From NCBI GenBank assembly GCA_028522875.1, contig GCA_028522875.1_3659.1: DNA of 64,000 nucleotides; one strand, given 5' to 3'. The translations under genes were made by a program, and so were the position numbers. Of this stretch, positions 1 through 64,000 are shown one piece after another (positions within the stretch are counted from its first letter, which is position 1; each line of letters begins with the position of its first letter). The stretch is from a phage. The notes under the pieces were generated by a model. That model was not told where the DNA came from and ran no database searches. It saw nothing but the letters and a program-made list of their open reading frames with translations.

Positions 1-2
1 GG

Positions 3-317
3 ATGCACGGATCTCCTACCCCTAAAAACCCAGAACCTGCTAAAAAACGAAAAGCTAAAGCTGCTGCCAAAGGTGGTTCGACATCTAAAAAGAAAAAGAA
101 AAACCCGAGAGAGGATGTTGGCCTTACTGTAACCACATGCCTTAACGGAGCTATCCTCCCAGAGTCCACTATTTATCTTAAAAGCAAGCAATATACAGGC
201 TTCTATAAGGTGATCACGGTACATCATAAGGGCACCATAGAAGGTGGTGATTACACTACAGAGCTTGGCCTTGGGGAAACAGTGGGTGGAGTTGTTGACA
301 AGACTGAGGAGGTATAA
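3..317 (+). CDS. hypothetical protein, 5'-truncated at window edge; Lys-rich segment then conserved C-terminus
   Basis: ORF runs from the window start; KKRKAKAAAKGG...KKKKK basic stretch; stop overlaps start of next gene (ATG at 317). Confidence 0.45.
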   Translation: MHGSPTPKNPEPAKKRKAKAAAKGGSTSKKKKKNPREDVGLTVTTCLNGAILPESTIYLKSKQYTGFYKVITVHHKGTIEGGDYTTELGLGETVGGVVDKTEEV

Positions 318-994
318 TGGCAATAAATAGGAAAGATGCTGCTGTAAGATCTTTTATGGAAAAAATAATGAGGGACTACCACACCAGTATCAGGGCCAGG
401 GTTGTCAGTGTAGACTACAGTATACCTTCTGCATCCGTGCAGCCAATAGCTGAAACTACGTTTGATGACGGGGATGTAGAGAGATACCCTCTTATCTATG
501 ACGTTCCAATTCAGGTGATGTCTGCAAACAGCGGAAAGGCAAGGTTAACACTTCCTATTAAGGCTGGAGATGTTGTAGGATTACAGTTTTCAGAGAGAAA
601 TGAAAACAATAACGACGATCAACAAACTCACGGCCTGTTTCCTGGGTGGGCAATCACCTCTGTTCATTCAGACTCAAACGCTTTACAGATCGATCCTGAT
701 AACGTAGAGTTATGGAATGATAGGGTTTATTTTAAACTGACACCTTCTGGCGATTTTGAGCTTCAAACACCTGGTGGGACATTACGGTGTGACAGCAGCG
801 GGGAGTTCTCTTTCACTAACGGTGCTGCCAATTTGCGAGCTGCTGTGGATGGAAATATCAGAATGAATGGTGCCACAATAGACCCATCTGGTAGAATTAT
901 AACTGCTGCTGGTGTGGATTTGGATTCATTCTATGCAGAATATAAAGGTCATACCCACTCTTGCCCTGATGGCGAGACAAGTGGACCGCACTAA
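317..994 (+). CDS. baseplate central spike protein (gpV / gp45 / gp138-like) with C-terminal His apex motif
   Basis: 225 aa; RBS gaggagg upstream; C-terminus ...YKGHTHSCPDGETSGPH has an HxH motif like metal-binding spike apex domains; followed by gp25-like gene. Confidence 0.5.
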   Translation: MAINRKDAAVRSFMEKIMRDYHTSIRARVVSVDYSIPSASVQPIAETTFDDGDVERYPLIYDVPIQVMSANSGKARLTLPIKAGDVVGLQFSERNENNNDDQQTHGLFPGWAITSVHSDSNALQIDPDNVELWNDRVYFKLTPSGDFELQTPGGTLRCDSSGEFSFTNGAANLRAAVDGNIRMNGATIDPSGRIITAAGVDLDSFYAEYKGHTHSCPDGETSGPH

Positions 995-1006
995 TAGAGG
1001 GCTTTC

Positions 1007-1723
1007 ATGGCTACGCTTTATAGTGATATATTGATGGACCCACAGACAGGCGATTTGGCGATAGACAAAGGTCTTGAGTTGATAGATTCAAACCAGGTAA
1101 GTCTGCGCCAGCGCTTGTGGATGAGGTTTAATACGTGGAAGGGGAGCTGGTACTTTGACGAGTTGTTTGGCTTCCCTTATATGGACTTTCTCAGTAAGAA
1201 GGTCATGAAGACTGTTCTTGATAACAAGATTATGGAAGTGGCAAGACAAGAGCCGGATGTGCTAAACATCATAAACTTCCAGTCTACCATGGATCGAAGA
1301 TCGAGAACATACCAAGCGTTCTTTGAGGTTGTTACCAAAGAGAACGAGATTGTAAGGCTGGCTTTCGTAGGTCTTGATCAGTTTACCTACCCACAGCCTG
1401 ATTCTGGGACAACCTCTCTCTGCGATGATGAAGGTTGGATTAAGTGGGCTAATAAACTGTACTACCTGATCAACTTCAGATTGCCTAGAACCGGAGATGC
1501 CACATGGTGGAACCAGTATGCTGGTCCTGAGATGGAAAACCCGATCCCTGTAGGCTCTCTGTTGACTCAGGATAAAGATCTGCTGATGACTGAGGCAGAA
1601 CAAACCATTAACCGCAACACCTGGACGCTTGCTCCAGATGAGCGCGAATACTCTGGTGTTATTGCTACCTCCAATGATGAGGCTATTGCCAACCAGTCTG
1701 GTCGTGCTATTGATGTTAACTAA
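1007..1723 (+). CDS. baseplate wedge protein, gp25/W-like (DUF2634-like N-terminal motif)
   Basis: N-terminus DPQTGDLAIDKGLELIDSNQVSLRQRLWMRFNTWKGSWYFDELFGFPY matches the TGDL...Q.i...L.T.kGEw..d...G pattern of gp25/XkdS family; position next to spike gene. Confidence 0.45.
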   Translation: MATLYSDILMDPQTGDLAIDKGLELIDSNQVSLRQRLWMRFNTWKGSWYFDELFGFPYMDFLSKKVMKTVLDNKIMEVARQEPDVLNIINFQSTMDRRSRTYQAFFEVVTKENEIVRLAFVGLDQFTYPQPDSGTTSLCDDEGWIKWANKLYYLINFRLPRTGDATWWNQYAGPEMENPIPVGSLLTQDKDLLMTEAEQTINRNTWTLAPDEREYSGVIATSNDEAIANQSGRAIDVN

Positions 1724-1732
1724 GGAGAAATC

Positions 1733-2401
1733 ATGGCTGTAGCTTATCCTACAATACCAATTCCAGATCTTGAAGATGCAGAAACAGTCCTGAGTGATGA
1801 CTTCTTGGTTGTCAACCAGACTGATGGGACAAGAAAGGCTAAGATTGACGATGTTGTCAACGATCTTAGCATCACTAAGATAGTCTATTTCACAGAAGGT
1901 GGTTATCTTAAGAGTAAGAAGGACTTTGCTTATGATCCAGAAACTAAGCGCTACTACACGTGGAACGGGGATTATCCTAAAATAATCCTCCCAGACTCCA
2001 CTGTAGAGGGTGCTGGAGGTGTGTCTGCAAATGCCTGGTCTGTTTTTGGTGAGCTTGCTGCAACTTCTTCTGGCAGAATAGTTGATTACGGATCTATCGG
2101 CGGTCAGCTTGATATGGATCTTGAAGTTGCGGATACTTTTAAGGTTCGACTAACTTCAAATACCACAATCTCTTTTGAAAATCAAACAGAAGGTCTTGAA
2201 GGGGTGGCGAGAACTATAACCGTATGCATTACTCAGACCTCTGGCGGCAACAAAGTCTATTGGCCTGGTAATGTTAAATGGTCCTACGGAAGAGATCCTA
2301 TCCTAACATTTACAGCTGGTGCAACAGATATTTTCAAGTTGGAAACCTACGACAACGGGTTAACTTGGTACGGGGCACTGATTATCGCAGGAGCTATCTA
2401 A
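1733..2401 (+). CDS. tail fibre-like protein carrying a conserved N-terminal anchor domain (paralogous to N-terminus of 5036-9481)
   Basis: RBS aaggag; first ~100 aa align with N-terminus of the 1481 aa protein (DD[FY]LVV.Q.D.TR..KI.DVV ... F.EGG.L ... DFAY ... W.G.[YF]P ... AW.V). Confidence 0.5.
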   Translation: MAVAYPTIPIPDLEDAETVLSDDFLVVNQTDGTRKAKIDDVVNDLSITKIVYFTEGGYLKSKKDFAYDPETKRYYTWNGDYPKIILPDSTVEGAGGVSANAWSVFGELAATSSGRIVDYGSIGGQLDMDLEVADTFKVRLTSNTTISFENQTEGLEGVARTITVCITQTSGGNKVYWPGNVKWSYGRDPILTFTAGATDIFKLETYDNGLTWYGALIIAGAI

Positions 2402-2402
2402 G

Positions 2403-5000
2403 ATGCGTATTCAACATAACATTGATAACGTATTTCAGATGATTGAGGGGCACAGGAAGTGCCTCGATAACAACACAGGTATTACCAACACCCCTACACA
2501 AAATAAGCTAGTAAACCCTGATGGTCTTATAGCTGCAGGGTGGGCAGGTAATAAGATAAATAATGATTGGGCGATGCATGAGTCCCAAGCTGTGTTGATT
2601 CTGGGATACATTGAAGCATACAGGGCATCGAAAAGCGATTTCTATCTGGATAGGGCAAAAGATGCTTGGGAAGCTTACAATAGCCATCTTCTAGGTGCAT
2701 ATGCAGTAGAAAGTAAAATGCAAAGATTGTCCCACTACCCTCTATCTACAGATGGGGTTCCATCACATGGTGGGTTTAAAGATGTGGTGGTGTCTTTTAC
2801 CAATGGTAGAGGAAAAATCCCAGCTGGATCTCCGACATGGGGGGAATACCTGGACAAGGCATTCCAAGCGTATAACGGCGTGTTAGGAAGAAACACTGTA
2901 GACTCTGATGTTTACGGTGGCACAGATGATAACCCAGATTGGACAACATCCGGATTAAGTTGGTGGGTTGAGTGGTATATAGCATGGGATGGTAATCGCT
3001 ATTGGGCTAACGGTAGCATAGCTGATAGTGGTCATACGTCTGTAGAGTTTGGCACAATCCAATTACAAGACAAGGGTGTTACAGGCAACCACAAAGTGAC
3101 CTATTGTGTAAGATTACCTCAAGAGCAGGGTGGATCGGTGATCCCTGCTGGATCCCCTGTAATTGTGAATCCTATAAACGTGGTTGCAGACAATCAAGCC
3201 CCAGAGTTGGATGGGGAAGAAATGTGGTGTGACGCTTGTTATCAACTCTACACCTTGACAGGTGAGGAAAAGTATTACACCGCGTTTAAACAGTCTTACA
3301 ACAAGTTGCTTAATTTCAGTGATATAAACGCTTACGACAAACTGTTTAGAAAGACCACGTTGATTAAGGCACCATTTACAGATGGTACTTGTCTTGTTGC
3401 AGGAACAGTTCCTGTCACGAGCAGAGACAGTGACGGGTATATCAATTTTAGAATGAACGCACGCCAGCCTTGCGAAATAATTCAAAAAGGTACCACCTAC
3501 AAAATAGGCAGAGATGCTGAAATTGTCATGAATTTCGGAGGGGAGGGGGTTCTGTTCCAGCCACATTTCATCCTTAATGATGGCAACAATAACAAAAAAC
3601 AGTACAGGATAGGTGTCCCTTTTGGAGGTGCAGAGGTAACAGAAATAGTTGCCAAGGTTACTGATTTCGTAGAGGTAGTTGGTAAAGACGGTAATCCGTA
3701 CCTCTTACCTAAAGAGGAAAACATTGCCGTGAGCGGTGGTGCCAGTGTTAGTATGCAGTACGATACTGACATTTACAACCACTCTGACAACTTCACCCGT
3801 TGTAATATAGCAAGAGGCAAAGTAACTTTCAATTTTGGAAGAGAGATTTCTTTAAACTCAGTAACTTATCGATCAGATGATGAGATGGTAAGGGTCAAAT
3901 TTCTTGACAAAGATAGGTGGTTATGGTATGCTGATCTATATGCCACCAATGGACAATGGATAACAGAAACTCTTACTCTAGGAGATTTCAAACTAGATCC
4001 GACACAACCTCATCACACTGAAGAAGAGATTAAACCTTTCTTTGCTAATCCTAAGGGACTCACCTCTGTAGATTTCAGCCTAAGCGACAGACAGATAGGT
4101 AATGGCTTGTTTGATCTATATTGCGTCAACACACTGCCGCAATTCTATATTGCAGATAGGGATGCTTATCTAATCTGGTTTAGCGTATGGATGGCAAGCA
4201 AGACAGAATCAACCGCTAAGGTTGGTGATTGCTATGTCAGAAACTACAAGCAAGGTGCATACAGGCACACTCCTGGTGTGTTCCCTGCCGGAAAGGTGAT
4301 AGATAAGGAAAACTATATCTTAGAGGAAAGGCCAAATTGGCCCTACCCAGGCATGCAATACCCAGCAGTCTACTGCATGGGTGCAGAAAACATAGATCGC
4401 CATAGATTGTCAAATACAATAGGCTTTCTGTATGACGCTCAAGTCTGGTATAATAATACATTTAAGACAGAGGGTCCAGTTGCCTCACGTTATGTATGGC
4501 AAAGAGGTAATGAAGGGTTGACTGGTTGGTGGGAGATGGTAGATAACTCTAAGCTCCAGTCAAGATCTTTTGTTGCTGCGTGCCGCACAATCTATGAGCT
4601 CAAGAAACATAAAGAACCTGTTGATGAAAGATTATTCCTGTTCTGCCAGAAATGGGCATGGTTCCTCAACAGATTCCAGTCATCTCATTCAGGAAATCTA
4701 CCTACAGACTTTAACACCTCTGGGGGATATTCTTATCAAGATAGAGGCGACAGGATGTGGGTGGTAGGTGAATGGCTTGCAGGTTGCTGCTGGCTAGGTC
4801 TGTGCGGGTATTCAGAGACAATACCCCAAATAGATATTGTTGTAGAGGCCTGTGTGAAGCTACTGCAAAAGCACCACTTCATTAATAGGGATAATGTTTT
4901 AAACGGCTGCTGGGCAGTTTCTGATCCGGTTGGCTATCACTCTGGCGAAATCCTTCGCGGTCTGGGCCTTTATGCTCAATACCGTGGATTGTACCTTTAA
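2403..5000 (+). CDS. large tail-associated protein, possibly an (alpha/alpha)-toroid glycoside hydrolase / depolymerase
   Basis: 865 aa ORF; W/Y-rich, N-terminal GWAGNKINNDWAMHESQAVLILGYIEAYRASKSDFYLDRAKDAWEAY resembles six-hairpin glycosidase repeats; functional call is tentative. Confidence 0.35.
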   Translation: MRIQHNIDNVFQMIEGHRKCLDNNTGITNTPTQNKLVNPDGLIAAGWAGNKINNDWAMHESQAVLILGYIEAYRASKSDFYLDRAKDAWEAYNSHLLGAYAVESKMQRLSHYPLSTDGVPSHGGFKDVVVSFTNGRGKIPAGSPTWGEYLDKAFQAYNGVLGRNTVDSDVYGGTDDNPDWTTSGLSWWVEWYIAWDGNRYWANGSIADSGHTSVEFGTIQLQDKGVTGNHKVTYCVRLPQEQGGSVIPAGSPVIVNPINVVADNQAPELDGEEMWCDACYQLYTLTGEEKYYTAFKQSYNKLLNFSDINAYDKLFRKTTLIKAPFTDGTCLVAGTVPVTSRDSDGYINFRMNARQPCEIIQKGTTYKIGRDAEIVMNFGGEGVLFQPHFILNDGNNNKKQYRIGVPFGGAEVTEIVAKVTDFVEVVGKDGNPYLLPKEENIAVSGGASVSMQYDTDIYNHSDNFTRCNIARGKVTFNFGREISLNSVTYRSDDEMVRVKFLDKDRWLWYADLYATNGQWITETLTLGDFKLDPTQPHHTEEEIKPFFANPKGLTSVDFSLSDRQIGNGLFDLYCVNTLPQFYIADRDAYLIWFSVWMASKTESTAKVGDCYVRNYKQGAYRHTPGVFPAGKVIDKENYILEERPNWPYPGMQYPAVYCMGAENIDRHRLSNTIGFLYDAQVWYNNTFKTEGPVASRYVWQRGNEGLTGWWEMVDNSKLQSRSFVAACRTIYELKKHKEPVDERLFLFCQKWAWFLNRFQSSHSGNLPTDFNTSGGYSYQDRGDRMWVVGEWLAGCCWLGLCGYSETIPQIDIVVEACVKLLQKHHFINRDNVLNGCWAVSDPVGYHSGEILRGLGLYAQYRGLYL

Positions 5001-5003
5001 CAT

Positions 5004-5024
5004 AGGGGGCTGTTTGCCCCCTTT
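5004..5024 (+). terminator. candidate intrinsic terminator (short U tail)
   Basis: hairpin agggggc-tgttt-gccccct followed by ttc, directly after stop of 2403-5000. Confidence 0.35.
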
Positions 5025-5035
5025 CAGGAGAAAGA

Positions 5036-8000
5036 ATGGCTGATATTAAAGTTGTCAGAATTGAATCTCTTCCTGCCACTACCGCAGTGACAGAGGATGA
5101 TTACCTGGTTGTTCAACAACCAGACCTGACTCGTCGTGTAAAAATTGGCGATGTTGTCCATGTGGATGGGACTGTTTCTCATGTAATCTCCTTTAAGGAA
5201 GGTGGTAAGTTAAACGGCCCAATGGATTTTGCCTACTTCGAAGAGGAAGACCTCTACCTGCGTTGGAAAGGCGAATTTCCGCACACCGTTCCTGCACTAT
5301 CTTCACCGTACTCCGATGGTGGGATTACTGATGCTGCATGGATGGTATATACAGATCCATCATTAAGAGAGGAGCTGGAATCAACTATTGGCGCATCCAT
5401 GATTATGACAGCTGAAGGTCAGTCTGTCCAGGATGTAATGGATGTTACAGTTAAGACCGCCAACGATGCTAAAGCACTTGCACAGCGGGTAGATTTTGGT
5501 ACCGTGCACACTGTAGGCGATGTTATTCACCTTGTCAATTTTGTTGGCCCTGCAGTTATTGAAGAGGGAAGAACTACTAACTACCCTTCCGTAGCAGCTG
5601 GTGAAAAATTCCTGAACGGTGTGGTATCTCGTCGTGATACTACAACTGTTGATGGTATTTTCCGTGGCGCTACCTCCGGAGCTATGTATACCATTGCAGT
5701 AACCAACGGTGTAGCAACAACAAAAAGAATAGCACTTCGTGATGAATTTAAACGCCTAGAGGCAAACAACCCAACAAGAACCGTTATTCGTGCTGGTGAT
5801 GATGTAAACACAGCCGGGTACTTGCAGCTTGATGCAACAGGTCGTTGGGGCATGTGGAACCAACAGACATCTTCATGGCAACCTCTTGCTATAGAGCAAG
5901 GTGGTACAGGTGCCAGAGATGCCGCAGGTGCACGTATTAATTTAGGAGCTTTTTATAAACAACGTGCAGCCCTTGAGGCAAATTTCAATATTAACAATTT
6001 GACTGGCAATCAGGATGGTGTATACTACCAGCCCATGACTGCCAATGCCACCGAGGCAAATGGTTACCCAGCAGGTTCTGGTGCTGGTCACCTGATTGTT
6101 TGGCAGAACAATGCTAACGGCGGTGCAGGTTGTCGTCAGGAATACTATCCATTCTCTAACGTAGATGTTTGGTATTTGAGAACCTATCAGGCCAACACAA
6201 ATCAGTGGACTGCATGGCAGCCGATGGTCAGACCTCGTAACGATGATACCTTCAGATCTCATATCGGCCTTGGTAAAAACAACTCACCAGCCTTCGGGCA
6301 CCTTTACTTAGCTCAATACTCTGGAGATGTTAAATCTGCCTCAGGTATTCTCCATGGAGATAAATATAATACTGATGGTGTTCTTGAGCATGGTTATAGG
6401 ATCTACTCTGAGGTAAGAAACGACAATAAGGCTTGGTTGACAATCCACCTGCACAAAGGTGCAAAAGGATCTGAAACCCATAGATATTTAGGTTTCCGCG
6501 AAGACGGCGTGCTAGACTGCCCTAAATATATGCAGGTTGGGGATCTTACTGGTCAGCTGACAAACTGGGGACTCGGAGAGTGGATCCGTAGTTCAGGAGC
6601 AGAAAGAGGCTTCTGGGGATCCAAGAAAGCCGCCAAGATGGTCATCTGGGATGGTGGGATGGATGAATCCGGTAACGGCACTCTGGAATGGGGTGTTTAT
6701 AACAACCGGAAGGCCAAGTGGGAACCTTTACCGCAAGCCGCAGGTGGTACTGGAGCTACAACTTTGGCAGAGGCTCAGAATCTGTTTAGAGTTCCTATAG
6801 CTGCAGGCGTAAAAGATTTCTTAACGCTGCCAAGAACCGCAGGGATGGAAGATGGGAAATACTACCCGATTATAGTTAGAACAGATCCGTATTATGCTCC
6901 AACTACTGGCACCGATATTACCATAGTTACTAGGTCGTCATCTGGTGGTGACCCCATGAACTGTGCTACCTTACAGTGTCATTATAGAACTGGTGGGTGG
7001 ACAGATAGAGGGGACTCTTTCTACGGAGTAGTAAATTTCTACCAGAATGAAAAAGCAATTCTTGGGATGGTTGCTCCAACAAGGGGTAAACAAGAATATG
7101 TTGCTTTCTATGCAGAGGCGCGTGCTTTCCCTGTCAGCATATACGCAAGTAGAAATGTTTTAGAGGTGTTTACCAAAGAACAAGACTACCAGGTTGGTTC
7201 TGTAACAAACAATCAGGACGGTGTTAAGTTTTGTGCTCCGTTAGAGTCAGCAGACTTAAATCTTGCGATAAAGGGTGATAATGTAACTAATACCAGACCT
7301 CTTGCGGAGTTTAAAGGAACATCAGGTTTTTACACAGGCGGTGGTACTCAGTGGCACTACATCGGCACACCTGAACGCTATGCGGTGATGAGTAAAATGA
7401 CCATGCCTAAAGTTGAGCTATGGGCAGATGGTATCGACTACCTATGCCCTGGTAGTCAGACCACAAGGAAAGCACTGTTCTCTAATGCTGGATTCCAGGC
7501 AGCATCTGAAGGTACAGAGGACTTAATTAACAACACATTTACTTCCAAATGCGGCAAGGGTGCAGGTCTGAAAGGCCAGTCAGAGTTCAGGTCTACCCCA
7601 GAGGCTGGACAGGTAATTGTCAGAGATGTTGTTGGTTCCGCACATAAGTTCTTTAACTTCAACAAAGACGGCACATTCTACCCTCCTGGCGGTTATGTTT
7701 GCCAGACAGGTGCGGATTGGAACAATCAGTTTGGTAACACAAACCCGTCAAAAATAATGGCTGGTAATGTTAACGGACCTGAAGGTTCCATGGTTGTAGC
7801 AGGGTTGTCGGTTGGTTTTTCTGGAAATTATGCATTCCAGATGGCTGGTCGTCTTGATCAGTTATACACCAGGTCTATTGAGGGTGGTAATCATAGAGCG
7901 TGGAACAAGGTAATCCAACACCGTGGTCAAGGCTTGGGTAATAGCAATCTTAATGATTACAAAGCTGATCGTGAAGGTATTTATCATCAAGAGGCAAACT

Positions 8001-9481
8001 CTAACGCCACAGCCGAAAGAAATTACCCGCCTGGGCAGCAGATGGCTGGTACATTGATTGTACTCAGAAACTCTGCTAACGAGGGCACGGGCTGTATTCA
8101 GATCTACAAGATGTACCTTGGTGGAACATGGGAAAGGTATTATAATAACACTGGTAGTGGAATGGCTTGGAGTCCTTGGAAGAGAACAAGCTTCCCGGAA
8201 AGCACAACCGCCCCAGTTATGCCTGATCTTTGGTTACCTTTGACCTCCAACTTAAAACCTGCACTTGGCGAGGGTGAGATGGTATTCTCCAGACCATCTA
8301 CAGCAACATACTTTTCTAAACGTGGTGTGATGGTTACTGCCCAGAACGATCAGCCTAGGTTTGAAAGAGATGGTCTGCTTATCGAAGGGCAAAGGACAAA
8401 CCTGATGCTTAACAGTGAAGACCCGAGTAAATGGGGAGCCAGTCAACAGATTACTGTTGGTGGTACTGTAACAAACACTAACGGCACAAAAGGTGCAAGA
8501 TTTACAGTAAACACTGCATCCGGTGTGGAAACAACAGCGTTAAACCTTGCTACAGTTCCAGCCACCAGAGGTGCCGATGTAACAGGTGCTGAGAAATTCT
8601 GTACTGGGTCTATTATTGCAAGGGGAGGTAAAGCGAACCAGAGATTACGTGTAAGATTCGACATGTATGACGGATCCACCACAGTATTCCAAGGTGACGC
8701 TTATGTTAACCTGTCAACACTTGAAGTTAAAACAACAGGTGGTGCAGCTGGGGGAATTAAAGTAAAAGCTGAGAGATGGCAAACAGCTGGACCTGCTTGG
8801 GTAAGGATTGCCGCTACGTTTGAGGCAGTGGCCTCTGACAAGAATATCGGGTGCCAGTTCCAGATTTCTCCACCTGAAGGTGCTCAGCATGTTGTAGGAG
8901 ATTGGGTTGATGTTGCAATACCTCAATTTGAGCTAGGTTCTTGCGAGTCCTCGTTTATTCCCACAGGGTCTTCACCTGTAACTAGAGCGGCAGATCTTTG
9001 CAAATTTCCGATGACTGATAACTTAGCACCTAGACCGTTCACTATTGCCGCTACTGTGGATGCTAACTGGAGAGGTTGGGGAAAAGCTCCTAACGCAGCC
9101 CCTAGGGTTATAGACACAGAAGGACACCAGTCGGGCGCACCTTTTATCCTCGGGTTTGGTTCTGCAACAAATATTGCAGAGGATGGGTATCCATATTGTG
9201 ATATAGGAGGATCTAACCGTAGGGTGTATGAGATGTGTAAGGTACGTAAGTTAAGAATGGGGTTCAGAATAAAAGATGATGGTAAAACATGTTCTTTTGC
9301 TAATGGATTGATTAGCTCTGAAACGCAATCTTCTTGGGAGTTTCTTGCAGGAGGGGCTTTTATCAGGATAGGTGGTCAAACAGCATCTGGTGAAAGACAC
9401 CTGTTCGGGCACATTAAGGATATCAAGCTTTGGAACTCGTCTTTGACCGATACGCAACTTATGATGGAGAATATTGAATAA
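5036..9481 (+). CDS. large tail fibre / tailspike protein with conserved N-terminal anchor domain and C-terminal ConA/LamG-like lectin motif
   Basis: 1481 aa; RBS caggag; N-terminus paralogous to 1733-2401; C-terminus ...HLFGHIKDIKLWNSSLTDTQLMMENIE resembles LamG/ConA-like jelly-roll end motif. Confidence 0.55.
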   Translation: MADIKVVRIESLPATTAVTEDDYLVVQQPDLTRRVKIGDVVHVDGTVSHVISFKEGGKLNGPMDFAYFEEEDLYLRWKGEFPHTVPALSSPYSDGGITDAAWMVYTDPSLREELESTIGASMIMTAEGQSVQDVMDVTVKTANDAKALAQRVDFGTVHTVGDVIHLVNFVGPAVIEEGRTTNYPSVAAGEKFLNGVVSRRDTTTVDGIFRGATSGAMYTIAVTNGVATTKRIALRDEFKRLEANNPTRTVIRAGDDVNTAGYLQLDATGRWGMWNQQTSSWQPLAIEQGGTGARDAAGARINLGAFYKQRAALEANFNINNLTGNQDGVYYQPMTANATEANGYPAGSGAGHLIVWQNNANGGAGCRQEYYPFSNVDVWYLRTYQANTNQWTAWQPMVRPRNDDTFRSHIGLGKNNSPAFGHLYLAQYSGDVKSASGILHGDKYNTDGVLEHGYRIYSEVRNDNKAWLTIHLHKGAKGSETHRYLGFREDGVLDCPKYMQVGDLTGQLTNWGLGEWIRSSGAERGFWGSKKAAKMVIWDGGMDESGNGTLEWGVYNNRKAKWEPLPQAAGGTGATTLAEAQNLFRVPIAAGVKDFLTLPRTAGMEDGKYYPIIVRTDPYYAPTTGTDITIVTRSSSGGDPMNCATLQCHYRTGGWTDRGDSFYGVVNFYQNEKAILGMVAPTRGKQEYVAFYAEARAFPVSIYASRNVLEVFTKEQDYQVGSVTNNQDGVKFCAPLESADLNLAIKGDNVTNTRPLAEFKGTSGFYTGGGTQWHYIGTPERYAVMSKMTMPKVELWADGIDYLCPGSQTTRKALFSNAGFQAASEGTEDLINNTFTSKCGKGAGLKGQSEFRSTPEAGQVIVRDVVGSAHKFFNFNKDGTFYPPGGYVCQTGADWNNQFGNTNPSKIMAGNVNGPEGSMVVAGLSVGFSGNYAFQMAGRLDQLYTRSIEGGNHRAWNKVIQHRGQGLGNSNLNDYKADREGIYHQEANSNATAERNYPPGQQMAGTLIVLRNSANEGTGCIQIYKMYLGGTWERYYNNTGSGMAWSPWKRTSFPESTTAPVMPDLWLPLTSNLKPALGEGEMVFSRPSTATYFSKRGVMVTAQNDQPRFERDGLLIEGQRTNLMLNSEDPSKWGASQQITVGGTVTNTNGTKGARFTVNTASGVETTALNLATVPATRGADVTGAEKFCTGSIIARGGKANQRLRVRFDMYDGSTTVFQGDAYVNLSTLEVKTTGGAAGGIKVKAERWQTAGPAWVRIAATFEAVASDKNIGCQFQISPPEGAQHVVGDWVDVAIPQFELGSCESSFIPTGSSPVTRAADLCKFPMTDNLAPRPFTIAATVDANWRGWGKAPNAAPRVIDTEGHQSGAPFILGFGSATNIAEDGYPYCDIGGSNRRVYEMCKVRKLRMGFRIKDDGKTCSFANGLISSETQSSWEFLAGGAFIRIGGQTASGERHLFGHIKDIKLWNSSLTDTQLMMENIE

Positions 9482-9813
9482 TGAAAGAGCTTACGCTGGG
9501 CTTTAAGGGAAGAAGTGAGTTTGAAGATCTCATGGAGGAGATCGGGTTTGCCACTGATGAGGATTTGCAACAAAAGGTCTTTGTAGAGGTTGTTGGTTTT
9601 ATTTATAAAGAGACCGATCAAACTTATGAGGAAGAAGATGAGTTTGGTAACGCAGTATCATATCCTGTCGTTGTTCGTAGTGATATGTTCTATGTAGACC
9701 TTCTTATCCTGGACCAATCTGCCGTCGATGTTGTGACCAAATGGGGTACAGTTATCGAAGATCCTGGAAGACCTAATAGGTTCTCAACCCCCGCAGTAAC
9801 ACTGGAGGAATAA
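9481..9813 (+). CDS. hypothetical acidic protein (possible fibre chaperone by position)
   Basis: 110 aa, ATGA overlap with upstream fibre gene stop; acidic composition. Confidence 0.45.
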   Translation: MKELTLGFKGRSEFEDLMEEIGFATDEDLQQKVFVEVVGFIYKETDQTYEEEDEFGNAVSYPVVVRSDMFYVDLLILDQSAVDVVTKWGTVIEDPGRPNRFSTPAVTLEE

Positions 9814-9825
9814 ATAATAACCTAA

Positions 9826-9848
9826 CCCCCGCATAGCGGGGGTTTTTT
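9826..9848 (+). terminator. rho-independent terminator
   Basis: cccccgc-atag-gcggggg hairpin followed by tttttt. Confidence 0.65.
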
Positions 9849-9855
9849 GTTTATA

Positions 9856-9884
9856 TTGCGTATTACCTTAAAATTTGATAAAAT
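9856..9884 (+). promoter_or_regulatory. sigma70-like promoter TTGCGT-17-TAAAAT
   Basis: -35 TTGCGT 9856-9861, 17 nt spacer, -10 TAAAAT 9879-9884, upstream of gene starting 9913. Confidence 0.45.
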
Positions 9885-9912
9885 AGTGAAAAGAATTATT
9901 AAACTGGGGGTT

Positions 9913-10506
9913 AAAATGTTTATATGGGAAAGGCCACGATATCTCCCTGATATAAGGCTTGAACTTCTTGCAGATATAGTTAGGTTCAAAAGTCCATTCG
10001 GAGGAAAGGTACAGGAAGTTGTTTATGCAACACCTAACTGGAAAGGAACCCTTACTGTTGCCAATATCAGCGCCTCTCAGCTTATTGAGCTTAGAAATTT
10101 TATAGATAGTGTATATAAAGATGGGAACATATTCCTCATAAAAACATATGGTCACTCTGTAACAGCCAAAGAACCTATTGCTCTTGGACCAACAGGTAAC
10201 GATGATTATTTGAAAACAGTTGGTTGGGAACCCAATACAGATATAGCTAGAGCTGGGGATAAAATATCTGTCAATGATGAGTTAAAGGTTGTAACATCTA
10301 ATGTAAGAAGTGATGGCGTTGGTGCTGCGGTGATTAATATTCAACCTAGGTTGAGAAACCCGATTAAATCAGGAGATACAATGAAGATCCTTACAGAGTC
10401 TCCTAAAGGAAGATTCCATATCAGGGATATTTACAAGATAAAGCAAAAAGTTGATCAGATGGTCACAGGGGACAACATAATCATCAATTTCTTTGAGGAT
10501 TTTTAA
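9913..10506 (+). CDS. tail tip protein (lambda gpL / GTA g12-like position), hypothetical
   Basis: start moved to ATG 9913 (MFIWER, RBS ggggg) because track start 9847 lies inside terminator/promoter; first of a L-K-J-like gene set. Confidence 0.4.
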   Translation, partial: KMFIWERPRYLPDIRLELLADIVRFKSPFGGKVQEVVYATPNWKGTLTVANISASQLIELRNFIDSVYKDGNIFLIKTYGHSVTAKEPIALGPTGNDDYLKTVGWEPNTDIARAGDKISVNDELKVVTSNVRSDGVGAAVINIQPRLRNPIKSGDTMKILTESPKGRFHIRDIYKIKQKVDQMVTGDNIIINFFEDF

Positions 10507-10507
10507 T

Positions 10508-11059
10508 ATGATTAGAGCACCATTTGATAACTTATTTTTAGAAAAACTTGAGCAGGATCGTGTTGAGGTTATTATAGCAGCAAAACTAGAGCTGTCAACA
10601 GGGACTGTAAGATTGTGCTCAGGCACTGGCACAGTAATGATTGCTGGTCAATTGTTTGTTGGGATAGGTGGATCTGCAACAATAAGCGCTGTTACAGAAA
10701 AGGATGCTACAAACTTCGGATCCGTAGTAGCAACACTTAACGGATTTGACCCCAAATTTGTTGGGGATTTGCTAAAAACAGAATATGCAGGATGCCGGGC
10801 CACATTGTATATAACAGCAATGGAAAATGGTCTACCTGTGACTACAAATGGGCTGTTTGATGGCGTTATTACCGACATGGCGATCCACACAGGTGAAAAT
10901 AGTGCACTATCTATCTCCATATCTTCTATCTTCAACAGTTGGCTAAAAGGTTTCCCCGCAAGATACACAGAGGAAAGCCACAGATCCAACAATGATAACG
11001 ATAGATTTTTTAAATACGTTGACCAGGTTGCTAGTCGTCCAATTATCTGGGAGGTTTAA
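10508..11059 (+). CDS. tail protein, DUF2163-like (tentative)
   Basis: ATG 10508 with RBS gaggat; precedes NlpC/P60-like gene as in lambda/GTA tail tip clusters. Confidence 0.35.
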   Translation: MIRAPFDNLFLEKLEQDRVEVIIAAKLELSTGTVRLCSGTGTVMIAGQLFVGIGGSATISAVTEKDATNFGSVVATLNGFDPKFVGDLLKTEYAGCRATLYITAMENGLPVTTNGLFDGVITDMAIHTGENSALSISISSIFNSWLKGFPARYTEESHRSNNDNDRFFKYVDQVASRPIIWEV

Positions 11060-11485
11060 ATGAAGGCAAAACCACGGTGTGTGGATTGGCAAACCAAACT
11101 TTTAGAAGTTATTAACGAAGAGTCTGATAAGGTATTTGAGTGGGGAATTAGCGATTGCTGCACTTTTGCAGCTAAGTGTATTGATGCACAGTACGGTACA
11201 AACTTTATCATGGAGTTTGAGGGAGAATATAAGACAGAAATTGAAAGCAGGAGATTGTGCATTAGGAAATTTGGGACAACTTACTTGCCATCAATTTTTG
11301 ATAATTTTTTGGAAAGAAGGGATTCAAAAAAGCAGGTTCAGAGGGGAGATGTTGTAATATTTACTGGTAAAAATGGACCTACAGCCGGAATTTGGTGGGG
11401 AGGAATGGTGGTATCTAAAGGTAAGAAAGGCCTTGTATGGATAGACTTTTCCGATATTGAAGTTTTAGATGTTTGGGGGTTATAA
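11060..11485 (+). CDS. NlpC/P60-like cysteine peptidase (lambda gpK-like tail tip peptidase)
   Basis: 141 aa; RBS gggagg; candidate nucleophile in ...EWGISDCCTFAAKCID... and His-containing C-terminal part; immediately upstream of J-like protein. Confidence 0.4.
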   Translation: MKAKPRCVDWQTKLLEVINEESDKVFEWGISDCCTFAAKCIDAQYGTNFIMEFEGEYKTEIESRRLCIRKFGTTYLPSIFDNFLERRDSKKQVQRGDVVIFTGKNGPTAGIWWGGMVVSKGKKGLVWIDFSDIEVLDVWGL

Positions 11486-11487
11486 TA

Positions 11488-14400
11488 ATGCCTATTGCGT
11501 TGGTGGACTCCATCGTATCCTCTGCAAGGTCTTCAAGTTACGACTGGAATGCTTCAAAAGCTGCTCTTGCTGACAGTTTAAACACGGTGACAACAAGAAC
11601 GCTTGATAAGATTTTTGAAGGTAACAGAGCTTACCGTGGTCAACAAGAAAGAAAGCAACTATTAAGATCATCTGCCGCCCCTTGCACTGTGGTGTACGGA
11701 GAAACAAGATCCTCCGGTCTGCTATCTTTTGTTGAGCAAGATAGCAGCAAAACACTGCATACAGCAATTGTTCTTGCAAGTCATCCGTTGGAAAGTGTAA
11801 CAGATATTCTTATTGATGGCAATCCAATCTCTAAGTACGGAGATCTTGTAAGCTATGAGATTCACAATGACCCTAAGGTAGCAGATCAGTACATGAGGCA
11901 GCATTGCCCGTCTTGGTCTGTAGACATGATAGGCAGAGGACTGTGCTGGATCAGGGTTAGTTTTAAATTTGACCCAAACAAATTTCCATTCGGCCTTCCT
12001 AATGTTACAGTTCTTAAAAAGGGTAAAAAGGTTTACGATCCTCGAACAGGGAAAAATGTATACTCAAACAACGCAGCTTTGATTATCCTTGACTATCTGA
12101 GAGTTTACCTTAAATGCCCTGATAGTACTATAAACTGGGAATCGTTTAAAGAGGCCGCAAATATCTGTGACGAGATGGTGCAGAATGCTGACGGGACCAG
12201 CGAAAGAAGGTACACCATAAACGGAGAGTTTGACATGGATGAACCCCCAGCAAACATAATGACAGAAATGCTGAAAGCTTGCGGTGGTGATCTTTGTTAT
12301 GTTGCTGGTAAGTACGGCCTTTTAGTTGGTGCATATTATGGACCTGCAAGATACAGGCTTGGAGAAGAATGCGTTTCAGGTGAGGTTAAGATATACCCTG
12401 AAGCGTCTTTCGATAAAAGATCTAATACAATCACGGGTAGATTCATAAGCCCTGCAAAAGGGTATTCTGAGACAGACTTTCCTTCTGTTTTTGTCCCAGA
12501 GTGGGTGGAAAAGGACAAAGAGAGAAAAGTAGTAGATATCGATTACAGGTTCGTAACAAGTCCGTATCAGGCCCAAAGAATTTCTGCAATCTTCTTAAGA
12601 CGTGCCAGAGCTGGTAGGATTATCGAAGTTACGTGCAATATGAGAGGGTTCAAGTTTAAACCTGGTCATTATGTAACCATAGATCTGCCAAGTATTGGTG
12701 TTGTTGGTCAAGAGATGAGGGTGCTTGAGTGGGAATTTACAAAGAAAGGTGGCGTTAAGGTAAAACTACGCCAAGATGCTAAGGAGTGGAATGACGCAAC
12801 AGGTCAACTCCCAGATTCTGGTGACATAGATATTCCGGTCTCTCCGTCAGGTGTTGCACAACCTCAAAATTTTAGATACTCTGTACTACAGGCTGGAGAG
12901 CTAACTCACGGCGTTTTAGCTTGGGACAACGTTGGTGCTTACGCTTATAACATTGTTCAGGTTAAGAAGAATGGTGAAATAGTCTGGACAGCACAGACTG
13001 TCGAGCAGTTTGTGAGGGTTGAGGGTCTTACCCAGGGGTCATACACAGCCACGGTGGTAGCAACATCGTACAAAGGTGGGGTTTCTCCTGAAGCTTATTG
13101 CGAGTTCAATATTCAGGCACCAGAACCACCTGCATCTGTAGAGGTTAAGCAGGGGTATTTTGCAATCACACTTATACCTCACAGCAGAGACCTGGCGAGT
13201 GTTAGTACTCAGTACGATTTCTGGACTTCAGGCACAACACGGCTTGCAAGTACAGCCAACAATATTGTTGAGACACAAGCAACTCGAATGGGTATAGGAT
13301 CCACTTGGACCTCGGAGGGTTTGCAAAACGATAAAACCTATTACTGGTATATCAGGACAACAAATGCTTTTGGTTCATCTGCTTTTGTGGAGTGTGCAGC
13401 CCACTGTTACACATCCATAGAAGATCTTATGCCACAGATCGATGCTGAGTTCAAAAAGACAGAGACTTACAAAGAGCTTACCGCCAATCTCGATAATGCA
13501 GTCAAGGAAATGGATAAAAATGTTGGTGCAGTCAATGACCGTGTTACTAGCATTTTTGAAGAGCTTGGTGATACAATAGAGGGTGTTGTCAGAGAGACGA
13601 CAGAAAAATTTACAGGGGTTAATGGAGAAATTTCTGCCCTTAACAGTAAGCTGGTAGCAGCTCAGCAATCCTTTGACGATAAACTTGCAGCAGAGTCTGG
13701 TAGGCTTGGGTCACTAATCGAGACAACAAATAGATCAACCGTTGATCTTGTTAATCGTAAAACTCAAGCATTGAGTGAGCAAATAACTGCAACTCAAGGT
13801 ACTCTGCGGGAAGAGTTGAAGAACACTGAGAGCAAACTTAACTCCTCTATTCAAGAAACCAACAAGGCAACAACCGATCTGCTAAATAAGACTACGGAAG
13901 CTATTAAGCAGGATCTGGTGGCGGCTACAGGGAAGATTACCAAGCTGGAAGATGATGTGCAGAAAGAGGTTGCCAATCTGCAAGCATCTATTCAAGAAAC
14001 TAATAGTACAACAGTTGATCTTGTTAATAATACAGCCACAGCGATCCGTCAAGAACTTACCTCTGCAAAACAAGAAATTGTTGACGAAATGGGTAATATT
14101 GATGAGCTTAGGGCTACAGTATCTAATACCTCTAAAGCTGTAACAACACTTGAGGGTAAAATAGATGCTCAGTGGGGAGCTAAGATTCAGGTTGACAGTC
14201 ATGGTAATAAATATGTTGCAGGTATCCAGCTGGGCATGGAGGGGTCTGGGGGACAAGTTCAATCATACTTCATGGTTAGTGCAAACAACTTTGCGGTATA
14301 CAACCCCGGAAACGGAACAGCAACCCTTGCTTTCGCAATCAAGAACAACCAAGCGTTCTTGAAAGACGCTTTTATAGAGAATGGCACGATCTCCTCTGCC

Positions 14401-15087
14401 AAGATTGCACAAGAAATTTCGTCAAACAACTACGATGGCAACGGGTACCATAAATACGGTTGGTATATTAACAAGAACGGGCATGCCCAATTTATGGATG
14501 TGTGGGTGAAAGGCAACATTAACGCCAGTTCTGGTAACTTCACAGGGGCAGTTAACGCCACTAGTGGTACCTTCCGTGGAGATGTTTATGCCAATAATGG
14601 TAGCTTTAGAGGCACCATAGATGCAACCGGAGGTACATTCCGTGGTCGTGTAGAAGCTTCTGTTATCCGTGCTAACCAGTTTGAAGGTGCAATTGTTGCA
14701 CACAGGACTTACGGAGATTGTGCTCCAGTATATAACTCCCAGCAGAGGGTTTGCCGTTGGAGGTGGAGATACGTAGATAACGTTTCAGGTCAAGGTAAGA
14801 ACGTAACATTCTTCTTTAAACTGAACGGTACTCGTGCCAACTCCCAACTAAATGCGTGGATAGCTGGTCATCAACTCCTTGCTGGCAAGAAGTACGGAAA
14901 CGACAATGATGGCATGTGTGCAGTTGGGATAACAGGTCTAGGTGAACAGACTATAGACATTATTATTGAAATCTACACCCCGTGGTCAACGTCAAACGTG
15001 ACAGGTATTACAATATCCTGTCCTACTGTGGTTGTTAGTCGTTCTAACTCCAGCTTCCAGGGACCTTGGAACGAGTCTCACGACTAA
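11488..15087 (+). CDS. host specificity protein J-like (tail tip fibre) with FN3-like domain and coiled-coil/heptad region
   Basis: ~1200 aa; ATG 11488 with RBS ggggg; FN3-like segment (GSYTATVVATSYKGGVSPEAYCEFNIQAPEPP); long heptad-rich segment with repeated ...IQETN(K/S)(A/T)T(T/V)DL(L/V)N... units; GxxxG-rich C-terminal repeats. Confidence 0.55.
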   Translation: MPIALVDSIVSSARSSSYDWNASKAALADSLNTVTTRTLDKIFEGNRAYRGQQERKQLLRSSAAPCTVVYGETRSSGLLSFVEQDSSKTLHTAIVLASHPLESVTDILIDGNPISKYGDLVSYEIHNDPKVADQYMRQHCPSWSVDMIGRGLCWIRVSFKFDPNKFPFGLPNVTVLKKGKKVYDPRTGKNVYSNNAALIILDYLRVYLKCPDSTINWESFKEAANICDEMVQNADGTSERRYTINGEFDMDEPPANIMTEMLKACGGDLCYVAGKYGLLVGAYYGPARYRLGEECVSGEVKIYPEASFDKRSNTITGRFISPAKGYSETDFPSVFVPEWVEKDKERKVVDIDYRFVTSPYQAQRISAIFLRRARAGRIIEVTCNMRGFKFKPGHYVTIDLPSIGVVGQEMRVLEWEFTKKGGVKVKLRQDAKEWNDATGQLPDSGDIDIPVSPSGVAQPQNFRYSVLQAGELTHGVLAWDNVGAYAYNIVQVKKNGEIVWTAQTVEQFVRVEGLTQGSYTATVVATSYKGGVSPEAYCEFNIQAPEPPASVEVKQGYFAITLIPHSRDLASVSTQYDFWTSGTTRLASTANNIVETQATRMGIGSTWTSEGLQNDKTYYWYIRTTNAFGSSAFVECAAHCYTSIEDLMPQIDAEFKKTETYKELTANLDNAVKEMDKNVGAVNDRVTSIFEELGDTIEGVVRETTEKFTGVNGEISALNSKLVAAQQSFDDKLAAESGRLGSLIETTNRSTVDLVNRKTQALSEQITATQGTLREELKNTESKLNSSIQETNKATTDLLNKTTEAIKQDLVAATGKITKLEDDVQKEVANLQASIQETNSTTVDLVNNTATAIRQELTSAKQEIVDEMGNIDELRATVSNTSKAVTTLEGKIDAQWGAKIQVDSHGNKYVAGIQLGMEGSGGQVQSYFMVSANNFAVYNPGNGTATLAFAIKNNQAFLKDAFIENGTISSAKIAQEISSNNYDGNGYHKYGWYINKNGHAQFMDVWVKGNINASSGNFTGAVNATSGTFRGDVYANNGSFRGTIDATGGTFRGRVEASVIRANQFEGAIVAHRTYGDCAPVYNSQQRVCRWRWRYVDNVSGQGKNVTFFFKLNGTRANSQLNAWIAGHQLLAGKKYGNDNDGMCAVGITGLGEQTIDIIIEIYTPWSTSNVTGITISCPTVVVSRSNSSFQGPWNESHD

Positions 15088-15095
15088 CCTTTAAA

Positions 15096-15122
15096 GCCCC
15101 GCTTCGGCGGGGTTTATTTTTA
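15096..15122 (+). terminator. rho-independent terminator
   Basis: gccccgc-ttcg-gcggggt hairpin (UUCG loop) followed by ttatttttat. Confidence 0.65.
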
Positions 15123-15130
15123 TGCTCAGA

Positions 15131-15159
15131 TTGACTATTGTTACAAAATTTGGTAAAAT
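15131..15159 (+). promoter_or_regulatory. sigma70-like promoter TTGACT-17-TAAAAT
   Basis: -35 TTGACT 15131-15136, 17 nt spacer, -10 TAAAAT 15154-15159; upstream of baseplate J gene. Confidence 0.5.
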
Positions 15160-15192
15160 ACCTTGTAGAGATTTTCATACCGGAGGAGTGAC

Positions 15193-16683
15193 GTGGCTAA
15201 GTATGGATTGACAGAGGCTGGTTTCGTTATACCAACCCTAAATGACCTAATCGTTGAAACTAAGCAAAGCCTGATCCGTGCTTTTGGCGAAAACTTCAAC
15301 GTACAGAGTAACTCCGTTGCAGATAAGCTGACCACTATCTTCAACGAGCGAGAGTATCAACTTATTCTTATGGCAGCATCTGTATACGCATCACAGACGC
15401 TGTATGGGGCAGAAGGTATTTACCTAGACGAACTTCTTGGAAGACAAGGTATTTACCGAAGAGGCCGTTCTAAATCATCAGGTACCTGCCAGTTGACGAT
15501 CAACACAACTGTGCCGTACAATATGATTTATGATTCCAAAACTTATACGCTGGATAGTGGCAACTTTGTTCTTAGCAATGATGTGCAAGTGGCAGGGAAT
15601 CTTATTGCCCACAGAATAAATGCTCCAGACCTAAGGATTGGTAAATACAACTTTCAAATTACCAACCAGACAGATGGAAGTATCAAAACAAAAAGTTTGG
15701 TTTTAACAGATAAGGCTCTGGACTCTTCTGATCTGCCAAGCTTTTACGGAGAGATTAAGCAATTCATTGTCGATAATACAACCCTGTTGAACGACGATTT
15801 GATTCAGATCGATATGTTGACAGGAACGTTGTGGATAGGGTACAATTCGAATCTTGATCAAGTTGGACTTAATAGTAGGGTAGATTTCAGAGTATCCCCG
15901 ATTGTAGGGGAAAGAACCATCACCCTGGATGTTATCGCTAACGAGGCTGGTGAGCTGTCAAGAGAGGCAGAAACCGTGACAACAATGTCACCTACTCCCA
16001 GTGGATTTATCAAGCTTACCAACCGCGAAAGATTCAACGAGGGCAGGGATGTTGAGAAAGATTCCGAGTATCGCTTAAGAGCTTCCAGCACTAAACAGTT
16101 AACATCGAAGGCTACCCGTCCTGCAATCCTTAGCGCGGTAAGCGAGGTGAAAGGTGTTGAGAAAGTGAGAGTGTTCTCCAACAACACCGATAAAACTGAT
16201 GCTAAAGGTATACCTCCTTACAAGTTCCAAGTGGTTGTGTTTGGTGGTGCAACGGAGGACATTTGCCAAGCACTTTACCAAACTATAGCCTGTACGAACA
16301 GAACTTATGGTAATATTTTCTACGATGTAACTACATCTGACGGTCAAACTGAAAGAATTTATTATTCCAAGGCAAATACCTACCGCCTGGATGTAAGAAT
16401 TACCTACTCAGGTGCTGCGCTTTCCACAACCGAAAAAGATGCCATTGTAGAGGCTCTTTTGCAGGTTGTTAACGGACTGGATGTTGCAGATACGTTGTAC
16501 AATATCCAATTGGTTGGTGCTGCATCTGCTGCTGTGTCGATAGGTAGATTTAATAGACTGGTAATTCAAGTTAAACCTGTGGGGGCTTCTGATGAAGCTT
16601 ACACTGCAAACGATATTGTTGCAAACATGACCGAGGTGTTTGACCTCGATGAAAGTAATATAACTTTCCAACAAACTATTTAA
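15193..16683 (+). CDS. baseplate J-like protein (gp6/gp47/gpJ family)
   Basis: GTG start with RBS ggagg; N-terminal region ...LILMAASVYASQTLYGAEGIYLDELLGRQGIYRRGRSKSSGTCQLT matches conserved baseplate_J motif (A.g..Ld.lg...G..R..a..A.G.v.ft). Confidence 0.65.
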   Translation: MAKYGLTEAGFVIPTLNDLIVETKQSLIRAFGENFNVQSNSVADKLTTIFNEREYQLILMAASVYASQTLYGAEGIYLDELLGRQGIYRRGRSKSSGTCQLTINTTVPYNMIYDSKTYTLDSGNFVLSNDVQVAGNLIAHRINAPDLRIGKYNFQITNQTDGSIKTKSLVLTDKALDSSDLPSFYGEIKQFIVDNTTLLNDDLIQIDMLTGTLWIGYNSNLDQVGLNSRVDFRVSPIVGERTITLDVIANEAGELSREAETVTTMSPTPSGFIKLTNRERFNEGRDVEKDSEYRLRASSTKQLTSKATRPAILSAVSEVKGVEKVRVFSNNTDKTDAKGIPPYKFQVVVFGGATEDICQALYQTIACTNRTYGNIFYDVTTSDGQTERIYYSKANTYRLDVRITYSGAALSTTEKDAIVEALLQVVNGLDVADTLYNIQLVGAASAAVSIGRFNRLVIQVKPVGASDEAYTANDIVANMTEVFDLDESNITFQQTI

Positions 16684-16694
16684 GGCGGCGAGAT

Positions 16695-17381
16695 ATGGCA
16701 GAGATTAAGTCGGATGTTAACCACATCCACACTCTGCCAGATTTTGTTCAGGGAGGTCTTGACTACCTGCCTGGAGATTTTCTGGCTGAGAAGGTTAATT
16801 TAGTCACATTCTTAACCGTGTACCTTAAAAGGTTGGAGGATGTTGATAAGATGCTGGTAGGTTTGGCTGAAGGAAGATTGCTTAATAATGCCAGCGGAAG
16901 ATACCTTGACGAAGTTGGTAATCAACTCGGTATTCTTAGGAATGGACTTTCAGATGCTGATTTTCGTGCCACACTAATTATTCAGCAGGCCGCAGCATCA
17001 AGGGGCGGGACTCGCGAAGATGTCATCTCCACCTTGCGACAATTGTTCGGAAGAAACAATTTCGATACGTGGAAAGGAGACAACTTCAGGTTTGACATAA
17101 ATATTAGAAAAACTTGCTTTGACATATTGCAGTCTATTGATCAGATCTTAGACATGCTACCACTGCCTTGTCATTTGCGTCTTACAGAATCGCAAGGGCA
17201 AGCTTTTGGTTTTGAAGGTGACTCTACAGCTCTTGGCTTCGGATCAGTGTGGGAAGAAAACCAATCCGGAGTTGGTGGGCTGGCTACTTTGCTGTATGTT
17301 CCTGACGTAAGACCTGATTGGGACACCACAACCATTTATTGTGAAAGTATTACAGTAAACGCAACTAGACAGGAGGGTTAA
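16695..17381 (+). CDS. baseplate/tail protein I-like (P2 gpI / XkdU DUF2313-like)
   Basis: 228 aa; segment LGILRNGLSDADFRATLIIQQAAASRGGTREDVISTLRQLFG resembles the kR.li..a....kGT...v...l family signature; directly downstream of J. Confidence 0.45.
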   Translation: MAEIKSDVNHIHTLPDFVQGGLDYLPGDFLAEKVNLVTFLTVYLKRLEDVDKMLVGLAEGRLLNNASGRYLDEVGNQLGILRNGLSDADFRATLIIQQAAASRGGTREDVISTLRQLFGRNNFDTWKGDNFRFDINIRKTCFDILQSIDQILDMLPLPCHLRLTESQGQAFGFEGDSTALGFGSVWEENQSGVGGLATLLYVPDVRPDWDTTTIYCESITVNATRQEG

Positions 17382-19453
17382 TGGCAACAGCTGTTTTTAA
17401 ACCTTACCGTGATTACTCTACAATGGCTGCACGGTTTCATTACCGCACAGTTCAGGATACTGCCGTTCCTGGTAGGGATTATGATCATGTTGAGGGCGAT
17501 ATAACTATCCCAGTTGGGGCAACCAGTATTGAAATCCCAGTGGAAATTGTTGACAAATTACCCAACAGGTTACCAAGAAGCTTCTTTATGGAGTTTTCAT
17601 CAAAATCTCAAGGGGTGATGATTGGGACACAAAGGGCGAAATGTACAATAGTTTCAGATGAGAATCTTGACAGAATATCTTGGGATACTGTCGAGGAGAG
17701 AATGTTTCACCCAAGATATTGGGTTACAACCACTCAGCAGACTGAAAGTACCTGTATTGTTGCAGATGACAACTGTTGTATTAACCGTTTAGTGTCAAGA
17801 ACATATGGAGGTATGGCTGGGTGCATTTGGGAAACAGTTGACAAGTATGACCATTTCGGTATTGGGTTTGATGATCACTATGAGATGAGAAACACCAAGC
17901 TTTGGTTCAGAATGTCAATAACCAATGCCAGCAACTTCTCCACTCCTGAAAAGATGATTATGACTGTAGACCTTGTTGATGGTACAATCATCTATGTTCC
18001 TTTAGCTCAATATGCTGTCAGCATCTCAGAGGATAAGAATGTTGCAGAGATTCATATTGATTTCGAGGACTGCGTCGGGATGGATCAGAACAACAACATG
18101 ATGGGTGTTGATCCTCGACAGGTGAGAAGAATTTTAATACCGCTCATGCCTAAAGACTGGGTAAGTAATAGCACAGACCCGAGAACGGAAAATGTAGAGT
18201 GTGAGTTGCGCCTAGATCTGCTTCAGCCAGACACGGGCTGGAAAATGATGCAACTTAACAATATTCAGGTTAAAGAGCACGACGTTGGGATCTGCACCGC
18301 ATATGACGATATGTGGAACGTATCTCCTTTAAGGGTGTTGAACAATATCAAGCGTCTGGGCTATACCGGAACCATAAACCATTATGTTGGTATGAGTCAT
18401 TATTATGACTACACATGGTCAGGAACCCAATGGTCTATAAACAGAACAGGGGCGCTAAACGCTGCAGCTTATAAATGGCATGATGATTTTATGTACAATG
18501 CCAAACGACATAACTTCGACGTTATGCAGTCTGTAAGTTTTGAGCTTTACAGCGATGCCTGCCCGTTGGAATGGACCCAAAGAGACTGGAATGATAACTA
18601 CGCTAAAACAGGATATACACCTTGTAGCTACCTCCTGTCTCCAACCATTGAAGAGGGTATGAATTTCCTTACTGCAGTATTTAAGAATTTTGCATCAGCC
18701 GCTATGAGAAACAACCTGCCAGTGATTATGCAGGTTGGTGAACCGTGGTGGTGGTTCAATACCGATACTCGTAGACCTTGTATTTATGATTACCCTACAA
18801 AACAGGCGTTTTATGATGAGACAGGCGAGTATGCCTTAGATATTGGGACTATTGACGATCCTAAAACTGGCGGTGTTTACGACAAGTATGTAGCATTTTG
18901 TCGTGGTAAGCTTGGCGCTCGTATTGCGGCTATTTCAAAGGCAATAAAGGCACACGCTGCATCAGCTCAGATGACAGCTCTGCTGTTTTTCCCAACCATT
19001 ATGGAAACCGAGCTTACGCAAAAGCTGAACCTTGCTGACCAATATAAAAAAGAAGCAGGTGCTCTTGATTTCTTCTGCACTGAGTGTTACGATTGGGTGA
19101 TGCAGGGAGGTATTGAAAAGGCAAAAGAGTCTGTAAACATACCTATCGTTAAGTTAGGTTGGCAACCGTCTGAAATACAATACCTTGCAGGGTTCGTTCC
19201 TAGTAAAGAGCTTGCTCCGGTATATGGATACGACCCAACCAGGAATTACCAAGAATTTTTATGGAGATGTATTTGCGGAAACATGGCAACTATAGAGTAT
19301 AGATACCCTGAGGTAAAACAGTATGTGTGGGCATACCCGCAAGTAATGTCTGACAGCATCACTGTTACCGCTAGAGATTCTACCGTGCTTCATATGGGGC
19401 AGGTTGCTCTGAAAGGGTATGTAGAGGATGTTGTCCCGCCAGACTTCTCATAA
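17381..19453 (+). CDS. tail-associated protein with N-terminal Calx-beta-like domain (function unknown)
   Basis: 690 aa; ATGA overlap with upstream gene; N-terminal FHYRTVQDTAVPGRDYDHVEGDITIPVGATSIEIPVEIVDKLPNRLPRSFFMEF resembles Calx-beta. Confidence 0.4.
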   Translation: MATAVFKPYRDYSTMAARFHYRTVQDTAVPGRDYDHVEGDITIPVGATSIEIPVEIVDKLPNRLPRSFFMEFSSKSQGVMIGTQRAKCTIVSDENLDRISWDTVEERMFHPRYWVTTTQQTESTCIVADDNCCINRLVSRTYGGMAGCIWETVDKYDHFGIGFDDHYEMRNTKLWFRMSITNASNFSTPEKMIMTVDLVDGTIIYVPLAQYAVSISEDKNVAEIHIDFEDCVGMDQNNNMMGVDPRQVRRILIPLMPKDWVSNSTDPRTENVECELRLDLLQPDTGWKMMQLNNIQVKEHDVGICTAYDDMWNVSPLRVLNNIKRLGYTGTINHYVGMSHYYDYTWSGTQWSINRTGALNAAAYKWHDDFMYNAKRHNFDVMQSVSFELYSDACPLEWTQRDWNDNYAKTGYTPCSYLLSPTIEEGMNFLTAVFKNFASAAMRNNLPVIMQVGEPWWWFNTDTRRPCIYDYPTKQAFYDETGEYALDIGTIDDPKTGGVYDKYVAFCRGKLGARIAAISKAIKAHAASAQMTALLFFPTIMETELTQKLNLADQYKKEAGALDFFCTECYDWVMQGGIEKAKESVNIPIVKLGWQPSEIQYLAGFVPSKELAPVYGYDPTRNYQEFLWRCICGNMATIEYRYPEVKQYVWAYPQVMSDSITVTARDSTVLHMGQVALKGYVEDVVPPDFS

Positions 19454-19465
19454 TCAGGAGATAAA

Positions 19466-20506
19466 ATGTCAAAACCTAGTTTTCCATTAGAGATTTGGGC
19501 AGAGGAGGATCAGGTTCTGCCTAACACCCACAGACAGAACAGGCTACGCCCGATTGATGATTTGTGGAGAAAAGGTTGGGATCTTGGTCAAAAGCCCTCA
19601 TGTGAAGAACTTAACTATATTTTCAATATGCTCGGAACTTGGGCAAAATACATTGCTGACGAGCAGATCCCCGCTCAAGAAGGCCGTTATCTGGTACGTG
19701 ATAATAACTTGAGTGATCTTTTGAACATTCCTGTTGCCCGTAGAAACCTTGGGATTATTACTAAGGAAGAAGCAGACGCCAGGTATGTAAAAGTTACAGG
19801 TGATACAATGACAGGCCCGTTGGGTTTGCAACGTATCAACTTTAAAGCTGCCGAGACAGATAAGGCTTGGATAGAGACAACTATTGGCCCAGATAAGACA
19901 ACTCTCGACTTTGGGCTAAGTGATAATACTGGGTCGTTTGATGATGGTGGTACATCTACAGTAGATGCGTTTCGTTGGAGATTCCAGCCAACTCAGCCGG
20001 ATATTAATCCAGAGTTCACTTTGATGTACCTTAACGCGATCACGGCTAACCGTGCGCTGTTGAAAGTGGTCGGCAATGTTGAAGTTGTCGATAACATGAG
20101 GTGCAATAACCTTACTATCAGCAATACAGCAACATTCACCAACTGTAATGTGGCTAGTCAGTTGACGACTGGGTCAGTGTATGTTAATGGAGGTGCAAGT
20201 TGTGACAGTATGGTTGTAAGAAGTCAGCACTGTGTTGTCGGTAACAGAAATGTGGTGCGCTCTGTGAATGGAGTGACGGCTAACGGTAACGGTGATGTAA
20301 CAATCACTATCCCGCAGACAGGTGTGCAAGACATCAGAATCGGTGCAAGACTTGTTGACGGCGTTTCCGAATCTCCAATTCGCAACGGCTACGTTGTCAC
20401 AGGCTGGCATTTCGGTGACAAAAAAGAGATGCGTGGTTCAACCTACTGGGCAGGACCTTTACAAAAACTTGTAAACGGTCAATGGATCACTGTTAATTAT
20501 GCATAG
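19466..20506 (+). CDS. tail fibre tip / adhesin paralog A
   Basis: 346 aa; RBS caggag; shares N- and C-termini with 21521-22564 (M.KP..PL.IWA..D.VL.NT ... W.G..QKLVNGQWIT..YA) with divergent centre. Confidence 0.55.
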   Translation: MSKPSFPLEIWAEEDQVLPNTHRQNRLRPIDDLWRKGWDLGQKPSCEELNYIFNMLGTWAKYIADEQIPAQEGRYLVRDNNLSDLLNIPVARRNLGIITKEEADARYVKVTGDTMTGPLGLQRINFKAAETDKAWIETTIGPDKTTLDFGLSDNTGSFDDGGTSTVDAFRWRFQPTQPDINPEFTLMYLNAITANRALLKVVGNVEVVDNMRCNNLTISNTATFTNCNVASQLTTGSVYVNGGASCDSMVVRSQHCVVGNRNVVRSVNGVTANGNGDVTITIPQTGVQDIRIGARLVDGVSESPIRNGYVVTGWHFGDKKEMRGSTYWAGPLQKLVNGQWITVNYA

Positions 20507-20520
20507 ATCGGAGGACTAGC

Positions 20521-21105
20521 ATGAAAATACTTCAAGAGTTTAAACTTTACCAACCGGGATCTGGCGAATACCACTCCAACAAGGAAACCAAGGAGCTGAC
20601 CCCTCAAGAGGTTGAGGATTACACCGCATACACTGGGTATTTTTTACGTAATGATGATGGCGATTGGTATGTGCAGTCACGAACATTACGACAAGAAAAT
20701 CCGGGTTGTATCTTCCTACTTGTTGACGAGAAGGGAATTCTTAAGACATCTACAGAAGAACCTGATGCCTTATGGCCTGCTCCAGGTCTTCGTGTGGTTA
20801 TCGCCAAAAAAGAAGAGGTACCAGAAAACATTATGCTTCACCACGACGCTTTGCGTTTAGTTGGTGATGAATTTGTCACAGATAATGAATTCTTTGTTCA
20901 ACAGGCAGAGGGTGTCATAGAGACAGAACTTGCTTGGGCTACTGCTAGAATTGGTGCCTATCAAGACATGATTGACCTTGAATATGATCTTACTGATGAC
21001 CAGAAACGTAACATCAGAGATTTGAAAATGTACAGGGTAAAACTTCTTGAAATAGATACATCTAAAGCCCCTGACATTTTCTTCCCGGAGCGACCTACCC
21101 TCTAA
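20521..21105 (+). CDS. tail fibre assembly protein (Tfa/gp38-like chaperone)
   Basis: 194 aa directly after fibre paralog; C-terminus ...MYRVKLLEIDTSKAPDIFFPERPTL fits the Tfa motif (yR..L..vd.s.aPdi.WP..P). Confidence 0.55.
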   Translation: MKILQEFKLYQPGSGEYHSNKETKELTPQEVEDYTAYTGYFLRNDDGDWYVQSRTLRQENPGCIFLLVDEKGILKTSTEEPDALWPAPGLRVVIAKKEEVPENIMLHHDALRLVGDEFVTDNEFFVQQAEGVIETELAWATARIGAYQDMIDLEYDLTDDQKRNIRDLKMYRVKLLEIDTSKAPDIFFPERPTL

Positions 21106-21116
21106 GAGGAGGTGTT

Positions 21117-21431
21117 GTGGAGTTGGATTTGGCGGCATTGTACGGTATCTGCATGGGTACCGTTGTCCCGATCTGTGTATGGGCTTTCAACCAGTGGCAC
21201 ACCAAATGGAAAGGCATTTCCAAGAGGTTAGATGAACTGGAGAAAGACCTCATCTTAGTGAAAAACAGTATGGTTACAAAAGATAAACTTGATTCCGTTA
21301 TCGAGACCCGGTTAAGCAAGCTAGAGGCCGATATTAACGACCTTAAGCAGGATGTCAGGACAGATGTCTCCGGTATCCGAGCTGATGTACAAAAGATTTT
21401 GCACATGCTCGTAGAGCATAGTAAAAGGTAA
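21117..21431 (+). CDS. small membrane-anchored coiled-coil protein
   Basis: GTG start with RBS agaggagg; hydrophobic N-terminal segment (ALYGICMGTVVPICVWAF) then heptad-like charged region. Confidence 0.4.
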   Translation: MELDLAALYGICMGTVVPICVWAFNQWHTKWKGISKRLDELEKDLILVKNSMVTKDKLDSVIETRLSKLEADINDLKQDVRTDVSGIRADVQKILHMLVEHSKR

Positions 21432-21440
21432 ACAAAGGTC

Positions 21441-21470
21441 AGAACGGAAAGGACTCCGTTCTTGCATTTT
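21441..21470 (+). terminator. rho-independent terminator
   Basis: agaacgga-aaggac-tccgttct hairpin followed by tgcattttgttct. Confidence 0.5.
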
Positions 21471-21490
21471 GTTCTCTAAAGTGTTAAAAT
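21462..21490 (+). promoter_or_regulatory. sigma70-like promoter TTGCAT-17-TAAAAT
   Basis: -35 TTGCAT 21462-21467, 17 nt spacer, -10 TAAAAT 21485-21490; upstream of fibre paralog B. Confidence 0.5.
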
Positions 21491-21520
21491 AGTCCTAAGG
21501 AATTTTCTCAGGAGAACGCG

Positions 21521-22564
21521 ATGACTAAACCAGTTATCCCTCTTGATATTTGGGCCAATCAGGATGTTGTGCTTGAAAATACGGGAGAGTTGAATAAGTC
21601 TCAACCAAAAAAAGAAGAGAGATTGAAAGGTTGGGATATGACACAAAGAGTGGCATGTGAAGTTGTTAACTTTGAACTTCACATGCTTTCTGCGTGGTTA
21701 AAGCATCTAACAGAAGATGTTGTCCCAGGATGGGATAATAGATTCTTAAGGGTCACTAATAATCTAGCAGACGTTCCAGACAAAGCTGCTGCACGTCAAG
21801 TTCTCAATGTATACTCGCCTGAAGAAATGGACGATTTGTATGTTGACAAGTCTGGAGACATAATGACTCAGACTCAAACTTTAGGCCTTCAAAGAATCGA
21901 GTTTGCATCTGCGTCAACAGACAATGCGGCAATATATACCACCATAACCTCAGACAAGACGATGATGGATTTCTGGATTATGGACAACATCGGTGGTGCT
22001 GACGGCACAGATCTTGATGATCCTTCTCACCAAATAGACGGGTTCCGTTGGAGATTTCAGCCTTCTGGTGGGCAGCCTGTGTTTTCGGCTATGAAGCTCA
22101 ATGCTATAACTGCCAACCGTGCAAGACTGGCTATCCAAGGAAATCTTGAATGCAACGATGCAAAAAGTTCCTCTGCAAATGCCAATGCAGTTACTATACC
22201 AAGAGCCACTGTTAATGGACAACAATCCTGCGGAAGCGCTCAAATAGGTGGAAGAGTTGATTGTAACGATGAAACCGTCAGGGGCCAATATGCAACAGTT
22301 GGTGGAAGAAACGTGGTCCGCAGGGTAAATGGTAACGGCGCAGACAGTAGTGGTAACCTTACTATTCCTATGCCTAGCAGAGGGGTTGATGATGTAAGGA
22401 TAGCAAACCGTTTCAAAACCACCTACAGAGAGTCAAGAGTCTACCCTGGACATGTGATGTGCTCTGGTAACTACGCTTATAAACACCCTTATCAAGGTGA
22501 CTACTGGACAGGTGCTATCCAAAAACTTGTAAATGGTCAATGGATCACTATATCTTATGCTTAA
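21521..22564 (+). CDS. tail fibre tip / adhesin paralog B
   Basis: 347 aa; RBS caggag; conserved termini shared with 19466-20506, divergent central region. Confidence 0.55.
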   Translation: MTKPVIPLDIWANQDVVLENTGELNKSQPKKEERLKGWDMTQRVACEVVNFELHMLSAWLKHLTEDVVPGWDNRFLRVTNNLADVPDKAAARQVLNVYSPEEMDDLYVDKSGDIMTQTQTLGLQRIEFASASTDNAAIYTTITSDKTMMDFWIMDNIGGADGTDLDDPSHQIDGFRWRFQPSGGQPVFSAMKLNAITANRARLAIQGNLECNDAKSSSANANAVTIPRATVNGQQSCGSAQIGGRVDCNDETVRGQYATVGGRNVVRRVNGNGADSSGNLTIPMPSRGVDDVRIANRFKTTYRESRVYPGHVMCSGNYAYKHPYQGDYWTGAIQKLVNGQWITISYA

Positions 22565-22575
22565 AAAGAGGGTAA

Positions 22576-22842
22576 ATGAAACTAACTCAGTTTTTATGGG
22601 GACTGGTTGCGGCATCTGATGACCCTACGAAAGTATCCCAATCTAAGCTATGGTCGAACATAGGCATGGCGGTGATGACTGGGGTGTTTATTCATATGGG
22701 GTATAATGATACGCTTCCTGAATGGTATGCGTGGATATATGCACCTTCAGTAGCCTGCCCCCAGCTTATTAGCAAATTCATCTCGCTCCGGTGGGGTTGC
22801 CAGCACCCTGACCACGTTAAAAACGAAGAGCAAAAAGCTTAA
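22576..22842 (+). CDS. small hydrophobic protein (possible membrane protein)
   Basis: 88 aa; RBS aaagaggg; hydrophobic segments FLWGLVAA and IGMAVMTGVFIHMG. Confidence 0.4.
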   Translation: MKLTQFLWGLVAASDDPTKVSQSKLWSNIGMAVMTGVFIHMGYNDTLPEWYAWIYAPSVACPQLISKFISLRWGCQHPDHVKNEEQKA

Positions 22843-22851
22843 GGAGAAATC

Positions 22852-24597
22852 ATGGCGCAAGACATGACAAGCTTTGAGCAGGCGGTAGATCAAGTAATTG
22901 TTGATTCTGAACGTTTGCACCTGATTGTCAACGGTAACGCTGTGGATGAAGTTGTCGTAGAGGATGGGACCACCATCCCTACGGTACGAAAAGCCATGCT
23001 TGACACCCTTTATTTTAAAACGCCGCCGATCCCTTGGGCGTATGGTGCATCCACAACAGTTTTTAACCAGCTATATGAGTTTAAAGGGGACACAGGCCCT
23101 CAGTGGTGGTACGCTCCCGCAGCATCAAAATCTAACCCGGTTAGAATGCCAGCAGATCCTTCACAATCTCCAAACTGGAGATTATATACCGACTCTGCAG
23201 TAATGGCAAAATACTACGCAAAACTTAACAGCCCAAGGTTCGAAGGTGACCCGCGAGTACCTACGCCTCCAATGGACGATAAGTCTGAGTCTATAGCAAA
23301 CACAGAGTTTGTTGTTGACTATGTAGATAGCATATTTGAAGCTATGGAGGGGATGAAGGTTACTGTAGGGTCTTTGGTGGTAAAAGGTCTTACAGAACTT
23401 GCTAACACCATAGTTGGTGGCACCCTTACCTTACATGGACCTGTTAATGGGGCAGATTCTACTGCACGCTTTAGGAATCTAATCCTCACGGCAAATACTT
23501 CTACACTTACTTTTGCGTGGAGCGATCCTAAGCATGCAGACTGGAGAAGTACAGAGCTGCAACCTCATGAAGTGTCCACCCACAGGGTTATAGCTGACAC
23601 TATAACTTCTGGGAAACCAGTGGCTAATAATAACGATGTGCATTTTGATGGTCTGGGTAATAACTTTTTTGACTACGTGTACATTCGTGGTAATGCCATG
23701 AAGGCAGCAACCGAACCGACATTGCAGGTCGATGGGACCACCAGGGTTAAGAACCTTGAGGTGACAGGTACCGTTACAGGGATAACATACTCTGTCGATG
23801 GCACCATGATCTACCCTAGCTATATTGAAAGCACGGGTGATGCACTGATAAATGGCGATTTGGAGGTTGGCGGGTCTGTAGTTATTCGAGGTACAGCCTC
23901 TATCCAAAATATATCTCTGAATACTCTAAGAGTCAATGAGCGTGCAACTTTTGAAGGAGAAGGGCTTACAGCCAATAAAGGTACAATTACCGAGCTGACC
24001 GCCACCACTTTAACTGCAACAACTGCAAACTCTGAAAACTGCAACATTACCAGAAACTTGCAGGTAAATGGAGATGTCAGTTTAAACGCCTCAGGGACTG
24101 GCACCACCTACCTTCACAATCTTGAAATATCCGGCACAGTGACCGGGTGGCTGCCAGACTTCTCTAATGTCAACTTTGTCTGTAATGGCATTAACTCCAG
24201 TGGTAAGATAACCACCTCTCAAGAAATTGAGGCTGGTAAAACCATCACTGCCCCTACTTTCCACGCAGGGAAGGTAGATTTCGATTTAGAGGAGGTTGAC
24301 GCGTCCAGTGGGACATGGACACCTAACGGGCAGGCCAGTATGTATGTTGTCCACGCTAAAGGGGATTTTACAATAGGGCAGTGGCCTGGAACATCAGCGG
24401 AAGATAAACCTTATCCATTCACTGCAGTTATCTATGTAATTCAGGATGCTGTAGGTCACAACGTGACTCTGCACGATAAGTATGCTATCCTGTCGGCAAC
24501 ACCTGTTATTAACAACAAGGCTAACAGTGTTACCTTGCTGCAATTGACGTATTGTGGTGTTGGTGATATCGTAGACGTAGTAATTGCACAACGTTAA
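22852..24597 (+). CDS. tail fibre protein (P2 gpH / lambda Stf-like N-terminal collar motif)
   Basis: 581 aa; RBS aaggag; contains LNSPRFEGDPRVPTPPMDDKSESIANTEFV, matching the conserved tail-fibre motif SP.ftG.PtaPT....nstqIAtTaFV. Confidence 0.6.
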   Translation: MAQDMTSFEQAVDQVIVDSERLHLIVNGNAVDEVVVEDGTTIPTVRKAMLDTLYFKTPPIPWAYGASTTVFNQLYEFKGDTGPQWWYAPAASKSNPVRMPADPSQSPNWRLYTDSAVMAKYYAKLNSPRFEGDPRVPTPPMDDKSESIANTEFVVDYVDSIFEAMEGMKVTVGSLVVKGLTELANTIVGGTLTLHGPVNGADSTARFRNLILTANTSTLTFAWSDPKHADWRSTELQPHEVSTHRVIADTITSGKPVANNNDVHFDGLGNNFFDYVYIRGNAMKAATEPTLQVDGTTRVKNLEVTGTVTGITYSVDGTMIYPSYIESTGDALINGDLEVGGSVVIRGTASIQNISLNTLRVNERATFEGEGLTANKGTITELTATTLTATTANSENCNITRNLQVNGDVSLNASGTGTTYLHNLEISGTVTGWLPDFSNVNFVCNGINSSGKITTSQEIEAGKTITAPTFHAGKVDFDLEEVDASSGTWTPNGQASMYVVHAKGDFTIGQWPGTSAEDKPYPFTAVIYVIQDAVGHNVTLHDKYAILSATPVINNKANSVTLLQLTYCGVGDIVDVVIAQR

Positions 24598-24606
24598 TAT
24601 ATCTAA

Positions 24607-24630
24607 CCGCTCCTGACGGGGCGGTTTTCT
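24607..24630 (+). terminator. candidate rho-independent terminator
   Basis: ccgctcc-tgac-ggggcgg hairpin (one G-U pair) followed by ttttctt. Confidence 0.45.
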
Positions 24631-24645
24631 TATCTGGAGAACACA

Positions 24646-27600
24646 ATGCTTCCAATCCCTTTGCTAAAACTTGGTCGTCATTTCCTCGATAAGAGGGGTG
24701 GAATTAAGGAACTTGCTGTTCTGTCATACCCAATAGACAACAGTGACGGTACAAGCACTGCAGTATCCTATGTAAACAGCTTAGCTATACTTTTTGACGA
24801 TGGTCAACTTAATATTACGGGCTATAACAAGTTCGGGGAGTGTCGCACTGGGGATCGTAACCCTATAAACTACCCGAGCGAAACAGCATGGAATGTTGAT
24901 CATGTGTGGAGAGCAGACCGTGCGTTTGTGATCCGGACTTTTGATAATCAGTTTTTCTACATCGGCTGCACTGCAGGTCTTATCGGATCCACTGCGGCGG
25001 GTGGTAATGATGTTTGTGTCAGAGAGTGGACACCTTTGCCGGAACAGATCGTAACAGGGTTGCATTTGGACACCCATCCTGAGAGACTTGTTGAAGTAAT
25101 GGGTGGCATAAACAATACAGTGTGGGTAATTGCTGCACCAGAGGCTGATGGTATGCTTCACCTGTACGGCTCTGGCAATAATACTTACGGCTCTCTTCAT
25201 GTTGACAAAAATCAACACGCTACTCCAGTTAAGATTGGTGAATCATCTGAAAGTCCAGAGACAGGTCCTTGGAAAAATCCAAGAATTAATTGTGAAGTTC
25301 ATGACAACTCGGTTATTTTTGGTGGTCCTAACGGATTCTGGATTGCAGGTTACGATTTCTTAAGAAATAACAGCAAAAACACACCAGTTTATCCAGCCGA
25401 GCATGTGACTCTTGACCAGTTTAAAGGCATCCCAGTGGGCGAGACATGGAAAGGGTTCATGTGTGGACCTAATGGTGCAATTATAGCCACAGAAAGGATG
25501 CACAAACCTGATGACCAACAACTTGTTAATGTGTTTTATGGTCAGGATGTTTGGGGTGACGACACGTGGAGAAGCCTTAACATCACCTATACCCATGAAG
25601 TAATTATGGCTCGCGGGTACGGGACTAGTGGAATTTTCTTCAATAATGGTACAAAACAGTACCGTGGTTTCTCCAGAAACCTGTGTAACGATATTGGTGC
25701 TCAATCTGCTAATAATAATCCTAGGGCCAATTTTATTCATTACAGAGCGCTGGCAACAGCTAAGTTTGTTGAACAGACAGAGCCAGTAAGCTGGACAGAA
25801 AGCGTTTATTTTCAAGGGATCCACAGGGAAGGTTTCTTAGGCACATTCTGTGTGGTAAATGGAAAGCTTTGGTGGTCAGGTATCCCAAGGGGCAGTTTTT
25901 CAGGCTCTAATAACCTGTTCGGCGGCAGACTTAACAGCCAAGGGTTCACAGAGATTCCTGAGAATTGGTATAAAAATGTTCCGGTAGATAGCTGGAGTAT
26001 CGAAGACATCTTTGATGTCAATGGTGTAAGCAGTGTTAGCAATATATACATTGGCGACACTGTCAAAATGAAGTTGAAACCTCAACCGGAGGGTGCTACG
26101 TTCATTATTGACAAGATTGAGCTCGTGAACGCTGCAGGTACTGTTGTTACAGATGCAAACTATCAGTTCTCTACTAACTGGAACCATGGCGGTGCTAACG
26201 AGATTGTGGTTACCCAGCATAACCGTAACATCAACAGACGCGGTCTGTATTCTGTCAAGATCACCTATCATGATAAACATGGCGCTGGAAGAACCCACAC
26301 CACACGAAACTTAAACTGGAACATTATAGTTCCTGCATATCCGTCAGACGGCAAATGGCACACTGTTGGCAGGAAGAAACAGTTCCATGTAAACGATACT
26401 GTATACTTTGGGCTTAACGGCTCTCAGCCTGCTCCAGAAAGCGATACAGCATATATGGTTAGGCTTCACAGGCAAGATGCCGGATCTACCACGTATGATG
26501 TGACCCAGGAGATCTACGACCAGAGACGCAGTATCTATGACAATCTTGTGAAAACACAAGCCTTGTGGGAGTTCAACCCTAACGGCAAAGGCGGGAAGAT
26601 GCTGCAGGTTAACGAGCAGAACGGAACATCGTTAACAGTGCACGAGCATGCTGATCCATGGCCTGATCCTGGTAAGCCTCACCCAGGTGCTCGCACACTG
26701 AAAGTTGTTAGCCACAACGCAGGGTATTTCGGGATACGTTGGGAAGCTACAGTAAAATATGTTGATGGAACAACAAACAATATAGGTATTACTCTGGGTG
26801 GTACCAGTGAAGATAGTTCTCTGAAAATTGCCTACACCCCTAGAGGCATCTCTATTGACAATATGGATATAGTTCGTAACGGTTACGGTGATGTAAACAT
26901 CAAAGTTACCCTCGGTGAACATCTTGGTGGAGAAAGGATCATCATGTATGCCTTTGACCATGATCCTCGCACCAATGGAACCTATGCAAATCAGGCGTGG
27001 AGTTACCTGATAAATGCACCTGAGCCAAATACTAAAGAGTTTTATTATGGTATGAAGCGCGATGTGTGCAAGAAAACAGGAACACATGACTGGATCGCTA
27101 TCTGCGTTAAAGATGAGCGGACAGCTTGGGACGAGCCTGTTAACAGATGGTTCATAGGAATCCCAACCAGAAGTGATAAATATGTCACAGAATATATTGT
27201 GTGCATGGGCGGCACCAACCTGAACCTGTGTTGGAACGAAGATGCAAACAAATATTCCGATTATGACTATATGAGAGATATCTCTTGTAATCAGTGGTTT
27301 AACCAGACTACAGGTTACCCTCCGCGTCAGGCGAGAGTAAACCCTGCAATCTTCACAGATACGCAGGTTTTCTTGACAAAACAGGCCAACGAGGTTCAGA
27401 CCTTCAAGAACAAATACGACCCTAACAAGTGGTTTTATAACTGTTATGGCGCATTTTTCTGGGGTCCGGGGGAACTACCTAACGGGGGATCTTGCTTCGA
27501 GGCTGCAACCTATGGCAGCGACTATATTATGGGGCAAGTCAAGAAATACAAAATGATCCCTGGTCCTGAAACCCTGGGTAATGCTGTTGACCCGTATATA

Positions 27601-30282
27601 GTCTTCTCGTCTGTCCATGCAAATATGAACGGAGAGAAGTATCCGTTCGACGTTCCGGTAGCCAATAGATACAGACGTGTCGTGATGATCATTAAGTGCG
27701 ACCTGATAGGTAAGCAAGTTCCTGCTGAAAACGGAACATCAACACACCCGTTTGAAATTGCTCTGCACTACCAATTTGCAGATTCGCCTTTTGCAGGGGA
27801 TAAGAGAATATCTGATACAGATGCACAGCGTTGTAAGAAGGTATTGTTAGGTGCTGGATGGTGGTGGTATGAGTTTGACTTGACAGACAAACTCACAGAC
27901 AACACAAAAACTCTTACAGGTATTCGTCTGGACCTTGGTGAAAACATGCACAAAAGTGTCTGCGATGGCACCTATGGTGATCCTACAGTACACTTGAAAT
28001 ATGTTTCTCTTGAGCATCCGGAGGAAACTGTTATTGGCCCCAAACTGAGACTGTTTGGCAGCTGGATTGCTAAAGACAGAGTAGGAATGGGTAAAAAGGT
28101 AAGAGGATTCCTGATGGATGCGGGGACAGAAGACATGCTGGTTAATGCAGTGTGGCCTACTCTAGAGGGAACCGACTACAACAATGCTGCAAGATCTGTC
28201 AACTGGTTTAACATCCACAGAGCCATGTGGACTACCAACTGCTATTTGTGGAGAGAGCTTAACGATAATGCCTTCGGCTTCAGCAATGGCAGAAGGATGG
28301 CTATCATTTGCTGGACAACACTGCAACGTTGCTATGACCACAACTATGAAATAGGTGGTAGAGCGTGGAAAGACACCAGGGATAGAATTGTGTACAACTT
28401 TGCAGACGACAACGGTGGTGGAGCGTATAACTTCGGCACAAGCAGACTTATCCACTTAAACGGATCCTCGGCCTACAAGAAAGAAGGTTACTCTGGATCC
28501 ATGATTGAGTGGGGTCTGGTAAAAGATGCTCGCGTATTGATGGGCCAACAACTTGCTGCTGCAATAGGTCCTAACGCAGTGCAATCTGTTAAACCAGCGT
28601 GGTTCGATATTCCATTGTGGTCATCCGGCACACCAGGGACTGCTGCAATCAATCCTACCACGGGAGATCTGGAAATCTCTTGGGAAGACTTGAAGCAGGT
28701 TGGGGGCTGGGATAAGACAGGGTATCAGGTGCAGTGGTGGAAATCTGACGGATCGTTAGCAGCTGATGAGTTTGTTAAGGACAATTTCTACACCATGTCT
28801 TCTGCAAAAGCACAGCAATTGTTTGGTCAGGCCACTCCGTCAACGATCACCATGTCTATGTGTTGTAAAGACAACAGGACTGGAGCTCTGGGACCAAGGG
28901 TTGCTAAAGTTTTCTCAGGTATCAAATGGAATCTACCTGTTCAAAGTGTTTCATGGAAGCAAATAGGTGATAACAGGCTGCTGGTTACTCCTGCTTGCCA
29001 GTTCAACGCAACTCTTAACGTTGTTCCGGTTGTTGCAGCAAACTCAGCCAAAGCTTCTGACTTCTCTGTGTCTAACACTGCCATGGCAGATGTGAGAAAG
29101 ATTGACACACTGAATGCAAGAATCACCTGTAAAAACACTTATGGCACCTTCCAGGTTATCAACAACTTCACAGATGCCGATTCTAAGGTGGTGAGAACCG
29201 CAAGCCAGACCTTGCGTTTAGGGACTTTGGCTTATGCAGCATTGATCACTGAGCAGTCATCTACCCTTCAGGGTGGTGGCGTAGGCAAGTCTATTACAAC
29301 ACCTGTTTGGAAGCCTAACGAGTGGGTTGTGTTTGATTTGACTGTTGACTTCTCCAGTGATAATAACTGGACGTGGGTAAGGGATTGCTTGTCTCAGTTA
29401 ATGGGTGGTCCAAGCTCTATCAGGGATAGCCACGACTCTACCGATCCTGGCGTGTTCCAAGTGGGTAAAACTCACCCAGAGACCGGGGCTACATTGCCTG
29501 ACAGGAAGTATGCTTTGGTTTGCATCTCCCACGGCAAGGCCGATGTCACATTCTCAGGGACACATACTTATAACGGAACCTACAACTTCTCAAGAAAATA
29601 CAGCCTCAAGGCTGGGAATATTGTAGATGAGGTTGGGGTGTTGTATAACCCTGGCAATGGCATAGGTATTGTTGGCGGTAAACTGCAGATGCAGGAACCC
29701 TCTATCACCCCTTCCAACGTAACAGGGATCAGAAAGACTTGGGAAAGTAGTAATACTGGCATAGCAACCGTTGATGCTAACACAGGACTGGTAACATTTA
29801 AAGCGCCCGGTAATGTCAACATAACGTTTGTAGTTACGGATGATGCAGGCCGCAAGACGTCTTCAACATCTTTCACTGTCAAACAGATGACACCACAGTG
29901 GAGAATGTGGATAGGCAGAGCAACAAACGGGGCATACCCAAATCCGGCAGGGACTTCAGGAATGAAGACTTTCTCTGCAAGCAGACCGATGGAGTATGGC
30001 AGCGGTCCTAAAGTAGGGCAAATGGTGTACTTCGGCGCATATATTCCTGAAATTATAGGGCTTCCGAGAAATCAGATCCAGTTGCTGTTCGGATCTGGAG
30101 TTGACGAGCTTGCTACTTTCGGGTATAGCGATAACATCGAGGCTGCAAGAAGTTCCGGATGGGTAGGGTTCAGACTGCAGTTGGCAGTAGAAGGCAGGGT
30201 CATGGGGTTTGGCTCCATAGGTGCCATGCTTCCTGGTGATCAGCAGTATGATCTTGAAGCTTATGCAACTTTCTCTCGTTAA
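24646..30282 (+). CDS. giant tail-associated protein (1878 aa) with RCC1-like repeats and a Big_2 Ig-like domain
   Basis: Single uninterrupted ORF; N-terminal repeats (ITGYNKFGECRTGD, LYGSGNNTYGSLHVD) resemble RCC1 blades; C-terminal region PSNVTGIRKTWESSNTGIATVDANTGLVTFKAPGNVNITFVVTDDAGRKTSSTSFTVK is Big_2-like. Confidence 0.5.
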   Translation: MLPIPLLKLGRHFLDKRGGIKELAVLSYPIDNSDGTSTAVSYVNSLAILFDDGQLNITGYNKFGECRTGDRNPINYPSETAWNVDHVWRADRAFVIRTFDNQFFYIGCTAGLIGSTAAGGNDVCVREWTPLPEQIVTGLHLDTHPERLVEVMGGINNTVWVIAAPEADGMLHLYGSGNNTYGSLHVDKNQHATPVKIGESSESPETGPWKNPRINCEVHDNSVIFGGPNGFWIAGYDFLRNNSKNTPVYPAEHVTLDQFKGIPVGETWKGFMCGPNGAIIATERMHKPDDQQLVNVFYGQDVWGDDTWRSLNITYTHEVIMARGYGTSGIFFNNGTKQYRGFSRNLCNDIGAQSANNNPRANFIHYRALATAKFVEQTEPVSWTESVYFQGIHREGFLGTFCVVNGKLWWSGIPRGSFSGSNNLFGGRLNSQGFTEIPENWYKNVPVDSWSIEDIFDVNGVSSVSNIYIGDTVKMKLKPQPEGATFIIDKIELVNAAGTVVTDANYQFSTNWNHGGANEIVVTQHNRNINRRGLYSVKITYHDKHGAGRTHTTRNLNWNIIVPAYPSDGKWHTVGRKKQFHVNDTVYFGLNGSQPAPESDTAYMVRLHRQDAGSTTYDVTQEIYDQRRSIYDNLVKTQALWEFNPNGKGGKMLQVNEQNGTSLTVHEHADPWPDPGKPHPGARTLKVVSHNAGYFGIRWEATVKYVDGTTNNIGITLGGTSEDSSLKIAYTPRGISIDNMDIVRNGYGDVNIKVTLGEHLGGERIIMYAFDHDPRTNGTYANQAWSYLINAPEPNTKEFYYGMKRDVCKKTGTHDWIAICVKDERTAWDEPVNRWFIGIPTRSDKYVTEYIVCMGGTNLNLCWNEDANKYSDYDYMRDISCNQWFNQTTGYPPRQARVNPAIFTDTQVFLTKQANEVQTFKNKYDPNKWFYNCYGAFFWGPGELPNGGSCFEAATYGSDYIMGQVKKYKMIPGPETLGNAVDPYIVFSSVHANMNGEKYPFDVPVANRYRRVVMIIKCDLIGKQVPAENGTSTHPFEIALHYQFADSPFAGDKRISDTDAQRCKKVLLGAGWWWYEFDLTDKLTDNTKTLTGIRLDLGENMHKSVCDGTYGDPTVHLKYVSLEHPEETVIGPKLRLFGSWIAKDRVGMGKKVRGFLMDAGTEDMLVNAVWPTLEGTDYNNAARSVNWFNIHRAMWTTNCYLWRELNDNAFGFSNGRRMAIICWTTLQRCYDHNYEIGGRAWKDTRDRIVYNFADDNGGGAYNFGTSRLIHLNGSSAYKKEGYSGSMIEWGLVKDARVLMGQQLAAAIGPNAVQSVKPAWFDIPLWSSGTPGTAAINPTTGDLEISWEDLKQVGGWDKTGYQVQWWKSDGSLAADEFVKDNFYTMSSAKAQQLFGQATPSTITMSMCCKDNRTGALGPRVAKVFSGIKWNLPVQSVSWKQIGDNRLLVTPACQFNATLNVVPVVAANSAKASDFSVSNTAMADVRKIDTLNARITCKNTYGTFQVINNFTDADSKVVRTASQTLRLGTLAYAALITEQSSTLQGGGVGKSITTPVWKPNEWVVFDLTVDFSSDNNWTWVRDCLSQLMGGPSSIRDSHDSTDPGVFQVGKTHPETGATLPDRKYALVCISHGKADVTFSGTHTYNGTYNFSRKYSLKAGNIVDEVGVLYNPGNGIGIVGGKLQMQEPSITPSNVTGIRKTWESSNTGIATVDANTGLVTFKAPGNVNITFVVTDDAGRKTSSTSFTVKQMTPQWRMWIGRATNGAYPNPAGTSGMKTFSASRPMEYGSGPKVGQMVYFGAYIPEIIGLPRNQIQLLFGSGVDELATFGYSDNIEAARSSGWVGFRLQLAVEGRVMGFGSIGAMLPGDQQYDLEAYATFSR

Positions 30283-30294
30283 CGGGGGGTAAAT

Positions 30295-30324
30295 AAAAAG
30301 GGGCCAAACGGCCCCTTTCTTTTT
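30295..30324. terminator. bidirectional rho-independent terminator at convergent gene junction
   Basis: aaaaa-ggggcc-aaac-ggcccc-tttcttttt: GC stem flanked by A-run and T-run, between + gene ending 30282 and - gene ending 30329. Confidence 0.7.
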
Positions 30325-30328
30325 ATAA

Positions 30329-30529
30329 TTAATAATATTCCCAACACGACCCATCTTCAGACGGCTGGACGCGTTTACCTTTGTGGTCAACGTAGATATA
30401 GCCGCAACCTTCGCAGATAACAGGTGCTGCATAACCTTCCTTCCACTGATCTTCTGTGATTAGTCCTTCCAGATCTCCGCAATCGTGACCAAACAACTCT
30501 TCAGAACAGTCTTTACAAAAATCAGCCAT
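30329..30529 (-). CDS. small Cys-rich zinc-ribbon-like protein
   Basis: 66 aa; CxxC...CxxC arrangement (CKDC ... CEGC); RBS gaggac. Confidence 0.45.
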   Translation of the reverse strand: MADFCKDCSEELFGHDCGDLEGLITEDQWKEGYAAPVICEGCGYIYVDHKGKRVQPSEDGSCWEYY

Positions 30530-30532
30530 TTA

Positions 30533-30940
30533 TCAGTCCTCGCATTTAATAAATTTTTCTACAGACCCGCCAAGAACAGCTTGTTGCTTGAGGGCGCTTT
30601 CTTCATCGTAGTGAATAGATTTATGTTCCGTGCCTCCAAACTTACCTGTGTGGAAGGTATGCACCCAAATCTCTTTGGGGAGTGAGTTACCCTCTTCCTT
30701 CACCAACTCCCACATTCCCCACAAATGATCCGTAATATCACGGATAAAATATCCCTCACCGAGGTTTGTATTAACACTGTAGGCAGATTTATGATCCCCG
30801 CAAGTATAACGGACGGCAGTGTATTCCTTGCCTGCTGTAAAATGGGTATCCATGATTATAGCTGTTATAGAGCTGGGGTCTCGAAAGCCTAAGAATTTTA
30901 GCTTAACAATTTCGACTTTTATATTTGTAAGATTATCCAT
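30533..30940 (-). CDS. hypothetical protein (His-rich, possible metal-binding)
   Basis: 135 aa; RBS gaggag; several His clusters (MDTHF, GDH, HTFHTG, EHKSIHYDE). Confidence 0.45.
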   Translation of the reverse strand: MDNLTNIKVEIVKLKFLGFRDPSSITAIIMDTHFTAGKEYTAVRYTCGDHKSAYSVNTNLGEGYFIRDITDHLWGMWELVKEEGNSLPKEIWVHTFHTGKFGGTEHKSIHYDEESALKQQAVLGGSVEKFIKCED

Positions 30941-31103
30941 GACAGTCTCCTCTGCTTGGTTGGTGGGATAATCATATAAAAATTCTGCGTTGATGTCAAG
31001 CTTAATTTTAAGCGATTTAAGAGGGTGTTTGTTTCAGGAAGGCAATCACATAGGGTGGGGCAATTTATGAAGGCACAGGCCTCGTTTGAGGCCTTAAATT
31101 CTA

Positions 31104-31484
31104 TTATGACACTTTGACATAGCGCTCTGACAAAGCTGGGAAGCCAAAAGTAGTGCCTATACTACCATAGGCTATCCACCATTGAAGTTCATCGTGACAC
31201 CATTTTCCGATCAGGAAGGTGCTGGGATAGCGGGTCAGTATTTTGGCATAAGCTTTAGGATCTGCATCTTCTGGGATAATGATGCTTGGAACATCTTTGT
31301 TATGACCACAGCAGCAGTTTAGAGTTTTCAATCCTGCCGCCCATAGACTCATGATAGGTTTAGCCATGCACTTATCAAGGCACACACGTTTTTTGCCGTC
31401 ACGGAGCTTTTTAGGCACATCAACGATAACATTTGGATGCTTGGCACCTTTCACTTTCCAATTATATGATTTACACTTGCACAT
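31104..31484 (-). CDS. hypothetical Cys-rich protein
   Basis: 126 aa; RBS ggagac; Cys cluster CLDKC ... CCCGHN. Confidence 0.45.
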   Translation of the reverse strand: MCKCKSYNWKVKGAKHPNVIVDVPKKLRDGKKRVCLDKCMAKPIMSLWAAGLKTLNCCCGHNKDVPSIIIPEDADPKAYAKILTRYPSTFLIGKWCHDELQWWIAYGSIGTTFGFPALSERYVKVS

Positions 31485-31535
31485 TTAGTCAGTCTCCATC
31501 TAGAAAGCCATACTATTACGTTTTTGAGGCATACC

Positions 31536-31706
31536 TTACTTAAAGTCTTTGTCACCTATCACGATTGCACGAATCCACTCATTGTGATGTTTAATGGCGG
31601 TAAGGTGTAACATAATGCAGTGATTGTCATTGCTAAACACGGTGCGGTAAGCTTTAGCAGCACCATGATATAACTTCCACATCAGGTAATGATATCTTCG
31701 TTTCAT
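31536..31706 (-). CDS. small hypothetical protein (56 aa), translationally coupled to HAD phosphatase gene
   Basis: ATGA start/stop overlap with upstream gene (31703-31706); below the 60 aa track cutoff; found by manual translation. Confidence 0.3.
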   Translation of the reverse strand: MKRRYHYLMWKLYHGAAKAYRTVFSNDNHCIMLHLTAIKHHNEWIRAIVIGDKDFK

Positions 31707-32182
31707 GGCTCTTTCTCCGGCTCAGGGTCTGGGTAATCTTCAATAATAAAGGGCCATCCGTTCCGCTTAGCATCAGACTTGTACTCAATCTCCTTCATTG
31801 CAAACTCTAACTGATTTTTAGCCGGAATACATGCCGGAGAATCATCAATCCAGATATCTGGGTAGATATCAAACTGCGCCAGGTAGGCTGCCTTCTGAAC
31901 ACCGCCAGTATAAAACACCCCAACATCAAGCTCCTTGCGCCAATATTCAATGTCCACGTTGTCTTGAGTGATGAACCGAGAAGTCACAAGGTAGACTGTC
32001 CACCTCTCCTTCTTCAGATCCCTGATCAGGCGGGAGAAGATGAAAGGGCTCGCATTAAACGTTCCATCAAAGTCAATGGCAATGATGTGTGTGCCGTGGC
32101 GAGTCTCATATGGATTGCTCGTGGTAAGATTGCTGTAGTTAAAAGGAACTTCTTCCCCGCAGTAGCTGTAGTCCATATTCAC
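31703..32182 (-). CDS. HAD-superfamily phosphatase (nucleotidase-like)
   Basis: HAD motif I IIAIDFDGT (DxDGT), downstream LVTSR and IWIDDSP (DD motif); RBS gagaaggtg. Confidence 0.55.
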   Translation of the reverse strand: MNMDYSYCGEEVPFNYSNLTTSNPYETRHGTHIIAIDFDGTFNASPFIFSRLIRDLKKERWTVYLVTSRFITQDNVDIEYWRKELDVGVFYTGGVQKAAYLAQFDIYPDIWIDDSPACIPAKNQLEFAMKEIEYKSDAKRNGWPFIIEDYPDPEPEKEP

Positions 32183-32454
32183 ACCTTCTCGTTGATAAAT
32201 TTACGGGCGGTTTGGTGAGTTGTTTCTGCTGTCTTCAGAATGATATTAATCTTATTGTCAAGATCATTCATCTCTGCAGTTAATTCAGGAATCTCTCCAG
32301 CATGCATAGTGAAATCATACATAGACATGCCCAGAATCTCATTGATGCGGCGGTTGCATTCTGCAGCACGCTGGTTCATTTTCCAAGCTAACACCAAAGC
32401 CTCCTGCGTAGCCTCTAGTGCAAAATCTAATACGTCGGCCTCTTCTTTCGTCAT
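32179..32454 (-). CDS. hypothetical protein
   Basis: 91 aa; RBS caggagag; ATGA overlap with downstream gene. Confidence 0.45.
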   Translation of the reverse strand: MTKEEADVLDFALEATQEALVLAWKMNQRAAECNRRINEILGMSMYDFTMHAGEIPELTAEMNDLDNKINIILKTAETTHQTARKFINEKV

Positions 32455-32511
32455 CTCAGTCTCTCCTGTTGTATTGTTGGTAGGTGTATGAATACCTTAT
32501 AACTCACCTTT

Positions 32512-33078
32512 TTATTCAAACTGCAATAGTAAGTCCACCACCGCGCTAGGTCTGTCAACAAATTCCCCAGGTCCACATGCCCACAGAGGGTATCCGTCCA
32601 CATACCTCCAAATCCAACCTGCAGTGTGTAGCTCAAGCAGGGCAGTACCGTCCTTACTGTCAACCACTCTTTCCCACAGTGTTGGGCAGCGAAGCTTGAG
32701 AATCGGATCACCTCCCTTATACCCGTCCATGTAGATACCCATTGCAAAGTTCAGCATCATCTTTTTGTGCACTGATCTCTTACTGAGGGTGCTCATCACT
32801 TCCTCTTTGTGAATGTTTGTAAGCTTCTCTTTGGCTACCCGCAGATCGTTGCAACCATTGTTCAGCAGATCTTCCAGACACTTGATCCGGAGGTCGTGAA
32901 TGTCTTTGTCGTGTACCGTTGGCACAGGGTCGTAGCGGTATAGCACTGTTGATACAAGGTTGCTCGGGTGTGGGTCTGACAGCAACCCATAACCCCAATA
33001 CTCTTCTGTATCTGAAAGGACAAGACACCCAATGTCTCTGTCAAGCTTTCCTGTGTTGTAAGCCACATTGACCGCCAT
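32512..33078 (-). CDS. hypothetical protein
   Basis: 188 aa; RBS ggagc; no recognised motif. Confidence 0.45.
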   Translation of the reverse strand: MAVNVAYNTGKLDRDIGCLVLSDTEEYWGYGLLSDPHPSNLVSTVLYRYDPVPTVHDKDIHDLRIKCLEDLLNNGCNDLRVAKEKLTNIHKEEVMSTLSKRSVHKKMMLNFAMGIYMDGYKGGDPILKLRCPTLWERVVDSKDGTALLELHTAGWIWRYVDGYPLWACGPGEFVDRPSAVVDLLLQFE

Positions 33079-33080
33079 GA

Positions 33081-33326
33081 CTATAGCTCCACTAGCAAAG
33101 TGCTTTCAAAGTGCCGTTCATGCAGACCGTTGTAAGGGACCACTTCCACAACACCATCACGGACATACGGGGCCATCATAGTGGTATAATCTCCAAACGG
33201 GTTGGTATTGTCACTAACCACAACCACCTTCTGCCCTTCCTTGGCAGAGTGCCAAATAGATCTGCACTTCATCAGGTGTTCTAGAGCTCCAGGTAAAATT
33301 TTGTTACGTTCTTTACGGGTCTTCAT
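33081..33326 (-). CDS. hypothetical protein
   Basis: 81 aa; RBS ggagc; overlaps upstream stop. Confidence 0.4.
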   Translation of the reverse strand: MKTRKERNKILPGALEHLMKCRSIWHSAKEGQKVVVVSDNTNPFGDYTTMMAPYVRDGVVEVVPYNGLHERHFESTLLVEL

Positions 33327-33775
33327 AACAGGTATAGCTCCTTATGAAAGTGGTCTTTTAATTTCTCACTGAGAAACTTCTTGATACCTTCCTCTAAAGT
33401 GTTTTCGATGTAGTCCAGCTTAACTGCTTCGATGGACATATCATAGATCGCCAGCTCTAAGCTGTCAAGTCCCATCATAGCATGAACCATAAGATTTTCA
33501 TCTTCAGATACATTCAGTGGACTTCCTATAACATCTGTAGGTAGGATAGTTTCCCAATTATTCTGGGGGGTAGTTCTCCCACCATCCACTTTACGGCGCA
33601 GTTCGAAGGTGTTCTTAGTGTAGAACACTTCATAAGAAACGATACGACTATCGCTTTCATAATAAACGAAGTTCAGGTAGGAGCCTAGCCGCAGTCGGCA
33701 AACTTCTACCCCAAACCATTGTTTCTTATAAGAATTCAGGCTAATGCTGTCGCATTCACGTTTGCTCAACACGGC
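33323..33775 (-). CDS. hypothetical protein
   Basis: ~150 aa; probable GTG start at 33775 preceded by aaggag (track lists TTG at 33772). Confidence 0.4.
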   Translation of the reverse strand, partial: AVLSKRECDSISLNSYKKQWFGVEVCRLRLGSYLNFVYYESDSRIVSYEVFYTKNTFELRRKVDGGRTTPQNNWETILPTDVIGSPLNVSEDENLMVHAMMGLDSLELAIYDMSIEAVKLDYIENTLEEGIKKFLSEKLKDHFHKELYLL

Positions 33776-33788
33776 TATCTCCTTTTTG

Positions 33789-34022
33789 TTAATCTTCGTA
33801 AATCAGGATTTCTGCTTTAGGTTTTCGTGCTTTCAGGTCCAGCTCTATCCAGTGCACCATAGCTGTTTCAAGAAAAACAGCTTGGATGCATCCGTCCTCA
33901 GCGTGCCCCACCAACATAACGAGATCTTCACCTTCGTCATCTGCATCACGAACATAAAGAATCTCTCCAGATTCAAAGTCTTTCACAACCTGATTGCTAG
34001 ATAATTTACGAATTTTTGCCAT
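33789..34022 (-). CDS. hypothetical protein
   Basis: 77 aa ORF in operon context. Confidence 0.4.
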   Translation of the reverse strand: MAKIRKLSSNQVVKDFESGEILYVRDADDEGEDLVMLVGHAEDGCIQAVFLETAMVHWIELDLKARKPKAEILIYED

Positions 34023-34023
34023 A

Positions 34024-34287
34024 TCAGAAACCCTCTAAAAAGCTCTTGTAGAAAACAATCTCAGTATCCACACCAGTCACAATCTTGTCGTTCCTGATTT
34101 CATCGGTAAGATAGGTGTCAAAACGCAGAACCTGTGTGGTGTTGTCACACATCCACTCAGCTGTGACCATTGCGAAAATCTTAGCATCTTCATTATCTGG
34201 TGTGAATGTTACCACCTCACCGCACTTAAACTTTTCGATAGGCTGAGTGTTAGCTTTCGGTTCTGCGATAGTGATTTTTGTGGTCAT
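34024..34287 (-). CDS. small protein, member 3 of a tandem 87-aa paralog triplet
   Basis: 87 aa; RBS aggaggag; shares M(A/T)T...F.s..K.kK......G(T/E)VV ... lp ... vtE.D..I.ilGE pattern with the two upstream genes. Confidence 0.5.
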   Translation of the reverse strand: MTTKITIAEPKANTQPIEKFKCGEVVTFTPDNEDAKIFAMVTAEWMCDNTTQVLRFDTYLTDEIRNDKIVTGVDTEIVFYKSFLEGF

Positions 34288-34550
34288 TATTCTCCTCCTT
34301 CTTTTGAATAGCTTGTCTCTCCAAGGATGGTAATTTTGGTGTCAAGCTCTGTAACTTTCATGTTTGGCGGCAGATCGTACAACTCATTATTTTCTAAATC
34401 GAACCCCCACACACAATGTTCTCCTGTTTTGACAATCATAACTATGTTTTGAATACCGTCTCCGTCGCAACTTACCACGGTCCCACACGGAAAACTGTCT
34501 GCACGCTTTTTGTTCTTCACTTTAGAATTGAATACAATGCTAGTAGCCAT
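34287..34550 (-). CDS. small protein, member 2 of a tandem 87-aa paralog triplet
   Basis: 87 aa; ATGA overlap with neighbours; paralogous to 34024-34287 and 34550-34813. Confidence 0.5.
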   Translation of the reverse strand: MATSIVFNSKVKNKKRADSFPCGTVVSCDGDGIQNIVMIVKTGEHCVWGFDLENNELYDLPPNMKVTELDTKITILGETSYSKEGGE

Positions 34551-34813
34551 TATTGTTCCTCCACCATAACTTCGCCAAGAATTTCTATGCAGGCATCCAT
34601 TTCTGTAACAACCAAACTGTGAGGTAGTTCTACAAACACCTTTCTGAACAGGTCAAATACCCCAACATATATGTTTGCAGGATGTGATTTTACAACAAGT
34701 GCTGTATTCACATCCCCAAGTTCATCAACAAACATCACCACAGTGCCTGGAGCTACTGAGGACAGATACTTCTTAGTTTTACGGTTTGATGCAAATTTTA
34801 ACTCTGTTGCCAT
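34550..34813 (-). CDS. small protein, member 1 of a tandem 87-aa paralog triplet
   Basis: 87 aa; RBS gaggagg; paralogous to the two downstream genes. Confidence 0.5.
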   Translation of the reverse strand: MATELKFASNRKTKKYLSSVAPGTVVMFVDELGDVNTALVVKSHPANIYVGVFDLFRKVFVELPHSLVVTEMDACIEILGEVMVEEQ

Positions 34814-34828
34814 AAATAACCTCCTCTC

Positions 34829-36310
34829 TTACTTAGCGTACTCGATTAATTCCACAGTTTTCCCAAAGCTCGGGATATAATTTTTATTATACCCTTCGGT
34901 TAGAACCCATAAAGTATCGTACTTTTTCCACTTGTTGTCAACAGCCTTTTGTTCAAAGTTATGCTCAAAGTATAGGTCGGTCAGGACGATGACATCTTTT
35001 GCATTCGGTATGTTGGCATCCAGATACTCGAACACGCAAGCAGCTGTTGTGCCCCATGTTGAGTGGACCTCATAGTTAATCATCTCGTCTATGTTGCCGC
35101 GAGTGTATACTTTAACCTCTCCAACCTCAGTTGACCAACAGAACATTGTAACCTTAAACTCTTTATACAGATTGCACAATCCGGTGATTTCATTGAACAT
35201 TTTCTTTAAAGTTCTTTGAGAGATCGAGCCAGAAACGTCTAAAGCCACCACAATATCTATAGTGTTTTCCGGATTACGACCAGGAACAATAACGTGCTGG
35301 TTCTTGTTTATAGCCCCAACTTTTCGCATTGTGCTGGTCAAAGACCCAGATCGGCGACCAGGTTTTCTGTAGGTCAGTTCAGCCTTTCGTTTAGACAACA
35401 TGCGTTGCTTAATGATGTCTATATAGTTGATTACAGGCTTACCTCTGTTCTTGACAAACTCACGCACCGCCTCGGGGCAACGGCCTCCGGACGCTTGCAT
35501 TGCTGCCTCCAGCATATCACCAGAGTCCTGCATGGCCTGATCTTTATCAGATTGGCTGATTACAGGTTGTGGCTGATCATACCCCATAGCTTTTCCAAGA
35601 TCATCACTGGTGCCACCGTTCCCACTCATGTGATCATCTGTTTGTCGCTTATCACCTTGAGAGTTCTCACCTTTACCGTTCTTACTTTTACCGTTATTCT
35701 GATCTCTTTGCTTATCAAGAACTGCATAAACGTTCTCAGCAATCCATCCATGAAACTTCATATCGCAGTAGCAGCTGGCTAAGAAGCCAAAAGGCTTACC
35801 TTTCACGAACGTAGTGCTTTTCCCCTTCGGGAAGAAAACACAAGGAGGCTTGCTAAAGTCCACCACAAGTCCTGTGTTGATAACGTGATCACAAGCAATA
35901 TTGAACAGTTCCGGCTCAAAGCTTTTACCACGGACCAGGTGATCACAGATAATATGCCCCACCTCATGCGACAGAAGAAAGGCCACCTCTTTCACAGATT
36001 TGGGGGAATAGAAAACCTCAGCCATCTCAAACTGCTCGTCAGTTAGAGAAGCCTTAAGAATAGCCTTACGTTCATCAGCCAACCCCATAATGAACTCAGG
36101 ACTGTAATAGATGCGTTTATGGTCGGTTGCCATGGTGGAGCACCATGTATGGTTTTCTACGAACTGCAATCCTGACAGCAGTGTGCCATAAAACGGCAGC
36201 TTTTCAAGGAGATACATACGTGCAGCCTGCAACATTCTCAGGGCATCATCTTTTTGTGAGGCAATGATTTCTGAACTTCTGATATCCATTAAAACTCCAG
36301 AAGGGGCCAT
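34829..36310 (-). CDS. vWA domain protein with N-terminal HExxH metallopeptidase-like motif (DUF2201-like, MoxR partner type)
   Basis: 493 aa; HEVGHIICDH (HExxH); C-terminal vWA MIDAS motif DIVVALDVSGSIS (DxSxS); acidic/Gln-rich linker; start codon sits in a GC hairpin. Confidence 0.55.
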   Translation of the reverse strand: MAPSGVLMDIRSSEIIASQKDDALRMLQAARMYLLEKLPFYGTLLSGLQFVENHTWCSTMATDHKRIYYSPEFIMGLADERKAILKASLTDEQFEMAEVFYSPKSVKEVAFLLSHEVGHIICDHLVRGKSFEPELFNIACDHVINTGLVVDFSKPPCVFFPKGKSTTFVKGKPFGFLASCYCDMKFHGWIAENVYAVLDKQRDQNNGKSKNGKGENSQGDKRQTDDHMSGNGGTSDDLGKAMGYDQPQPVISQSDKDQAMQDSGDMLEAAMQASGGRCPEAVREFVKNRGKPVINYIDIIKQRMLSKRKAELTYRKPGRRSGSLTSTMRKVGAINKNQHVIVPGRNPENTIDIVVALDVSGSISQRTLKKMFNEITGLCNLYKEFKVTMFCWSTEVGEVKVYTRGNIDEMINYEVHSTWGTTAACVFEYLDANIPNAKDVIVLTDLYFEHNFEQKAVDNKWKKYDTLWVLTEGYNKNYIPSFGKTVELIEYAK

Positions 36311-36322
36311 TGGCCCCTGTCA

Positions 36323-37366
36323 TTATTTAACGTGTTTGAAAATACCTGCCAACTCGGTCATTGTCATGCGGGTGGTCTTCATAAGATCTGTCATAGCTTT
36401 CTCCATAATTGGAGATACTACCATAAAGTTTCCTTTAGTGAAACCTTTATTCCAGTCGGTCACCAACAGTGGTTTAAGTCCAGCTCCAAGACGTTCACCA
36501 GTTAAAGCACAGCATTTGCGAATATACGAACTCTTAAATTGGCTGAACGACAGATCAACTTTCATACCTACATCGTAGAACGTTTGACAATAGAAAGTGT
36601 AAGCTTTGGCAATCTCAACATCATCAGGTAGTGCAGGAACCTCTTCTGTAAGCTCCTCTTCGACCTCCTGAGTCTCTTTTTCCTCTTCATGCACCTGTTG
36701 CGTCATTTCTTCAATCTCTTCTGTGATAGGCTCGTTTACAATGTCGGAAATGTGCTTCTTGGGTGCACGATAAGTAACTTTAGACATCGGTAGCATATCT
36801 TCCTCCTCTTCTTCGTCAAAGAGTGCTAGTTTATCCTCTTCCGTTCCATATTGCAAGATGAAATCTTCAAAAGTATAATCACCTTTCAATTTCTCCATAC
36901 GCTCTTCGCTCAGGTGGAGCATCATCTGCTGGACAATTTTTCGATCAGTTTCGTCTTTAATCAAGACTGCAGTCTTTTTATCTACCAGACAGTCCTTTAG
37001 AGAGTTGCATCTCAATCCCACCACACAACAGTTATCAACCGCATAAGGACCTTCATCATCTATCCGCTCCAGAGATGGGTAGAAAGGATTTCCCAGCCCG
37101 TTTTCATCTGTGTGCATGTCAAAAGGTATAAGGGTATAGTCGCATACTCCATCTCCTAAAAGTTTTTTACCAAATAGGAGGTATTCTTCCCATGACAGGT
37201 CGAACTCTATATCTCGTTTCCGTGCATTATTCTGTTTGCGTCTATATTTTTTGAGCAAGCGCTCTAACTCTTCTGGTGTATAATATTTTTCAAGATTCAT
37301 GAGTCGTCTCTCGTGCTCTGTAAGTGAAGAAATCGTATCAATTGTCTCAACAGATGTCAACATCAA
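36323..37366 (-). CDS. HNH endonuclease (HNH_3-like His-Me finger) fused to acidic C-terminal region
   Basis: 347 aa; motif PSLERIDDEGPYAVDNCCVVGLRCNSLK resembles HNH_3 (s.dRId...gY...N...v....N..K); Glu-rich C-terminal half; internal MSKVTYRA repeated at start of gene 38631. Confidence 0.5.
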   Translation of the reverse strand: MMLTSVETIDTISSLTEHERRLMNLEKYYTPEELERLLKKYRRKQNNARKRDIEFDLSWEEYLLFGKKLLGDGVCDYTLIPFDMHTDENGLGNPFYPSLERIDDEGPYAVDNCCVVGLRCNSLKDCLVDKKTAVLIKDETDRKIVQQMMLHLSEERMEKLKGDYTFEDFILQYGTEEDKLALFDEEEEEDMLPMSKVTYRAPKKHISDIVNEPITEEIEEMTQQVHEEEKETQEVEEELTEEVPALPDDVEIAKAYTFYCQTFYDVGMKVDLSFSQFKSSYIRKCCALTGERLGAGLKPLLVTDWNKGFTKGNFMVVSPIMEKAMTDLMKTTRMTMTELAGIFKHVK

Positions 37367-37373
37367 AAACGTG

Positions 37374-37402
37374 TTGACTTTACTCTAACTCCACAATATA
37401 GT
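37374..37402 (+). promoter_or_regulatory. sigma70-like promoter TTGACT-17-TATAGT in divergent intergenic region
   Basis: -35 TTGACT 37374-37379, 17 nt spacer, -10 TATAGT 37397-37402; 40 nt upstream of ATG 37443. Confidence 0.5.
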
Positions 37403-37442
37403 GCACCCATTCGAAAGAAAACTAACATAGGAGCACTTACTT

Positions 37443-38342
37443 ATGGCAAATCTTAACAGTTTTAGTACGCGGTGGAAACAGGACATAACAACCAATCTTT
37501 CAGCTGGGGACATCCTTTCTGCAATTTACGAGGCTTTAGATGATAAAGCTACTTCAAAAGCGGTTTGTACCAACCCACTAATTCCTGTAGTGATGAAGGT
37601 TATTGAGCGCAGATTGGTATCTGGGTCTGATAAGTGGACATATTTAGATAATGAAGGACACACCTATTCCAATGGGTACGTCGATATAAAAGTAGAATAC
37701 GCGGTATCATACCGCCGGAGCGGTTCTGTAACTTTCAACTTCTCTGGAGGTTTTCGATCTCTGGCTACCTCACCTTTTGTTTCCTCAGAGGAGAAGTATG
37801 AGCTACCATTTCTTTGGATGATGGCTAACGCGACAGGAAAAACCCCCGTTAGCATCCGAGTAAAATACAACTACAACGGATCTAGTAAGATCTATGCCGA
37901 AAGTGTCTCAGCAAGTTTTTATTTTGTGATGGGGGATGGAATCCTCAAACATATAAAGATGTGCGATATGCATGATGTTATAAATGAAGTGACTGATAAG
38001 AATGTTCTAGTGAAAGACCTCAACAATTTTTATACACCCGGAGACTATTACGTCAGCCGTCCACTGTGCATCTTTAATGCCGCACACCCTCTAGGTGAGT
38101 ATTTGATCGCCAATAGCGATATTGCCAATAACCGCTTCGAGGTAGCAAGAGTTCAGAATGAGGTATTGACATCTTGCAAGAGCGGTGATAAGTTTACCGA
38201 AGAAGAGATGGGTGTTTTAGAAATGATGGGATATAAGTGTAGCCTTTGGGTAGATGAGGTGTTTAATGATTGCATCTATGGACAGGATATTTACCCATTA
38301 AAGAAGTATACTGATACAAGTTTAATTTATGCGAGGGTTTGA
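37443..38342 (+). CDS. hypothetical protein
   Basis: 299 aa; RBS aggagc; first gene of rightward early block. Confidence 0.5.
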   Translation: MANLNSFSTRWKQDITTNLSAGDILSAIYEALDDKATSKAVCTNPLIPVVMKVIERRLVSGSDKWTYLDNEGHTYSNGYVDIKVEYAVSYRRSGSVTFNFSGGFRSLATSPFVSSEEKYELPFLWMMANATGKTPVSIRVKYNYNGSSKIYAESVSASFYFVMGDGILKHIKMCDMHDVINEVTDKNVLVKDLNNFYTPGDYYVSRPLCIFNAAHPLGEYLIANSDIANNRFEVARVQNEVLTSCKSGDKFTEEEMGVLEMMGYKCSLWVDEVFNDCIYGQDIYPLKKYTDTSLIYARV

Positions 38343-38617
38343 CTATGATGAAGGCATGTGGTAATGTATATTACGTCGGTGAACATGTTCAGGCAGACAG
38401 TGTGTGGAAATCTATTAAGTCCACCACTGACGATGCCTTTCTGAGTGGACTATGTTTCCCCAATCCGGGAGACATCCTCCCCCATCCTGGAGATTTTGTT
38501 GTCAACAAGATGGACGGTTATACCGTGTGCCTGATGGTTGAAAAAATCTTTTTAGACACTAGACACAATCACCGTCTTGTGTTAAAATTTCAAGAATGTA
38601 AAATGACAATTGCCTAA
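38339..38617 (+). CDS. hypothetical small protein
   Basis: 92 aa; ATGA overlap with upstream gene. Confidence 0.4.
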   Translation: MTMMKACGNVYYVGEHVQADSVWKSIKSTTDDAFLSGLCFPNPGDILPHPGDFVVNKMDGYTVCLMVEKIFLDTRHNHRLVLKFQECKMTIA

Positions 38618-38630
38618 GGAGACCTTACCG

Positions 38631-38987
38631 ATGTCTAAAGTTACTTATCGTGCAGCTATTTACTGCAATGAACACCCAATCAATAATGATGGTCACTGCC
38701 TTTTTAAAGAAAATCAATTGGGCTGTATTGTCCTCCCTGATGAAGGGGAAGGTTATCTGATTGCATTGACAGGGTTTGAACCTGAGGCTCTGGAAGCCAA
38801 TCTGGACTACCTGGTAGAAGAGGGTGCTGCAGACCTGGTTGCCAATGGCCTCTCCATAAGCCTTGACGAAGTAGAGCGCTTCATGGGCAATTACCGTGTA
38901 GTGCGTGAGTTTACTATCGAGGTGGAAACTCCCGAGTGGAGTAGCACTGAAACTAATGCCGAAGAAAAAGAAGAGGAGGTAGAATAA
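38631..38987 (+). CDS. hypothetical acidic protein; start region duplicated (inverted) inside HNH gene
   Basis: ATG 38631 with RBS aaggag (track start 38610 less likely); N-terminus MSKVTYRA encoded by 29-nt sequence identical to 36764-36792 on opposite strand. Confidence 0.45.
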   Translation: MSKVTYRAAIYCNEHPINNDGHCLFKENQLGCIVLPDEGEGYLIALTGFEPEALEANLDYLVEEGAADLVANGLSISLDEVERFMGNYRVVREFTIEVETPEWSSTETNAEEKEEEVE

Positions 38988-39244
38988 TGAAAATACAGAT
39001 CTTGACTAATGCCGAGAAGATGTTTATTGAAGATACACCTTTTGAAGCTGGTGAGCTACAGTTCGTTTATTTTGTTGACTTAGATAAGGTGTTTCCTGCA
39101 CTGAATCTAGGTTTGGATGAAGTTCCTCATAAGGTTTTGTGCCAAGTTGTTCGTGCCTTAGCGGCAGAGGGGGAGTTCCACACCCTTCAAGATGTCCAGA
39201 CCTACGGGTATCTTGAACTACAACGAGAAGAAGAGGTGGACTGA
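38987..39244 (+). CDS. hypothetical protein
   Basis: 85 aa; ATGA overlap; acidic C-terminus. Confidence 0.4.
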   Translation: MKIQILTNAEKMFIEDTPFEAGELQFVYFVDLDKVFPALNLGLDEVPHKVLCQVVRALAAEGEFHTLQDVQTYGYLELQREEEVD

Positions 39245-39246
39245 TA

Positions 39247-39627
39247 ATGGCTCAGTGGAAGACAACAGTTGACCTTCATGATCAGTGGTTAGGACGCATC
39301 ACTGAAGACGGGAAGCTAGTGGAGTGGGACAATAAGCATGTTAGCGAGTTGGCAAGTATTGTGGCTGGCAAGTTACGCTCCAAGTTCCCTGAACAACTGG
39401 ATCCTGATAGTTCAAAGTTCGATCCTGAGTTGGAGGATGTTGTATACTACTTCGATACCGTGGATGACTACGATGCGTGGTTTGCAGCACGGGAGCTTTA
39501 CCCACAAGGCTCTGCTATGCGCCAGATGGAAGAAGATTATCCTCCGTGTGAGCAATTCAATAGTGCAATGACTTGCCTCTATGATTGGGCAGATAAGAAC
39601 CTTGTCTGGATTCGGACTGCATTTTAG
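39247..39627 (+). CDS. hypothetical protein
   Basis: 126 aa ORF in operon context. Confidence 0.45.
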   Translation: MAQWKTTVDLHDQWLGRITEDGKLVEWDNKHVSELASIVAGKLRSKFPEQLDPDSSKFDPELEDVVYYFDTVDDYDAWFAARELYPQGSAMRQMEEDYPPCEQFNSAMTCLYDWADKNLVWIRTAF

Positions 39628-39671
39628 TGGGCAGGAATGGCGGCAAGGATGCTGCTTAAGGAGTAGTAGAG

Positions 39672-39941
39672 ATGTTATACCAGCAATATGAACTTCGTGC
39701 AGAAAAAGAGTTAAATTTTGACAAAGATATTCACAGATATTATTATGGGAAAGTTAGAGGGCAAGCAAGAAAGTGTACTCCAACACTCTTTTATGCCAGC
39801 AGACGACTAGCGCCAGAAGAGGCAACAGCAGAAAGGGTTGCGTACAACTGGAGAGTCACGTATGATATTGACAGATTCGATGTGATATCTGTTTTGGAAA
39901 ACTTTGAAAACACTTACACACAAGTAGAGGACTTTTACTAA
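39672..39941 (+). CDS. hypothetical protein
   Basis: 89 aa; RBS aaggag. Confidence 0.45.
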   Translation: MLYQQYELRAEKELNFDKDIHRYYYGKVRGQARKCTPTLFYASRRLAPEEATAERVAYNWRVTYDIDRFDVISVLENFENTYTQVEDFY

Positions 39942-41125
39942 TGTCAAGAAACGTATTCGAAAGTGGTCAAATCACTGTCCGTGAGTTGCCAGCTATTATT
40001 CAGTTTGCCCAACGTCATAGCCGATCTGTCCTAATTTTGGGACCAATGGGTGTGGGTAAAAGCCAGGTGATGAAGCAGATCGCTGATAATATGTTCGGTG
40101 AGCGAGATGACAACCTTGTTGACGTGCGACTGTCAGATAAAGATCCTGCCGACTTATCTGGGCTACCTATCCCTGTAGAAGCGGATGGAACTACACGTAC
40201 AGTGTTTGCAATTCCAGAATTTTGGCCTGCGGATCCTGACTGGAGCGGAATTATCTTTCTGGATGAGCTCACTCATGCAGATAACTACCTGCAAAAGGTT
40301 GCAATGCAAATTATGCTTGACCACAAGTGCGGCACCTATGCATTCCCTAAGGGTTCTGTTTTTGTGGCTGCGGGTAACCGTTCTACAGATGGTGCGGTTC
40401 TTTCGGCGCTCGAAGCCCCTCTGGCTAACCGTTTTATCATTGTAGAGGTTACAAGCAATGCAGAGGTGTTTATTGAGGACTACGCATTCCTCAACGGGGT
40501 TCACTCCTCTGTAATTGGGTATCTGAAAAGAGTTCCATCAGCTATTGATAATTATGAGGCTATGGCTGAGATTAATTGTCCATCTTTTGCCACACCACGA
40601 TCTTGGGTTGCTGCATCTGACATCTTGCACGATTTTGACAGCGGTATTATTTCTGACGCTATGGCCCGTGTTCTTCTGCAAGGTGCTATTGGTCACACTG
40701 CAGCGGTAGAGATCTGGACATACCACACCAAGAAACGCAATTTACCGGAAATCGGTCGGATTATGGCAGGTGGCTGCAAAGAATACGTAGGTCCTAAGCA
40801 GCCAGACATTTTGTGGATTCTTGGATCTGAAGGTTGTATCGCTATTCGTAATATGATGGAAAATGCAAGTATCTCAGACGAAGATCTTGTCAGCTGCGTG
40901 GCAAACTTCCTCGATTTCCTTTGGGAAAACTTCAAGGACGAGAACCGAGATTTTGTATTCTCAGTCTTTATGGCGATGATGAAACCTAATGCCTTAGGAA
41001 ATGCCTTGCTTATAGGTAAAGGGCGTGACAAGATTGTTGCTCAGCTGATCAAAGCATACCCAAACCTGATGAAGATTGTAAAAGAGTTTGGTGAAGAGTT
41101 TAGCGCCATTTTGGCTAAAGCTTAA
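39941..41125 (+). CDS. MoxR-like AAA+ ATPase
   Basis: 394 aa; Walker A GPMGVGKS, Walker B IIFLDELTHAD, sensor/arginine region AAGNRSTDGAVLSALEAPLANRF typical of MoxR/RavA-type ATPases. Confidence 0.7.
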   Translation: MSRNVFESGQITVRELPAIIQFAQRHSRSVLILGPMGVGKSQVMKQIADNMFGERDDNLVDVRLSDKDPADLSGLPIPVEADGTTRTVFAIPEFWPADPDWSGIIFLDELTHADNYLQKVAMQIMLDHKCGTYAFPKGSVFVAAGNRSTDGAVLSALEAPLANRFIIVEVTSNAEVFIEDYAFLNGVHSSVIGYLKRVPSAIDNYEAMAEINCPSFATPRSWVAASDILHDFDSGIISDAMARVLLQGAIGHTAAVEIWTYHTKKRNLPEIGRIMAGGCKEYVGPKQPDILWILGSEGCIAIRNMMENASISDEDLVSCVANFLDFLWENFKDENRDFVFSVFMAMMKPNALGNALLIGKGRDKIVAQLIKAYPNLMKIVKEFGEEFSAILAKA

Positions 41126-41135
41126 GGGGGGTTGT

Positions 41136-41516
41136 ATGGCTAAAGTAGGTAAGCGGGGAAACTACCTGGTGGTATTGACCGAGGAGCCGGAGAAGGAGTA
41201 CGAATGCAGCTCCACTTGCGTGATCGATATCCGAGAAAAAGATGTAGATGAAATCTGGTTTAAAATATTGGACGCTTGCGATAGCAGTGATTATTTCTTC
41301 ATTTATGTCAACGATAAGGCTGGATTCTTCCATGACGACGGAGAGTTGCCGTATGAAATCTATGAACTTGTAGAGGCTTGCCATCGTGGAGATGCGGAGT
41401 TGTTTGGCCTACGGCTGAAAAGCGGTAAATTCTTCTATCAAGATGAGTGCATGAATCTTCATAACTTTGTAGAGGGAACTTGCAACGATGGAGAGATTTT
41501 GGCACACTACGATTAA
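41136..41516 (+). CDS. hypothetical protein
   Basis: ATG 41136 preceded by aagggggg (track start 41088 overlaps upstream gene). Confidence 0.45.
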   Translation: MAKVGKRGNYLVVLTEEPEKEYECSSTCVIDIREKDVDEIWFKILDACDSSDYFFIYVNDKAGFFHDDGELPYEIYELVEACHRGDAELFGLRLKSGKFFYQDECMNLHNFVEGTCNDGEILAHYD

Positions 41517-41529
41517 TTTCTAAGACCTC

Positions 41530-41556
41530 CCCCGCTTCGGCGGGGATTTTCTATTT
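41530..41556 (+). terminator. rho-independent terminator
   Basis: ccccgc-ttcg-gcgggg hairpin followed by attttctattt. Confidence 0.65.
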
Positions 41557-41565
41557 GGAGTCATT

Positions 41566-42066
41566 GTGAAAATTAAGATCTTTGCTATTATTTTGAGCGC
41601 ACTTTTATCGCTGCCTGTTGTTGCAGCACCAAAACAAAAAGTATATCATACTTGCAAGCCCTCAGATACTAAGGAAAACATTCTGGCATGCAATATCTAC
41701 AGGGAGGCTAGAGGGGATGGCACGATGGGTATGCTGGCATCAGGGTTTGCCACACTAAACAGGAAATCTCACCCCAAATACCCAGACACTATAAGAAAGA
41801 TTGTCTACCAACCTAACCAGTTTTCGTGGACAAACCACGGCAAAACTTTTAAGGTGACAGAAAAAGATTCATGGGATCACGCTAAAAGTCTTGCAAAGAT
41901 GCTTCTAAAGGTCTATAATAACAACCATGTTGCATACATGGCTATGGACATAACAGGTGGAGCAACACACTACCATACAACCAAAGTACGACCGAAATGG
42001 GCAAAAAAGATGCAGAGGACAGCTCAATTCGGGAGTCATATCTACTACAAGGAGCGCAATAAATGA
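41566..42066 (+). CDS. secreted cell wall hydrolase, SleB/Hydrolase_2-like, with N-terminal signal peptide
   Basis: GTG start with RBS ggag; signal-like N-terminus MKIKIFAIILSALLSLPVVAAP; motifs NIYREARGDG ... TLNR ... YPDTIRKIVYQPNQFSW typical of SleB-type hydrolases. Confidence 0.5.
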   Translation: MKIKIFAIILSALLSLPVVAAPKQKVYHTCKPSDTKENILACNIYREARGDGTMGMLASGFATLNRKSHPKYPDTIRKIVYQPNQFSWTNHGKTFKVTEKDSWDHAKSLAKMLLKVYNNNHVAYMAMDITGGATHYHTTKVRPKWAKKMQRTAQFGSHIYYKERNK

Positions 42067-44045
42067 TTGTAAACAGTAATGAAACTAAAGCAGTACTAAC
42101 CGGAAATATGGAGGTCACCAGGGGCTCAATTTCTCTGAACAAAGAGACTTTTGGGCTAATCATTAAAGGGATTTACGAAGATAAGGTGCTGGCAAGCTGC
42201 CGTGAACCAATCTTCAATGCTGTGGACTCCCATGTTGAGTCTGGACGGGGTGATGTACCGATCATCATTCACTCTCCTACAGACCTTGAACCATACTTCT
42301 TTGTGCAGGACGTTGGATTGGGCATGTCGGAAGAGATGGTCCGCAACACTTTCATGAACCTCGGGGAGTCAACCAAGCGCAACAGCAACGCTCTGGTAGG
42401 TAATAAAGGTGTAGGTTCAAAGGCCCCGTTCAGCATGGTGGACACTTTCGATGTGATCAGTGTGCACAACGGTGTTGAAAGCACATATCTGTTGTTCTTG
42501 GATCAGGGTATCCCAAACGTTACCAAGATCCGCGAGCGAAAGACTGAAGAGCACAACGGGGTAAAAGTTCAGTTCCATGTTAAGAAAGAGCATGTTCTGA
42601 AATATCGCACTGCTATTGCGTCATGCCTACGCTATGCAAAGTTTCCGTTTACCGTTACCGACCCTATGACCAGTAAGATGCTGGAAGGTGACAAGGTTGA
42701 GGCGCAGTATCGCTACGAGAAAGATGGTTGGAAAATGACTATCCTGAAAGGTTATACCAGCTCTGATGAGAGCCGTGTGGTGATGGGACACCAACCTTAC
42801 CGCTCTAAGTTTCTGGAAACATTGACAGACTACCCTGCAATCTGTGTAGAGATCCCTATCGGGGATTGCAATATTAACCCTGGGCGCGAATGGACCATAG
42901 AGGGGCACGACGATGGTGGATTCCAGGATCGCCTGGAGGCCTTTGTCAAAGAAGGTATACGTCTTCGTGGGGCAGAAGTTGTTGCGGAATTGGAGACAGC
43001 AAAAACATCCTCAGAAGCACGTGAGATGATGAAGAACAGTGGAGTGTTCGGACACATCTTCGGCAAAAACTTTATGTGGAACCGTTGGGAAGAAACAGGG
43101 CTTGGCGACTTAGGCGATTGTGAAATTTTCGCTGGCGGCTTAAATAAAGGCCGCATAGGCTATGCTCGTTACGGAAAGTCGGAGTTCTTACGAGGTGTAT
43201 ACCTTGTATTTAACGACGGAGACGGCAAATATAACCGAAATAAGTGTAACTACTTAAGCGAGATCACCGGACGCAACGTTTTCTATTGCCGTAACACGGA
43301 TCTGATGGAAGAGTTTAAAGAAGCGGCACACCACCCGTTCTTTGCAGATACGGTCAAATTGTTATCAGAGCTCCCTCGCCGTCCTGTAAAGAAAGGTGAA
43401 ACAAAAACTCACTATGAGCCAGGGTATTGGGTTAAAAAACTTGAGAAAGATGGTTACTTCCGTCGTGAGCGTATTACTAAGGCAGAGTTCAAGAAGATTA
43501 AGCACTGCATTCCTTATGAGGGTGATATCCAACGTGGAAGTTGTTGGCTGGGACAGCTAAGTAACATCTACCAGCAAAATTATGACCGTGTGCGTGCGGC
43601 ACTCCAGATTCCTGAAGGGGAAGATCTGTACCTGGTATCAGAATCTCGTCTGCTTTGGACTGATCCTGATTGCCAGTATGTTACAGAGAAAAATGTGGAA
43701 CATTTGTTGAAAGAGGATGCCTGGAAATTCTTACTGACTCGCGCAGCAAATGAAACTTCATATGACAGCCTGTATAGACAATTAGGGAAAATTATCCCCA
43801 TGCAAGATTTTGGAAATTATCGGCCACATTTCCACAAGTGGGAAGGTAACACCGCGTGGAAGCACAGTGAGCTAAATCATCGTGCCAAAATCTTAATCGC
43901 CAACCGAGTCAAGTGCGGGAAGGCCTATATTGCAAGATTGGAAAAGAAATATCCACTTTTGAAGCATGTGGGCTTGAAATATTGGGACACTCCTGCTATG
44001 ATTGAATACCGTGAACTGATCGACGCAAAGAATAACACCAAATAA
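42063..44045 (+). CDS. rIIA-like protein with N-terminal GHKL (Bergerat-fold) ATPase domain
   Basis: 660 aa; N-box REPIFNAVDSH, G1 DVGLGM, G2 GNKGVGSKA; large gene followed by second gene as in rIIA-rIIB pairs. Confidence 0.5.
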   Translation: MIVNSNETKAVLTGNMEVTRGSISLNKETFGLIIKGIYEDKVLASCREPIFNAVDSHVESGRGDVPIIIHSPTDLEPYFFVQDVGLGMSEEMVRNTFMNLGESTKRNSNALVGNKGVGSKAPFSMVDTFDVISVHNGVESTYLLFLDQGIPNVTKIRERKTEEHNGVKVQFHVKKEHVLKYRTAIASCLRYAKFPFTVTDPMTSKMLEGDKVEAQYRYEKDGWKMTILKGYTSSDESRVVMGHQPYRSKFLETLTDYPAICVEIPIGDCNINPGREWTIEGHDDGGFQDRLEAFVKEGIRLRGAEVVAELETAKTSSEAREMMKNSGVFGHIFGKNFMWNRWEETGLGDLGDCEIFAGGLNKGRIGYARYGKSEFLRGVYLVFNDGDGKYNRNKCNYLSEITGRNVFYCRNTDLMEEFKEAAHHPFFADTVKLLSELPRRPVKKGETKTHYEPGYWVKKLEKDGYFRRERITKAEFKKIKHCIPYEGDIQRGSCWLGQLSNIYQQNYDRVRAALQIPEGEDLYLVSESRLLWTDPDCQYVTEKNVEHLLKEDAWKFLLTRAANETSYDSLYRQLGKIIPMQDFGNYRPHFHKWEGNTAWKHSELNHRAKILIANRVKCGKAYIARLEKKYPLLKHVGLKYWDTPAMIEYRELIDAKNNTK

Positions 44046-44055
44046 GGAGACAGCT

Positions 44056-45261
44056 ATGATTTTCATCTACGAACATTTCAAAACTCGTAAAGAAGCACGC
44101 GACCGCCGTGCAGAACTTGAGAAGAAGGGTTTCACATGTGCTATTGAGAAAGGTACTACAACATGGACACTGGCAGTAGGTGCCCCAGAGCTGTTTGATC
44201 CTGACCGAGACAGTGTCTGCTATACCCGTGAGGATTTTGAAACCCGCGAAGAGGCACGTTTATTCCGCTACGGACTGGAAGACAACGGTAAGTACGCCAT
44301 GATCTTAGATTCAGGTGAAGGTTCCGTTAAACGTTGGGGCGTGGTATACCCACTGTGTGTTGTTCACGGTGTGGGGTTCACTGGGGTAGCAATCAAGTCA
44401 GAAGAACCTTTAGTAGAAGTCAAAGATCCGGTGCTGGAAGTGGTGAGCAGTGTGTCTCAGCAACAGTCTCGAAGCATCGAGCCTTTGGTAGTTATTTGCG
44501 GGGAACTCCTCCAGATCACCTGCAACGAAGGCATTTTTGAAATTCGCCGCAGCGAAAGTGAGGAAGTTTACCAGAAAGTCTTCGACCATATTTCTGTTCA
44601 GGAATATGATGAGGCAATTGGTGAAATCCTTGTCTGGCTGGAACGCAAGAATGAGTTCACCACACTTGCAGACAACCTGATCATGAAAGATGGTAAGCTC
44701 TACTACTACGGTGTAGAGATGCGATCCACCATTGCAAAGAAAATTGAGGAAGATTATGTAGATGGAACACTGGACGACCGATATGTTAAATTCCTTGTCC
44801 GTCTGCTACGCAACCCGTCTGCAAAATCTGTGAACATGCTCTACGATTTCATGCAGGCTAATGACATCCAGGTTGCAGAAGATGGTCGAATCATTTGCTA
44901 TAAGGGGGTTCAGTTTAACGGGAGCAGGTGGGTGGATTGGCACAGCGGTAAAGTTCCACAATACCAGGGTGCTTTTGTGTCCATGCCTCGTAACTTTGTA
45001 GAAGATGATCCGGAAGCTGCGTGTTCTTATGGCCTGCACTGCGCCAGCAAAGAGTATGCAGCGGGCTATGGCACTGTAATGATGGTTATGGTTGACCCTG
45101 CGGATGTGGTTAGTGTGCCATACCAACACAACAGTGCTAAGTGCCGTGCATGCCGCTACGAAATCGTAGCAGCACCGGAATCACGCAAAGATGGCGATCC
45201 GATTGAATACGTAGTTGACCGTGATGGTAACATCATCGACATTATCTACGAGGAGGCGTAA
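44056..45261 (+). CDS. hypothetical protein (rIIB-like by position only)
   Basis: 401 aa directly downstream of rIIA-like gene; RBS aaggag; no motif recognised. Confidence 0.3.
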   Translation: MIFIYEHFKTRKEARDRRAELEKKGFTCAIEKGTTTWTLAVGAPELFDPDRDSVCYTREDFETREEARLFRYGLEDNGKYAMILDSGEGSVKRWGVVYPLCVVHGVGFTGVAIKSEEPLVEVKDPVLEVVSSVSQQQSRSIEPLVVICGELLQITCNEGIFEIRRSESEEVYQKVFDHISVQEYDEAIGEILVWLERKNEFTTLADNLIMKDGKLYYYGVEMRSTIAKKIEEDYVDGTLDDRYVKFLVRLLRNPSAKSVNMLYDFMQANDIQVAEDGRIICYKGVQFNGSRWVDWHSGKVPQYQGAFVSMPRNFVEDDPEAACSYGLHCASKEYAAGYGTVMMVMVDPADVVSVPYQHNSAKCRACRYEIVAAPESRKDGDPIEYVVDRDGNIIDIIYEEA

Positions 45262-46631
45262 TGGAAAAAGGGCAGTATGACGTAGGCACAGATGCTGCCC
45301 TCATTGCAATCATGAGCGGTGAGAATGTCTTCGTTTCAGGACCTGCAGGTTGTGGGAAGACGTATCTCATCAACATGATCCAGTCAATGTATGGAGACTC
45401 TTGCATAACGGTTGCCCCGACAGGGGTAGCCGCTTTAAACGTTAATGGAGCAACAGCACACCGAACATTCGATCTTGCAGCAGGTGTGAGCATGGAGTCG
45501 GACTGGACTGCAATAAGGGCAAAAACAGCAAAGCCTTTGAAAAGCAAGGCATTTACCATCCTAATTATCGATGAAATCTCTATGATCCGTGCTGATAAGT
45601 TTATAGAGATGGATAGGAAACTCCGCTTCCTTCGAAAAAATGACAAACCTTTCGGAGGCATACAGGTCATATTGTTTGGCGATTTTTACCAAGCACCTCC
45701 TGTTGTCTCTTCTATGGAGAAGGAAGCCTACTTCAACTTCTACCATACGGACCTGTGTTGCTATACCGAATCTTGGAAAGAACTTGACCTCCACAACATA
45801 GCCCTAGTAGATCAGTTCCGACAGGAGTCTATTCGATTTGCCACAATGCTCAACTGTGTTCGTGAGGGTCGTCGCATAAAAGAGGTTGTAGCAGAACTTA
45901 ATGCTCGTTGTTACAAAGGCGGTGTACCAACAGACGCTCTCACAATTTGCGCCACCAACAAACAAGCGGAGGAAGTGAACAGAAGGTTCTATGATGCCAT
46001 CAACGCCCCAGAAAAGGTATACACTGGTGAAATGAAGGGTAAGTTTCCCTCCACCCTGCCAGTTGAGCAGGAGATGAAGTTGAAAATTGGCATGAAAGTT
46101 ATGATAACCGCCAACGATGTTGACCCGACGCACAAAGTACCTTATTATGTTAACGGAACACGTGCCACAATTGTTAAATTTAAGAACAAGGCGGTGGTGG
46201 TAGAGCTTGAAGATGGAACACAGGTTGACATAGAACAGAGGTTGTGGGAGAATAACGAGTATAAGCCATCTCAAAGATACAACATTGCAGAAAGGAAGAT
46301 GGAGAAGTTTATAGAGAGGGTAGTGATTGGATCATACAAGCAACTTCCTCTGAAATCTGGGTATGCCGTAACATCTCATAAAAGTCAAGGACTTACGCTA
46401 GATTGTTACAACCTGGACCTTGGAAAGAACGGAGCTTTCTCTCCTGGGATGACGTATGTTGCTTTGAGTCGAGTTAAGACAATACAAGGGATAAACTTGT
46501 TGCGTCCACTAAGAGAAGTTGATATTATTGTTGACCCGAGAGTCGTAGAGTTTTACAATACAACATTCCCTGACTTAGACAAAATTGTCAGGAAAGATTT
46601 TGAAACCAGAGCAGAAGAGGGGGACGTATGA
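45261..46631 (+). CDS. Dda-like SF1 DNA helicase (RecD/Pif1 family)
   Basis: Walker A GPAGCGKT, Walker B ILIIDEISM, C-terminal motif VTSHKSQGLTLD ... ALSRV characteristic of Dda/RecD-type helicases. Confidence 0.7.
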   Translation: MEKGQYDVGTDAALIAIMSGENVFVSGPAGCGKTYLINMIQSMYGDSCITVAPTGVAALNVNGATAHRTFDLAAGVSMESDWTAIRAKTAKPLKSKAFTILIIDEISMIRADKFIEMDRKLRFLRKNDKPFGGIQVILFGDFYQAPPVVSSMEKEAYFNFYHTDLCCYTESWKELDLHNIALVDQFRQESIRFATMLNCVREGRRIKEVVAELNARCYKGGVPTDALTICATNKQAEEVNRRFYDAINAPEKVYTGEMKGKFPSTLPVEQEMKLKIGMKVMITANDVDPTHKVPYYVNGTRATIVKFKNKAVVVELEDGTQVDIEQRLWENNEYKPSQRYNIAERKMEKFIERVVIGSYKQLPLKSGYAVTSHKSQGLTLDCYNLDLGKNGAFSPGMTYVALSRVKTIQGINLLRPLREVDIIVDPRVVEFYNTTFPDLDKIVRKDFETRAEEGDV

Positions 46632-46969
46632 GTTTGTGGAGAAATATAGTTAACTACGTGTGTGGCAATCCAACTCCTGAAGAGAAGGATGTTGTGATTC
46701 ACGATTTTACTAAAAGATCTCGTGAAAAAGACCTACTGCTAACAAAGGTGACTGATAAAGATCCTGCAGTAGGGGACTGGGCAGGTTTTGCGTTTACATC
46801 GGACAAATACACCTTTAACAAAGGTGACTATCTTGTTGTAGATTTTAACGAAGACATTGATGGTGCTGAACCTTACTATCAGACCCTTATTATTGCAGGG
46901 TGCGTTGATCTCTCTGCAGGCATGCACAGTTTGATTCTTTTTGAGCTTGACTCTGAAGACCTTCAGTAG
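46628..46969 (+). CDS. hypothetical protein
   Basis: 113 aa; ATGA overlap with helicase gene. Confidence 0.45.
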   Translation: MSLWRNIVNYVCGNPTPEEKDVVIHDFTKRSREKDLLLTKVTDKDPAVGDWAGFAFTSDKYTFNKGDYLVVDFNEDIDGAEPYYQTLIIAGCVDLSAGMHSLILFELDSEDLQ

Positions 46970-47029
46970 TAAGATGTTAGTCTAAAGGGGAGGCACTCCT
47001 CCCCACAAAAACTAAGGAAGCACTAAACG

Positions 47030-47332
47030 ATGAAACGTTATAAACCGTACACTTTTGAAATCGATTTCGAACTTGACGATATGTTTACTGTGGAAGCTCA
47101 AGCAGTTGTCCAGTTGCCAGACTCGGAGTGCCGTGACTCTGATGTTGACTATTACGGATTTAGACAAATTACCGATGTGCGTGTTTACCACAACGGTGAA
47201 GAGGTGGACTTCCACCAACTGCCAAACGATATGCGCCACTCAATTTACAAACGTGCAGCCCGTGAACTAGAGTCCTATCTGGATGCAGCGACGACAGCAG
47301 CTGCATTTGCTGAAGAAGTTGGAGGTTTCTGA
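47030..47332 (+). CDS. hypothetical protein
   Basis: 100 aa; RBS ctaaggaag. Confidence 0.45.
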   Translation: MKRYKPYTFEIDFELDDMFTVEAQAVVQLPDSECRDSDVDYYGFRQITDVRVYHNGEEVDFHQLPNDMRHSIYKRAARELESYLDAATTAAAFAEEVGGF

Positions 47333-47727
47333 TGATTACAGGTGTGAAGATTATCCAATACCACTTAACCAAATTAGAAGATGCTGAAAAAGAGCTTGCA
47401 GAAGTTCTGAATAGTGGATATACTTTGCTATCATGCGCCTGCTCAGATACCTACGCTGTGTGGACACTTATCCGGAAGGAAGAGCCTGCATGGACCTTGG
47501 TGCCAAACCCTAAGATTATTAGTGAGGTGGATGACTACCCTCAGGACGGCCTACCAGAAGACTGGGAAGTATGGGAAGGTGGTGAAAACCCTGCACCAGG
47601 TAAGTGGGTAAAATATAAACTACGTGGTGGTGCACAGTACGCTGACTACTCTGATAACCTAGACTGGAGTCATTCTTCACTAGGATCGTCTGCAAGTTCA
47701 TATGATATCGTTGCTTTTCAGGAATAA
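47332..47727 (+). CDS. hypothetical protein
   Basis: 131 aa; ATGA overlap. Confidence 0.45.
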   Translation: MITGVKIIQYHLTKLEDAEKELAEVLNSGYTLLSCACSDTYAVWTLIRKEEPAWTLVPNPKIISEVDDYPQDGLPEDWEVWEGGENPAPGKWVKYKLRGGAQYADYSDNLDWSHSSLGSSASSYDIVAFQE

Positions 47728-47739
47728 GGAGAAGGTGGT

Positions 47740-48222
47740 ATGTCAGATTTTATGTGGAAAGTTGGTTATTCCTCCCCTGAAATGTGTAAGGCCTGTTTTG
47801 TGAAAATAGGTCGCGAAGATATCGACAAAGTGATCCTTAAGTTTCGTGATGTGGCTGTGATCGGCAACCGAGTGCTTAAGCACTTAAAGAATCTGAAGCT
47901 CACCAAAAAGAAATTCTTCGGACTTTTCGAAGAGAAAGTTGATGCTTGGACCCATTGCATTCAGGAAGCTAAATCTCACTACAGTGCTATCGTTACCCCA
48001 GAACGGGTAGCCAAGATGGAAGGACTCATCAACAGCACAGAGTTTGAGTGTCTGAAAGCTGCGCTCGATAGTTATCCGAAATGCCTCAAGCACTTGGACA
48101 AGTATGTAGAAAAGGATGGGGAAATGTATCTCACCCTGGACGCATACTATGAGATGCAAGAAATTTTAAATTTAGATTTGACATTGGTATCCACCGAGTA
48201 TACAATAGGTATCCGGGTTTAA
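47740..48222 (+). CDS. hypothetical protein
   Basis: 160 aa; RBS aaggagaagg. Confidence 0.45.
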   Translation: MSDFMWKVGYSSPEMCKACFVKIGREDIDKVILKFRDVAVIGNRVLKHLKNLKLTKKKFFGLFEEKVDAWTHCIQEAKSHYSAIVTPERVAKMEGLINSTEFECLKAALDSYPKCLKHLDKYVEKDGEMYLTLDAYYEMQEILNLDLTLVSTEYTIGIRV

Positions 48223-48228
48223 CACTAG

Positions 48229-48256
48229 GCCCTGCCCGAAAGGGTGGGGCTTTTTG
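48229..48256 (+). terminator. rho-independent terminator (22-nt element repeated at 59620)
   Basis: gccctgcccgaaagggtggggc hairpin followed by ttttt; identical 22-mer at 59620-59641. Confidence 0.55.
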
Positions 48257-48273
48257 CATTAGGAGACAGCAAA

Positions 48274-49038
48274 TTGAAATTTATCTACAAAGAACACTAC
48301 CACAAAGGTGTTGTGTGGAGTCTATTTGACGGGTCTGGTGGTGCAGTCATTGACTGGGCAAAAGCTGGGTACCTGTGCCTGTGCTTTAATGCAGAAGGTG
48401 CTGATCACGGCAGTTATGCAGAGGTGATAACCGATCATCCCAACATTTACTATGTGGATTATTGGATTGACCCATGGTTCCCTCAGGAAACTTTTTGCAT
48501 GTACCCAGCTCCAGACTTTATTCTTGCATTTCCTCCGTGCACGCATTTAGCGGTATCAGGTGCTGCACATTTTAAGAAAAAGCTGGCTAAGGACCCTATG
48601 ATCCAAATTAATGCTGTAAAGGATGCTCGGGTTGCGGAAGAGCTGGGAGAGATTTACGATTGCCCGTGGCATGTAGAGAATCCTGTAGGTGTTATGTCCA
48701 CACTGTGGCGCAAACCTGATTACCGTTTTCATCCTTCTGACTATGGCGGGTATTTACCGGAGGATGATGTAAACCCTTGGTTTCCTGAATTTATAGCTCC
48801 ACGCGATGCCTATCCAAAAATAACTTGCGGCTGGATAGGTAATGGATTTATAATCCCGGCCACAAAACCTGTCCCGCAAATAGTTGACGCGGTTAGCGGG
48901 TATTCCATGCAACACGCTAAGCTAGGTGGAAAAAGTGCAAGGACGAAGATGATTCGAAGCCTCACACCCCGTGGCTGGGCAAAAGCCGTATTCTTAGCAA
49001 ACGAGCCTGTAGTAAGGAGCAGAATTAATGGGAAGTAA
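48274..49038 (+). CDS. DNA (cytosine-5)-methyltransferase-like protein (short form)
   Basis: Motif I LFDGSGG (FxGxGG), motif IV FPPCTHLAVSGA (PC), motif VI HVENPVG (ENV-like); probable TTG start 48274 after aggaga since track start 48244 lies in terminator. Confidence 0.45.
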   Translation: MKFIYKEHYHKGVVWSLFDGSGGAVIDWAKAGYLCLCFNAEGADHGSYAEVITDHPNIYYVDYWIDPWFPQETFCMYPAPDFILAFPPCTHLAVSGAAHFKKKLAKDPMIQINAVKDARVAEELGEIYDCPWHVENPVGVMSTLWRKPDYRFHPSDYGGYLPEDDVNPWFPEFIAPRDAYPKITCGWIGNGFIIPATKPVPQIVDAVSGYSMQHAKLGGKSARTKMIRSLTPRGWAKAVFLANEPVVRSRINGK

Positions 49039-51106
49039 ATTTATGGCATCTGCATATAACCGTTTCGGTGAGCCAAACCCGAAAGCAACTAAGTATAAAA
49101 GTGGGGGAAGTGTGAAACGAGACTATCGTGATGAAAAAGAGGTTGAAACTGTAGAGACTGTTTTAGAAAATACTAAAATCGTCCCTGTCCCACAACAAAA
49201 TATCGGTCTGATGGCTGCACAATATTTTGGTGTGCGATCAGCATTGTCCCAAGAAGACGGTGTGACAGTTACTGCAACATATTTCCCATATTACGACCGC
49301 TACGGGAATCTGTCCGGTTTCAAAAAGCGTGACTGGACGATCCCCAAAGAGCAACGTGGGCACTTTACGACGGTTGGGATCGTAAAGGCTAACTCCCAAA
49401 TGTTTGGGCAAAAGCTGTGTGCATCTTCTAACAACCGTAAGCAGATTAACGTTTGTGAGGGGGAAGGCGATGTTATTGCAGCATGGCAGGCTGCATATCA
49501 GATACAAGTAAAAGGGATTCTCACCAACGCTAAAGCCCCGGCAAAGGTGAAACAGTGGGCTAAAGAGGTCCAGGACGGGATCGATGCAGTTATCAACGGG
49601 GGTGATCTGGCAGGAAAACCCTGCCTACCTTTTGTTGGAATTAACTGTGGATGTGCAAACGCAGTAGATACTTTTGCAAACAATGAGAAATTTATCCGTA
49701 GCTACGGAACAGTGGTCCTTGCAATGGACAACGATGCAGCTAACGAGGTAGAGAAGCAAAAACACGTTATCAAAGGTGTTGAAGCCACACATAATATCGC
49801 GGCATTTTTGATGGCTGATAACGTTTACCACGTGGAATACCCCAGCGAGGTAAACGACCCTGACGGTGTAAAAGATATCCGTGACATGCTGAAGGCTAAA
49901 AAGCTGGAAGATATTGTCAACATGTTCCGTCACCCAGTCAAATATGTGCCCGATGCTGTATCTGATTTAGAAGACTTCTCCATTGAATCTCTTCGTAAGA
50001 AGACTTCTAATGGCGTAGATATCAGCGCGGAGTTCCCTAAATTGCAGAAGATGCTGAAAGGACTCCACAAAGGCACCTTGATGATGCTGACAGGCCCATC
50101 TGGCGGTGGTAAAACAACTGTAGCCAAGAAACTAGAGCACTGCATTGCAAAATACTTGATGGATCCGACATGCCCTAAAGCCGATGATTATGAAGAGGAT
50201 GATCGCCTGTGTCTGATTCACCTTGAAGAGGACCCTGAGGAAGCAATTAACTCTCTATACGCCAACCAGTTGGGGTTTGATGTTAAAGAGTTTGTTGAAG
50301 ACCCTAGTCAGTTCCTGACTGATCAGGAGCATGCTGAGATTCACCAATCTTGGGCCAAGGCTGGAAAAATCAAAGTGTTCAAGCATTTTGGGTCTATTCC
50401 TGTAGATGAGTTGATCACTAAGCTTAAACAAATGGTGTGTCTGTATCACTGCCGTTATATTGTGCTGGATCACCTGTCCATGGTAATTTCAGGGCTTAAT
50501 GTTAAGGATGAGCGCAAAGAACTTGACATGGCTATGACGCAACTAGCCGCGTTCTGTAAGCAGTTTAATGTATTTATCTTGGTGATCGCTCACCTGAAAC
50601 GCACAGAGATTGTGCCTCCAAAGGACAAGGATGGGAATCCGTTACCTTTTTGGTATCCTGTACGAAAAGAGAACCTTCGGGGTAGTGCCGGATTGGAGCA
50701 ACTTAGCTGGGTAGTTGTTGGGGTGGAGGCAGAAGAGATGGTGGATCGTTCCCGTGGACGTGTCCGACTGGTAGGTCTTAAAAACCGCCCAGCAAAAACG
50801 TTAGGCATTGCGGATACCTTAGTTATGGATCCCCACACAGGTAAGTTCCATGATGCCAGCAACTGGTACTGGGACAAAGAAATGCAGATGTTCACAGACG
50901 GCGAAGGTGGGGAGGTTGTTTGGAGACCTCAAGCTATGTTTGAGGATCAAGAGCACGCAGTTGTAGAAACACCTGTAGGTAGGGTTGTGGCTGATAAGGT
51001 TGTAACTCCTACTGTTAACCCTGTTGACACACAAGAAGACCTTCCGTATGATGATCCGTCCTCTGACCCTGTTCCAGGTTTTGAAGACGATGAAACACCT
51101 TTTTAA
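49028..51106 (+). CDS. primase-helicase (Toprim primase fused to DnaB/gp4-like helicase)
   Basis: Toprim-like CEGEGDVIA and LAMDNDAANE; helicase Walker A LTGPSGGGKTT and Walker B-like YIVLDHLS; acidic C-terminal tail. Confidence 0.65.
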   Translation: MGSKFMASAYNRFGEPNPKATKYKSGGSVKRDYRDEKEVETVETVLENTKIVPVPQQNIGLMAAQYFGVRSALSQEDGVTVTATYFPYYDRYGNLSGFKKRDWTIPKEQRGHFTTVGIVKANSQMFGQKLCASSNNRKQINVCEGEGDVIAAWQAAYQIQVKGILTNAKAPAKVKQWAKEVQDGIDAVINGGDLAGKPCLPFVGINCGCANAVDTFANNEKFIRSYGTVVLAMDNDAANEVEKQKHVIKGVEATHNIAAFLMADNVYHVEYPSEVNDPDGVKDIRDMLKAKKLEDIVNMFRHPVKYVPDAVSDLEDFSIESLRKKTSNGVDISAEFPKLQKMLKGLHKGTLMMLTGPSGGGKTTVAKKLEHCIAKYLMDPTCPKADDYEEDDRLCLIHLEEDPEEAINSLYANQLGFDVKEFVEDPSQFLTDQEHAEIHQSWAKAGKIKVFKHFGSIPVDELITKLKQMVCLYHCRYIVLDHLSMVISGLNVKDERKELDMAMTQLAAFCKQFNVFILVIAHLKRTEIVPPKDKDGNPLPFWYPVRKENLRGSAGLEQLSWVVVGVEAEEMVDRSRGRVRLVGLKNRPAKTLGIADTLVMDPHTGKFHDASNWYWDKEMQMFTDGEGGEVVWRPQAMFEDQEHAVVETPVGRVVADKVVTPTVNPVDTQEDLPYDDPSSDPVPGFEDDETPF

Positions 51107-51164
51107 TGTTTAACCAAGAGTGGGAGGGGTAGTACAACCGCCTCCCCTTTAAGGAGAACTGTAT

Positions 51165-54100
51165 ATGAGCATGTGGTCTTTCGATTTTGAGTCATCCGGT
51201 TTGCTGGAAGACCCAGATCTTTATTATCACTGCGGCCTGTTTAAAGAGCTGAATAAGAACCGTTTTATGCTGTTCCTTCCTCTAAATGACCGCACACACT
51301 ACTCTGAAGAGGATATAGAGAAGGCTAAGAACTTTATTCTGGCAAAGAAAACTCTTTATAAAGATTTTGAAGTTCGCATAGCAGATTTTTCAGAGTTGGA
51401 AGGTTGGCTTACAGGAAATTCTGACTGGTCACCCACAGCTTTGAACTGCCACAACTGCTACAGCTACGACTTTATGCTGATGGAGAGATTGTCCGGTATT
51501 CATTTTGATATGTTCCGTGACCCTAAGTGTATGGGGACTATCAACGACCACCAGGTTAATCTGTTTGATACGTTGGCGATGAGCCGAATCTTGTGGCCTG
51601 ATCGCCCTTTACCAAAAGGTTGTCCGGACTCTGTATTCAACCCGGTTACTAAGAAAATGCAGCCTGTTGGTCCTCACGGCCTTATGGCATGGGGCTACGC
51701 CCTTGGTAACCAGAAAGTTCAAATTGATGACTGGCGCGATCTTCCGTTGTGGAAGTATGTGGATCGTGTATTCGAGGACGTTATCATCCAGGAGCTGCTC
51801 TGGAAAGAGCTGGTAGCGGAATCAAAAGGTGTATTCTACGGCAAATCTGACATGCAGAACTTTATGTACGATCCAGCCAAAGAGAAGCCGAAAGGGTTCA
51901 AGAAGATCACCTGGAAGAACGCACTACGTCGAGGCATGCTGCAGCACTTCCTGATGGAGCTGCAGGCCCGTCAGGGTGTATACTTCGACATAGATGGAGC
52001 TATTGCTTTACGTGACCGTTGCGATGCGTGGATGAAAGAAATCGCTGATCGTGTTGAACCACAACTACCTTTAAAAGAGCTGTCAATGTCTCAGCGGCCC
52101 AAGTTCCCTGAAAAGCCGTTTAACCAAGACGGGACAATCTCTAATAATGGTTGGAAATGGTTAAAAGATAAGCTTGGCTATCCTGTAGACATGAGCGCTT
52201 TAGATTTCAAAGCCCCGCCTAAGCGAGCATTTACCTCTACAGGAGATGTCAGCAAGATGGGGATAAAATGGTGTGAAGAGATGGGCTGCAAAGACCCCGA
52301 TAAGATGGCTGATTTCTTGAGAGGCTATATTAAGGGCACTTCCACACCTCACCCTTTGCCTAAAGAGCTGATGGATCAGGCAATAAGTGATCTACAGCAG
52401 AAGCGAATGCCGGACTGCAAGATACCTATGAAAATCAGCAATCAGGACGACATTAAGCGGTATCTGATCAGTGCTGGCTGGCTACCGACAATGTGGAGAA
52501 CTAAGGATGTAACTAAAGATAGCAAGAAGAAAGCTCTACCTGATGCGGATGTTGATGCACGAGTATATGCATATATGGACGAGCTTTTAGAGTCAGAGTA
52601 TTGTGACCTGATTATCAACTTCTGGAACAAAACTGATGCCAAGTTCCAGACAACTGTGCACAAGTTCCGAAGCTTTCCTAACTCTGAAAGGATTAAAAAG
52701 GAAGTATTCGGGAAAATACGTAGAAAAGCCAGAGCACTTATTACTTCTCCGCAACTGAAAGATACGTTTGGACACCTGTGTCCGAATCTTGAAAAATTGA
52801 ACGGAGAGATGGCTAAAGATATCGTCTTGTGGTTATCATTGCGAAACCGCAGATCAGTCCTTGATCCAATCAAGGAGGATAAGGTTGATACTGGTCTTCT
52901 TAATCACCCACGTTTGAAGATTGACCATAAGCTTCCTGCTAAAAGCTCTGGATTAACAAACACTTCCAGACAGAAACACAGTATTTGTGCAAACATGCCT
53001 AAACCATCCCCTAAAGTGGTTATGGGTAAAGAGATGCGCAGTCTGTGGGGTGTTCCTCCTGGATACTTTCAGATCGGTATTGACGGGTCCAACTTAGAGC
53101 AGCTTATCGGGGCTTGGGGTGCCTTTGAGTTCGACAACGGCCTGTATTACGATGTTGTAAGTAACGGCGATGCACATTGTTATTCAGGAGATACACAAAT
53201 TCTCACGGAGAAAGGGTGGGTGAGGTTTGAAGATCTTGATCCGGGAACACAAGTGTTCCAGTACGATCACAACACCTCGTCAATGAACCTTGTTACTCCA
53301 TTAAATTACGTTAAGCGTAGTTATTATGGAGATATGTATCATTTCCACAACAGTAGTGTGGATTTTATGGTTACAGATCAACACAGGATGCTGACTGTGG
53401 ATCACAGAAGCAATAAATTGTTTGAAGATTTGGCAAAAGACCTGAAAGCAGGTAAAGGGTCTAATTCAGGAAGAAGGTTTATCCATGCGGCAGAGTTTTA
53501 TGGGAATACAGCCTTATCTCCTGCCCAGGTTAATTTGCTTATTGCTATTCACGATGATGGGCACTTGCATACAAATAAGGACGGCAGCATCGTGTGCAGG
53601 ATTCAGGTCGGAAAGGGAAGAAAAGTTGCAACGCTTTTAGATACTTTTTCTGCTCTAAGCCTTAGTTATGTAGAGCAGAGCGGGAAAACCACAAAAGGAG
53701 GCTTACTGGCGAGAAGGTTCCAATTCCACGTTCCGTCTTGGGTATTTGAGTTTTTGGACAGCAATAAGGATTTCACCTACAACCTGATGAACCTTGATAA
53801 AGAATCTAAAAACCTGTTTATAGCTTCTTTATCTAACTGGGACGGGTGGGTATCTTCAGAAGGTGGAAAGGTTGCTTACTACTCCCAGGCCGAGTGTAGG
53901 AAGAAATCTGTAGAGGTGGTGTCTGCGCTGGCTACTCAGTGTGGTTTACGGAATAATACGGTGGCGATTCACAAAAAAGGTCGTGCCGTGCAGCACAGAA
54001 TCACAATTGGTAGCAAACAGAGAGCAGGGTTGCTGACACTATCTAAAGAGTCTGTCGAGGTGAGCGGTTCTTTGGTTTATTGCGTTACCGTCCCTTCTGG

Positions 54101-54557
54101 AGCAATCATTGTGAGAAGGAATGGTAAAGTGGCAGTGTGCGGTAACTGTAATAACGCCAAAGCTTACTCTTCTGTAGCAGGCAAGGAGATTTCCCGTAAC
54201 GATGGTAAGCCTATCACGTATGGGGTTATGTACGGGGCACAAAAAGATAAAGTTGCAGATATGCTGGACATCTCTCCAGAGTTGGGACAAAGGGTAATCG
54301 ATGCACTCTGGGATGCCAACCCTGGTCTCAAGGGGCGCAAAGAGGATCTGGAGAAATTCTGGGAAGCAACTGGTAAGAAGTTTATCTACTCTTTTGATGG
54401 TCATGCTATCTGGACCAGATCTAAACACTCTTTACTTAATGCATACCAACAGAATGGTGGTGCATCGCTGTGTGACTTAGTTGGGATACTTATGCACCAC
54501 CAAATGGTGAAGCGTGGGTGGTACGATGAAGGTGTTCGTCGTATTATTTATTACCAT
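51165..54557 (+). CDS. DNA polymerase, family A (T7-like), exon 1; contains an in-frame intein
   Basis: 3'-5' exo motif FDFESSG; motif A IGIDGSNLEQLIGAW; motif B KPITYGVMYG; ORF stops right after ...IIYYH-K at motif C position. Confidence 0.8.
53178..54146 (+). mobile_element. intein (Hint domain with degenerate LAGLIDADG-like endonuclease region) in DNA polymerase
   Basis: 323-codon insert between pol motifs A and B: starts CYSGDTQILTEKGWVRFEDL (block A), TxxH block B at VTDQHRMLT, ends ...RRNGKVAVCGN with +1 Cys; flanks align with T7 pol NGDIHTKNQIA. Confidence 0.6.
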
Positions 54558-54833
54558 AAATAACATTGTGGCTTCATAGAGTAATCTATGTCGAATAACC
54601 TCTTTAACTGCGGGAAGCCTAAACCTTATGGCAAGGTAATCCGCAACGAAGCGCTCAAAAGAGCGAACGCTCAGAGGCCATTCCGAAAGGAAGTAGACCA
54701 GCAAGTGCGGTCGAAATGGGAGGATTCCTGTGGTTGCTTATCATAGGAATATGAGATGGTCCGATCCTACGTGAAAACGTATGGCTATGCACGTAATGGT
54801 GCGGGGTAGCTTAACGACCTACCTGAACTATTG
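54558..54833 (+). ncRNA. group I self-splicing intron (no ORF) interrupting DNA polymerase motif C
   Basis: 5' exon ends in U (54557), intron ends in G (54833); P1 exon CCAU with intron GUGG (54567-54570); core elements P CUGCGGGAAG (54607-54616), Q AAUCCGCAAC (54637-54646), R GUAGACCAGC (54692-54701), S GAGAUGGUCCG (54752-54762); splicing restores YYH-DEYQ. Confidence 0.75.
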
Positions 54834-55187
54834 GATGAGTACCAACTTCAGGTCCCTGACACGCCTAAGTATAAGACTGTGTACACCTTCGACACAATTG
54901 AAGAATTGGAAGCATTTAAGGCAGAGCAGGAGGCCAAACTTCATGTGTTTGACGGTCATAAGTACAAAAAGGCACGCAAGGATGAAAACGGAAACGAAGT
55001 GGTTGACAGAGACGGAAACACGGTGTACGATCCTATCCTGAACGATGACGGAAAGCTTGAACTTATCTGGAGCCCTGTGGGTGAAATGGTGGTGCATTGC
55101 TTCTGGCAAGCTTCTAAAATGATGGGCGTTCCATTCCAGATCACAGGTGAATACTTGTGTGGTCGGAACTGGGGTGATTGTCACTAA
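54834..55187 (+). CDS. DNA polymerase, family A, exon 2 (C-terminal part)
   Basis: Begins GAT GAG (DE of motif C HDE) right after intron-terminal G; C-terminus ...GRNWGDCH parallels T7 DNA polymerase ...GPNWAICH. Confidence 0.75.
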   Translation, partial: DEYQLQVPDTPKYKTVYTFDTIEELEAFKAEQEAKLHVFDGHKYKKARKDENGNEVVDRDGNTVYDPILNDDGKLELIWSPVGEMVVHCFWQASKMMGVPFQITGEYLCGRNWGDCH

Positions 55188-55236
55188 TGTAAACTATCAG
55201 CATAGGGAGGTGCTGTTGAGCAAAGAGGGGATTTTT

Positions 55237-55521
55237 ATGGTAGTAGAACCAACAAAAACATTTACATCTATGACTATCCCTGTTATTATGCAGGTGGAGT
55301 GTGTTCAGGTATCTCAAGTGTGGCCTGGCACCAAAATCCCAACAGGGCCTGATTTCTTTCAGGTTGGGAAAGTGTACAATGTCTGGAAGGCACCAGATTG
55401 TTACCCTTTCATTAAAGATGACCGTGGAATGTTGTGGTATCTTGGAAATGATTTGACACTGCACCTTGGGAATGCTATTATTGCAGTATTCAGACTTAAC
55501 AAGAAGGAGACCGATCAATGA
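55237..55521 (+). CDS. small protein, member of tandem paralog array
   Basis: ATG 55237 with RBS gagggg; shares F..G..Y.v ... KDD.G..W(Y/F)L ... a..f core with the next two genes. Confidence 0.45.
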   Translation: MVVEPTKTFTSMTIPVIMQVECVQVSQVWPGTKIPTGPDFFQVGKVYNVWKAPDCYPFIKDDRGMLWYLGNDLTLHLGNAIIAVFRLNKKETDQ

Positions 55522-55745
55522 CAACTTTGGTTAAAGCTACTTTTGTAGAAGAAAAGATGACAGACCTGTCCTTCTTTAAAGAAGGAAAGACCTACGAGGT
55601 TTATTACGATAAAGCTCGTGCAAACAAAATGATTAAAGACGAGGAAGGGGTTGCCTGGTATATCTCTCACCTGGCAAACGGTGAGTATCATATCTACGGA
55701 ACCACTTTGCTTGCCAAGTTTGTAGTTGTTGAAGAGGACCTATGA
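55518..55745 (+). CDS. small protein, member of tandem paralog array
   Basis: 75 aa; RBS aaggag; FFKEGKTYEVYY...IKDEEGVAWYISHL. Confidence 0.45.
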   Translation: MTTLVKATFVEEKMTDLSFFKEGKTYEVYYDKARANKMIKDEEGVAWYISHLANGEYHIYGTTLLAKFVVVEEDL

Positions 55746-55936
55746 AAGTAAAGTATCTTGCTGAAGGTATGAATAGGTATTTTACCCTTGGTGAAGAATA
55801 TTGGCCCTTTACAAACAACGGCGATGTCTACGTGAAAGATAATTTCGGCACGCCGTGGTTTCTGCACTCTAATGGGCTGGGATACTCTATTTACTGCGGT
55901 GCAGTGAACAACACAACTCTTGCAGAGTTCGTTTAG
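55742..55936 (+). CDS. small protein, member of tandem paralog array
   Basis: 64 aa; ATGA overlap; YFTLGEEYWPF...VKDNFGTPWFLHS. Confidence 0.45.
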   Translation: MKVKYLAEGMNRYFTLGEEYWPFTNNGDVYVKDNFGTPWFLHSNGLGYSIYCGAVNNTTLAEFV

Positions 55937-55946
55937 AGGAGGTAGG

Positions 55947-56318
55947 ATGCTAGTAAAAGGTACCCACACAGTCAAACAACGTATTGAAGTTGAGATTGAT
56001 GATTGTGAGCTGAAGCATATTTTACGGTCATGCTCCAACGTTTTGCTCCTTAGTATTCTTCAGGAGCGAGCGGAGAACGAGTTCTTAAATGCATTGGCAG
56101 GCCGTCCAGGTGACTTTTGTGTGCGTAAGCGTGGTGACAACAAGTCATGGTTGTGGGAAATCGATGCCGACTGGGATTACCACAAAAATGAGGGCATAGA
56201 TGAGCCTATTCGTGAACTGACGGACAAAGAGATTCAGATGTACAATGAAGTTTGTCATTGGGCAACACGCCAACAAATTTACCTAGACCCTGTGTGGCTG
56301 ATTGAAAATAGCCATTGA
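55947..56318 (+). CDS. hypothetical protein
   Basis: ATG 55947 preceded by gaggagg (track start 55920 less likely). Confidence 0.45.
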   Translation: MLVKGTHTVKQRIEVEIDDCELKHILRSCSNVLLLSILQERAENEFLNALAGRPGDFCVRKRGDNKSWLWEIDADWDYHKNEGIDEPIRELTDKEIQMYNEVCHWATRQQIYLDPVWLIENSH

Positions 56319-56394
56319 CAAGAAGTAAGATTAGATATAAGATGCTTCACACAAACAAAGCGTTGATTTTTAAATAACTAAGGAGACTGCCAAG

Positions 56395-56649
56395 ATGAAA
56401 ATTACTTTGAAGCCGGAATGCGTTGCAAATGACCGAGCTTTTAAAGATTGCACAGTCGGTGCAATCTATGAAGCAGAGTTTTGTGAGAACCCTCTGGTAA
56501 AAGCCCTTCTGGAAGAAGGGGCCCCTTTATCACAAGAAGAGATTGATGAGCTGGAAAACTCAGCACAGTGCCTTACCTTTAAAGATGATGAAGGAGACTC
56601 TGTCTGGTGCACTGTTAATGAAGTAGTTTTTGTAAAACCTGAACATTAA
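56395..56649 (+). CDS. small protein, paralog of 56713-56985
   Basis: 84 aa; RBS aaggag; shared K.KP(E/D)...(N/K)D.AF(K/R)DCT ... (F/I)KDD(E/Q)GD.V.CT pattern. Confidence 0.45.
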   Translation: MKITLKPECVANDRAFKDCTVGAIYEAEFCENPLVKALLEEGAPLSQEEIDELENSAQCLTFKDDEGDSVWCTVNEVVFVKPEH

Positions 56650-56652
56650 TAC

Positions 56653-56681
56653 TTGACAACAGTGATAGGGCCTAATATAAT
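56653..56681 (+). promoter_or_regulatory. consensus sigma70 promoter TTGACA-17-TATAAT, with -10 inside a 9-bp perfect inverted repeat
   Basis: -35 TTGACA 56653-56658, -10 TATAAT 56676-56681; GATAGGGCC (56664-56672) and GGCCCTATC (56682-56690) flank TAATATAAT. Confidence 0.55.
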
Positions 56682-56712
56682 GGCCCTATCAAAACGAAAG
56701 GGGACCACAGCA

Positions 56713-56985
56713 ATGACCAAACAATATCAACGAATTAAAGCCAAGGTTAAGCCAGACTATCTGGAGAAAGACTCTGCTTTTCGGGACTGCACAGCCGACA
56801 AAGTTTACACAGGGGCCGTCCTGTTGAACGATGAACTTGAAGTAGATATTCTGGGTAAAGAGGCCACTATTAAGGACGACCAAGGCGATTATGTTTGCTG
56901 CACCACACGTGAGCTAGAAATCTTAGAATACTTCGGTGAAATCTTCACCTCTCTTGATGATTACTTAGATGATGAGGAAGCGTGA
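56713..56985 (+). CDS. small protein, paralog of 56395-56649
   Basis: ATG 56713 with RBS aaagggga; track start 56653 rejected because it overlaps the consensus promoter. Confidence 0.45.
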   Translation: MTKQYQRIKAKVKPDYLEKDSAFRDCTADKVYTGAVLLNDELEVDILGKEATIKDDQGDYVCCTTRELEILEYFGEIFTSLDDYLDDEEA

Positions 56986-57374
56986 TGAAAAATATTTGGG
57001 ATATTGATATCTTTGAAGCCTCTAAGCTTGATGGTGCTGATGGAGTGATTATGGTATCTGATGGCAAGGCAACACTAACTTCCGGAGATATCATCTATGC
57101 CTTGGACGAGCTGGCGCTTCTGAAATCTACCGGTAACACTCTAGAGGAGCGTCTTCAAGGCTTCGCCTTCAAAGAAGGTACAAATACAGCCATGATGTGC
57201 ACCACACGGACAGTTCAGATGGGTAACGGTGTCTATATGATTATTGCTGTGTGTCCTAAATTCAGCAACGTCAACAAAGATGATGCTGACGCGGTAAACG
57301 ATGTGGTTGTTCTCTTCGTGGGTGACGCTATGGCAGATCTGATGAATGCGGGAGAAGCAGCAAATGAAGACTGA
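56982..57374 (+). CDS. hypothetical protein
   Basis: 130 aa; RBS gaggaag; ATGA overlap. Confidence 0.45.
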   Translation: MMKNIWDIDIFEASKLDGADGVIMVSDGKATLTSGDIIYALDELALLKSTGNTLEERLQGFAFKEGTNTAMMCTTRTVQMGNGVYMIIAVCPKFSNVNKDDADAVNDVVVLFVGDAMADLMNAGEAANED

Positions 57375-57666
57375 AAACATCACCCCAGCAGGGTTCTTAA
57401 AAGTATACCGTGAACTGCTGTATACTACAGAGGACAGTGTTCTAGAGTATCCAGAATATCTCTTGCTGTATAAGTATCTGCAGGAGGCTGGTGAAAATCT
57501 GCCAGTTAGTGCAGAAGGCGGTCCGAACTGGGTATACAGCGCATGGAGAAAGGTTGACATTCTCCCAGACCCAGGCAAAGATATGGTAGTTTGGCAGCTT
57601 ATCAACAACATCGGGATTCCAATCTTTGATGAAGCTGTTAAAATCTATTTTGAACTTGACGATTAA
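57364..57666 (+). CDS. hypothetical protein
   Basis: ATG 57364 preceded by gggag (track start 57346 less likely). Confidence 0.4.
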   Translation: MKTENITPAGFLKVYRELLYTTEDSVLEYPEYLLLYKYLQEAGENLPVSAEGGPNWVYSAWRKVDILPDPGKDMVVWQLINNIGIPIFDEAVKIYFELDD

Positions 57667-57683
57667 TATCAGGAGACCTTAAG

Positions 57684-57929
57684 ATGACTGAAGTAGTTGC
57701 TCGCGCAGGACAGAAAGTACGTTGTGTTGAAGTAGGTTTTGGTGGCAAAGGGTGTCAAAACTTGACTCAAGGTAAGGAATACGCTGTTATCTCTGGTGGT
57801 GGCGACGAAAGTATTGTGTTCGAGGGCCACATCCTGGATGCTGAAAACTTTGAAATCTTTGACGACGATGGGGATCCGATCACCTGCCTGCTGGACGGGA
57901 ATTGGGGAACTTTCGAAGTGATTGGCTAA
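57684..57929 (+). CDS. small protein, distant member of tandem paralog family
   Basis: 81 aa; RBS caggag; GKEYAV ... FDDDGDPITCLL resembles KDD.GD...CT core. Confidence 0.4.
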   Translation: MTEVVARAGQKVRCVEVGFGGKGCQNLTQGKEYAVISGGGDESIVFEGHILDAENFEIFDDDGDPITCLLDGNWGTFEVIG

Positions 57930-57939
57930 CAAATACCTA

Positions 57940-57968
57940 TTGTAATTTACAGAAGGGGATGCTAAAAT
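57940..57968 (+). promoter_or_regulatory. sigma70-like promoter TTGTAA-17-TAAAAT with extended -10 TG
   Basis: -35 TTGTAA 57940-57945; spacer ends ...TGC; -10 TAAAAT 57963-57968; upstream of 58013. Confidence 0.45.
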
Positions 57969-58012
57969 AGTGTCTCCTTCTATGTTGTTCAAATAAAATC
58001 GGAGATTCCATA

Positions 58013-58378
58013 ATGGAACAAATGAACGATCAAGCGTCGGTTGCGATGAACGAGCAAGAACAACCTCAAGAATTTTTCTTAGGGTTAAGTAAAGATCAAG
58101 TGTCTCTTTTGCTAGTGCTTTCTTCTTTCATGGGAAGACTTCAGGAGCTCACACAACAACCGGAGGCTGAACAATTATTTCAGGCCCTGCGCGAAGAAGA
58201 AAAATATCGTCGTTTGGACTATGCCTTAGGTTGGGTAGCTCAACAACGAGATATGTTGATGGCCCTCTCTGGGACCACAAGTTTTGCAATGGGCCTGTTG
58301 GCTCAAGTTCAGGACAAATTAATTCAAGCAGGGTTTGCACACACGGCAAACACTAACGAAGAACAAGGAGACAAATAA
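58013..58378 (+). CDS. hypothetical protein
   Basis: 121 aa; RBS ggag. Confidence 0.45.
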   Translation: MEQMNDQASVAMNEQEQPQEFFLGLSKDQVSLLLVLSSFMGRLQELTQQPEAEQLFQALREEEKYRRLDYALGWVAQQRDMLMALSGTTSFAMGLLAQVQDKLIQAGFAHTANTNEEQGDK

Positions 58379-59604
58379 TGAGCGTTATTCAACAATTCGC
58401 TAACCCGATGAATCCGCGTGAAACTGTTTTACTGGCTCACGGTATGATCAAGCGTGTTAGCATCAAACCTATTAAAGGGGCTGATCCTGCAACAGGTATT
58501 AAAACCACCGTGTGGCAAGGTAAGAAAATTGAATCCAGCCACACCATCTCTTTACTGATTTCTGAACTGGATTCCTCTGATAACCTGCTTCAAGGTGGCG
58601 AAGAAGTCTGGATCAGCATGGGTGATAAGCTGCTTAAACCGGGTCATCAAGACTCTGTCTCTGTTAAGATTGATGACAAGTGGGAAACCGTAACACCAGG
58701 ATGGATCGTAAATATCCCTTTGAAGGCAAACGAGCATAACGGTAAGACCTATTACAAAGGCTCACTGGCTAAGATGGTCAAGCTGGGTGCAGGAGAGGCT
58801 CCAGCAGCGACTCAGCAGCAAAAACAGCAACAAGGTGCACAATCACAAGGTCAGAAGCAGAAACCTCAGCAGAATGCCAATCAGGACGTTTTACGCATCT
58901 ATGGCGATGTGACTCAGATTGTTGGCAACGTGGTTACTGTTAATGACCACAAGATCGGCGAAGGTGCTATGGTTGTCACGGATGAGCAGCTTAAAGACCT
59001 GGTGGTAGGTGGTCGTGTTGCAGCCATTGTTGACAAAGCCACCGGAAACATTATCAGTGGTTTCAAAGCCTATCCACCTAAGGCAGAGAACGGCACCCAA
59101 GGTTCTGGTGGCAAGCGTAAATCCTCTTACGACCCTATCGGTGTGGAGACGGGGCATAGCATCAATGCGTTGCAGATCATCCTGGATCGCGGGTTTAAGG
59201 TAGACGACCCACTAGGCGTGGCTAAAACACTGCACGTAGTCACCATTGAGCTTAAGAAAGAGTATGCTCAAGCCACCAACCGAACTGAAGATGAAGTAGG
59301 TGCCAGTGTCGGTAATGCGGTGTTGAACGCTTGTCGCCGTATTAACAAGAAAACGAAAGTTGATGATTTTGCAGCGGCAATTACTGCAGAAGCAAAAGAT
59401 GTCTTGACTAATCTGGCTGAGCCGTTGTACGATTGGATCAAGAACGGTTCTGGGTCCACTGACCATCAAGAACCCCAAGCTGCCAAACAGGAAGCAGCTC
59501 CACAGCAAAACACTGTAGACGCTCCTCCTGTAAATGATGAGGAAGATGACCCAATGGATCAGAATCCAGCACAGTACTCCTTTGATGATGACATCCCTTT
59601 TTAA
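58378..59604 (+). CDS. SSB-like protein with Gln-rich linker and bacterial-SSB-type acidic C-terminal tip (DDDIPF)
   Basis: 408 aa; RBS aaggag; linker ATQQQKQQQGAQSQGQKQKPQQ; C-terminus ...DEEDDPMDQNPAQYSFDDDIPF ends like E. coli SSB (DDDIPF); in replication gene neighbourhood. Confidence 0.5.
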   Translation: MSVIQQFANPMNPRETVLLAHGMIKRVSIKPIKGADPATGIKTTVWQGKKIESSHTISLLISELDSSDNLLQGGEEVWISMGDKLLKPGHQDSVSVKIDDKWETVTPGWIVNIPLKANEHNGKTYYKGSLAKMVKLGAGEAPAATQQQKQQQGAQSQGQKQKPQQNANQDVLRIYGDVTQIVGNVVTVNDHKIGEGAMVVTDEQLKDLVVGGRVAAIVDKATGNIISGFKAYPPKAENGTQGSGGKRKSSYDPIGVETGHSINALQIILDRGFKVDDPLGVAKTLHVVTIELKKEYAQATNRTEDEVGASVGNAVLNACRRINKKTKVDDFAAAITAEAKDVLTNLAEPLYDWIKNGSGSTDHQEPQAAKQEAAPQQNTVDAPPVNDEEDDPMDQNPAQYSFDDDIPF

Positions 59605-59619
59605 CAATTAGTTAACATA

Positions 59620-59647
59620 GCCCTGCCCGAAAGGGTGGGGCATTTTT
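59620..59647 (+). terminator. rho-independent terminator (copy 2 of repeated element)
   Basis: gccctgcccgaaagggtggggc hairpin followed by attttt; identical to 48229-48250. Confidence 0.55.
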
Positions 59648-59665
59648 GTATAAGGAGATCTGAAA

Positions 59666-60082
59666 ATGACATTAGAAGATATCATTGTTAAACCTGAGAA
59701 CTATGACCAATACAACCTGTCAACTCAATCTGTAGACCTTGGATGCGCCACGGTCAGTGCGTGGCTGGTTAACGGAAAAGAGCTAGATAAATGCTTAGAA
59801 GCTCACATGTCTATTAACAAGTTTCTGGATGAAAATACTCACTGGCTTGAGGGTGCAGGAGTATATGCTTCATGGTTGGAGAGTATGGGATTCGACTACC
59901 AATCTGAAGAAGGGTGGTGGAGCTATTTAGCTATCTGCCCAGAGACGCTGCAATGCTTCATGAAATATTCTGAAGATTTGGAGTACCGGGCGGTGGTTGA
60001 TAGTGCTATTGCCCGTTATAGCCGTAAACCTTTTTCCCACGACATTAAAACTGTGGAAGAGTTTGTTGAAGTTTTCTGTTGA
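59666..60082 (+). CDS. hypothetical protein
   Basis: 138 aa; RBS aaggag. Confidence 0.45.
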   Translation: MTLEDIIVKPENYDQYNLSTQSVDLGCATVSAWLVNGKELDKCLEAHMSINKFLDENTHWLEGAGVYASWLESMGFDYQSEEGWWSYLAICPETLQCFMKYSEDLEYRAVVDSAIARYSRKPFSHDIKTVEEFVEVFC

Positions 60083-60178
60083 CACAGGCTGAAAGGTGTG
60101 CAATTATAACTTCATAGAACGGGAGGACGTGATGAACGAAGAAAACTGGGATGTATAACTAACAGGAGGCCACTGCCC

Positions 60179-60376
60179 ATGATTTATCGAATCCGTGTAA
60201 GAGAAGATGCACCAGGCTGTTACTTTGACTGGCGTGGGTGGTGGTTTCTACACCCAATGGATGGACTCACAGATAGAATGCTGGATGCTGCCCTTTATAC
60301 AGATACCGACATAGAATATAATCTCTATCTGAAGGACGGTATAGATAACGGCCTGTTTGAAGCAATTCCTGTGTAA
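60179..60376 (+). CDS. hypothetical small protein
   Basis: 65 aa; RBS ggagg. Confidence 0.4.
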   Translation: MIYRIRVREDAPGCYFDWRGWWFLHPMDGLTDRMLDAALYTDTDIEYNLYLKDGIDNGLFEAIPV

Positions 60377-60444
60377 GAGACTGTGATAGCTATGTTTTAT
60401 GATCTTCCTGTAGCACCACCACCTGTTGAACCCGGAGAACTAAG

Positions 60445-60870
60445 ATGATCTATGAAATGCCAAAACTGATTCGTGACGATGCCCAAAACGCCCACACCTT
60501 TATCATGGGCAAGCGCATGGATATTATTTGTCATAAAGATTTCTGGGAAGGGAGTTACTTCACGGAATATTTTGGTAAACTGGATAATGGTCTGCTGATC
60601 CAGTTCTACACCGATGCGGAAAACAATATCTGCTGGGAGTTCGAAACTGAAGATATCCATAAACTTTTCACCTTCCTAGGTATTAAGGTTGAGGCCAAGT
60701 TCGAAGAAGGTGAGTGCGACGATTGTGGATTCTACGAGGTAACAGATTTCTATCTCCCAAGTGGTGAGAACCTTTACTATGAAAGCCACTTCGGCAACTC
60801 AAATATGCCACAAGGTTGGGATGAGTTTTTTGAAATTGTGGAAGAGGAGCTGGCATACCGTGATTATTGA
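60445..60870 (+). CDS. hypothetical protein
   Basis: 141 aa; RBS ggagaac. Confidence 0.45.
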   Translation: MIYEMPKLIRDDAQNAHTFIMGKRMDIICHKDFWEGSYFTEYFGKLDNGLLIQFYTDAENNICWEFETEDIHKLFTFLGIKVEAKFEEGECDDCGFYEVTDFYLPSGENLYYESHFGNSNMPQGWDEFFEIVEEELAYRDY

Positions 60871-61318
60871 TACTGTAGAGGGAGATTTAATCTCCCTTTT
60901 TAAGAGCGGCGCTGGTCACCTGATCCACGGTTGTAACTGCTTCCACACAATGGGCAAGGGGATAGCAAAACAGATTGCCCGTGAGTTCCCTCAAGCATTG
61001 GCAGCTGACAAAGAGACCAGACATGGTTGCCTAAGTAAACTGGGTGCGTTCTCCCGATGGGAGCACTTATCTCCGAGAGGTATTGTCTACGGAATCAATC
61101 TGTATACTCAGTTCTACCCAGGACCTAATGCTGAATATTTCTCAATCCTGAAAGGCTTTGAGCTAGTCAATGAGGTATTCAGTGGATCGACTTTACCATT
61201 CTACATCCCTAAGATCGGGTGCGGCATAGGCGGTTTGAAGTGGGAGCACGTAGAGGACGTTATTAACCTTGCCACTTTTGATATGGATATTATCGTGGTG
61301 GAGTACAAAAAGTGTTGA
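60860..61318 (+). CDS. macro-domain-like protein (ADP-ribose binding/processing), tentative
   Basis: GTG 60860 after gaagaggag; motif HLIHGCNCFHTMGKGIAKQIAREFP resembles macro domain glycine-rich loop (hG.N....MG.GiA ... P). Confidence 0.45.
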   Translation: MIIDTVEGDLISLFKSGAGHLIHGCNCFHTMGKGIAKQIAREFPQALAADKETRHGCLSKLGAFSRWEHLSPRGIVYGINLYTQFYPGPNAEYFSILKGFELVNEVFSGSTLPFYIPKIGCGIGGLKWEHVEDVINLATFDMDIIVVEYKKC

Positions 61319-61361
61319 CAGCTGGTTTTTGAGACGGTATAGTCACCACAACGATTGAGAG

Positions 61362-61541
61362 AGGGAGCACTATGGAGACTAAAATCTTAATTCTGGCTGT
61401 GATAGATACAACCGAAGGGGCTGTGTTCGAATCTGCAGGAGGGTATTTCTACCTACCTTACGGAAAAAGAACTGCTGAACCAGGTAAAGATTCAATCATC
61501 AAAGTGTTCCCGTGTGCTTTCTGGCTGGAGATTTTGGTATA
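61362..61541 (+). CDS. small hypothetical protein (59 aa)
   Basis: ATG 61362 with RBS gagagggag; below track cutoff; found manually. Confidence 0.3.
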
Positions 61542-61568
61542 AGATTGCAGAGGATTTGGGAGAGAATT

Positions 61569-61763
61569 ATGAGAAACAAGAGAGAGCTTTACTCTGGCGA
61601 GTGGATCAACGATCAACAAGTCGGAGAGGTAACCTGCTTCCGGTGTTTTACTCGGTACAATCTTAAAACTGCACCAAAAAGTGTTCCAAAGACTGATGGT
61701 TATTACATAAAAGAACCTCATTGCCCAAAATGTAAATGCCGATTGTGCTGGAGCAATCTATAA
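61569..61763 (+). CDS. small Cys-rich zinc-ribbon protein
   Basis: ATG 61569 after gggagag; CFRCF ... CPKCKCRLC. Confidence 0.4.
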   Translation: MRNKRELYSGEWINDQQVGEVTCFRCFTRYNLKTAPKSVPKTDGYYIKEPHCPKCKCRLCWSNL

Positions 61764-61826
61764 GAGGTTGACATCTGAAAACTGCAGTGTATAGTATACG
61801 CATAAACTAAAAGAGAGCGATGTATT

Positions 61827-62018
61827 ATGGTAATTTTTAACCGGGATGGTATCATAGTTAGACAGCACCCGTTCCTTGAATACTATCAAATTGAGCAATG
61901 GTGCTACGGAGATTGCAGTCACTCCTATGGGCAAAGTTGGGGATATCGCACAGTTTTTGAATCAACAGACCTTGACAAAGTAAGACAGAAAGTTTTAGAA
62001 CTTATTAACAACAAGTGA
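61827..62018 (+). CDS. hypothetical small protein
   Basis: 63 aa; RBS agagag. Confidence 0.4.
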   Translation: MVIFNRDGIIVRQHPFLEYYQIEQWCYGDCSHSYGQSWGYRTVFESTDLDKVRQKVLELINNK

Positions 62019-62027
62019 GTATGATAT

Positions 62028-62360
62028 ATGGTAACATTAGAAAGACGTAAAGCTATCGCCGCCACACTGGCAGACATCTTTTGGGATTGCAACTTAAAAG
62101 ATACCAGAAATTGTGGCGCATCTGTAGATGTATTATTCCCACGGCCCACCATTGTTGCAATGGGAAACCTGTTAAACGTAGTGTACGGAGCATGGGACAA
62201 AGAAGGTGGATTCTATATCTGGCAACCTGACTACGGAGCCTGGAAAGAGGTAAGGGGTACGGTTGACTTTGGGCCTACAAGTGCTAAGATGGATGGCTGG
62301 GAAATTTATGTTGGAAACGACATGAAGCTGAAAGGCGAGATTGTTTACTGGTTGCCTTAA
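62028..62360 (+). CDS. hypothetical protein
   Basis: 110 aa; consecutive with neighbours on + strand. Confidence 0.4.
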   Translation: MVTLERRKAIAATLADIFWDCNLKDTRNCGASVDVLFPRPTIVAMGNLLNVVYGAWDKEGGFYIWQPDYGAWKEVRGTVDFGPTSAKMDGWEIYVGNDMKLKGEIVYWLP

Positions 62361-62419
62361 GAACGTGCAGGAGATAAAGTATAAACAAAGGGTGGACATT
62401 CGTAGACGGCGTTAAAAAC

Positions 62420-62626
62420 ATGCCTCTTGGAAAGTATATTGTAGCCATGGCAGATGAGAATGGCAAGGTGGATTTCGGAGTTTGCGAGGTTGTTCTTGCA
62501 GGATCTGGCGACTATGTGCACAAAACTGGGATAATTAACGGTCATTTCTACTTTGATTACAACCCTGTTGTGGCGTATATGGCTATGCCAGAGTTTAAGT
62601 TCCCAAAGGATGGTGCTGATGTTTAA
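62420..62626 (+). CDS. hypothetical small protein
   Basis: 68 aa; stop overlaps next start (ATGTTTAA). Confidence 0.4.
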   Translation: MPLGKYIVAMADENGKVDFGVCEVVLAGSGDYVHKTGIINGHFYFDYNPVVAYMAMPEFKFPKDGADV

Positions 62627-62816
62627 GCTTAAATCCGCATGGAACATTGCTGTAGGTGACGAGATCCGTATTCCAGGTGGAGAAACTATTATGAAGATAT
62701 CTCGTATCGAGTATGAAGGTGACCGTGTATTCCACATCTTTGCAGAAGATGGTCGAGAAATTTATATACAGGCAGGCTCTCACATCTATATTTGTAAGAA
62801 AGGGGACGACAAATGA
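62619..62816 (+). CDS. hypothetical small protein
   Basis: ATG 62619 (MFKLKSAW) after aaggatgg; track start 62553 less likely. Confidence 0.4.
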   Translation: MFKLKSAWNIAVGDEIRIPGGETIMKISRIEYEGDRVFHIFAEDGREIYIQAGSHIYICKKGDDK

Positions 62817-63145
62817 CAGAGATCATCGTTTCAACTGCAGGGTATGTATTCCTGACAATCATTGCGCTGGCTATTCTGGTGGCGGTGTATGGATTTGTTA
62901 TCCTGCCTATTCTTGAGACATTTAGTTTGTGTCGGTGTTGGAGAAAAGCTTACGGACCACAACCGTGGAAAGACTGGTTCCATTTGGTGCGTATAGCGTT
63001 CTCTTATGCCTATGACCACTCTAGCAGTGCATGCGTAACCGGGTACCATGCCTACAACTGGAACTGGGAAGGGTTAGGGAGATGGACTGTTACAAAAACT
63101 ATACCCTTACGGTTGTACAAAGGAAAGAACACACTGGGAGCCTGA
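62813..63145 (+). CDS. small membrane protein
   Basis: 110 aa; ATGA overlap; hydrophobic N-terminal segment GYVFLTIIALAILVAVYGFVILPI. Confidence 0.45.
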   Translation: MTEIIVSTAGYVFLTIIALAILVAVYGFVILPILETFSLCRCWRKAYGPQPWKDWFHLVRIAFSYAYDHSSSACVTGYHAYNWNWEGLGRWTVTKTIPLRLYKGKNTLGA

Positions 63146-63174
63146 TATTTTAAGTTATCAGGTTGCCAGAGATC

Positions 63175-63212
63175 AGGAGGATTTCTAAAATGGATTTCCT
63201 CCTTTTGATATT
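63175..63212 (+). terminator. candidate terminator after last gene of rightward block
   Basis: aggagga ... tcctcct inverted repeat (large loop) followed by tttgatatttt. Confidence 0.3.
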
Positions 63213-63457
63213 TTACCTGCCATGATATTTTAAAATCCTTAGAAAATCAGAAAATGGATCGAAAACTAAAATGGATTTTTCAGAGTAGGCGCGACAAGCT
63301 GAATCACTCATCCTATCGTTTGCACCATATTCCAGACCACCATTACAGATTTCCCGCACATGCTTACATCTCGCTACTAGAACTTCCTCCACTCACCCTT
63401 GACCTTTTATAGCAATAATCCAACCACTATCTTGAAGTTGCGGTGCAGCTTTCCAGG

Positions 63458-63633
63458 TACTCGATCTGTTTTTCGTTTCAAATATTGAATTTTCTGAAAA
63501 TTTTTCTCGATAAATTTCTCAGTACTCGATCTGTTTTTCGTTTTCTGAATCGGATTTTCTGGAAATCGTTCCGGATCTCGACCTGAAATTTTTGGGGACG
63601 AAATCGATTTTTCGTTTTCAGAAATGGATTTTT
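63458..63633. repeat. iteron-like direct repeats in non-coding AT-rich region
   Basis: gtactcgatctgtttttcgttt at 63458-63479 and 63523-63544, related cgatttttcgttttc at 63605-63619; recurring aaatggattt units at 63190, 63254, 63271, 63622. Confidence 0.55.
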
Positions 63634-63740
63634 AAAATTTGTATATGGAAATATTTTAGGAGGTATTATTTTATATAGAATTGTCACGGTAGGTAATTAG
63701 CATGCTAACTAAATTTATGAAATGCGAAAAGTTCTCATTT

Positions 63741-63950
63741 AGAACTTTGAATGATAATCATTCTCGTTTGCAGAATAACGGGCAGGCCCGGTGATTGTCT
63801 CCCGGCCCCTGTTGCCCCGGCTTGTTATTATAGTATCACGCAGGACAAAGAAGGCAAGGATTTTTTGCATAAATTTTTAAATGATAATGATAACCGTTCT
63901 CATTTTATGCATCGCCCATCCCCGGTGGTTGTCTCCCCCGTCACCGGTGC
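63741..63950. repeat. two related ~75-nt units with GC-rich hairpin cores
   Basis: Both units carry aatgataat ... ttctc ... cccggtg(a/g)ttgtctccc ... ccgg; no ORF; located at window end. Confidence 0.45.
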
Positions 63951-64000
63951 CTGCCGTCCTTTCGATAGGTATATTGTGCCACCTGGCGGGGTCGCTGTCA

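Follow-up and report, generated by a model that had tools for sequence, protein, structure and literature searches.

A family A DNA polymerase that carries 323 residues missing from its near-identical relatives raises the question of what those residues are and how they came to be there. The window, meaning the whole stretch of 64,000 nucleotides of phage DNA analysed here, contains such a case. Its polymerase open reading frame (51165..54563, 1132 codons; this and all features below lie on the plus strand) has the insertion-bearing stretch inside it, as first described, and the host gene is the only family A DNA polymerase gene of the phage, an rV5-like Vequintavirus of E. coli. The insertion, at 53178..54146, is very probably a mobile, full-length intein of this polymerase, for which we infer splicing of the present copy, a class 1 route, and endonuclease activity. 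It is an ordinary, previously unannotated member of a very large known family of phage inteins. No report of a polymerase intein in Vequintavirus was found in the literature searched.

The insertion and its empty counterparts

The N-extein (51165..53177) comprises polymerase codons 1–671, ends in NGDAH, and is 97.8% identical in nucleotides to the rV5 polymerase gene. BLASTP of this segment against T7 gp5 recovers motif A (GIDGSNLE / GIDASGLE). The first part of the C-extein, the remainder of exon 1 (54147..54557), extends from motif B to RRIIYYH and matches T7 gp5 residues 509–658 in BLASTP, while Pfam DNA_pol_A matches residues 1009–1065 of the reading frame. His671 and the +1 residue align with T7 His506 and Thr507, respectively; downstream of the intein, SRNDGKPxTYGVMYGA corresponds to motif B of T7, TRDNAKTFIYGFLYGA. 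The intein is positioned between polymerase motifs A and B, in the dNTP-binding fingers region, and on this point the T7 alignment agrees with the earlier note. The site after GDxH is also occupied by related inteins (33–40% identity) in divergent family A polymerases.

The ends of the insertion are fixed by phages that lack it. In the alignment with intein-free rV5 (NC_011041), window positions 53177 and 54147 flank a gap of exactly 969 nt, with the frame kept, which gives exactly the extein junctions that had been proposed. Where rV5 reads NGDAH followed directly by QNNAEAYTKVAGREV, the window reads NGDAH, the 323 residues, and then CNNAKAYSSVAGKEI. The uninterrupted insertion site of rV5 is GGAGACGCACAC joined to CAAAACAATGCT; in an alternative rendering, the sequence across the empty site is AACGGAGACGCACAC joined to CAAAACAATGCTGAGGCA. 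The insertion occurs in 7 GenBank phages (JEP1 and Mangalyan among them), about 6% of sequenced vequintaviruses, whereas some 100 vequintavirus polymerase alleles, that of rV5 among them, are empty in a gene that is otherwise ~97% identical. The carriers are all isolated, propagating phages, and their records label the product “DNA polymerase”, “DNA/RNA polymerase” or “hypothetical protein”, with the intein marked in none.

Splicing residues and family relationships

The intein (323 codons, 969 nt, 35.9 kDa) consists of a Hint splicing domain interrupted by a LAGLIDADG homing endonuclease. It begins at codon 672 of the gene, TGT (53178..53180), with the opening CYSGDTQILTEKGWVRFEDL, and this codon supplies Cys1, the N-terminal splicing nucleophile of block A. 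The stretches VTDQHRMLT (T66, H69), LLIAIHDDGHL, and LFIASLSNWDGW are all found in its reading frame. Block B, FMVTDQHRMLT (53364..53396), contains Thr66 (B:7), His69 (B:10), and Met71 (B:12). Block F, GSLVYCVTVPSGAIIVR (54066..54116), has Cys302 at F:4 (54081..54083), a position at which the aligned Mja KlbA intein (GHIYDLTV) has Asp. Block G, KVAVCGN (54126..54146), provides Cys321 (G:5), the penultimate Gly322 (G:6), and the terminal Asn323, which is predicted to cyclise. The intein closes with VAVCGN at codon 994, AAC (54144..54146), and the following TGT (54147..54149) encodes Cys+1, the first C-extein residue and second nucleophile, where intein-free alleles have Gln (CAA).

Conservation of these residues was counted over 146 aligned family copies. 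Cys1, the block B His, and the F:4 Cys are present in 146/146, as are Thr or Ser at B:7 and Cys, Ser, or Thr at +1. Position B:12 is Met, Cys, Leu, Val, or Ile, never Trp. The last residue is Asn in 130 copies and Gln in 16, and G:6 is Gly in 133. Counted over the 145 full-length relatives, Cys1, the B:10 His, Cys, Ser, or Thr at +1, and a terminal Asn or Gln each reach 100%, and the penultimate Gly 91%. The insertion thus has the features expected of an intein, with an in-frame sequence precisely absent from orthologues, junction residues Cys1, Asn323, and Cys+1, a TxxH motif, and a Hint fold; the exception is the penultimate His, a frequent but not obligatory residue replaced here by Gly322. 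The earlier note had regarded that Gly as an anomaly that made the C-terminal boundary non-canonical. It is instead the family consensus, and since a Gly-Asn terminus is canonical within the family, the boundary is not uncertain. The proposed 323-codon insertion is confirmed to the base, and its fold, its presence/absence polymorphism, and its intact catalytic residues are those of an intein. No further copy in the window was returned by tblastn or by a family HMM run over six-frame open reading frames.

The family itself is extensive, and its similarity to the window intein far exceeds chance. End-to-end matches (residues 1–323) to insertions in ~12 unrelated phage proteins were obtained by tblastn, with E values down to 1e-24. 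These relatives, at 21–31% identity, lie in Nampt, NrdA, NrdB, ThyA, PhoH, primase/helicase, nucleotidyltransferase, methyltransferase, and metallophosphoesterase genes, and several are annotated “+ intein”. A full HMMER scan of 1.84e9 representatives found 8135 relatives at E≤1e-3. A word-index protein search returned no match with the intein alone and only 6 phosphoesterase inteins with a 17-sequence profile; given the HMMER result, this scarcity is a limit of the index and not an absence of relatives.

The Hint assignment was examined by profile searches, as the earlier note had suggested. The window copy falls below threshold against curated Pfam and NCBIfam models (Hint_2, 23.6 bits with a cutoff of 28.4; intein_Nterm, TIGR01445, 15.5 with a cutoff of 24.5). 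Other family members match three Pfam models at E≤0.01, namely Hint, LAGLIDADG_3, and Intein_splicing, the last with the best value of 7.3e-7. The family profile, searched against PDB sequences, places inteins in the top seven positions. The best of these is AceL NrdHF (E=1.3e-9); Spl DnaX, Mja KlbA, PI-PkoII, and PI-PfuI are also matched, and two unrelated chains appear lower down at E ~0.09. An AlphaFold (AF2) model built from an alignment of 42 full-length proteins taken from the representative search has a pLDDT of 94.1 and a pTM of 0.91. Its best Foldseek matches are PI-SceI (E=3.5e-14), the TliVMA and PhoVMA inteins, and PI-PkoII, with AceL NrdHF matched too.

PI-SceI (yeast VMA1), TliVMA, PhoVMA, and PI-PkoII share the Hint plus LAGLIDADG architecture with the window intein (Foldseek E 3.5e-14 to 2.6e-9, TM 0.61–0.69), but only 10–14% of its residues, and their solved chains are ~360–540 aa long. 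PI-SceI also differs in having an extra DNA-recognition region, a His-Asn end, and Asp-type block F chemistry. The family B archaeal polymerase inteins, such as PI-PkoII of Thermococcus kodakarensis, likewise bear an endonuclease and interrupt a replicative polymerase at one of its conserved catalytic motifs. They occupy a different polymerase family (B vs A) at other insertion sites, and they end in His-Asn.

A closer comparison is the RDF intein of mycobacteriophage Bethlehem, from a metallophosphoesterase, which belongs to the same sequence family (family HMM 1.5e-56; blastp 2e-11, end-to-end). Both inteins have Cys1, TxxH, an F:4 Cys, a GN terminus followed by Ser or Cys, a two-motif LAGLIDADG insert, and a length of ~320 aa, and both reside in phage DNA-metabolism genes. 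The Bethlehem RDF intein has 317 aa, ending G316-N317 with Ser at +1 where the window intein has Cys. The two are 21% identical and differ in host protein (phosphoesterase vs family A polymerase) and in host phage (mycobacterial siphovirus vs E. coli myovirus). With its penultimate Gly, the Bethlehem RDF intein splices completely and fast, and the substitution G316H slows splicing (Kelley et al. 2016, mBio, PMC5050341).

Endonuclease, mobility, and splicing class

The endonuclease domain covers approximately residues 108–280 (53499..54017) and forms two alpha-beta-beta-alpha-beta-beta-alpha halves in the secondary structure of the AF2 model. Motif 1, VNLLIAIHDDGHLH (53529..53570), holds the predicted catalytic Asp127-Gly128 (...IHDDG) at the C-terminal end of helix 115–127; Asp is found in 139/146 family copies and Gly in 123/146. 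Motif 2, NLFIASLSNWDGWV (53811..53852), holds the predicted catalytic Asp222-Gly223 (...NWDG) at the end of helix 208–222, with Trp in 137, Asp in 141, and Gly in 130 of the 146. Lys149 (53622..53624), conserved in 141/146 and preceded by an Arg148 conserved in 129/146, is a basic residue of the domain that presumably has the active-site role known from the LAGLIDADG literature. The DSSP pattern of the model is that of the duplicated LAGLIDADG fold, and Foldseek matches the domain to I-DmoI and I-SceI (E ~4e-6, probability 1.00), as well as to the corresponding domains of PI-SceI and PI-PkoII. Pfam LAGLIDADG_3 matches 5/17 family members. The LAGLIDADG-like stretches noticed earlier are present, but the description of them as degenerate does not hold in function-relevant terms, as both catalytic Asp residues and the conserved Lys are kept.

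Several observations bear on how the intein spread. Purifying selection acts on it, with dN/dS of 0.12 for the intein, 0.12 for its endonuclease part, and 0.02 for the exteins, values that are pairwise sums and not phylogenetically independent. Among six carriers the intein is 98.7–99.8% identical while their exteins are just 90–97% identical; the intein of WM, conversely, is only 88% identical although the WM exteins are ~96%. At least three intein/extein combinations are discordant. Directly downstream of the intein, a diverged flank of ~45 nt (54147..54191), a putative co-conversion tract, is ~50–60% identical to rV5 in a base-by-base alignment, compared with ~97% for the remaining gene, and it supplies the +1 Cys where rV5 has Gln. 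An intein-free allele with the CNNAKAYSS flank, as would mark a precise loss or a donor lineage, was absent from ~109 intein-free phage records, in which the best joined-extein identity was 91%. Homing is the mode of spread suggested jointly by the purifying selection, by an intein more uniform than its host genes and discordant with them, and by the foreign flank, and the endonuclease probably cuts the intein-free allele site-specifically. The intein's lower synonymous divergence could partly stem from phage–phage recombination and not from endonuclease-driven homing.

The intein might instead splice while its endonuclease is inactive, being kept by vertical descent and ordinary phage–phage recombination. 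The small share of sequenced vequintaviruses that carry it would fit such a history, as would HDDG in motif 1 in place of the family QADG and the lack of a Pfam LAGLIDADG match for the window copy itself. Against these stand the retention of both catalytic Asp residues, both Gly residues, and Lys149, the constraint on the endonuclease part, the intein's uniformity and discordance relative to its host genes, and the short foreign flank that travels with it. In addition, the endonuclease of a tested relative, the Bethlehem RDF intein, is toxic in E. coli (PMC5050341). Loss of endonuclease activity is accordingly rather unlikely, and homing remains the preferred explanation.

The splicing route poses a separate question. 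Class 1 inteins usually have Asp at F:4 (PMC2807308), and the identity of the first nucleophile is made less certain by the invariant F:4 Cys and by AceL NrdHF, the nearest solved Hint relative, being experimentally class 3. Cys302, with His69 and the G:5 residue, might first attack the N-terminal junction or share that role with Cys1, or a Cys302–Cys1 disulfide might gate splicing. AceL NrdHF (PDB 6zgq; profile E=1.3e-9, Foldseek TMt 0.81), a split intein of phage-like origin, is, among solved structures, the nearest in sequence to the N-terminal Hint half, and it resembles the window intein in having Met at B:12, Cys at F:4, and a small hydroxyl or thiol residue at G:5. It is naturally split and lacks an endonuclease, whereas the window intein is contiguous, endonuclease-bearing, and has Cys1. 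AceL NrdHF, with its Met-Cys-Thr triplet, was assigned to class 3 by authors who select that class by a missing N-terminal Cys (Hoffmann et al. 2020, PMC7891396). The Met at B:12 is shared by the window intein and this class 3 intein, and G:5 is Thr, Ser, or Cys in 129/146 family copies (T 64, S 45, C 20), with Cys321 in the window in place of the class 3 Thr.

These resemblances stop at position 1. Class 3 is defined by an absent N-terminal nucleophile (PMC7891396, PMC2807308), and the retention of Cys1 in 146/146 copies would hardly be sensible if it were dispensable. The Trp that marks class 3 at B:12 is likewise missing, and Kelley et al. placed the Bethlehem RDF member in class 1, among other phage class 1 inteins with a penultimate Gly (PMC5050341). 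A class 3-like or hybrid route is unlikely on this evidence, and class 1 splicing is preferred. How class 3 arose is a matter of dispute, with divergence from phage class 1 inteins and convergence from proteases as the competing views (PMC7664689). The present family has the residues of both catalytic set-ups, a class 1 Cys1 and a class 3-type triad of F:4 Cys, B:10 His, and G:5 Thr, Ser, or Cys, together with Gly-Asn termini. It is a doubtful proposal that the block F Cys works as a nucleophile, alternative or obligatory, or as a redox partner of Cys1, which would make the family the missing intermediate between the two classes. If the block F Cys is functional, the copy in this E. coli phage would lend itself well to model studies, since sister phages with and without the intein occur naturally.

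That the insertion is a lineage-specific polymerase domain, or a gene fused in frame and staying in the mature enzyme, is effectively refuted, since ~100 near-identical polymerases precisely lack it, it breaks the fingers region downstream of the His506 equivalent and ahead of motif B, its fold and catalytic residues are those of inteins, and the same module occurs in at least 12 unrelated proteins.

A group I intron in the same gene and the significance of the locus

The second selfish element in the polymerase gene is a group I intron of 276 nt without an open reading frame (54558..54833), which separates the His codon of motif C (HDE) from its Asp codon. Rfam RF00028 matches at 54548..54783 with 64.7 bits (cutoff 50; E=6e-16); the upstream exon ends in U and the intron in G. 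The intron is exactly absent from the intron-less phage NHEP1, where the frame is restored. Polymerase exon 2 (54834..55187) runs from DEYQL to GDCH and includes the stop codon, and the joined exons form a reading frame of 1248 aa, the same length as the contiguous NHEP1 coding sequence. The claim that one gene carries both an intein and an intron is borne out. Pectobacterium phage CB7, of the same subfamily (Vequintavirinae), similarly combines both kinds of element in one replication or nucleotide-metabolism gene, namely a LAGLIDADG intein and an HNH intron in NrdA (PMC7344957). The CB7 polymerase is split by introns, but the inteins of this phage interrupt the helicase, NrdA, and NrdB and not, as here, the polymerase.

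Expression of the gene would begin with removal of the intron from the mRNA and translation of a 1248-aa (142.5 kDa) precursor. The Hint domain would then excise the 323-aa intein and join NGDAH to CNNAKA, yielding a polymerase of 925 aa (106.6 kDa). Most likely this follows the class 1 pathway, in which an N–S acyl shift at Cys1 would be succeeded by transfer to Cys+1, cyclisation of Asn323, and an S–N shift, and the penultimate Gly, a normal family residue, should not impair splicing. Splicing of this copy is supported indirectly by the viability of the carrier phages, by the purifying selection, and by the tested Bethlehem relative. In a co-infected cell, the LAGLIDADG endonuclease would probably cleave the polymerase gene of the other phage where that gene is uninterrupted. 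Repair would copy the intein and its short flank into the cut allele, and the flank would bring the +1 Cys missing from the empty (Gln) allele.

Because none of the 7 carrier records in GenBank marks the intein, its 323 residues silently distort what is derived from the polymerases of rV5-like therapeutic phages: their lengths, alignments, and phylogenies. The locus is an example of an intein that brings along its +1 nucleophile, Cys in place of Gln, in a short flank; otherwise it is one further case of a well-described phenomenon. E. coli sister phages in which intein and intron are each present or absent provide a natural, genetically tractable setting, in which one could measure homing, co-conversion, and any fitness cost that a pair of selfish elements in an essential gene may impose.

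An exact insertion in the polymerase gene

The intein is an insertion exact to a single base. It occupies 53178-54146 (969 nt, 323 aa) of a family A DNA polymerase gene whose first exon is an ORF at 51165..54563 (1132 codons). Alignment to the intein-free phage rV5 (NC_011041) breaks at 53177, after which exactly 969 nt have no counterpart. The junction reads ...NGDAH|QNNAEAYTKVAGREV... in rV5 and ...NGDAH[323 aa]CNNAKAYSSVAGKEI... in the window. Codon 672 (53178-53180) is TGT, the first of CYSGDTQILTEKGWVRFEDL, and codon 994 (54144-54146) is AAC, the last of ...VAVCGN, with TGT as the next codon. A codon-by-codon reading of the ORF bears out the coordinates and every peptide string quoted in the earlier note, and the rV5 alignment fixes the extein junctions.

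The window phage is a Vequintavirus (rV5-like) with E. coli as host. In a search of a phage collection, 51165-55200 is 93-97% identical over its full length to seven such phages and ~96-97% identical to roughly a hundred further phages over only 75% of the region. Sixteen GenBank records titled 'Campylobacter phage' (MG0656xx, host C. jejuni) share 96-97% identity with this region. Seven GenBank phages carry the intein (Mangalyan, JEP1, NHEP1, 241Ecol014PP, YP-6, EPFV3-03/2025, and VB-EcoM-WM; intein amino-acid identity 91.6-98.8%), and none of their records marks it. The uninterrupted site is present in about 109 records.

BLASTP against T7 gp5 pairs GIDGSNLEQLIGAWGAFEFDNGLYYDVVSNGDAH with T7 GIDASGLELRCLAHFMARFDNGEYAHEILNGDIH (motif A through His506) and SRNDGKPxTYGVMYGA with TRDNAKTFIYGFLYGA (motif B). 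The intein therefore falls directly after the equivalent of T7 His506 and before that of Thr507, which agrees with the proposed placement between motifs A and B and the proposed likeness of the exteins to T7 polymerase. In the T7 polymerase ternary complex, His506 touches the phosphates of the incoming dNTP, along with Arg518, Lys522, and Tyr526. On that basis, a precursor without splicing would be expected to be inactive.

The same gene also holds a group I intron, as had been suggested. The intron (54558-54833, 276 nt, ORF-less) splits polymerase motif C (T7 HDE) between its His and Asp codons, giving the exon junction ...YYH|DEYQL..., and is matched by Rfam at 54548-54783 (64.7 bits, E=6e-16). 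NHEP1 has the intein, is missing exactly 54558-54833, and encodes the polymerase as one contiguous 1248-aa CDS, while Mangalyan and VB-EcoM-WM have an HNH endonuclease gene at the intron position. The presence of intein and intron therefore varies independently among sister phages. Joining the window exons gives a computed precursor of 1248 aa (142.5 kDa), an intein of 35.9 kDa, and a mature polymerase of 925 aa (106.6 kDa). In the same subfamily, NrdA of phage CB7 is a precedent for intein plus intron (PMC7344957). The rV5 record annotates the polymerase as two 'DNA polymerase' CDS, the first starting 103 nt 3' of the ATG that other records use, with small hypothetical ORFs gp222 and gp221 across the intron.

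Intein family, structure, and predicted splicing

Searched by tblastn, the intein finds end-to-end matches (residues 1-323, 21-31% identity, E down to 1e-24) to insertions in many phage genes, some of them annotated "+ intein". The host genes encode nicotinamide phosphoribosyltransferase, NrdA, NrdB, thymidylate synthase, PhoH, primase/helicase, nucleotidyltransferase, DNA methyltransferase, and metallophosphoesterase. A 17-sequence alignment keeps Cys1, Gly13, His69, Asp222, Cys302, Gly322, and Asn323 invariant, and Cys, Ser, or Thr follows the intein in every copy. A HMMER scan covering 1.84 billion representative proteins yields 8135 relatives, nearly all of them lying end-to-end within larger proteins; 2383 reach E<=1e-10. 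The best 150 of these 8135 relatives include 145 full copies. In these, Cys1, the block B Thr/Ser and His, and a Cys/Ser/Thr at +1 are each present in 100%, and the final residue is Asn (89%) or Gln (11%). Gly is penultimate in 91% of them, so the Gly-Asn end is a signature of this family. The C-terminal boundary is thus not "non-canonical", as had been thought, and the empty allele fixes it independently.

At the GDxH| site, divergent metagenomic family A polymerases (P0013, P0015, P0024, P0132, and P0061) carry related inteins of 33-40% identity. Two further family A polymerase sites bring those invaded among the top 150 representative relatives to at least three (GDxH|, PN|CQNIP, and motif A DY|SQ), and many of these relatives have two copies of the intein family in one protein.

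The window copy alone falls below Pfam/NCBIfam thresholds (Hint_2 23.6 bits, intein_Nterm 15.5 bits), but the proposed Hint and LAGLIDADG domains are recovered with the family. Its profile matches the solved inteins AceL NrdHF (1.3e-9), Spl DnaX (2.5e-4), and Mja KlbA (1.6e-3), as well as, across the middle domain, PI-PkoII and PI-PfuI, which bear endonucleases. Family members match Intein_splicing, Hint, Hint_2, and LAGLIDADG_3/1 in Pfam. The AlphaFold2 model (43-row alignment; mean pLDDT 94.1, pTM 0.91) resembles PI-SceI (E=3.5e-14), the TliVMA and PhoVMA inteins, and PI-PkoII as a whole molecule in a Foldseek search of the PDB (TM 0.61-0.69). Its Hint part resembles AceL NrdHF (TM 0.81 on target), and its inserted domain resembles I-DmoI and I-SceI. 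Predicted helices 115-127 and 208-222 have LLIAIHDDGHL and LFIASLSNWDGW at their C-terminal ends; these stretches bear Asp127-Gly128 and Trp221-Asp222-Gly223, which the family conserves together with Lys149. The LAGLIDADG-like stretches are thus present as noted earlier but not "degenerate" in their functional residues, and the endonuclease catalytic residue set is intact at the level of sequence.

The Bethlehem phosphoesterase/RDF intein belongs to the same family (family HMM 1.5e-56; blastp 2e-11 end-to-end). It runs Cys95...Gly410-Asn411|Ser (317 aa), and its penultimate residue is hence Gly316. Kelley et al. found its splicing essentially complete, with Gly316 to His making splicing slower; its endonuclease is toxic in E. 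coli and was inactivated for the work (PMC5050341). Across eight carriers, the intein has a dN/dS of 0.12 and the exteins 0.02; within the intein the values are 0.09 (N-terminal Hint), 0.12 (endonuclease), and 0.20 (C-terminal Hint). The carriers are all isolated lytic phages, with the intein-bearing ORF as their annotated polymerase. The tested relative, selection, and carrier viability indirectly support function of the window intein.

By its residues the window intein is placed in class 1, where Kelley et al. also put the Bethlehem member, because Cys1 is invariant and class 3 inteins by definition lack it. A minority alternative gives Cys302 a class 3-like or redox role. Class 1 inteins mostly have Asp at block F position 4 (PMC2807308); here it is Cys (window Cys302, 54081-54083) in 146/146 aligned copies, beside Cys1, with Thr, Ser, or Cys at G:5 and, in the window, Met at B:12. 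Among solved structures the closest Hint relative, AceL NrdHF, is class 3 by experiment, with a Met-Cys-Thr triplet (PMC7891396). A search of the literature for mutational data on inteins with both cysteines returned none. The window copy has four cysteines around its splice site (Cys1, Cys302, Cys321, and Cys+1).

Probable mobility and a putative co-converted flank

Among six carriers, the inteins are 98.7-99.8% identical in DNA versus only 90.3-97.6% for the N- and C-exteins, and the window intein is ~97.5% identical to theirs. The VB-EcoM-WM intein has only 88% DNA identity to the other seven copies, with exteins ~96% identical to those of the window, a discordance suggesting three or more lineages of the intein, with acquisition or exchange on separate occasions. 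At synonymous sites the intein has diverged half as much as the exteins (0.118 versus 0.225). The discordance of intein and exteins therefore indicates that the intein probably moved several times between polymerase alleles.

Over the first ~45 nt 3' of the intein (54147-54191), about half the positions differ from rV5 (~50% over 30 nt) versus ~3% elsewhere, and the last 10 nt 5' of it (53168-53177) hold a cluster of three silent changes. The 3' flank was found in none of the intein-free records; a partial polymerase from a large collection (P0008) bears it with an intein 88% identical. All empty alleles examined have Gln at +1, and carriers have Cys. The simplest reading is that the diverged flank is donor sequence co-converted during homing. 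Such co-conversion would swap Gln (CAA) for Cys (TGT), the intein's required +1 nucleophile, and the scar remaining in the spliced polymerase would be Q to C, E to K, TK to SS, R to K, and V to I.

The primase/helicase ORF (49028-51106) has an empty site at 50683|50684 (...YPVRKENLRG|SAGLEQLSW...), which in Avunavirus phage 19-1-2 (OK181858) is occupied by a member of the same intein family (...YPVRKEDLRG|C...GN|SAALEQLSWV). This site is a potential second homing target in the window genome.

The architecture of the window intein is textbook. A literature search for an intein in a Vequintavirus polymerase returned no mention, and the word "intein" is absent from the recent NHEP1 paper. Family A polymerases are among listed intein hosts (PMC5874633), and phage inteins with Gly-Asn termini are already described (PMC5050341). 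The polymerase intein is well supported as a correct, previously unannotated instance of a known phenomenon.

Follow-up and report, generated by a model that had tools for sequence, protein, structure and literature searches.

A 276-nt group I intron without an endonuclease ORF at motif C of a Vequintavirus family A DNA polymerase gene

Introduction

Can a phage DNA polymerase gene that runs into a stop codon at a catalytic motif still encode a complete enzyme? The locus that raises this question lies in a stretch of 64,000 nucleotides of phage DNA, the whole of which is referred to here as the window. Its source is a Vequintavirus (an rV5-like E. coli myophage), and the region shares 96-98% identity with phages 241Ecol014PP, YP-6, EPFV3 and rV5. 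Immediately downstream of a primase-helicase gene, the polymerase ORF (51165-54563) ends in ...RRIIYYH-K-stop. The last base of the His codon is 54557; an insertion begins right after it, with AAA and UAA. The reading frame restarts at 54834 with GAT GAG (DEYQ...) and closes with a stop codon at 55185-55187. A sequence-only reading of this DNA had placed the end of the ORF at 54563, right after ...IIYYH at motif C, and the resumption of the frame 276 nt further on, from GAT GAG to ...GRNWGDCH; sequence, translation and coordinates agree with both statements.

We conclude, with a probability of about 0.93, that 54558-54833 is an endonuclease-free self-splicing group I intron within motif C of the polymerase gene of this Vequintavirus, which encodes a family A enzyme. 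The features of the gene are as follows, in window coordinates, with the evidence for each in brackets.

51165..54557, + strand: DNA polymerase exon 1, family A, T7-like (ORF list; alignment with T7 DNA polymerase structures, E 6e-14)
53178..54146, + strand: putative intein of 323 aa (CYSGDT...VAVCGN) with Cys at +1 (inserted cleanly and in frame when compared with CM1, whose polymerase is intein-less; weak Hint/intein profile hits)
54558..54833, + strand: group I intron, subgroup IA2, 276 nt, without an endonuclease ORF (RF00028; intron-less allele; covariation)
54561..54563, + strand: in-frame UAA stop, two codons inside the intron (sequence, translation)
54834..55187, + strand: DNA polymerase exon 2, DEYQ...GRNWGDCH and stop, 117 aa (colinearity with uninterrupted polymerases)

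Results

The interrupted gene and the exact limits of the intron

Exon 1 terminates with the His codon (CAU) of motif C and also holds an intein, outside which 797 of 808 residues are identical to the CM1 polymerase. The alignment of the ligated protein with T7 DNA polymerase continues through motif C (...yyHDEyql opposite ...wvHDEiqv; T7 also ...VHDEIQV), from which it follows that the intron parts the His from the Asp-Glu. When exon 2 alone was compared with the PDB, T7 polymerase was not retrieved, and for this exon we therefore relied on its colinearity with the C-termini of one-piece polymerases, which extends from Murica (100% identity) through 4MG (64%) to ICP1 (35%). The C-terminus had also been described as T7-like. 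This stands as far as the GxNWxxCH pattern goes, although the resemblance of GRNWGDCH amounts to just five of eight residues.

The covariance model RF00028 matched positions 54548-54783 over its entire length (model positions 1-253 of 253) with 64.7 bits against a curated gathering score of 50 (E 4e-14), and it was the sole match to reach a gathering threshold in an Rfam scan of the whole 64 kb window. This is the outcome that the sequence-only reading had anticipated for a covariance-model search, and the three marks that it had named, namely the 276-nt length, a U before the 5' splice site and a terminal G, are all present in the sequence. The Rfam alignment sets the 5' splice site after U54557, in the U-G wobble of P1. 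The match stops at 54783, leaving the final 50 nt, which comprise the P9.1 and P9.2 hairpins, outside the model. Each interrupted relative gave an equivalent RF00028 match at this site, and the intron-less phage Murica gave none.

Comparison with intron-less homologs, the other check that had been suggested, fixed both boundaries. The 160-aa peptide encoded across the ligated exons is found as one 480-nt piece in Murica, PMBT16 and CarlMeissner (100% identity) and in V18, EdH4 and others (99.4% identity); its coding stretch is 756 nt long (480 + 276) in rV5, YP-6 and navn. The predicted ligated junction reads ...UAUUACCAU|GAUGAGUAC... and encodes the junction-spanning peptide IIYYHDEYQLQVPDTPK (...IIYYHDEYQLQ...). 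After in silico ligation, the last 100 nt of exon 1 and the first 100 nt of exon 2 aligned with Murica without gaps (198/200), and the Murica alignment runs straight across ...TTATTACCAT|GATGAGTACC... Because a shift of the boundaries by one base in either direction destroys this match, the intron occupies exactly 54558-54833. Precise excision gives an intact polymerase gene, as seen in the gapless Murica alignment and in the alignment with T7 at motif C, and the uninterrupted junction is present in 40 Vequintavirus records of the phage collection.

Fold of the intron

The fold was derived by hand on the window sequence; adding 54557 to an intron position gives the window coordinate. It consists of the following elements.

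54554..54571, + strand: P1, exon CCAU and intron AA (54554-54559) with the guide UUGUGG (54566-54571) (Rfam, MFE fold)
54575..54590 (intron 18-33), + strand: P2 hairpin CAUAGA-GUAA-UCUAUG (6/6 pairs change on both sides, 100% paired)
54599..54604, + strand: P3 5' strand CCUCUU with GGGAGG at 54718-54723 (intron 42-47/161-166; 3/6 compensatory, 100% paired)
54609..54645, + strand: P4, UGCGGG at 54609-54614 with UCCGCA at 54640-54645 (intron 52-57/83-88; Rfam, MFE fold)
54617..54637 (intron 60-80), + strand: P5/P5a hairpin inside P4 (MFE fold)
54646..54668 (intron 89-111), + strand: P6 and the P6a hairpin CGCUC-AAAA-GAGCG (54652-54665) (alignment of ORF-less with ORF-bearing introns)
54676..54680, + strand: P7 5' strand GGCCA with UGGUC at 54757-54761 (intron 119-123/200-204; 100% paired)
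54681..54712, + strand: P7.1 UUCC-GAAA-GGAA (54681-54692, intron 124-135), GUA linker (54693-54695) and P7.2 GACC...GGUC (54696-54712, intron 139-155) (MFE fold, covariation)
54725..54749 (intron 168-192), + strand: P8 hairpin (5/8 compensatory; in the MFE fold)
54768..54823, + strand: hairpins P9 (54768-54781, intron 211-224), P9.1 (54789-54802, intron 232-245) and P9.2 (54805-54823, intron 248-266) (4/5, 2/4 and 3/5 compensatory, respectively; 98-100% paired)
54833 (intron 276), + strand: omega-G, the terminal guanosine at the 3' splice site (G in 13/13 homologs)

P1 joins exon CCAU and A1-A2 of the intron to U9-G14, with the wobble U54557-G54568 at the 5' splice site. It is unchanged in all 13 homologous introns that were compared, as is the pairing between exon CCAU and intron GUGG with its U-G at the splice site that had first been proposed for it. 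A candidate P10, read from the sequence, would pair CAUU at 54564-54567 (C7-U10), adjoining the P1 guide, with GAUG at 54834-54837 of exon 2; its covariation among the 13 homologs was not informative. The window P6 has just two canonical pairs, with an A-C mismatch where relatives have a G-U. P7, which forms a pseudoknot with P3, contains one compensatory and one single-sided variable pair and holds the invariant G-C pair expected of the guanosine-binding site. The elements P and Q (the 5' and 3' strands of P4) and R and S (the 5' and 3' strands of P7), which the sequence-only reading had seen as core-like and correctly ordered, do occur in that order and covary. An unconstrained MFE fold (z = -2.7) recovered P1, P2, P3, P4, P5, P6a, P7.1, P7.2, P8, P9, P9.1 and P9.2, with the P7 pseudoknot helix absent from it.

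Subgroup IA2 is defined in PMC3428280 by P7.1 and P7.2 placed between P7 and the 3' strand of P3 and linked by G-U-A. The window intron has this P7.1-GUA-P7.2 arrangement, with both helices covarying and present in the MFE fold, and it belongs to IA2.

Homologous introns and covariation

Introns were found at the same H|DE boundary in a range of phages. Other Vequintavirus copies measure 328-329 nt (JEP1, JLBYU08) or 842 nt (CM1, AlexBoehm), and further copies occur in Avunavirus 18-1-2 (317 nt), Mydovirus VLCpiM5b (343 nt), K54_rec2 (771 nt; genus not given in the record), Seunavirus SSE121, LTH01 (772 nt), Certrevirus CB7 (687 nt) and CR9 (772 nt), the Vibrio phages K412 (254 nt) and 10AMN (253 nt), and the Pseudomonas Pakpunavirus SPA01 (792 nt). 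For the covariation analysis, 13 homologous introns spanning Vequintavirus, Avunavirus, Mydovirus, Certrevirus, unclassified Vequintavirinae, Vibrio phages and the Pseudomonas Pakpunavirus were aligned with MAFFT after removal of the P6a insert alone.

When the structure derived from the window was laid on the 13 homologs, 92.6% of cells were paired, compared with 33-40% when the partners were slid by one to three columns, and changes on both sides were observed in 34 of the 66 pairs. The covariation score was 0.442 against 0.197 for shuffles (0/500 reach it) and at most 0.097 for slid partners; the shuffle control overstates significance because the 13 sequences are related, and the slid control is the fairer one. 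Both P3 and P7 were 100% paired across the 13 homologs. P4/P5 were 73% paired as aligned, in a MAFFT alignment that was not hand-edited, and their covariation counts are depressed because some lineages have a 1-nt bulge that shifts the columns. The fold of the intron is under selection, both purifying and compensatory.

Parts of the intron also resemble introns in other genes. Either the P9.1-P9.2 end or the 5' half from P1 to P7.2 shares 73-80% identity with introns that include those of Vibrio phage 1.161.O (locus L020, approximately 1001-1084) and phage Av-05 (KM190144.1, 120740-120872). The other host genes are those for the ribonucleotide reductase small subunit and the rV5-like large terminase. 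From these partial matches it follows that the lineage has colonised several genes.

Endonuclease genes in the intron lineage

The HNH-bearing introns of the Vequintavirinae (842 nt in CM1 and AlexBoehm, about 771 nt in K54_rec2, SSE121, LTH01 and CR9, and 687 nt in CB7) occupy the same H|DE site as the window intron and share with it a homologous core and the same helices. Core identity is about 75-86% where the sequences can be aligned. Most of the HNH-bearing introns have longer P5 and P7.1 arms, whereas those of the window intron are short, and the ORF-bearing CM1-type copies score about 40 bits against RF00028 compared with 64.7 bits for the window.

The absence of a homing endonuclease ORF, which had been claimed from the outset, was borne out among coding-strand ORFs of at least 30 aa searched against Pfam. 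Only one such ORF lies wholly within the intron; it encodes 52 aa (54588-54746), spans P2 to P8 and has no Pfam match. Relatives carry an HNH gene of 127-172 aa in P6/P6a; in the longer ones it encodes 163-172 aa, matches HNH_3 weakly and takes the place of the 14-nt P6a hairpin seen in the window. In each ORF-less lineage P6a is a closed hairpin whose sequence differs by lineage. On these comparisons of sequence, the window intron is evidently the endonuclease-free form of a lineage that carries an HNH gene in P6a elsewhere.

The HNH proteins of CM1, K54_rec2, LTH01, CR9 and SPA01 constitute one family (48-78% identity), and that of CB7 belongs to a different family, so the intron endonuclease gene has been exchanged at least once. 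In HNH-bearing introns (locus L003, 3885-4726, and locus L007, 1730-2500), a purine-rich stretch before the HNH start lies within the 5' strand of P6a and is able to base-pair with the end of the HNH ORF, so that the ribosome-binding site would be sequestered once the intron folds. Free-standing HNH genes are found directly 3' of polymerase exon 2 in 241Ecol014PP (L002, 4709-5356) and K54_rec2 (L007, 2839-3501). These two copies share 51% identity with each other and 31-35% with the intron-borne HNH family. According to the ORF list, no HNH gene adjoins the polymerase gene in the window.

The 52-aa ORF and an 86-aa ORF (54781-55041), both annotated as hypothetical proteins in rV5, were considered as genes and rejected, because they overlap the ribozyme core and a frame of exon 2 other than that of the polymerase, and because the other intron lineages lack them. 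Given their position, in the ribozyme core and over the 3' splice site, both are almost certainly artefacts of annotation.

The intein and a further insertion site

The exon 1 intein is flanked by ...SNGDAH and NNAKAY, and its insertion point precedes motif B. It begins with Cys1 and ends with Asn323 before a +1 Cys, and its penultimate residue is Gly where His is usual. The profile matches are weak and below threshold, if in keeping with an intein: Hint_2 scored 23.6 bits (cut-off 28.4) and TIGR01445 15.4 (cut-off 24.5), and the intein in PDB 6zgq was matched with E 1.7e-4. Most relatives, including rV5, CM1 and Murica, have no intein, and the residue at their +1 position is Gln. In the first 62 nt past the intein (54147-54208) there are 22 differences from intein-less alleles and none from the intein-bearing JEP1; judged by these differences, the segment has the appearance of an extein flank that was co-converted or recoded.

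Motif B (...GKGVTYG|IMYGAQ...) is interrupted by a second group I intron, whose HNH gene is a different one, in Seunavirus, Avunavirus, Certrevirus and K54_rec2 (L008, 705-1346; L007, 674-1345; L006, 1043-1246; L013, approximately 458-1170). Its site is 24 codons past that of the intein, equivalent to a position near 54218 in the window, from which the motif B group I intron is absent. With the intein, motif B and motif C sites, the gene family thus offers selfish elements three distinct points of insertion.

Alleles at the motif C site

Presence and absence of the intron are polymorphic at this one site among close relatives. The phage collection contains 40 intron-less alleles, about 23 alleles with the 276-nt intron and about 45 of the CM1/JEP1 type. 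The same 276 nt, 100% identical, are found in rV5, RudolfGeigy (Bas52), navn, PDX, YP-6 and others, which make up the set of about 23. Copies of the rV5 type have the same intron at the same insertion site as the window, although the exon 1 intein that the window carries is missing from rV5.

Among the window, rV5, 241Ecol014PP, RudolfGeigy and navn, the intron showed 0/276 differences in 10 of 10 pairwise comparisons, while 694 nt of flanking exons (54218-54557 and 54834-55187) differed by 2.3-5% in the same five phages (Fisher p 6e-6 to 4.5e-3, for pairs that are not independent). An invariant intron between diverged exons suggests a recent sweep or spread of the endonuclease-less intron.

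The intron-less alleles are of more than one kind. Flanks of the Murica type are identical to intron-bearing flanks. In 25 of the 40 intron-less Vequintavirus records, identity over a 50-nt junction probe is 88%; other intron-less records are much closer to the intron-bearing flanks. V18, the sole allele of the 88% kind that was examined (L021, 725-742, against 54834-54851), differs from the window at five synonymous third positions within the six codons that open exon 2 (GACGAATATCAGCTTCAA against GATGAGTACCAACTTCAG). The V18-type allele may be a homing-site variant.

Discussion

Proposed splicing and its alternatives

In the mechanism that we propose, the polymerase gene would be transcribed into a single pre-mRNA in which the intron RNA folds as a P1-P10 ribozyme. 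An external guanosine bound at P7 would attack the phosphodiester after U54557, in the U-G wobble of P1. Exon 2 would then dock through P10, and the free 3'-OH of exon 1 would attack after G54833, joining CAU|GAU GAG and restoring the His-Asp-Glu of motif C. Excision of the intein in addition would yield a mature enzyme of 925 aa. A message left unspliced would encode a protein without the motif C carboxylates, because the in-frame UAA lies two codons into the intron. That the intron splices we infer from the covarying fold, this early UAA, the lack of any Shine-Dalgarno-like sequence before exon 2 and the viability of about 23 isolates; these are plaque-forming phages with the identical 276 nt, whose only polymerase gene is so interrupted. 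The CB7 intron, at the same H|DE site and containing the HNH gene CB7_50 between CB7_51 and CB7_49, is reported to splice, on the evidence of RT-PCR and cDNA sequencing (PMC7344957).

Several GenBank records annotate the interval as though no intron existed, with 'hypothetical proteins' inside an intergenic spacer that separates a naturally truncated polymerase from an unrelated small gene. We rejected a plain spacer, to which we attach next to no probability, on account of the above-threshold Rfam match, the covariation, the precise in-frame junction restored in 40 uninterrupted alleles and the colinearity of exon 2 with uninterrupted polymerase C-termini out to ICP1. Separate translation poses a more specific alternative, in which a dead intron would leave a split enzyme made of two polypeptides, the ...YYHK product and an independent exon 2 product, as reported for the NrdA gene of Aeh1, which mobE splits. 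The break would, however, part His from Asp-Glu within a catalytic motif, and the intron-less alleles encode a contiguous protein. A TTG at 54831 does open a 118-aa ORF in the frame of exon 2, yet no Shine-Dalgarno-like sequence precedes it (CCUACCUGAACUA). The records of rV5 and navn list two separate polymerase CDSs, which counts in favour of such an enzyme. The CB7 phage offers precedents of both kinds, since the HNH intron of its nicotinamide phosphoribosyl transferase gene did not splice and the homologous intron at the present site did (PMC7344957). Purifying and compensatory selection on the ribozyme fold would not be expected of a dead intron, and we regard a split enzyme as very improbable.

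The remaining alternative accepts a true group I intron and holds that it is inefficient alone, requiring an RNA chaperone, a maturase-like factor from host or phage, or the translation of exon 1. A minimal intron with a short P5 and a weak 2-bp P6 might depend on such help. All core helices and joining regions are nevertheless kept, and the Rfam score is above that of the CM1-type copies. For the related IA2 introns of PhiI, W31 and Pf-WMP3, PMC3428280 states that mild conditions suffice for self-splicing in vitro. We consider dependence on a helper unlikely and favour a self-splicing intron.

Possible mobility without an endonuclease gene

ORF-less introns can be mobilised in trans in known phage systems, such as T4 I-TevIII/mobE (PMC2790892) and the cyanophage psbA intron with the free-standing F-CphI (cited in PMC3428280). 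The present locus resembles them in that an endonuclease-free intron resides in an essential phage gene and a free-standing HNH gene is located nearby in some relatives; unlike them, the window has no HNH gene beside the polymerase. The invariance of the intron, the kinds of intron-less allele and the free-standing HNH genes allow spread in trans rather than show it. Tentatively, and with some doubt, we suggest that the ORF-less intron might still be mobile, entering intron-less alleles through endonucleases acting in trans, either the intron HNH of a co-infecting CM1-type phage or the free-standing HNH of 241Ecol014PP/K54_rec2, that it might shield the polymerase gene from these nucleases in mixed infection, and that V18-type alleles might be cleavage-resistant escape variants.

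Relation to known introns and existing records

Residue 881 of E. coli Pol I is the motif C histidine (His881-Asp882-Glu883), so an intron at this residue occupies the same site as the window intron. The T7-like phages PhiI and W31 have IA2 introns in the DNA polymerase gene at Pol I position 881, with the HNH gene I-TslI in P6a, as stated in PMC3428280, which summarises Bonocora & Shub 2004. The window intron agrees with theirs in its family A, T7-type polymerase host, in its IA2 subgroup and in having P7.1 and P7.2; an HNH ORF is present only in PhiI and W31. Sensitive blastn of the phage collection retrieved no homologs of the intron in T7-like phages.

Existing records treat the rV5-type intron in different ways. 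In the BASEL records of RudolfGeigy (ORF-less form) and AlexBoehm (HNH form), the polymerase CDS is a two-piece join, with intron boundaries set through comparative genomics (PMC8594841). In the rV5 paper the polymerase is given as 775 aa long and the terminase is the only gene reported to have introns (PMC3606486), and the rV5 record lists, between its two polymerase CDSs, two spurious hypothetical ORFs. A literature search found no paper that explicitly describes the ORF-less rV5-type polymerase intron. The intron call is correct and ordinary, and the finding is already known, given the identical intron in published relatives, the joined CDS in BASEL, the splicing of the CB7 intron and the PhiI/W31 site.

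Conclusions

The present understanding of group I introns is unchanged by this finding, and its consequences concern annotation and the biology of the genus. In many rV5-like genomes, the rV5 reference among them, the annotation shows a polymerase cut short, a separate small CDS called 'DNA polymerase' or 'hypothetical', and ORFs within the intron that are spurious; the correct polymerase product is one spliced protein. The replicative polymerase of this phage would need two splicing events, one of RNA at motif C and one of protein, at the intein upstream of motif B. With intron-less, ORF-less and HNH-bearing alleles at one site, the genus would be well suited to a study of the homing cycle.

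Follow-up and report, generated by a model that had tools for sequence, protein, structure and literature searches.

A conserved block of small genes beside the Vequintavirus DNA polymerase encodes a paralogous triplet with a predicted Gp54-like fold

Gp54 of Escherichia phage Bas11 (JohannLBurckhardt; PDB 9AXB and 9ERV) is a 66-amino-acid, non-essential protein, encoded in an accessory region, whose own function is not known (Zhang et al., Nature 2024, PMC11578894). It forms a six-stranded barrel with a prominent β1–β2 loop, a topology described as 'very rare in nature'. Through strand addition, it engages CapRelSJ46 at the pseudo-zinc-finger domain, and this activates the toxin; activation is not achieved even by close homologues of Gp54 (PMC11578894). 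Direct sensing by a bacterial immune protein has been shown for few phage proteins, Gp54 among them, and our literature search returned nothing on Gp54 other than the CapRel work. We verified that the crystallised protein corresponds to bas11_0054 of MZ501085.1. SH3-like small β-barrels (the RecD SH3 domain, 5LD2; FeoA; and eukaryotic SH3 domains) are also among the closest known systems. Here, we compare these proteins with a block of six small genes, A to F, in the window, which is the whole 64,000-nucleotide stretch of phage DNA analysed.

Six conserved genes downstream of the polymerase

The region of the window that holds the block is 98% identical to Escherichia phage LL12 over 3.9 kb and 95–97% identical to rV5 and ~110 other Vequintavirus genomes, which on nucleotide identity makes the source phage a Vequintavirus, that is, an rV5-like E. 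coli myovirus. Sixteen further records (MG0656xx), labelled 'Campylobacter phage' with Campylobacter jejuni as host, are 95–98% identical to the E. coli Vequintavirus region, which looks like mislabelling or contamination.

All six small ORFs delimited by the sequence-only reading are present just downstream of the DNA polymerase gene, on the plus strand. They are gene A (55237–55521; 94 amino acids; orthologous to rV5 gp219; phrog_12922), gene B (55518–55745; 75 amino acids; rV5 gp218; phrog_12623), gene C (55742–55936; 64 amino acids; rV5 gp217; phrog_12802), gene D (56395–56649; 84 amino acids; rV5 gp215; phrog_12544), gene E (56713–56985; 90 amino acids; rV5 gp214; phrog_11936) and gene F (57684–57929; 81 amino acids; rV5 gp211; phrog_4927). 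The dense packing and overlapping stops and starts ascribed to these genes hold for the A/B and B/C junctions, where ATGA overlaps suggest translational coupling of A, B and C. The block as a whole is not one contiguous array, however, as three unrelated genes are interspersed (55947–56318, 56982–57374 and 57346–57666; rV5 gp216, gp213 and gp212, respectively), and it is the GTG start of one of these neighbours that the gene E stop overlaps. The last of the three (rV5 gp212, plus strand) matches Pfam DUF7238 above the cut-off (E = 3.9e-7), the sole curated-family match in the block. No Pfam family scored above the cut-off for A–F, their PHROGs matches were exclusively to families of 'unknown function', and a literature search found no report on the function of their rV5 counterparts.

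A–F are genuine genes, and all six are under purifying selection. Gene calls made by independent annotators in related phages coincide with A–F, with the start of gene E differing among their records (261–321 nt), and each gene has a GGAG/GAGG ribosome-binding box 6–10 nt 5′ of its ATG (the Shine–Dalgarno sequence of gene A is GAGGGG). Pairwise dN/dS was 0.00–0.26 for all six genes in comparisons with relatives (dS up to 0.88). Protein A is near-invariant (dN/dS ~0.01 at dS ~0.6), and gene C has a dN/dS of ~0.1.

Consensus scanning located two sigma70-type promoter-like sites on the plus strand. The site 5′ of D (56315–56343; TTGACA-17-TAAGAT) coincides with the annotated rV5 promoter P220, and the site directly 5′ of E (56653–56681; TTGACA-17-TATAAT) lies in the 63-nt D–E gap and matches the consensus at 12 of 12 positions. 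Both are predicted promoters, identified purely as consensus matches, as is a candidate terminator-like hairpin 3′ of F (57951–57981, plus strand).

Paralogy and fold within the block

Genes A, B and C form a true paralogous triplet, homologous end to end. A and B match one another by phmmer (E ~1e-4 against 1,238 ORFs taken from related loci and from the window itself) and BLASTP (2.7e-5). B and C match by phmmer at E = 5e-4 with the FV3/ECP32 orthologues and at 0.2 with the window's own C (1,238 ORFs), and P0086, a metagenomic protein of 60 amino acids, connects the two by matching both B (1e-8) and C (7e-7). When the triplet is aligned with its orthologues, collinearity extends from the first strand through to the C-terminus, and seven residues are invariant (F20, Y26, D41, G44, W47, A66 and F68); protein A has a 30-residue N-terminal extension. 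No DNA-level repeats were found to connect the paralogues, indicating that the duplications are old.

Genes D and E are likewise a true paralogous pair (BLASTP E = 1.3e-10; phmmer 5e-8 to 2e-7 against the 1,238 ORFs). Their alignment contains 15 invariant columns, two cysteines among them, and tblastn with D as the query recovered E in 116 of 117 phage records (2.3-Gb database). Protein D contains a 16-residue insertion that is predicted to be helical, and protein E ends in an acidic, amphipathic C-terminal tail (FGEIFTSLDDYLDDEEA). A PDB sequence match between D/E and the kinesin KIF7 was not significant (E = 0.03) and was discarded. Formal alignment of A/B/C and of D/E thus bears out the two sub-families that had been proposed from the letters of the DNA.

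The position of F is more distant. BLASTP and phmmer found no pairwise similarity between F and A–E. An iterated profile was composed of A/B/C, remote homologues from the exhaustive search described below and small Drexlerviridae proteins, with all other window ORFs held out. Against this profile, F scored E = 6e-5 to 1.4e-4 (best shuffled-database match, 0.12), and hhalign aligned it to the A/B/C superfamily with a probability of 76% (P = 2.7e-6). On these profile scores, F plausibly belongs, as a distant relative, to the A/B/C domain superfamily. Outside the genus, F is closest to bas09_0072, from a Drexlerviridae phage, and a scan of IMG/VR with F returned near-identical relatives only. Pfam DUF7244 (PF23896) was weakly matched by F (E = 0.038) and by the repeat protein P0085 (E = 2e-4), all below the gathering score, whereas A–E had no match to it.

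The proposal that at least five and possibly six of the genes are paralogous stands for A/B/C and for D/E by phmmer and BLASTP and extends to F through the enlarged profile alone, but the link from D/E to the rest did not reach significance. A/B/C against D/E gave an hhalign probability of 1.9%; D/E against the enlarged superfamily profile gave 7.8% (P = 0.0012), with HMM E values of 0.3–1.5. As to the KDDxG core said to be common to the genes, the pattern [KEI]D[DEN]xG[DVMT], which was picked after seeing the data, occurs in 5 of 500 six-frame ORFs of the window, exactly A–E (shuffle mean, 0.85). The motif is therefore enriched, but KDDxG-type matches also occur in designed β-propellers and other repeat proteins; the motif is a generic β-hairpin turn, and A/B/C and D/E show no significant homology beyond it. 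A 77-amino-acid ORF elsewhere in the window (33789–34022, minus strand) has a similar-looking hairpin motif (SGEILYVRDADDEGEDLVMLV) and was detected by no profile.

These scores bear on an alternative to which we give a little under an even chance: that no six-member family exists, and that A/B/C, D/E and F are unrelated groups whose xDDxG hairpin turns became alike by convergence. The low cross-group hhalign probability, the scores of D and E against the superfamily profile and the presence of the hairpin in designed propellers and other repeat proteins are all in keeping with it. The model of D, which is too poor for a fold comparison, also leans this way in resembling a plain five-stranded SH3 domain and not Gp54. 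Against convergence are the significance of F with the enlarged profile, the two D/E motifs falling in register with the superfamily by hhalign at the above P value, and the confinement of the motif, within the window, to these neighbouring genes. In our reading, D/E are a separate duplicated pair whose fold is perhaps SH3-like.

The structural comparison with Gp54 is anchored in protein B. AlphaFold2, given a 17-sequence A/B/C alignment, predicted an all-β barrel whose first strand is followed by a long loop (pLDDT 89.8, pTM 0.78). The predicted structure has what characterizes Gp54, namely a single ~65-residue domain, six strands in the barrel and a prominent β1–β2 loop, and B is the only confidently modelled member of the block. 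Judging by the alignment, A and C would share this fold, and F probably does so by its profile match. HMM and other sequence methods detected no sequence-level homology between Gp54 and A/B/C, and the structural alignment has 16% identity; the match in fold may reflect either very remote homology or convergence.

A domain used singly and in tandem

The block is a feature of one genus. A word-indexed search of 5.8 billion proteins with B, the A/B/C alignment and the D/E alignment found no relatives of A–E outside Vequintavirus, and tblastn with B and D as queries gave no convincing match beyond the genus in 50,697 phage records; a match in CR9 adjoins the DNA ligase gene, not the polymerase. 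Variation in copy number among related phages, raised as something to look for, was not seen: the same set is present in ~115 Vequintavirus genomes, at constant copy number and in conserved synteny. A divergent lineage also carries the block, at 43–74% identity. In the other Vequintavirinae genera examined, A–E are absent 3′ of the polymerase; Seunavirus, Certrevirus and related Vibrio phages have other small genes after the polymerase, with no profile match there.

Exhaustive HMMER searching with the A/B/C profile against 1.8 billion representatives uncovered few true relatives, comprising single-domain proteins and polypeptides with 3–5 tandem copies of the domain (P0080, P0081, P0085 and P0087). 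The tandem-repeat genes are located in accessory regions of phages and mobile elements. On one metagenomic contig (L016, 2550–4668), two such genes stand side by side; on another (L015), the repeat gene (8001–9167) lies near genes for the anti-restriction proteins ArdA and ArdC, and the contig also encodes an actin-like partition protein along with a resolvase. The superfamily has the signature [FW][FT]xGKxYxV ... [IV]xDDxG, and none of 27 superfamily segments searched matched a Pfam family above the cut-off. Matches to giant ankyrin, fn3, β-helix and propeller-like proteins were rejected as summed weak hairpin matches.

Foldseek searches of predicted viral structures found the same fold in many uncharacterized proteins of 60–150 amino acids; these come from enterobacterial phages, Drexlerviridae included, and a single genome often encodes several. 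One match is a 78-amino-acid protein of Vequintavirus isim that is encoded outside the A–F block. The analysis also links the fold to a domain that can be defined by sequence and that is found as multi-repeat proteins in other phages and mobile elements.

Possible roles and comparison with Gp54

Five of the six proteins have a pI of 4.1–5.0 (A, 6.5), and D, E and F have a net charge of −10 to −12. From the fold, this acidity and the host-type promoters, we infer that A–F are early, protein-binding accessory proteins and not nucleic-acid binders. On the reading that we favour, with slightly better than even confidence, the locus is a Vequintavirus-specific, conserved block of small acidic single-domain β-barrel proteins born of old tandem duplications. 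The coupled triplet A/B/C would fold as Gp54-type barrels with a long β1–β2 loop, with F as a remote relative, and D and E would form a separate pair, each behind its own sigma70-type promoter. Host RNA polymerase would make A–F early, as accessory proteins, and each would bind a protein partner, be it a host factor, a defence protein or a component of the replisome. Binding would probably proceed by β-strand addition, by analogy with Gp54 and CapRelSJ46. The domain itself is a scaffold of phages and mobile elements, found as single small proteins, as several per genome or as 3–5 repeats in one polypeptide.

Nucleic acid is a frequent ligand of small SH3-, Sm- and OB-like barrels, and very acidic barrels can mimic DNA. 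The genes had been guessed to encode small nucleic-acid-binding or regulatory proteins from their location next to replication genes. The first part of that guess is disfavoured by the acidity of five of the six proteins and by the one confident fold, that of B, which matches the protein-binding barrel Gp54; the proteins could still have a regulatory or accessory role. We searched Pfam and PDB sequences for the nucleic-acid-binding small barrels (OB, Sm, KOW and cold-shock) and found no family or sequence match for A–F, and superfamily matches to phi29 p56 were not significant (E ~0.2). That A–F are small nucleic-acid binders, or DNA mimics that block DNA-binding host enzymes, is accordingly quite improbable, direct binding being unlikely for acidic proteins.

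The genes flanking the block have features of their own. The upstream polymerase gene (51165–55187) is interrupted twice relative to the intact 925-amino-acid gene of phage ECP32: by an in-frame 324-amino-acid intein at ~53178–54149 (CYSGDTQIL...VAVCGN|C), and by an ORF-less group I intron at 54548–54783 (Rfam RF00028, 64.7 bits, E = 2.6e-15), with exon 2 at 54831–55187. In relatives such as FV3, isim and FFH2, the same polymerase gap holds an HNH homing endonuclease. Downstream, the plus-strand gene at 58378–59604 (rV5 gp209; 408 amino acids; no Pfam match) encodes a protein with the C-terminus ...SFDDDIPF. E. coli SSB carries this motif at its C-terminal tip, where it recruits host replication and repair proteins.

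This setting gives some ground for supposing that A–F serve the phage replisome as accessory subunits or regulators and bind the polymerase, the primase–helicase or the SSB-like protein encoded nearby, a role that would account for their fixed position between the polymerase and SSB-like genes. Synteny with the polymerase upstream and the FDDDIPF-ending gene downstream is kept in ~115 genomes, selection on A is very strong, and the tail of E is of the type used in docking to partners. We nevertheless think a replisome role unlikely: other Vequintavirinae genera with orthologous polymerases lack A–E after the polymerase, with no homologue detected; superfamily members of other phages are not adjacent to polymerases; and the fold relative Gp54 is non-essential and accessory (PMC11578894).

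Counter-defence is a further candidate, one that we also regard as doubtful. The Gp54-like barrel might be a widespread, fast-diverging 'binder' scaffold of phages, present as tandem gene arrays, as scattered Drexlerviridae paralogues or as 3–5 repeats, with each copy adapted to a host target of its own, such as a defence system to be inhibited; such proteins would be recurrent triggers of CapRel-type sensors, and A/B/C would be a small counter-defence battery.

Set against the favoured reading of A–F as protein-binding accessory barrels is the strong purifying selection on the block, above all on A, which is unlike an arms race and is accounted for at least as well by a conserved partner, for example in replication. 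The comparison with Gp54 itself is informative in structure more than in role. The fold says little on function, as the native function of Gp54 is not known, and activation of CapRelSJ46 should not be assumed for A–F, since it is specific even among close Gp54 homologues. The rV5 genes gp217–219 and gp211 are conserved genes in which to seek that native function, and the present analysis reveals no new mechanism.

Gp54 comes from a Drexlerviridae siphovirus and A/B/C from a Vequintavirinae myovirus, and no tandem gp54 paralogues were detected beside gp54 in Bas11, unlike the A/B/C triplet. Similar in habit are small proteins from enterobacterial phages, Drexlerviridae among them, that resemble A/B/C by the A/B/C-based profile or by fold (TM 0.7–0.8), for example bas09_0072, bas09_0074, bas11_0048 and BFVD entries of phages NBD2, tuinn, tonn, SB28 and CR9. 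These too are small, and a genome has several of them, in accessory regions, but they have 14–25% identity, are arrayed differently from A–F and include none of known function. The Gp54-type fold would be present in triplicate, and probably in quadruplicate, in a large, well-sampled group of coliphages that are therapeutic candidates, and the cluster is a new multi-copy addition to the structurally known, functionally uncharacterized Gp54-like class.

Follow-up and report, generated by a model that had tools for sequence, protein, structure and literature searches.

The intergenic site at 56653-56690 of a 64,000-nt stretch of phage DNA (the window) is probably a PeSL-type cassette, in which a strong σ70-type early promoter is combined with a stem-loop that overlaps its -10 element. 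It belongs to the PeSL family, as shown both by a model built independently of it from phi1 elements and by direct homologues in other phages. PeSLs (promoter-early stem-loops) were described in the T4-type phages RB49 and phi1 (Krischvirus), where they lie between the ORFans of plastic regions (Arbiol et al. 2010, PMC2839356). In the published layout, a stop codon in A/T-rich DNA is followed by the -35 and -10 hexamers, a stem-loop located in the promoter or overlapping it, a Shine-Dalgarno sequence and an ATG (PMC2839356). Cloned PeSLs produced strong lacZ expression, and the stem-loop of one of them cut downstream expression as much as rrnB T1 did (PMC2839356). PeSLs, each with its own promoter and terminator, were proposed to be "mobile regulatory cassettes" for the shuffling of ORFans (PMC2839356). 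The element described here is of a known kind; what is new is the phage lineage, PeSLs in the searched literature being found only in T4-type phages.

The window belongs to an rV5-like Vequintavirus, a lytic E. coli myovirus. Its stretch 55000-59000 is 98.8% identical to vB_EcoM-Pr121LW, and at least 80% of this stretch is covered in 115 phage records. The promoter and hairpin occupy the 63-bp gap between two plus-strand ORFans (Table 1) that are paralogous to each other (32% identity, E = 1e-10). The sequence-only reading had placed the promoter inside an array of small paralogs; paralogy holds for the two flanking ORFs, which form a pair only, and further paralogous ORF pairs were not detectable in the neighbourhood. 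Both elements on which that reading was built proved correct: the promoter matches the σ70 consensus TTGACA-17-TATAAT at 12 of 12 positions (56653-56681, 17-nt spacer), and a perfect inverted repeat of 9 bp with a 9-nt loop encloses the -10. A tenth T-A pair (56663/56691) is present in the window and is not conserved among relatives. The hairpin sits 14 nt after the stop codon of the upstream ORFan, and the downstream ORFan is the first gene of a tightly packed ORFan run that extends to 57929. All elements of the published PeSL layout were found at the site, in order, including the box ATCAAAACGAAA. Several GenBank records start the downstream gene at ATG 56680, inside the -10; the cassette layout supports ATG 56713 as the start of this gene over ATG 56680.

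Table 1. Features of the cassette and of its immediate surroundings in the window.
Feature	Position	Strand	Remark
Next upstream promoter TTGACA-17-TAAGAT, rV5 P220 equivalent	56315-56343	+	predicted source of read-through transcripts
Upstream ORFan, 84 aa, PHROG 12544, rV5 ORF220 equivalent	56395-56649	+	TAA 56647-56649 just before -35
A/T-rich stretch ACATTAATAC, holds upstream stop	56640-56652	+	matches A/T-rich part of PeSL (anatomy PMC2839356)
-35 hexamer TTGACA	56653-56658	+	invariant, 20 orthologous copies
Spacer -35 to -10	17 nt	+	
Whole perfect inverted repeat, 9-9-9	56664-56690	+	
Stem left arm GATAGGGCC	56664-56672	+	in promoter spacer; variable arm
Hairpin loop TAATATAAT, 9 nt	56673-56681	+	contains -10
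-10 hexamer TATAAT (rV5 allele TACAAT)	56676-56681	+	within hairpin loop
Stem right arm GGCCCTATC	56682-56690	+	directly after -10; about -6 to +3 of predicted start
Predicted transcription start, A	56688	+	from usual 7-nt distance to -10
Conserved PeSL box ATCAAAACGAAA	56688-56699	+	6 nt after -10
Shine-Dalgarno GGGGA	56700-56704	+	8 nt before ATG 56713
Downstream ORFan, 90 aa, PHROG 11936, rV5 ORF219 equivalent	56713-56985	+	

The exact promoter consensus with a spacer of 15-19 nt occurs twice in the 64 kb, versus 0.10 occurrences expected, and the site is the sole perfect promoter on the plus strand of the window. The palindrome is unique in the window even when 3 mismatches are allowed (0.01 expected). 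For perfect hairpins (stem ≥ 10 bp, loop 3-15 nt), the window has 3 occurrences versus 0.7 expected, and the frequency of the inverted repeat by itself is not extraordinary. What is above chance is the combination of the inverted repeat with a perfect plus-strand promoter, an intergenic gap and conservation. As RNA, the hairpin folds with -18.3 kcal/mol (z = -3.9), and none of 200 shuffled sequences folded as well.

The sequence features support the site as a putative promoter for the downstream genes. Of the earlier proposal of a strong, repressor-controlled promoter, the promoter part stands on the consensus, its conservation and the Shine-Dalgarno sequence, while control by a repressor does not agree with half-sites that are unique and a left arm that varies (see below). 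Promoter activity was measured for the homologous cassette class of RB49 and phi1 (PMC2839356), and the site is predicted to be active as a promoter in this phage. The GenBank record of phage Gotham contains a software-predicted promoter at the site and is the only record with one; the promoter table published for rV5 (Table S4, PMC3606486) omits it. In the rV5 paper no phage RNA polymerase was proposed, and the host polymerase was considered possibly not even modified (PMC3606486). The related Certrevirus CB7 does not encode an RNA polymerase. A transcriptome or 5'-end map for any vequintavirus was not found in the literature searched.

Individual PeSLs, read in two regions of the phi1 genome, share the architecture of the site. 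PeSL 069/068 of phi1 has the promoter TTGACA-17-TATAAT and a stem (TGCGGTTA/TAACCGCA) that brackets the -10, as at the site. In PeSL 199/198 the stem also brackets the -10 and is directly followed by ATCAAAACGAGA, and PeSLs 212/210 and 071/070 have the 12-mer ATCAAAACGAAA located 6 nt after the -10, which is the same sequence in the same register as at the site. A model based on sequence alone was derived from 18 phi1 PeSLs, collected without reference to the site, and was run on the window and on the whole rV5 genome. The best match of this model in the window was the site (18.4 bits, E = 3.9e-4, E-values being rough). In rV5, the orthologue of the site scored 14.6 bits, P220 20.9 bits, P186 12.9 bits and an element at 116803-116855 22.4 bits, and 4 rV5 cassettes were obtained at E < 0.05. 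The core CTATCAAAAC is single-copy both in the window and in rV5.

Direct homologues were detected in T4-type phages. A short BLAST search with the cassette led to intergenic regions of T4-type myoviruses (163-170 kb). The matches were weak (76% identity over 57 nt, E about 2), but direct reading of the sequences shows them clearly to be one and the same element. In Mosigvirus mobillu and SHSML-52-1, the promoter is TTTACA-17-TATAGT and the stem GATAGGGCT/AGTCCTATC is followed by AAAACAAATGGAGTCCACAATG, where the window has the stem GATAGGGCC/GGCCCTATC followed by AAAACGAAAGGGGACCACAGCAATG; after the stem, the Mosigvirus cassette continues with AAAACAAATGGAG...ATG. Between the two stems, the loop-closing pair differs by a change from C-G to U-A. 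ST2 and AlbertHofmann have variants in which GGTAGGACT or GATAGGACT is paired with GGTCCTATC, and related copies are also present in Kanagawavirus ZX14 and Marfavirus EI. At one stem position, G-C, G.U and A-U states are all present. No homology was detectable among the flanking ORFs of the four contexts in which the cassette occurs (Vequintavirus, two in Mosigvirus, and Kanagawavirus/Marfavirus).

A scan of IMG/VR, in which a -10 had to be followed by N3 and CCTATCAAAAC and the left arm was left free, returned 114 stretches with 93 unique sequences. Most of them are on contigs of 160-175 kb, and several contigs have two copies. Folds with z < -2 were obtained for 67% of 45 distinct promoter-like cassettes versus 11% of 38 chance matches, and the -10 was enclosed in a hairpin in 64% of the cassettes versus 21% of the chance matches. 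The stems of the family covary, with pairs such as GGGCTAT/ATAGCCC, GGGTTAT/ATAACCC, GGTCTATA/TATAGACC and GATAGGGTA/TACCCTATC. The ability to form a hairpin over the -10 has been selected for in this family and is kept through pairing and not through sequence. Pairing that is kept while the sequence and register of the stem change is the pattern expected from a nucleic-acid structure and not from a protein-binding site. Folding was better for the sense than for the antisense strand in most T4-type cassettes (35 of 43) and vequintavirus haplotypes (11 of 13) and worse in most phi1 PeSLs (12 of 17); loop context, stacking context and relatedness confound this comparison.

Within the genus, we aligned 20 orthologous copies of the site (15 distinct) taken from GenBank phages, IMG/VR and metagenomes. 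In these copies the -35 is invariant and the -10 is either TATAAT or TACAAT. Of the two arms, the right one hardly varies and the left one is variable at 4 of its 9 positions, with changes that are wobble or compensatory. Stem cells are paired in 93% of cases in the vequintavirus copies, versus 26-49% when the register is slid. At one stem pair, 10 distinct rows have G-C and 3 have A-U; at another, A-U is found in 8 rows, G-U in 6 and G-C in a single row. Six copies carry a compensated GGACC/GGTCC allele (rV5, PDX, phiWec189, HdK5, MiataMamis and CM1, the latter in a shifted register), and two haplotypes, Murica and 241Ecol014PP, have an A.C mismatch. The commonest haplotypes are asymmetric on DNA (GATGGGGCC versus GGCCCTATC). 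The covariation score was 0.183 versus 0.138 for shuffled alignments, and 4 of 500 shuffles reached the observed value; as this covariation stems from few independent events and related sequences can score so without structure, it gives modest support to the pairing. Single-sided changes in the genus comprise about 3-5 wobble-forming versus 2 mismatch-forming events, which is not a significant difference.

Neither gene gain or loss nor rearrangement at the site was seen among 116 vequintavirus records, all of which align over at least 99% of the query. The downstream ORF was not found outside the genus Vequintavirus by a protein-based locus search and tblastn (116 records), and because the gene is confined to the genus its orthologues could not supply deep covariation. 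When the invariant 16-mer upstream of the site was compared with viral contigs, only 2 of the 82 loci obtained were orthologues, the rest being chance matches. The hairpin did not match any Rfam family.

In the cassette reading, host RNA polymerase with σ70 would start at about A 56688 and transcribe the ORFan run 56713-57929. Since this start is inside the right arm, of which at most 3 nt would be transcribed, the transcripts of the cassette itself are expected not to contain the hairpin. The full 9-bp GC-rich hairpin would form only in read-through RNA coming from upstream, the sources of which would be the DNA polymerase operon and the promoter at 56315; the terminator scan gave no terminator between these and the site. 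In such read-through transcripts the hairpin may act at the RNA level, by attenuating, pausing or terminating transcription, by protecting the 3' end of the upstream message, or in both ways. Expression of the downstream genes would then be set mainly by the cassette's own promoter, restarting transcription for the next ORFan group. The cassette may be a portable module common to phage lineages, which in T4-type phages lies between unrelated ORFans. A putative role in "shuffling" draws its support from the cross-family comparison; the direction and mechanism of a transfer between phage families are likewise putative. In the copy number, single here and multiple in T4-type genomes, lies a hint that the cassette may have been captured from a T4-type phage.

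A hairpin is not a rule for rV5 promoters. The 32 promoters of Table S4 that were located in the rV5 genome do not exceed random segments in hairpin potential (z-scores, Mann-Whitney p = 0.20), with z < -2 in 16% of the promoters versus 14% of the random segments, and a genome-wide hairpin-at-promoter rule in rV5 was rejected (p = 0.20). Individual promoters do have stems that correspond to PeSL subclasses, around the -10 in P051, P093 and P224 and over the -35 in P150 and P164, and GC hairpins lie just after the -10 in P185, P194, P174, P168, P192 and P107. A canonical intrinsic terminator was also rejected for the site, as the tail of the hairpin (AAAACGAAAGG) is not a U-tract and the hairpin is absent from the list of the terminator scan. 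The terminators annotated in Murica and HdK5 are at another site (~57950) and not at the hairpin locus.

The presence of the cassette between unrelated genes of different phage families can also be read as the mark of an autonomous mobile module that crossed between Straboviridae and Vequintavirinae without its flanking genes. The hairpin would then drive mobility as a target for recombination or a structure-specific nuclease and would not be primarily a transcription signal, and the single versus multiple copies would mean that the vequintaviruses captured the cassette recently, during co-infection of one E. coli host with a T4-type phage. This reading as a whole is possible but doubtful. We regard as unlikely that the inverted repeat functions as a DNA structure, either as a cruciform or non-template hairpin that tunes promoter opening through GC clamps on either side of the A/T-rich -10 and sensitivity to supercoiling, or as a substrate of the recombination by which such cassettes move between genomes. 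Such a function would fit the crossover of an RB49 mini-circle, which was mapped inside the loop of a PeSL stem-loop (PMC2839356), the location of the cassette between unrelated genes in different phage families, and a second hairpin of the window (63163-63205), at whose stem vequintavirus homology breaks exactly. Moreover, single-stranded DNA also tolerates G.T wobbles, so that covariation cannot separate RNA from DNA. However, a stem of 9 bp with a 9-nt loop is short for cruciform extrusion, rearrangement at the site was seen in 0 of the 116 vequintavirus records, and direct evidence for a structure-specific enzyme at the site was not found.

The inverted repeat might also have no function of its own, being a by-product of a GC-rich spacer and discriminator on both sides of a consensus -10 or a relic of the origin of the cassette that is neutral in this phage. 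This would be in line with the number of such hairpins expected by chance (about 0.7 per window), with the A.C mismatch of the Murica and 241Ecol014PP haplotypes and with the lack of hairpin enrichment among rV5 promoters as a class. Against it, pairing is much more frequent in the true register than in slid ones (93% versus 26-49%), compensatory changes occur both in the genus and across families, and hairpins over the -10 are found about 3 times as often in the cassette family (64%) as in chance matches (21%), which makes the absence of function improbable.

The genes around the site bear on the remaining alternative, an operator. Of the ten ORFs located at 54.8-58.4 kb, one (54831-55187) corresponds to the C-terminal portion of a "DNA polymerase" PHROG, and the PHROGs of the other nine have no known function. 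Pfam gave DUF matches alone for the ten ORFs, one of them below its cut-off, and neither the Pfam nor the PHROG scans of these neighbouring ORFs detected a DNA-binding or regulator domain. In line with the cassette reading, the region is rich in ORFans, and for one of them, located 3.7 kb downstream at 60445-60870, the homologues are limited to Vequintavirus and T4-type phages, Krischvirus phi1 among them. That a dimeric phage or host repressor binds the double-stranded 9-9-9 palindrome, occludes the -10 and turns the promoter off is highly improbable: the dyad is perfect and centred on the -10, the two arms changed together in the six GGACC/GGTCC copies, which could also come from co-evolution of site and protein, and the neighbouring ORFans of unknown function could hide a new DNA-binding fold, but in the 137,947-bp rV5 genome the half-sites (GATAGGACC/GGTCCTATC) are confined to this locus, with one-mismatch matches at chance level, and they are also unique in the window, the left arm varies at 4 of 9 positions with the commonest haplotypes being asymmetric on DNA, the homologous T4-type cassettes change stem sequence and register while pairing stays, a DNA-binding domain was not detected in the ten neighbouring ORFs, and the arm centres are 18 bp apart and hence not on one helix face. 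A search for further copies of the palindrome, which the sequence-only reading had proposed as a way to define a regulon, found half-sites at this locus only in the 138-kb genome of rV5; as half-sites do not recur in rV5, there is no regulon.

The PeSL-type cassette is a recognisable homologue in an rV5-like phage, whose stem, post-promoter box and register are those of the T4-type cassettes and whose flanking genes are unrelated to those of T4-type phages. This provides direct sequence evidence that such cassettes are common to phage families infecting the same hosts. It also corrects the tempting misreading of the palindrome as an operator and brings in a strong early promoter not listed in the promoter table published for rV5. 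Phage therapy and biocontrol make use of vequintaviruses, which gives a correct map of their early transcription some applied value.

Compared with known systems, the site resembles an intrinsic (Rho-independent) terminator in its GC-rich hairpin of about -18 kcal/mol and differs from it by the lack of a U-tract, its tail being AAAACGAAA. With operators that lie over promoters (lac O1, lambda OR and LexA boxes) it shares dyad symmetry over the core promoter, whereas its half-sites are unconserved and non-recurring, a cognate regulator was not identified, and its arms are unusually long (9 bp) with a centre spacing of 18 bp. The promoters of the virion RNA polymerase of phage N4 are DNA hairpins with stems of 5-7 bp and 3-nt loops that are used by a dedicated phage polymerase. 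The location of a key promoter element inside a hairpin is common to these and to the site, the hexamers of which are, in contrast, plain σ70 consensus. The T4/PST-type PeSLs have the consensus TTTACW-N17-TAYWAT with the stem AGNA-loop-TCNT (Comeau et al. 2014, PMC4122927). Their stem core is matched by AGGA...TCCT in the rV5 allele and by AGGG...CCCT in the window, and their promoter consensus fits as well among the homologues outside the genus, whereas their -35 (TTTACW) differs from the TTGACA of the site, which is the E. coli consensus. The Mosigvirus, Kanagawavirus and Marfavirus homologues have the right arm and the following CCTATCAAAAC as at the site, and the sampled T4-type genomes, unlike the vequintaviruses, often have more than one copy per contig.

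PeSLs outside T4-type phages were not described in the literature searched, and the site differs from those described in its host genome, which is that of a Vequintavirus here and of T4-type phages (Straboviridae) there; this is not a mechanistic criterion. The exact core is present once per vequintavirus genome, in contrast to the dozens of related copies in the RB49/phi1 group, and, unlike the PeSLs of RB49 and phi1, the site shows no indel polymorphism within the genus. The stem is GATAGGGCC/GGCCCTATC at the site versus the G(n)-loop-C(n) type of RB49 and phi1. The layout of RB49 211/210, the PeSL terminator that was tested (phi1 counterpart 212/210), also differs from that of the site, as its stem is in the spacer and a U/A-rich -10 follows. 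With the PeSLs of RB49 and phi1, the site shares a near-perfect TTGACA-N17-TATAAT promoter and the location between small ORFans of the early region.

The gene downstream of the PeSL-type (promoter-early stem-loop) cassette at 56653-56690 (site A) is annotated in GenBank with a start 5' of ATG 56713 in HdK5, NHEP1, 241Ecol014PP, rV5 and S127 BCL3. In HdK5 and NHEP1, the annotated start corresponds to ATG 56680 (56680-56682), which overlaps the -10 element and the loop of site A and has no SD. ATG 56713, the start chosen in Murica, Gotham and CM1, is preceded 8 nt upstream by the SD GGGGA. The longer annotation of this gene is probably an over-extension. Across the site A region, 16 GenBank records (MG0656xx) titled 'Campylobacter phage', all but one (15/16) with Campylobacter jejuni given as host, share 96-99% identity with E. 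coli vequintaviruses, and their Campylobacter host labels look doubtful.

Two further putative hairpin-promoter sites are present in the window (table below). At the second site, which is laid out like site A, a -10-like hexamer occupies the apex of the hairpin (-18 kcal/mol, z = -4.2), in which a G.U pair is replaced by A-U in EI-SP-GF and S127 BCL3. Murica and HdK5 carry a terminator annotation at this element, and Gotham a promoter annotation. When the window was searched with a sequence-only model built from 18 phi1 PeSLs (the phi1 PeSL model), no match was obtained at this position. The hairpin of the third site is followed by a T-tract, and its stem carries a compensatory change in slur16 (AGGAGAA/TTCTCCT). 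Because the DNA 5' of this hairpin is unrelated in PDX, S127 BCL3 and one IMG/VR contig, homology ends exactly at the stem.

Features of the window other than site A
Feature	Position	Strand	Description
Family A DNA polymerase ORF	51165-54563	+	1132 aa
Second putative hairpin-promoter site	57940-57981	+	TTGTAA-17-TAAAAT, 14-bp hairpin
ORFan, rV5 ORF210 equivalent	60445-60870	+	
Third putative hairpin-promoter site	63163-63205	+	TTGCCA-17-TAAAAT in loop of AGGAGGA/TCCTCCT
Repeat-containing stretch	63150-64000		few ORFs, dispersed direct repeats

The repeat-containing stretch has two copies of the direct repeat GTACTCGATCTGTTTTTCGTTT (at about 63459 and 63522) and four of AAAATGGAT, and could be an origin or a further regulatory region. 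On its minus strand, the phi1 PeSL model matched 63956-64000, where the match is cut off by the window end; it probably corresponds to rV5 116803-116855, which gave the top match of the search (22.4 bits).

Other PeSL-like elements were found among the published promoters of rV5. P185 and P194 (minus strand, about 113100-115700) share an identical GC-rich hairpin, GGCGGGAA-loop-TTCCCGCC, just 3' of the -10, and comparable hairpins lie just after the -10 at P192, P174 and P168. Together these have the appearance of a recurring stem-loop placed 3' of the promoter, another PeSL subclass. In addition, the PeSL box, the conserved 12-mer starting 6 nt after the -10, occurs a second time in rV5, near ORF165-166 (minus strand, about 107478; TATTAT + CAACTA + ATCAAAACGAA), where it lies in the register of site A and precedes an SD and an ATG.

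The family A DNA polymerase is about 925 aa long in Murica, S127 BCL3 and MiataMamis compared with 1132 aa in the window. An intein in the window's ORF is suggested by the motif CYSGDTQILT together with a weak Hint-domain match at aa 672-706, which scores under the Pfam cut-off. In phiWec189, the polymerase gene is split in a different manner.

Homologues of the ORFan are limited to Vequintavirus and T4-type phages, the RB49/phi1 group included (about 38% identity), and the rV5 record lists RB49 similarities for ORFs 167, 205, 206, 209 and 231. Therefore, the early region has genes as well as cassettes in common with T4-type phages.
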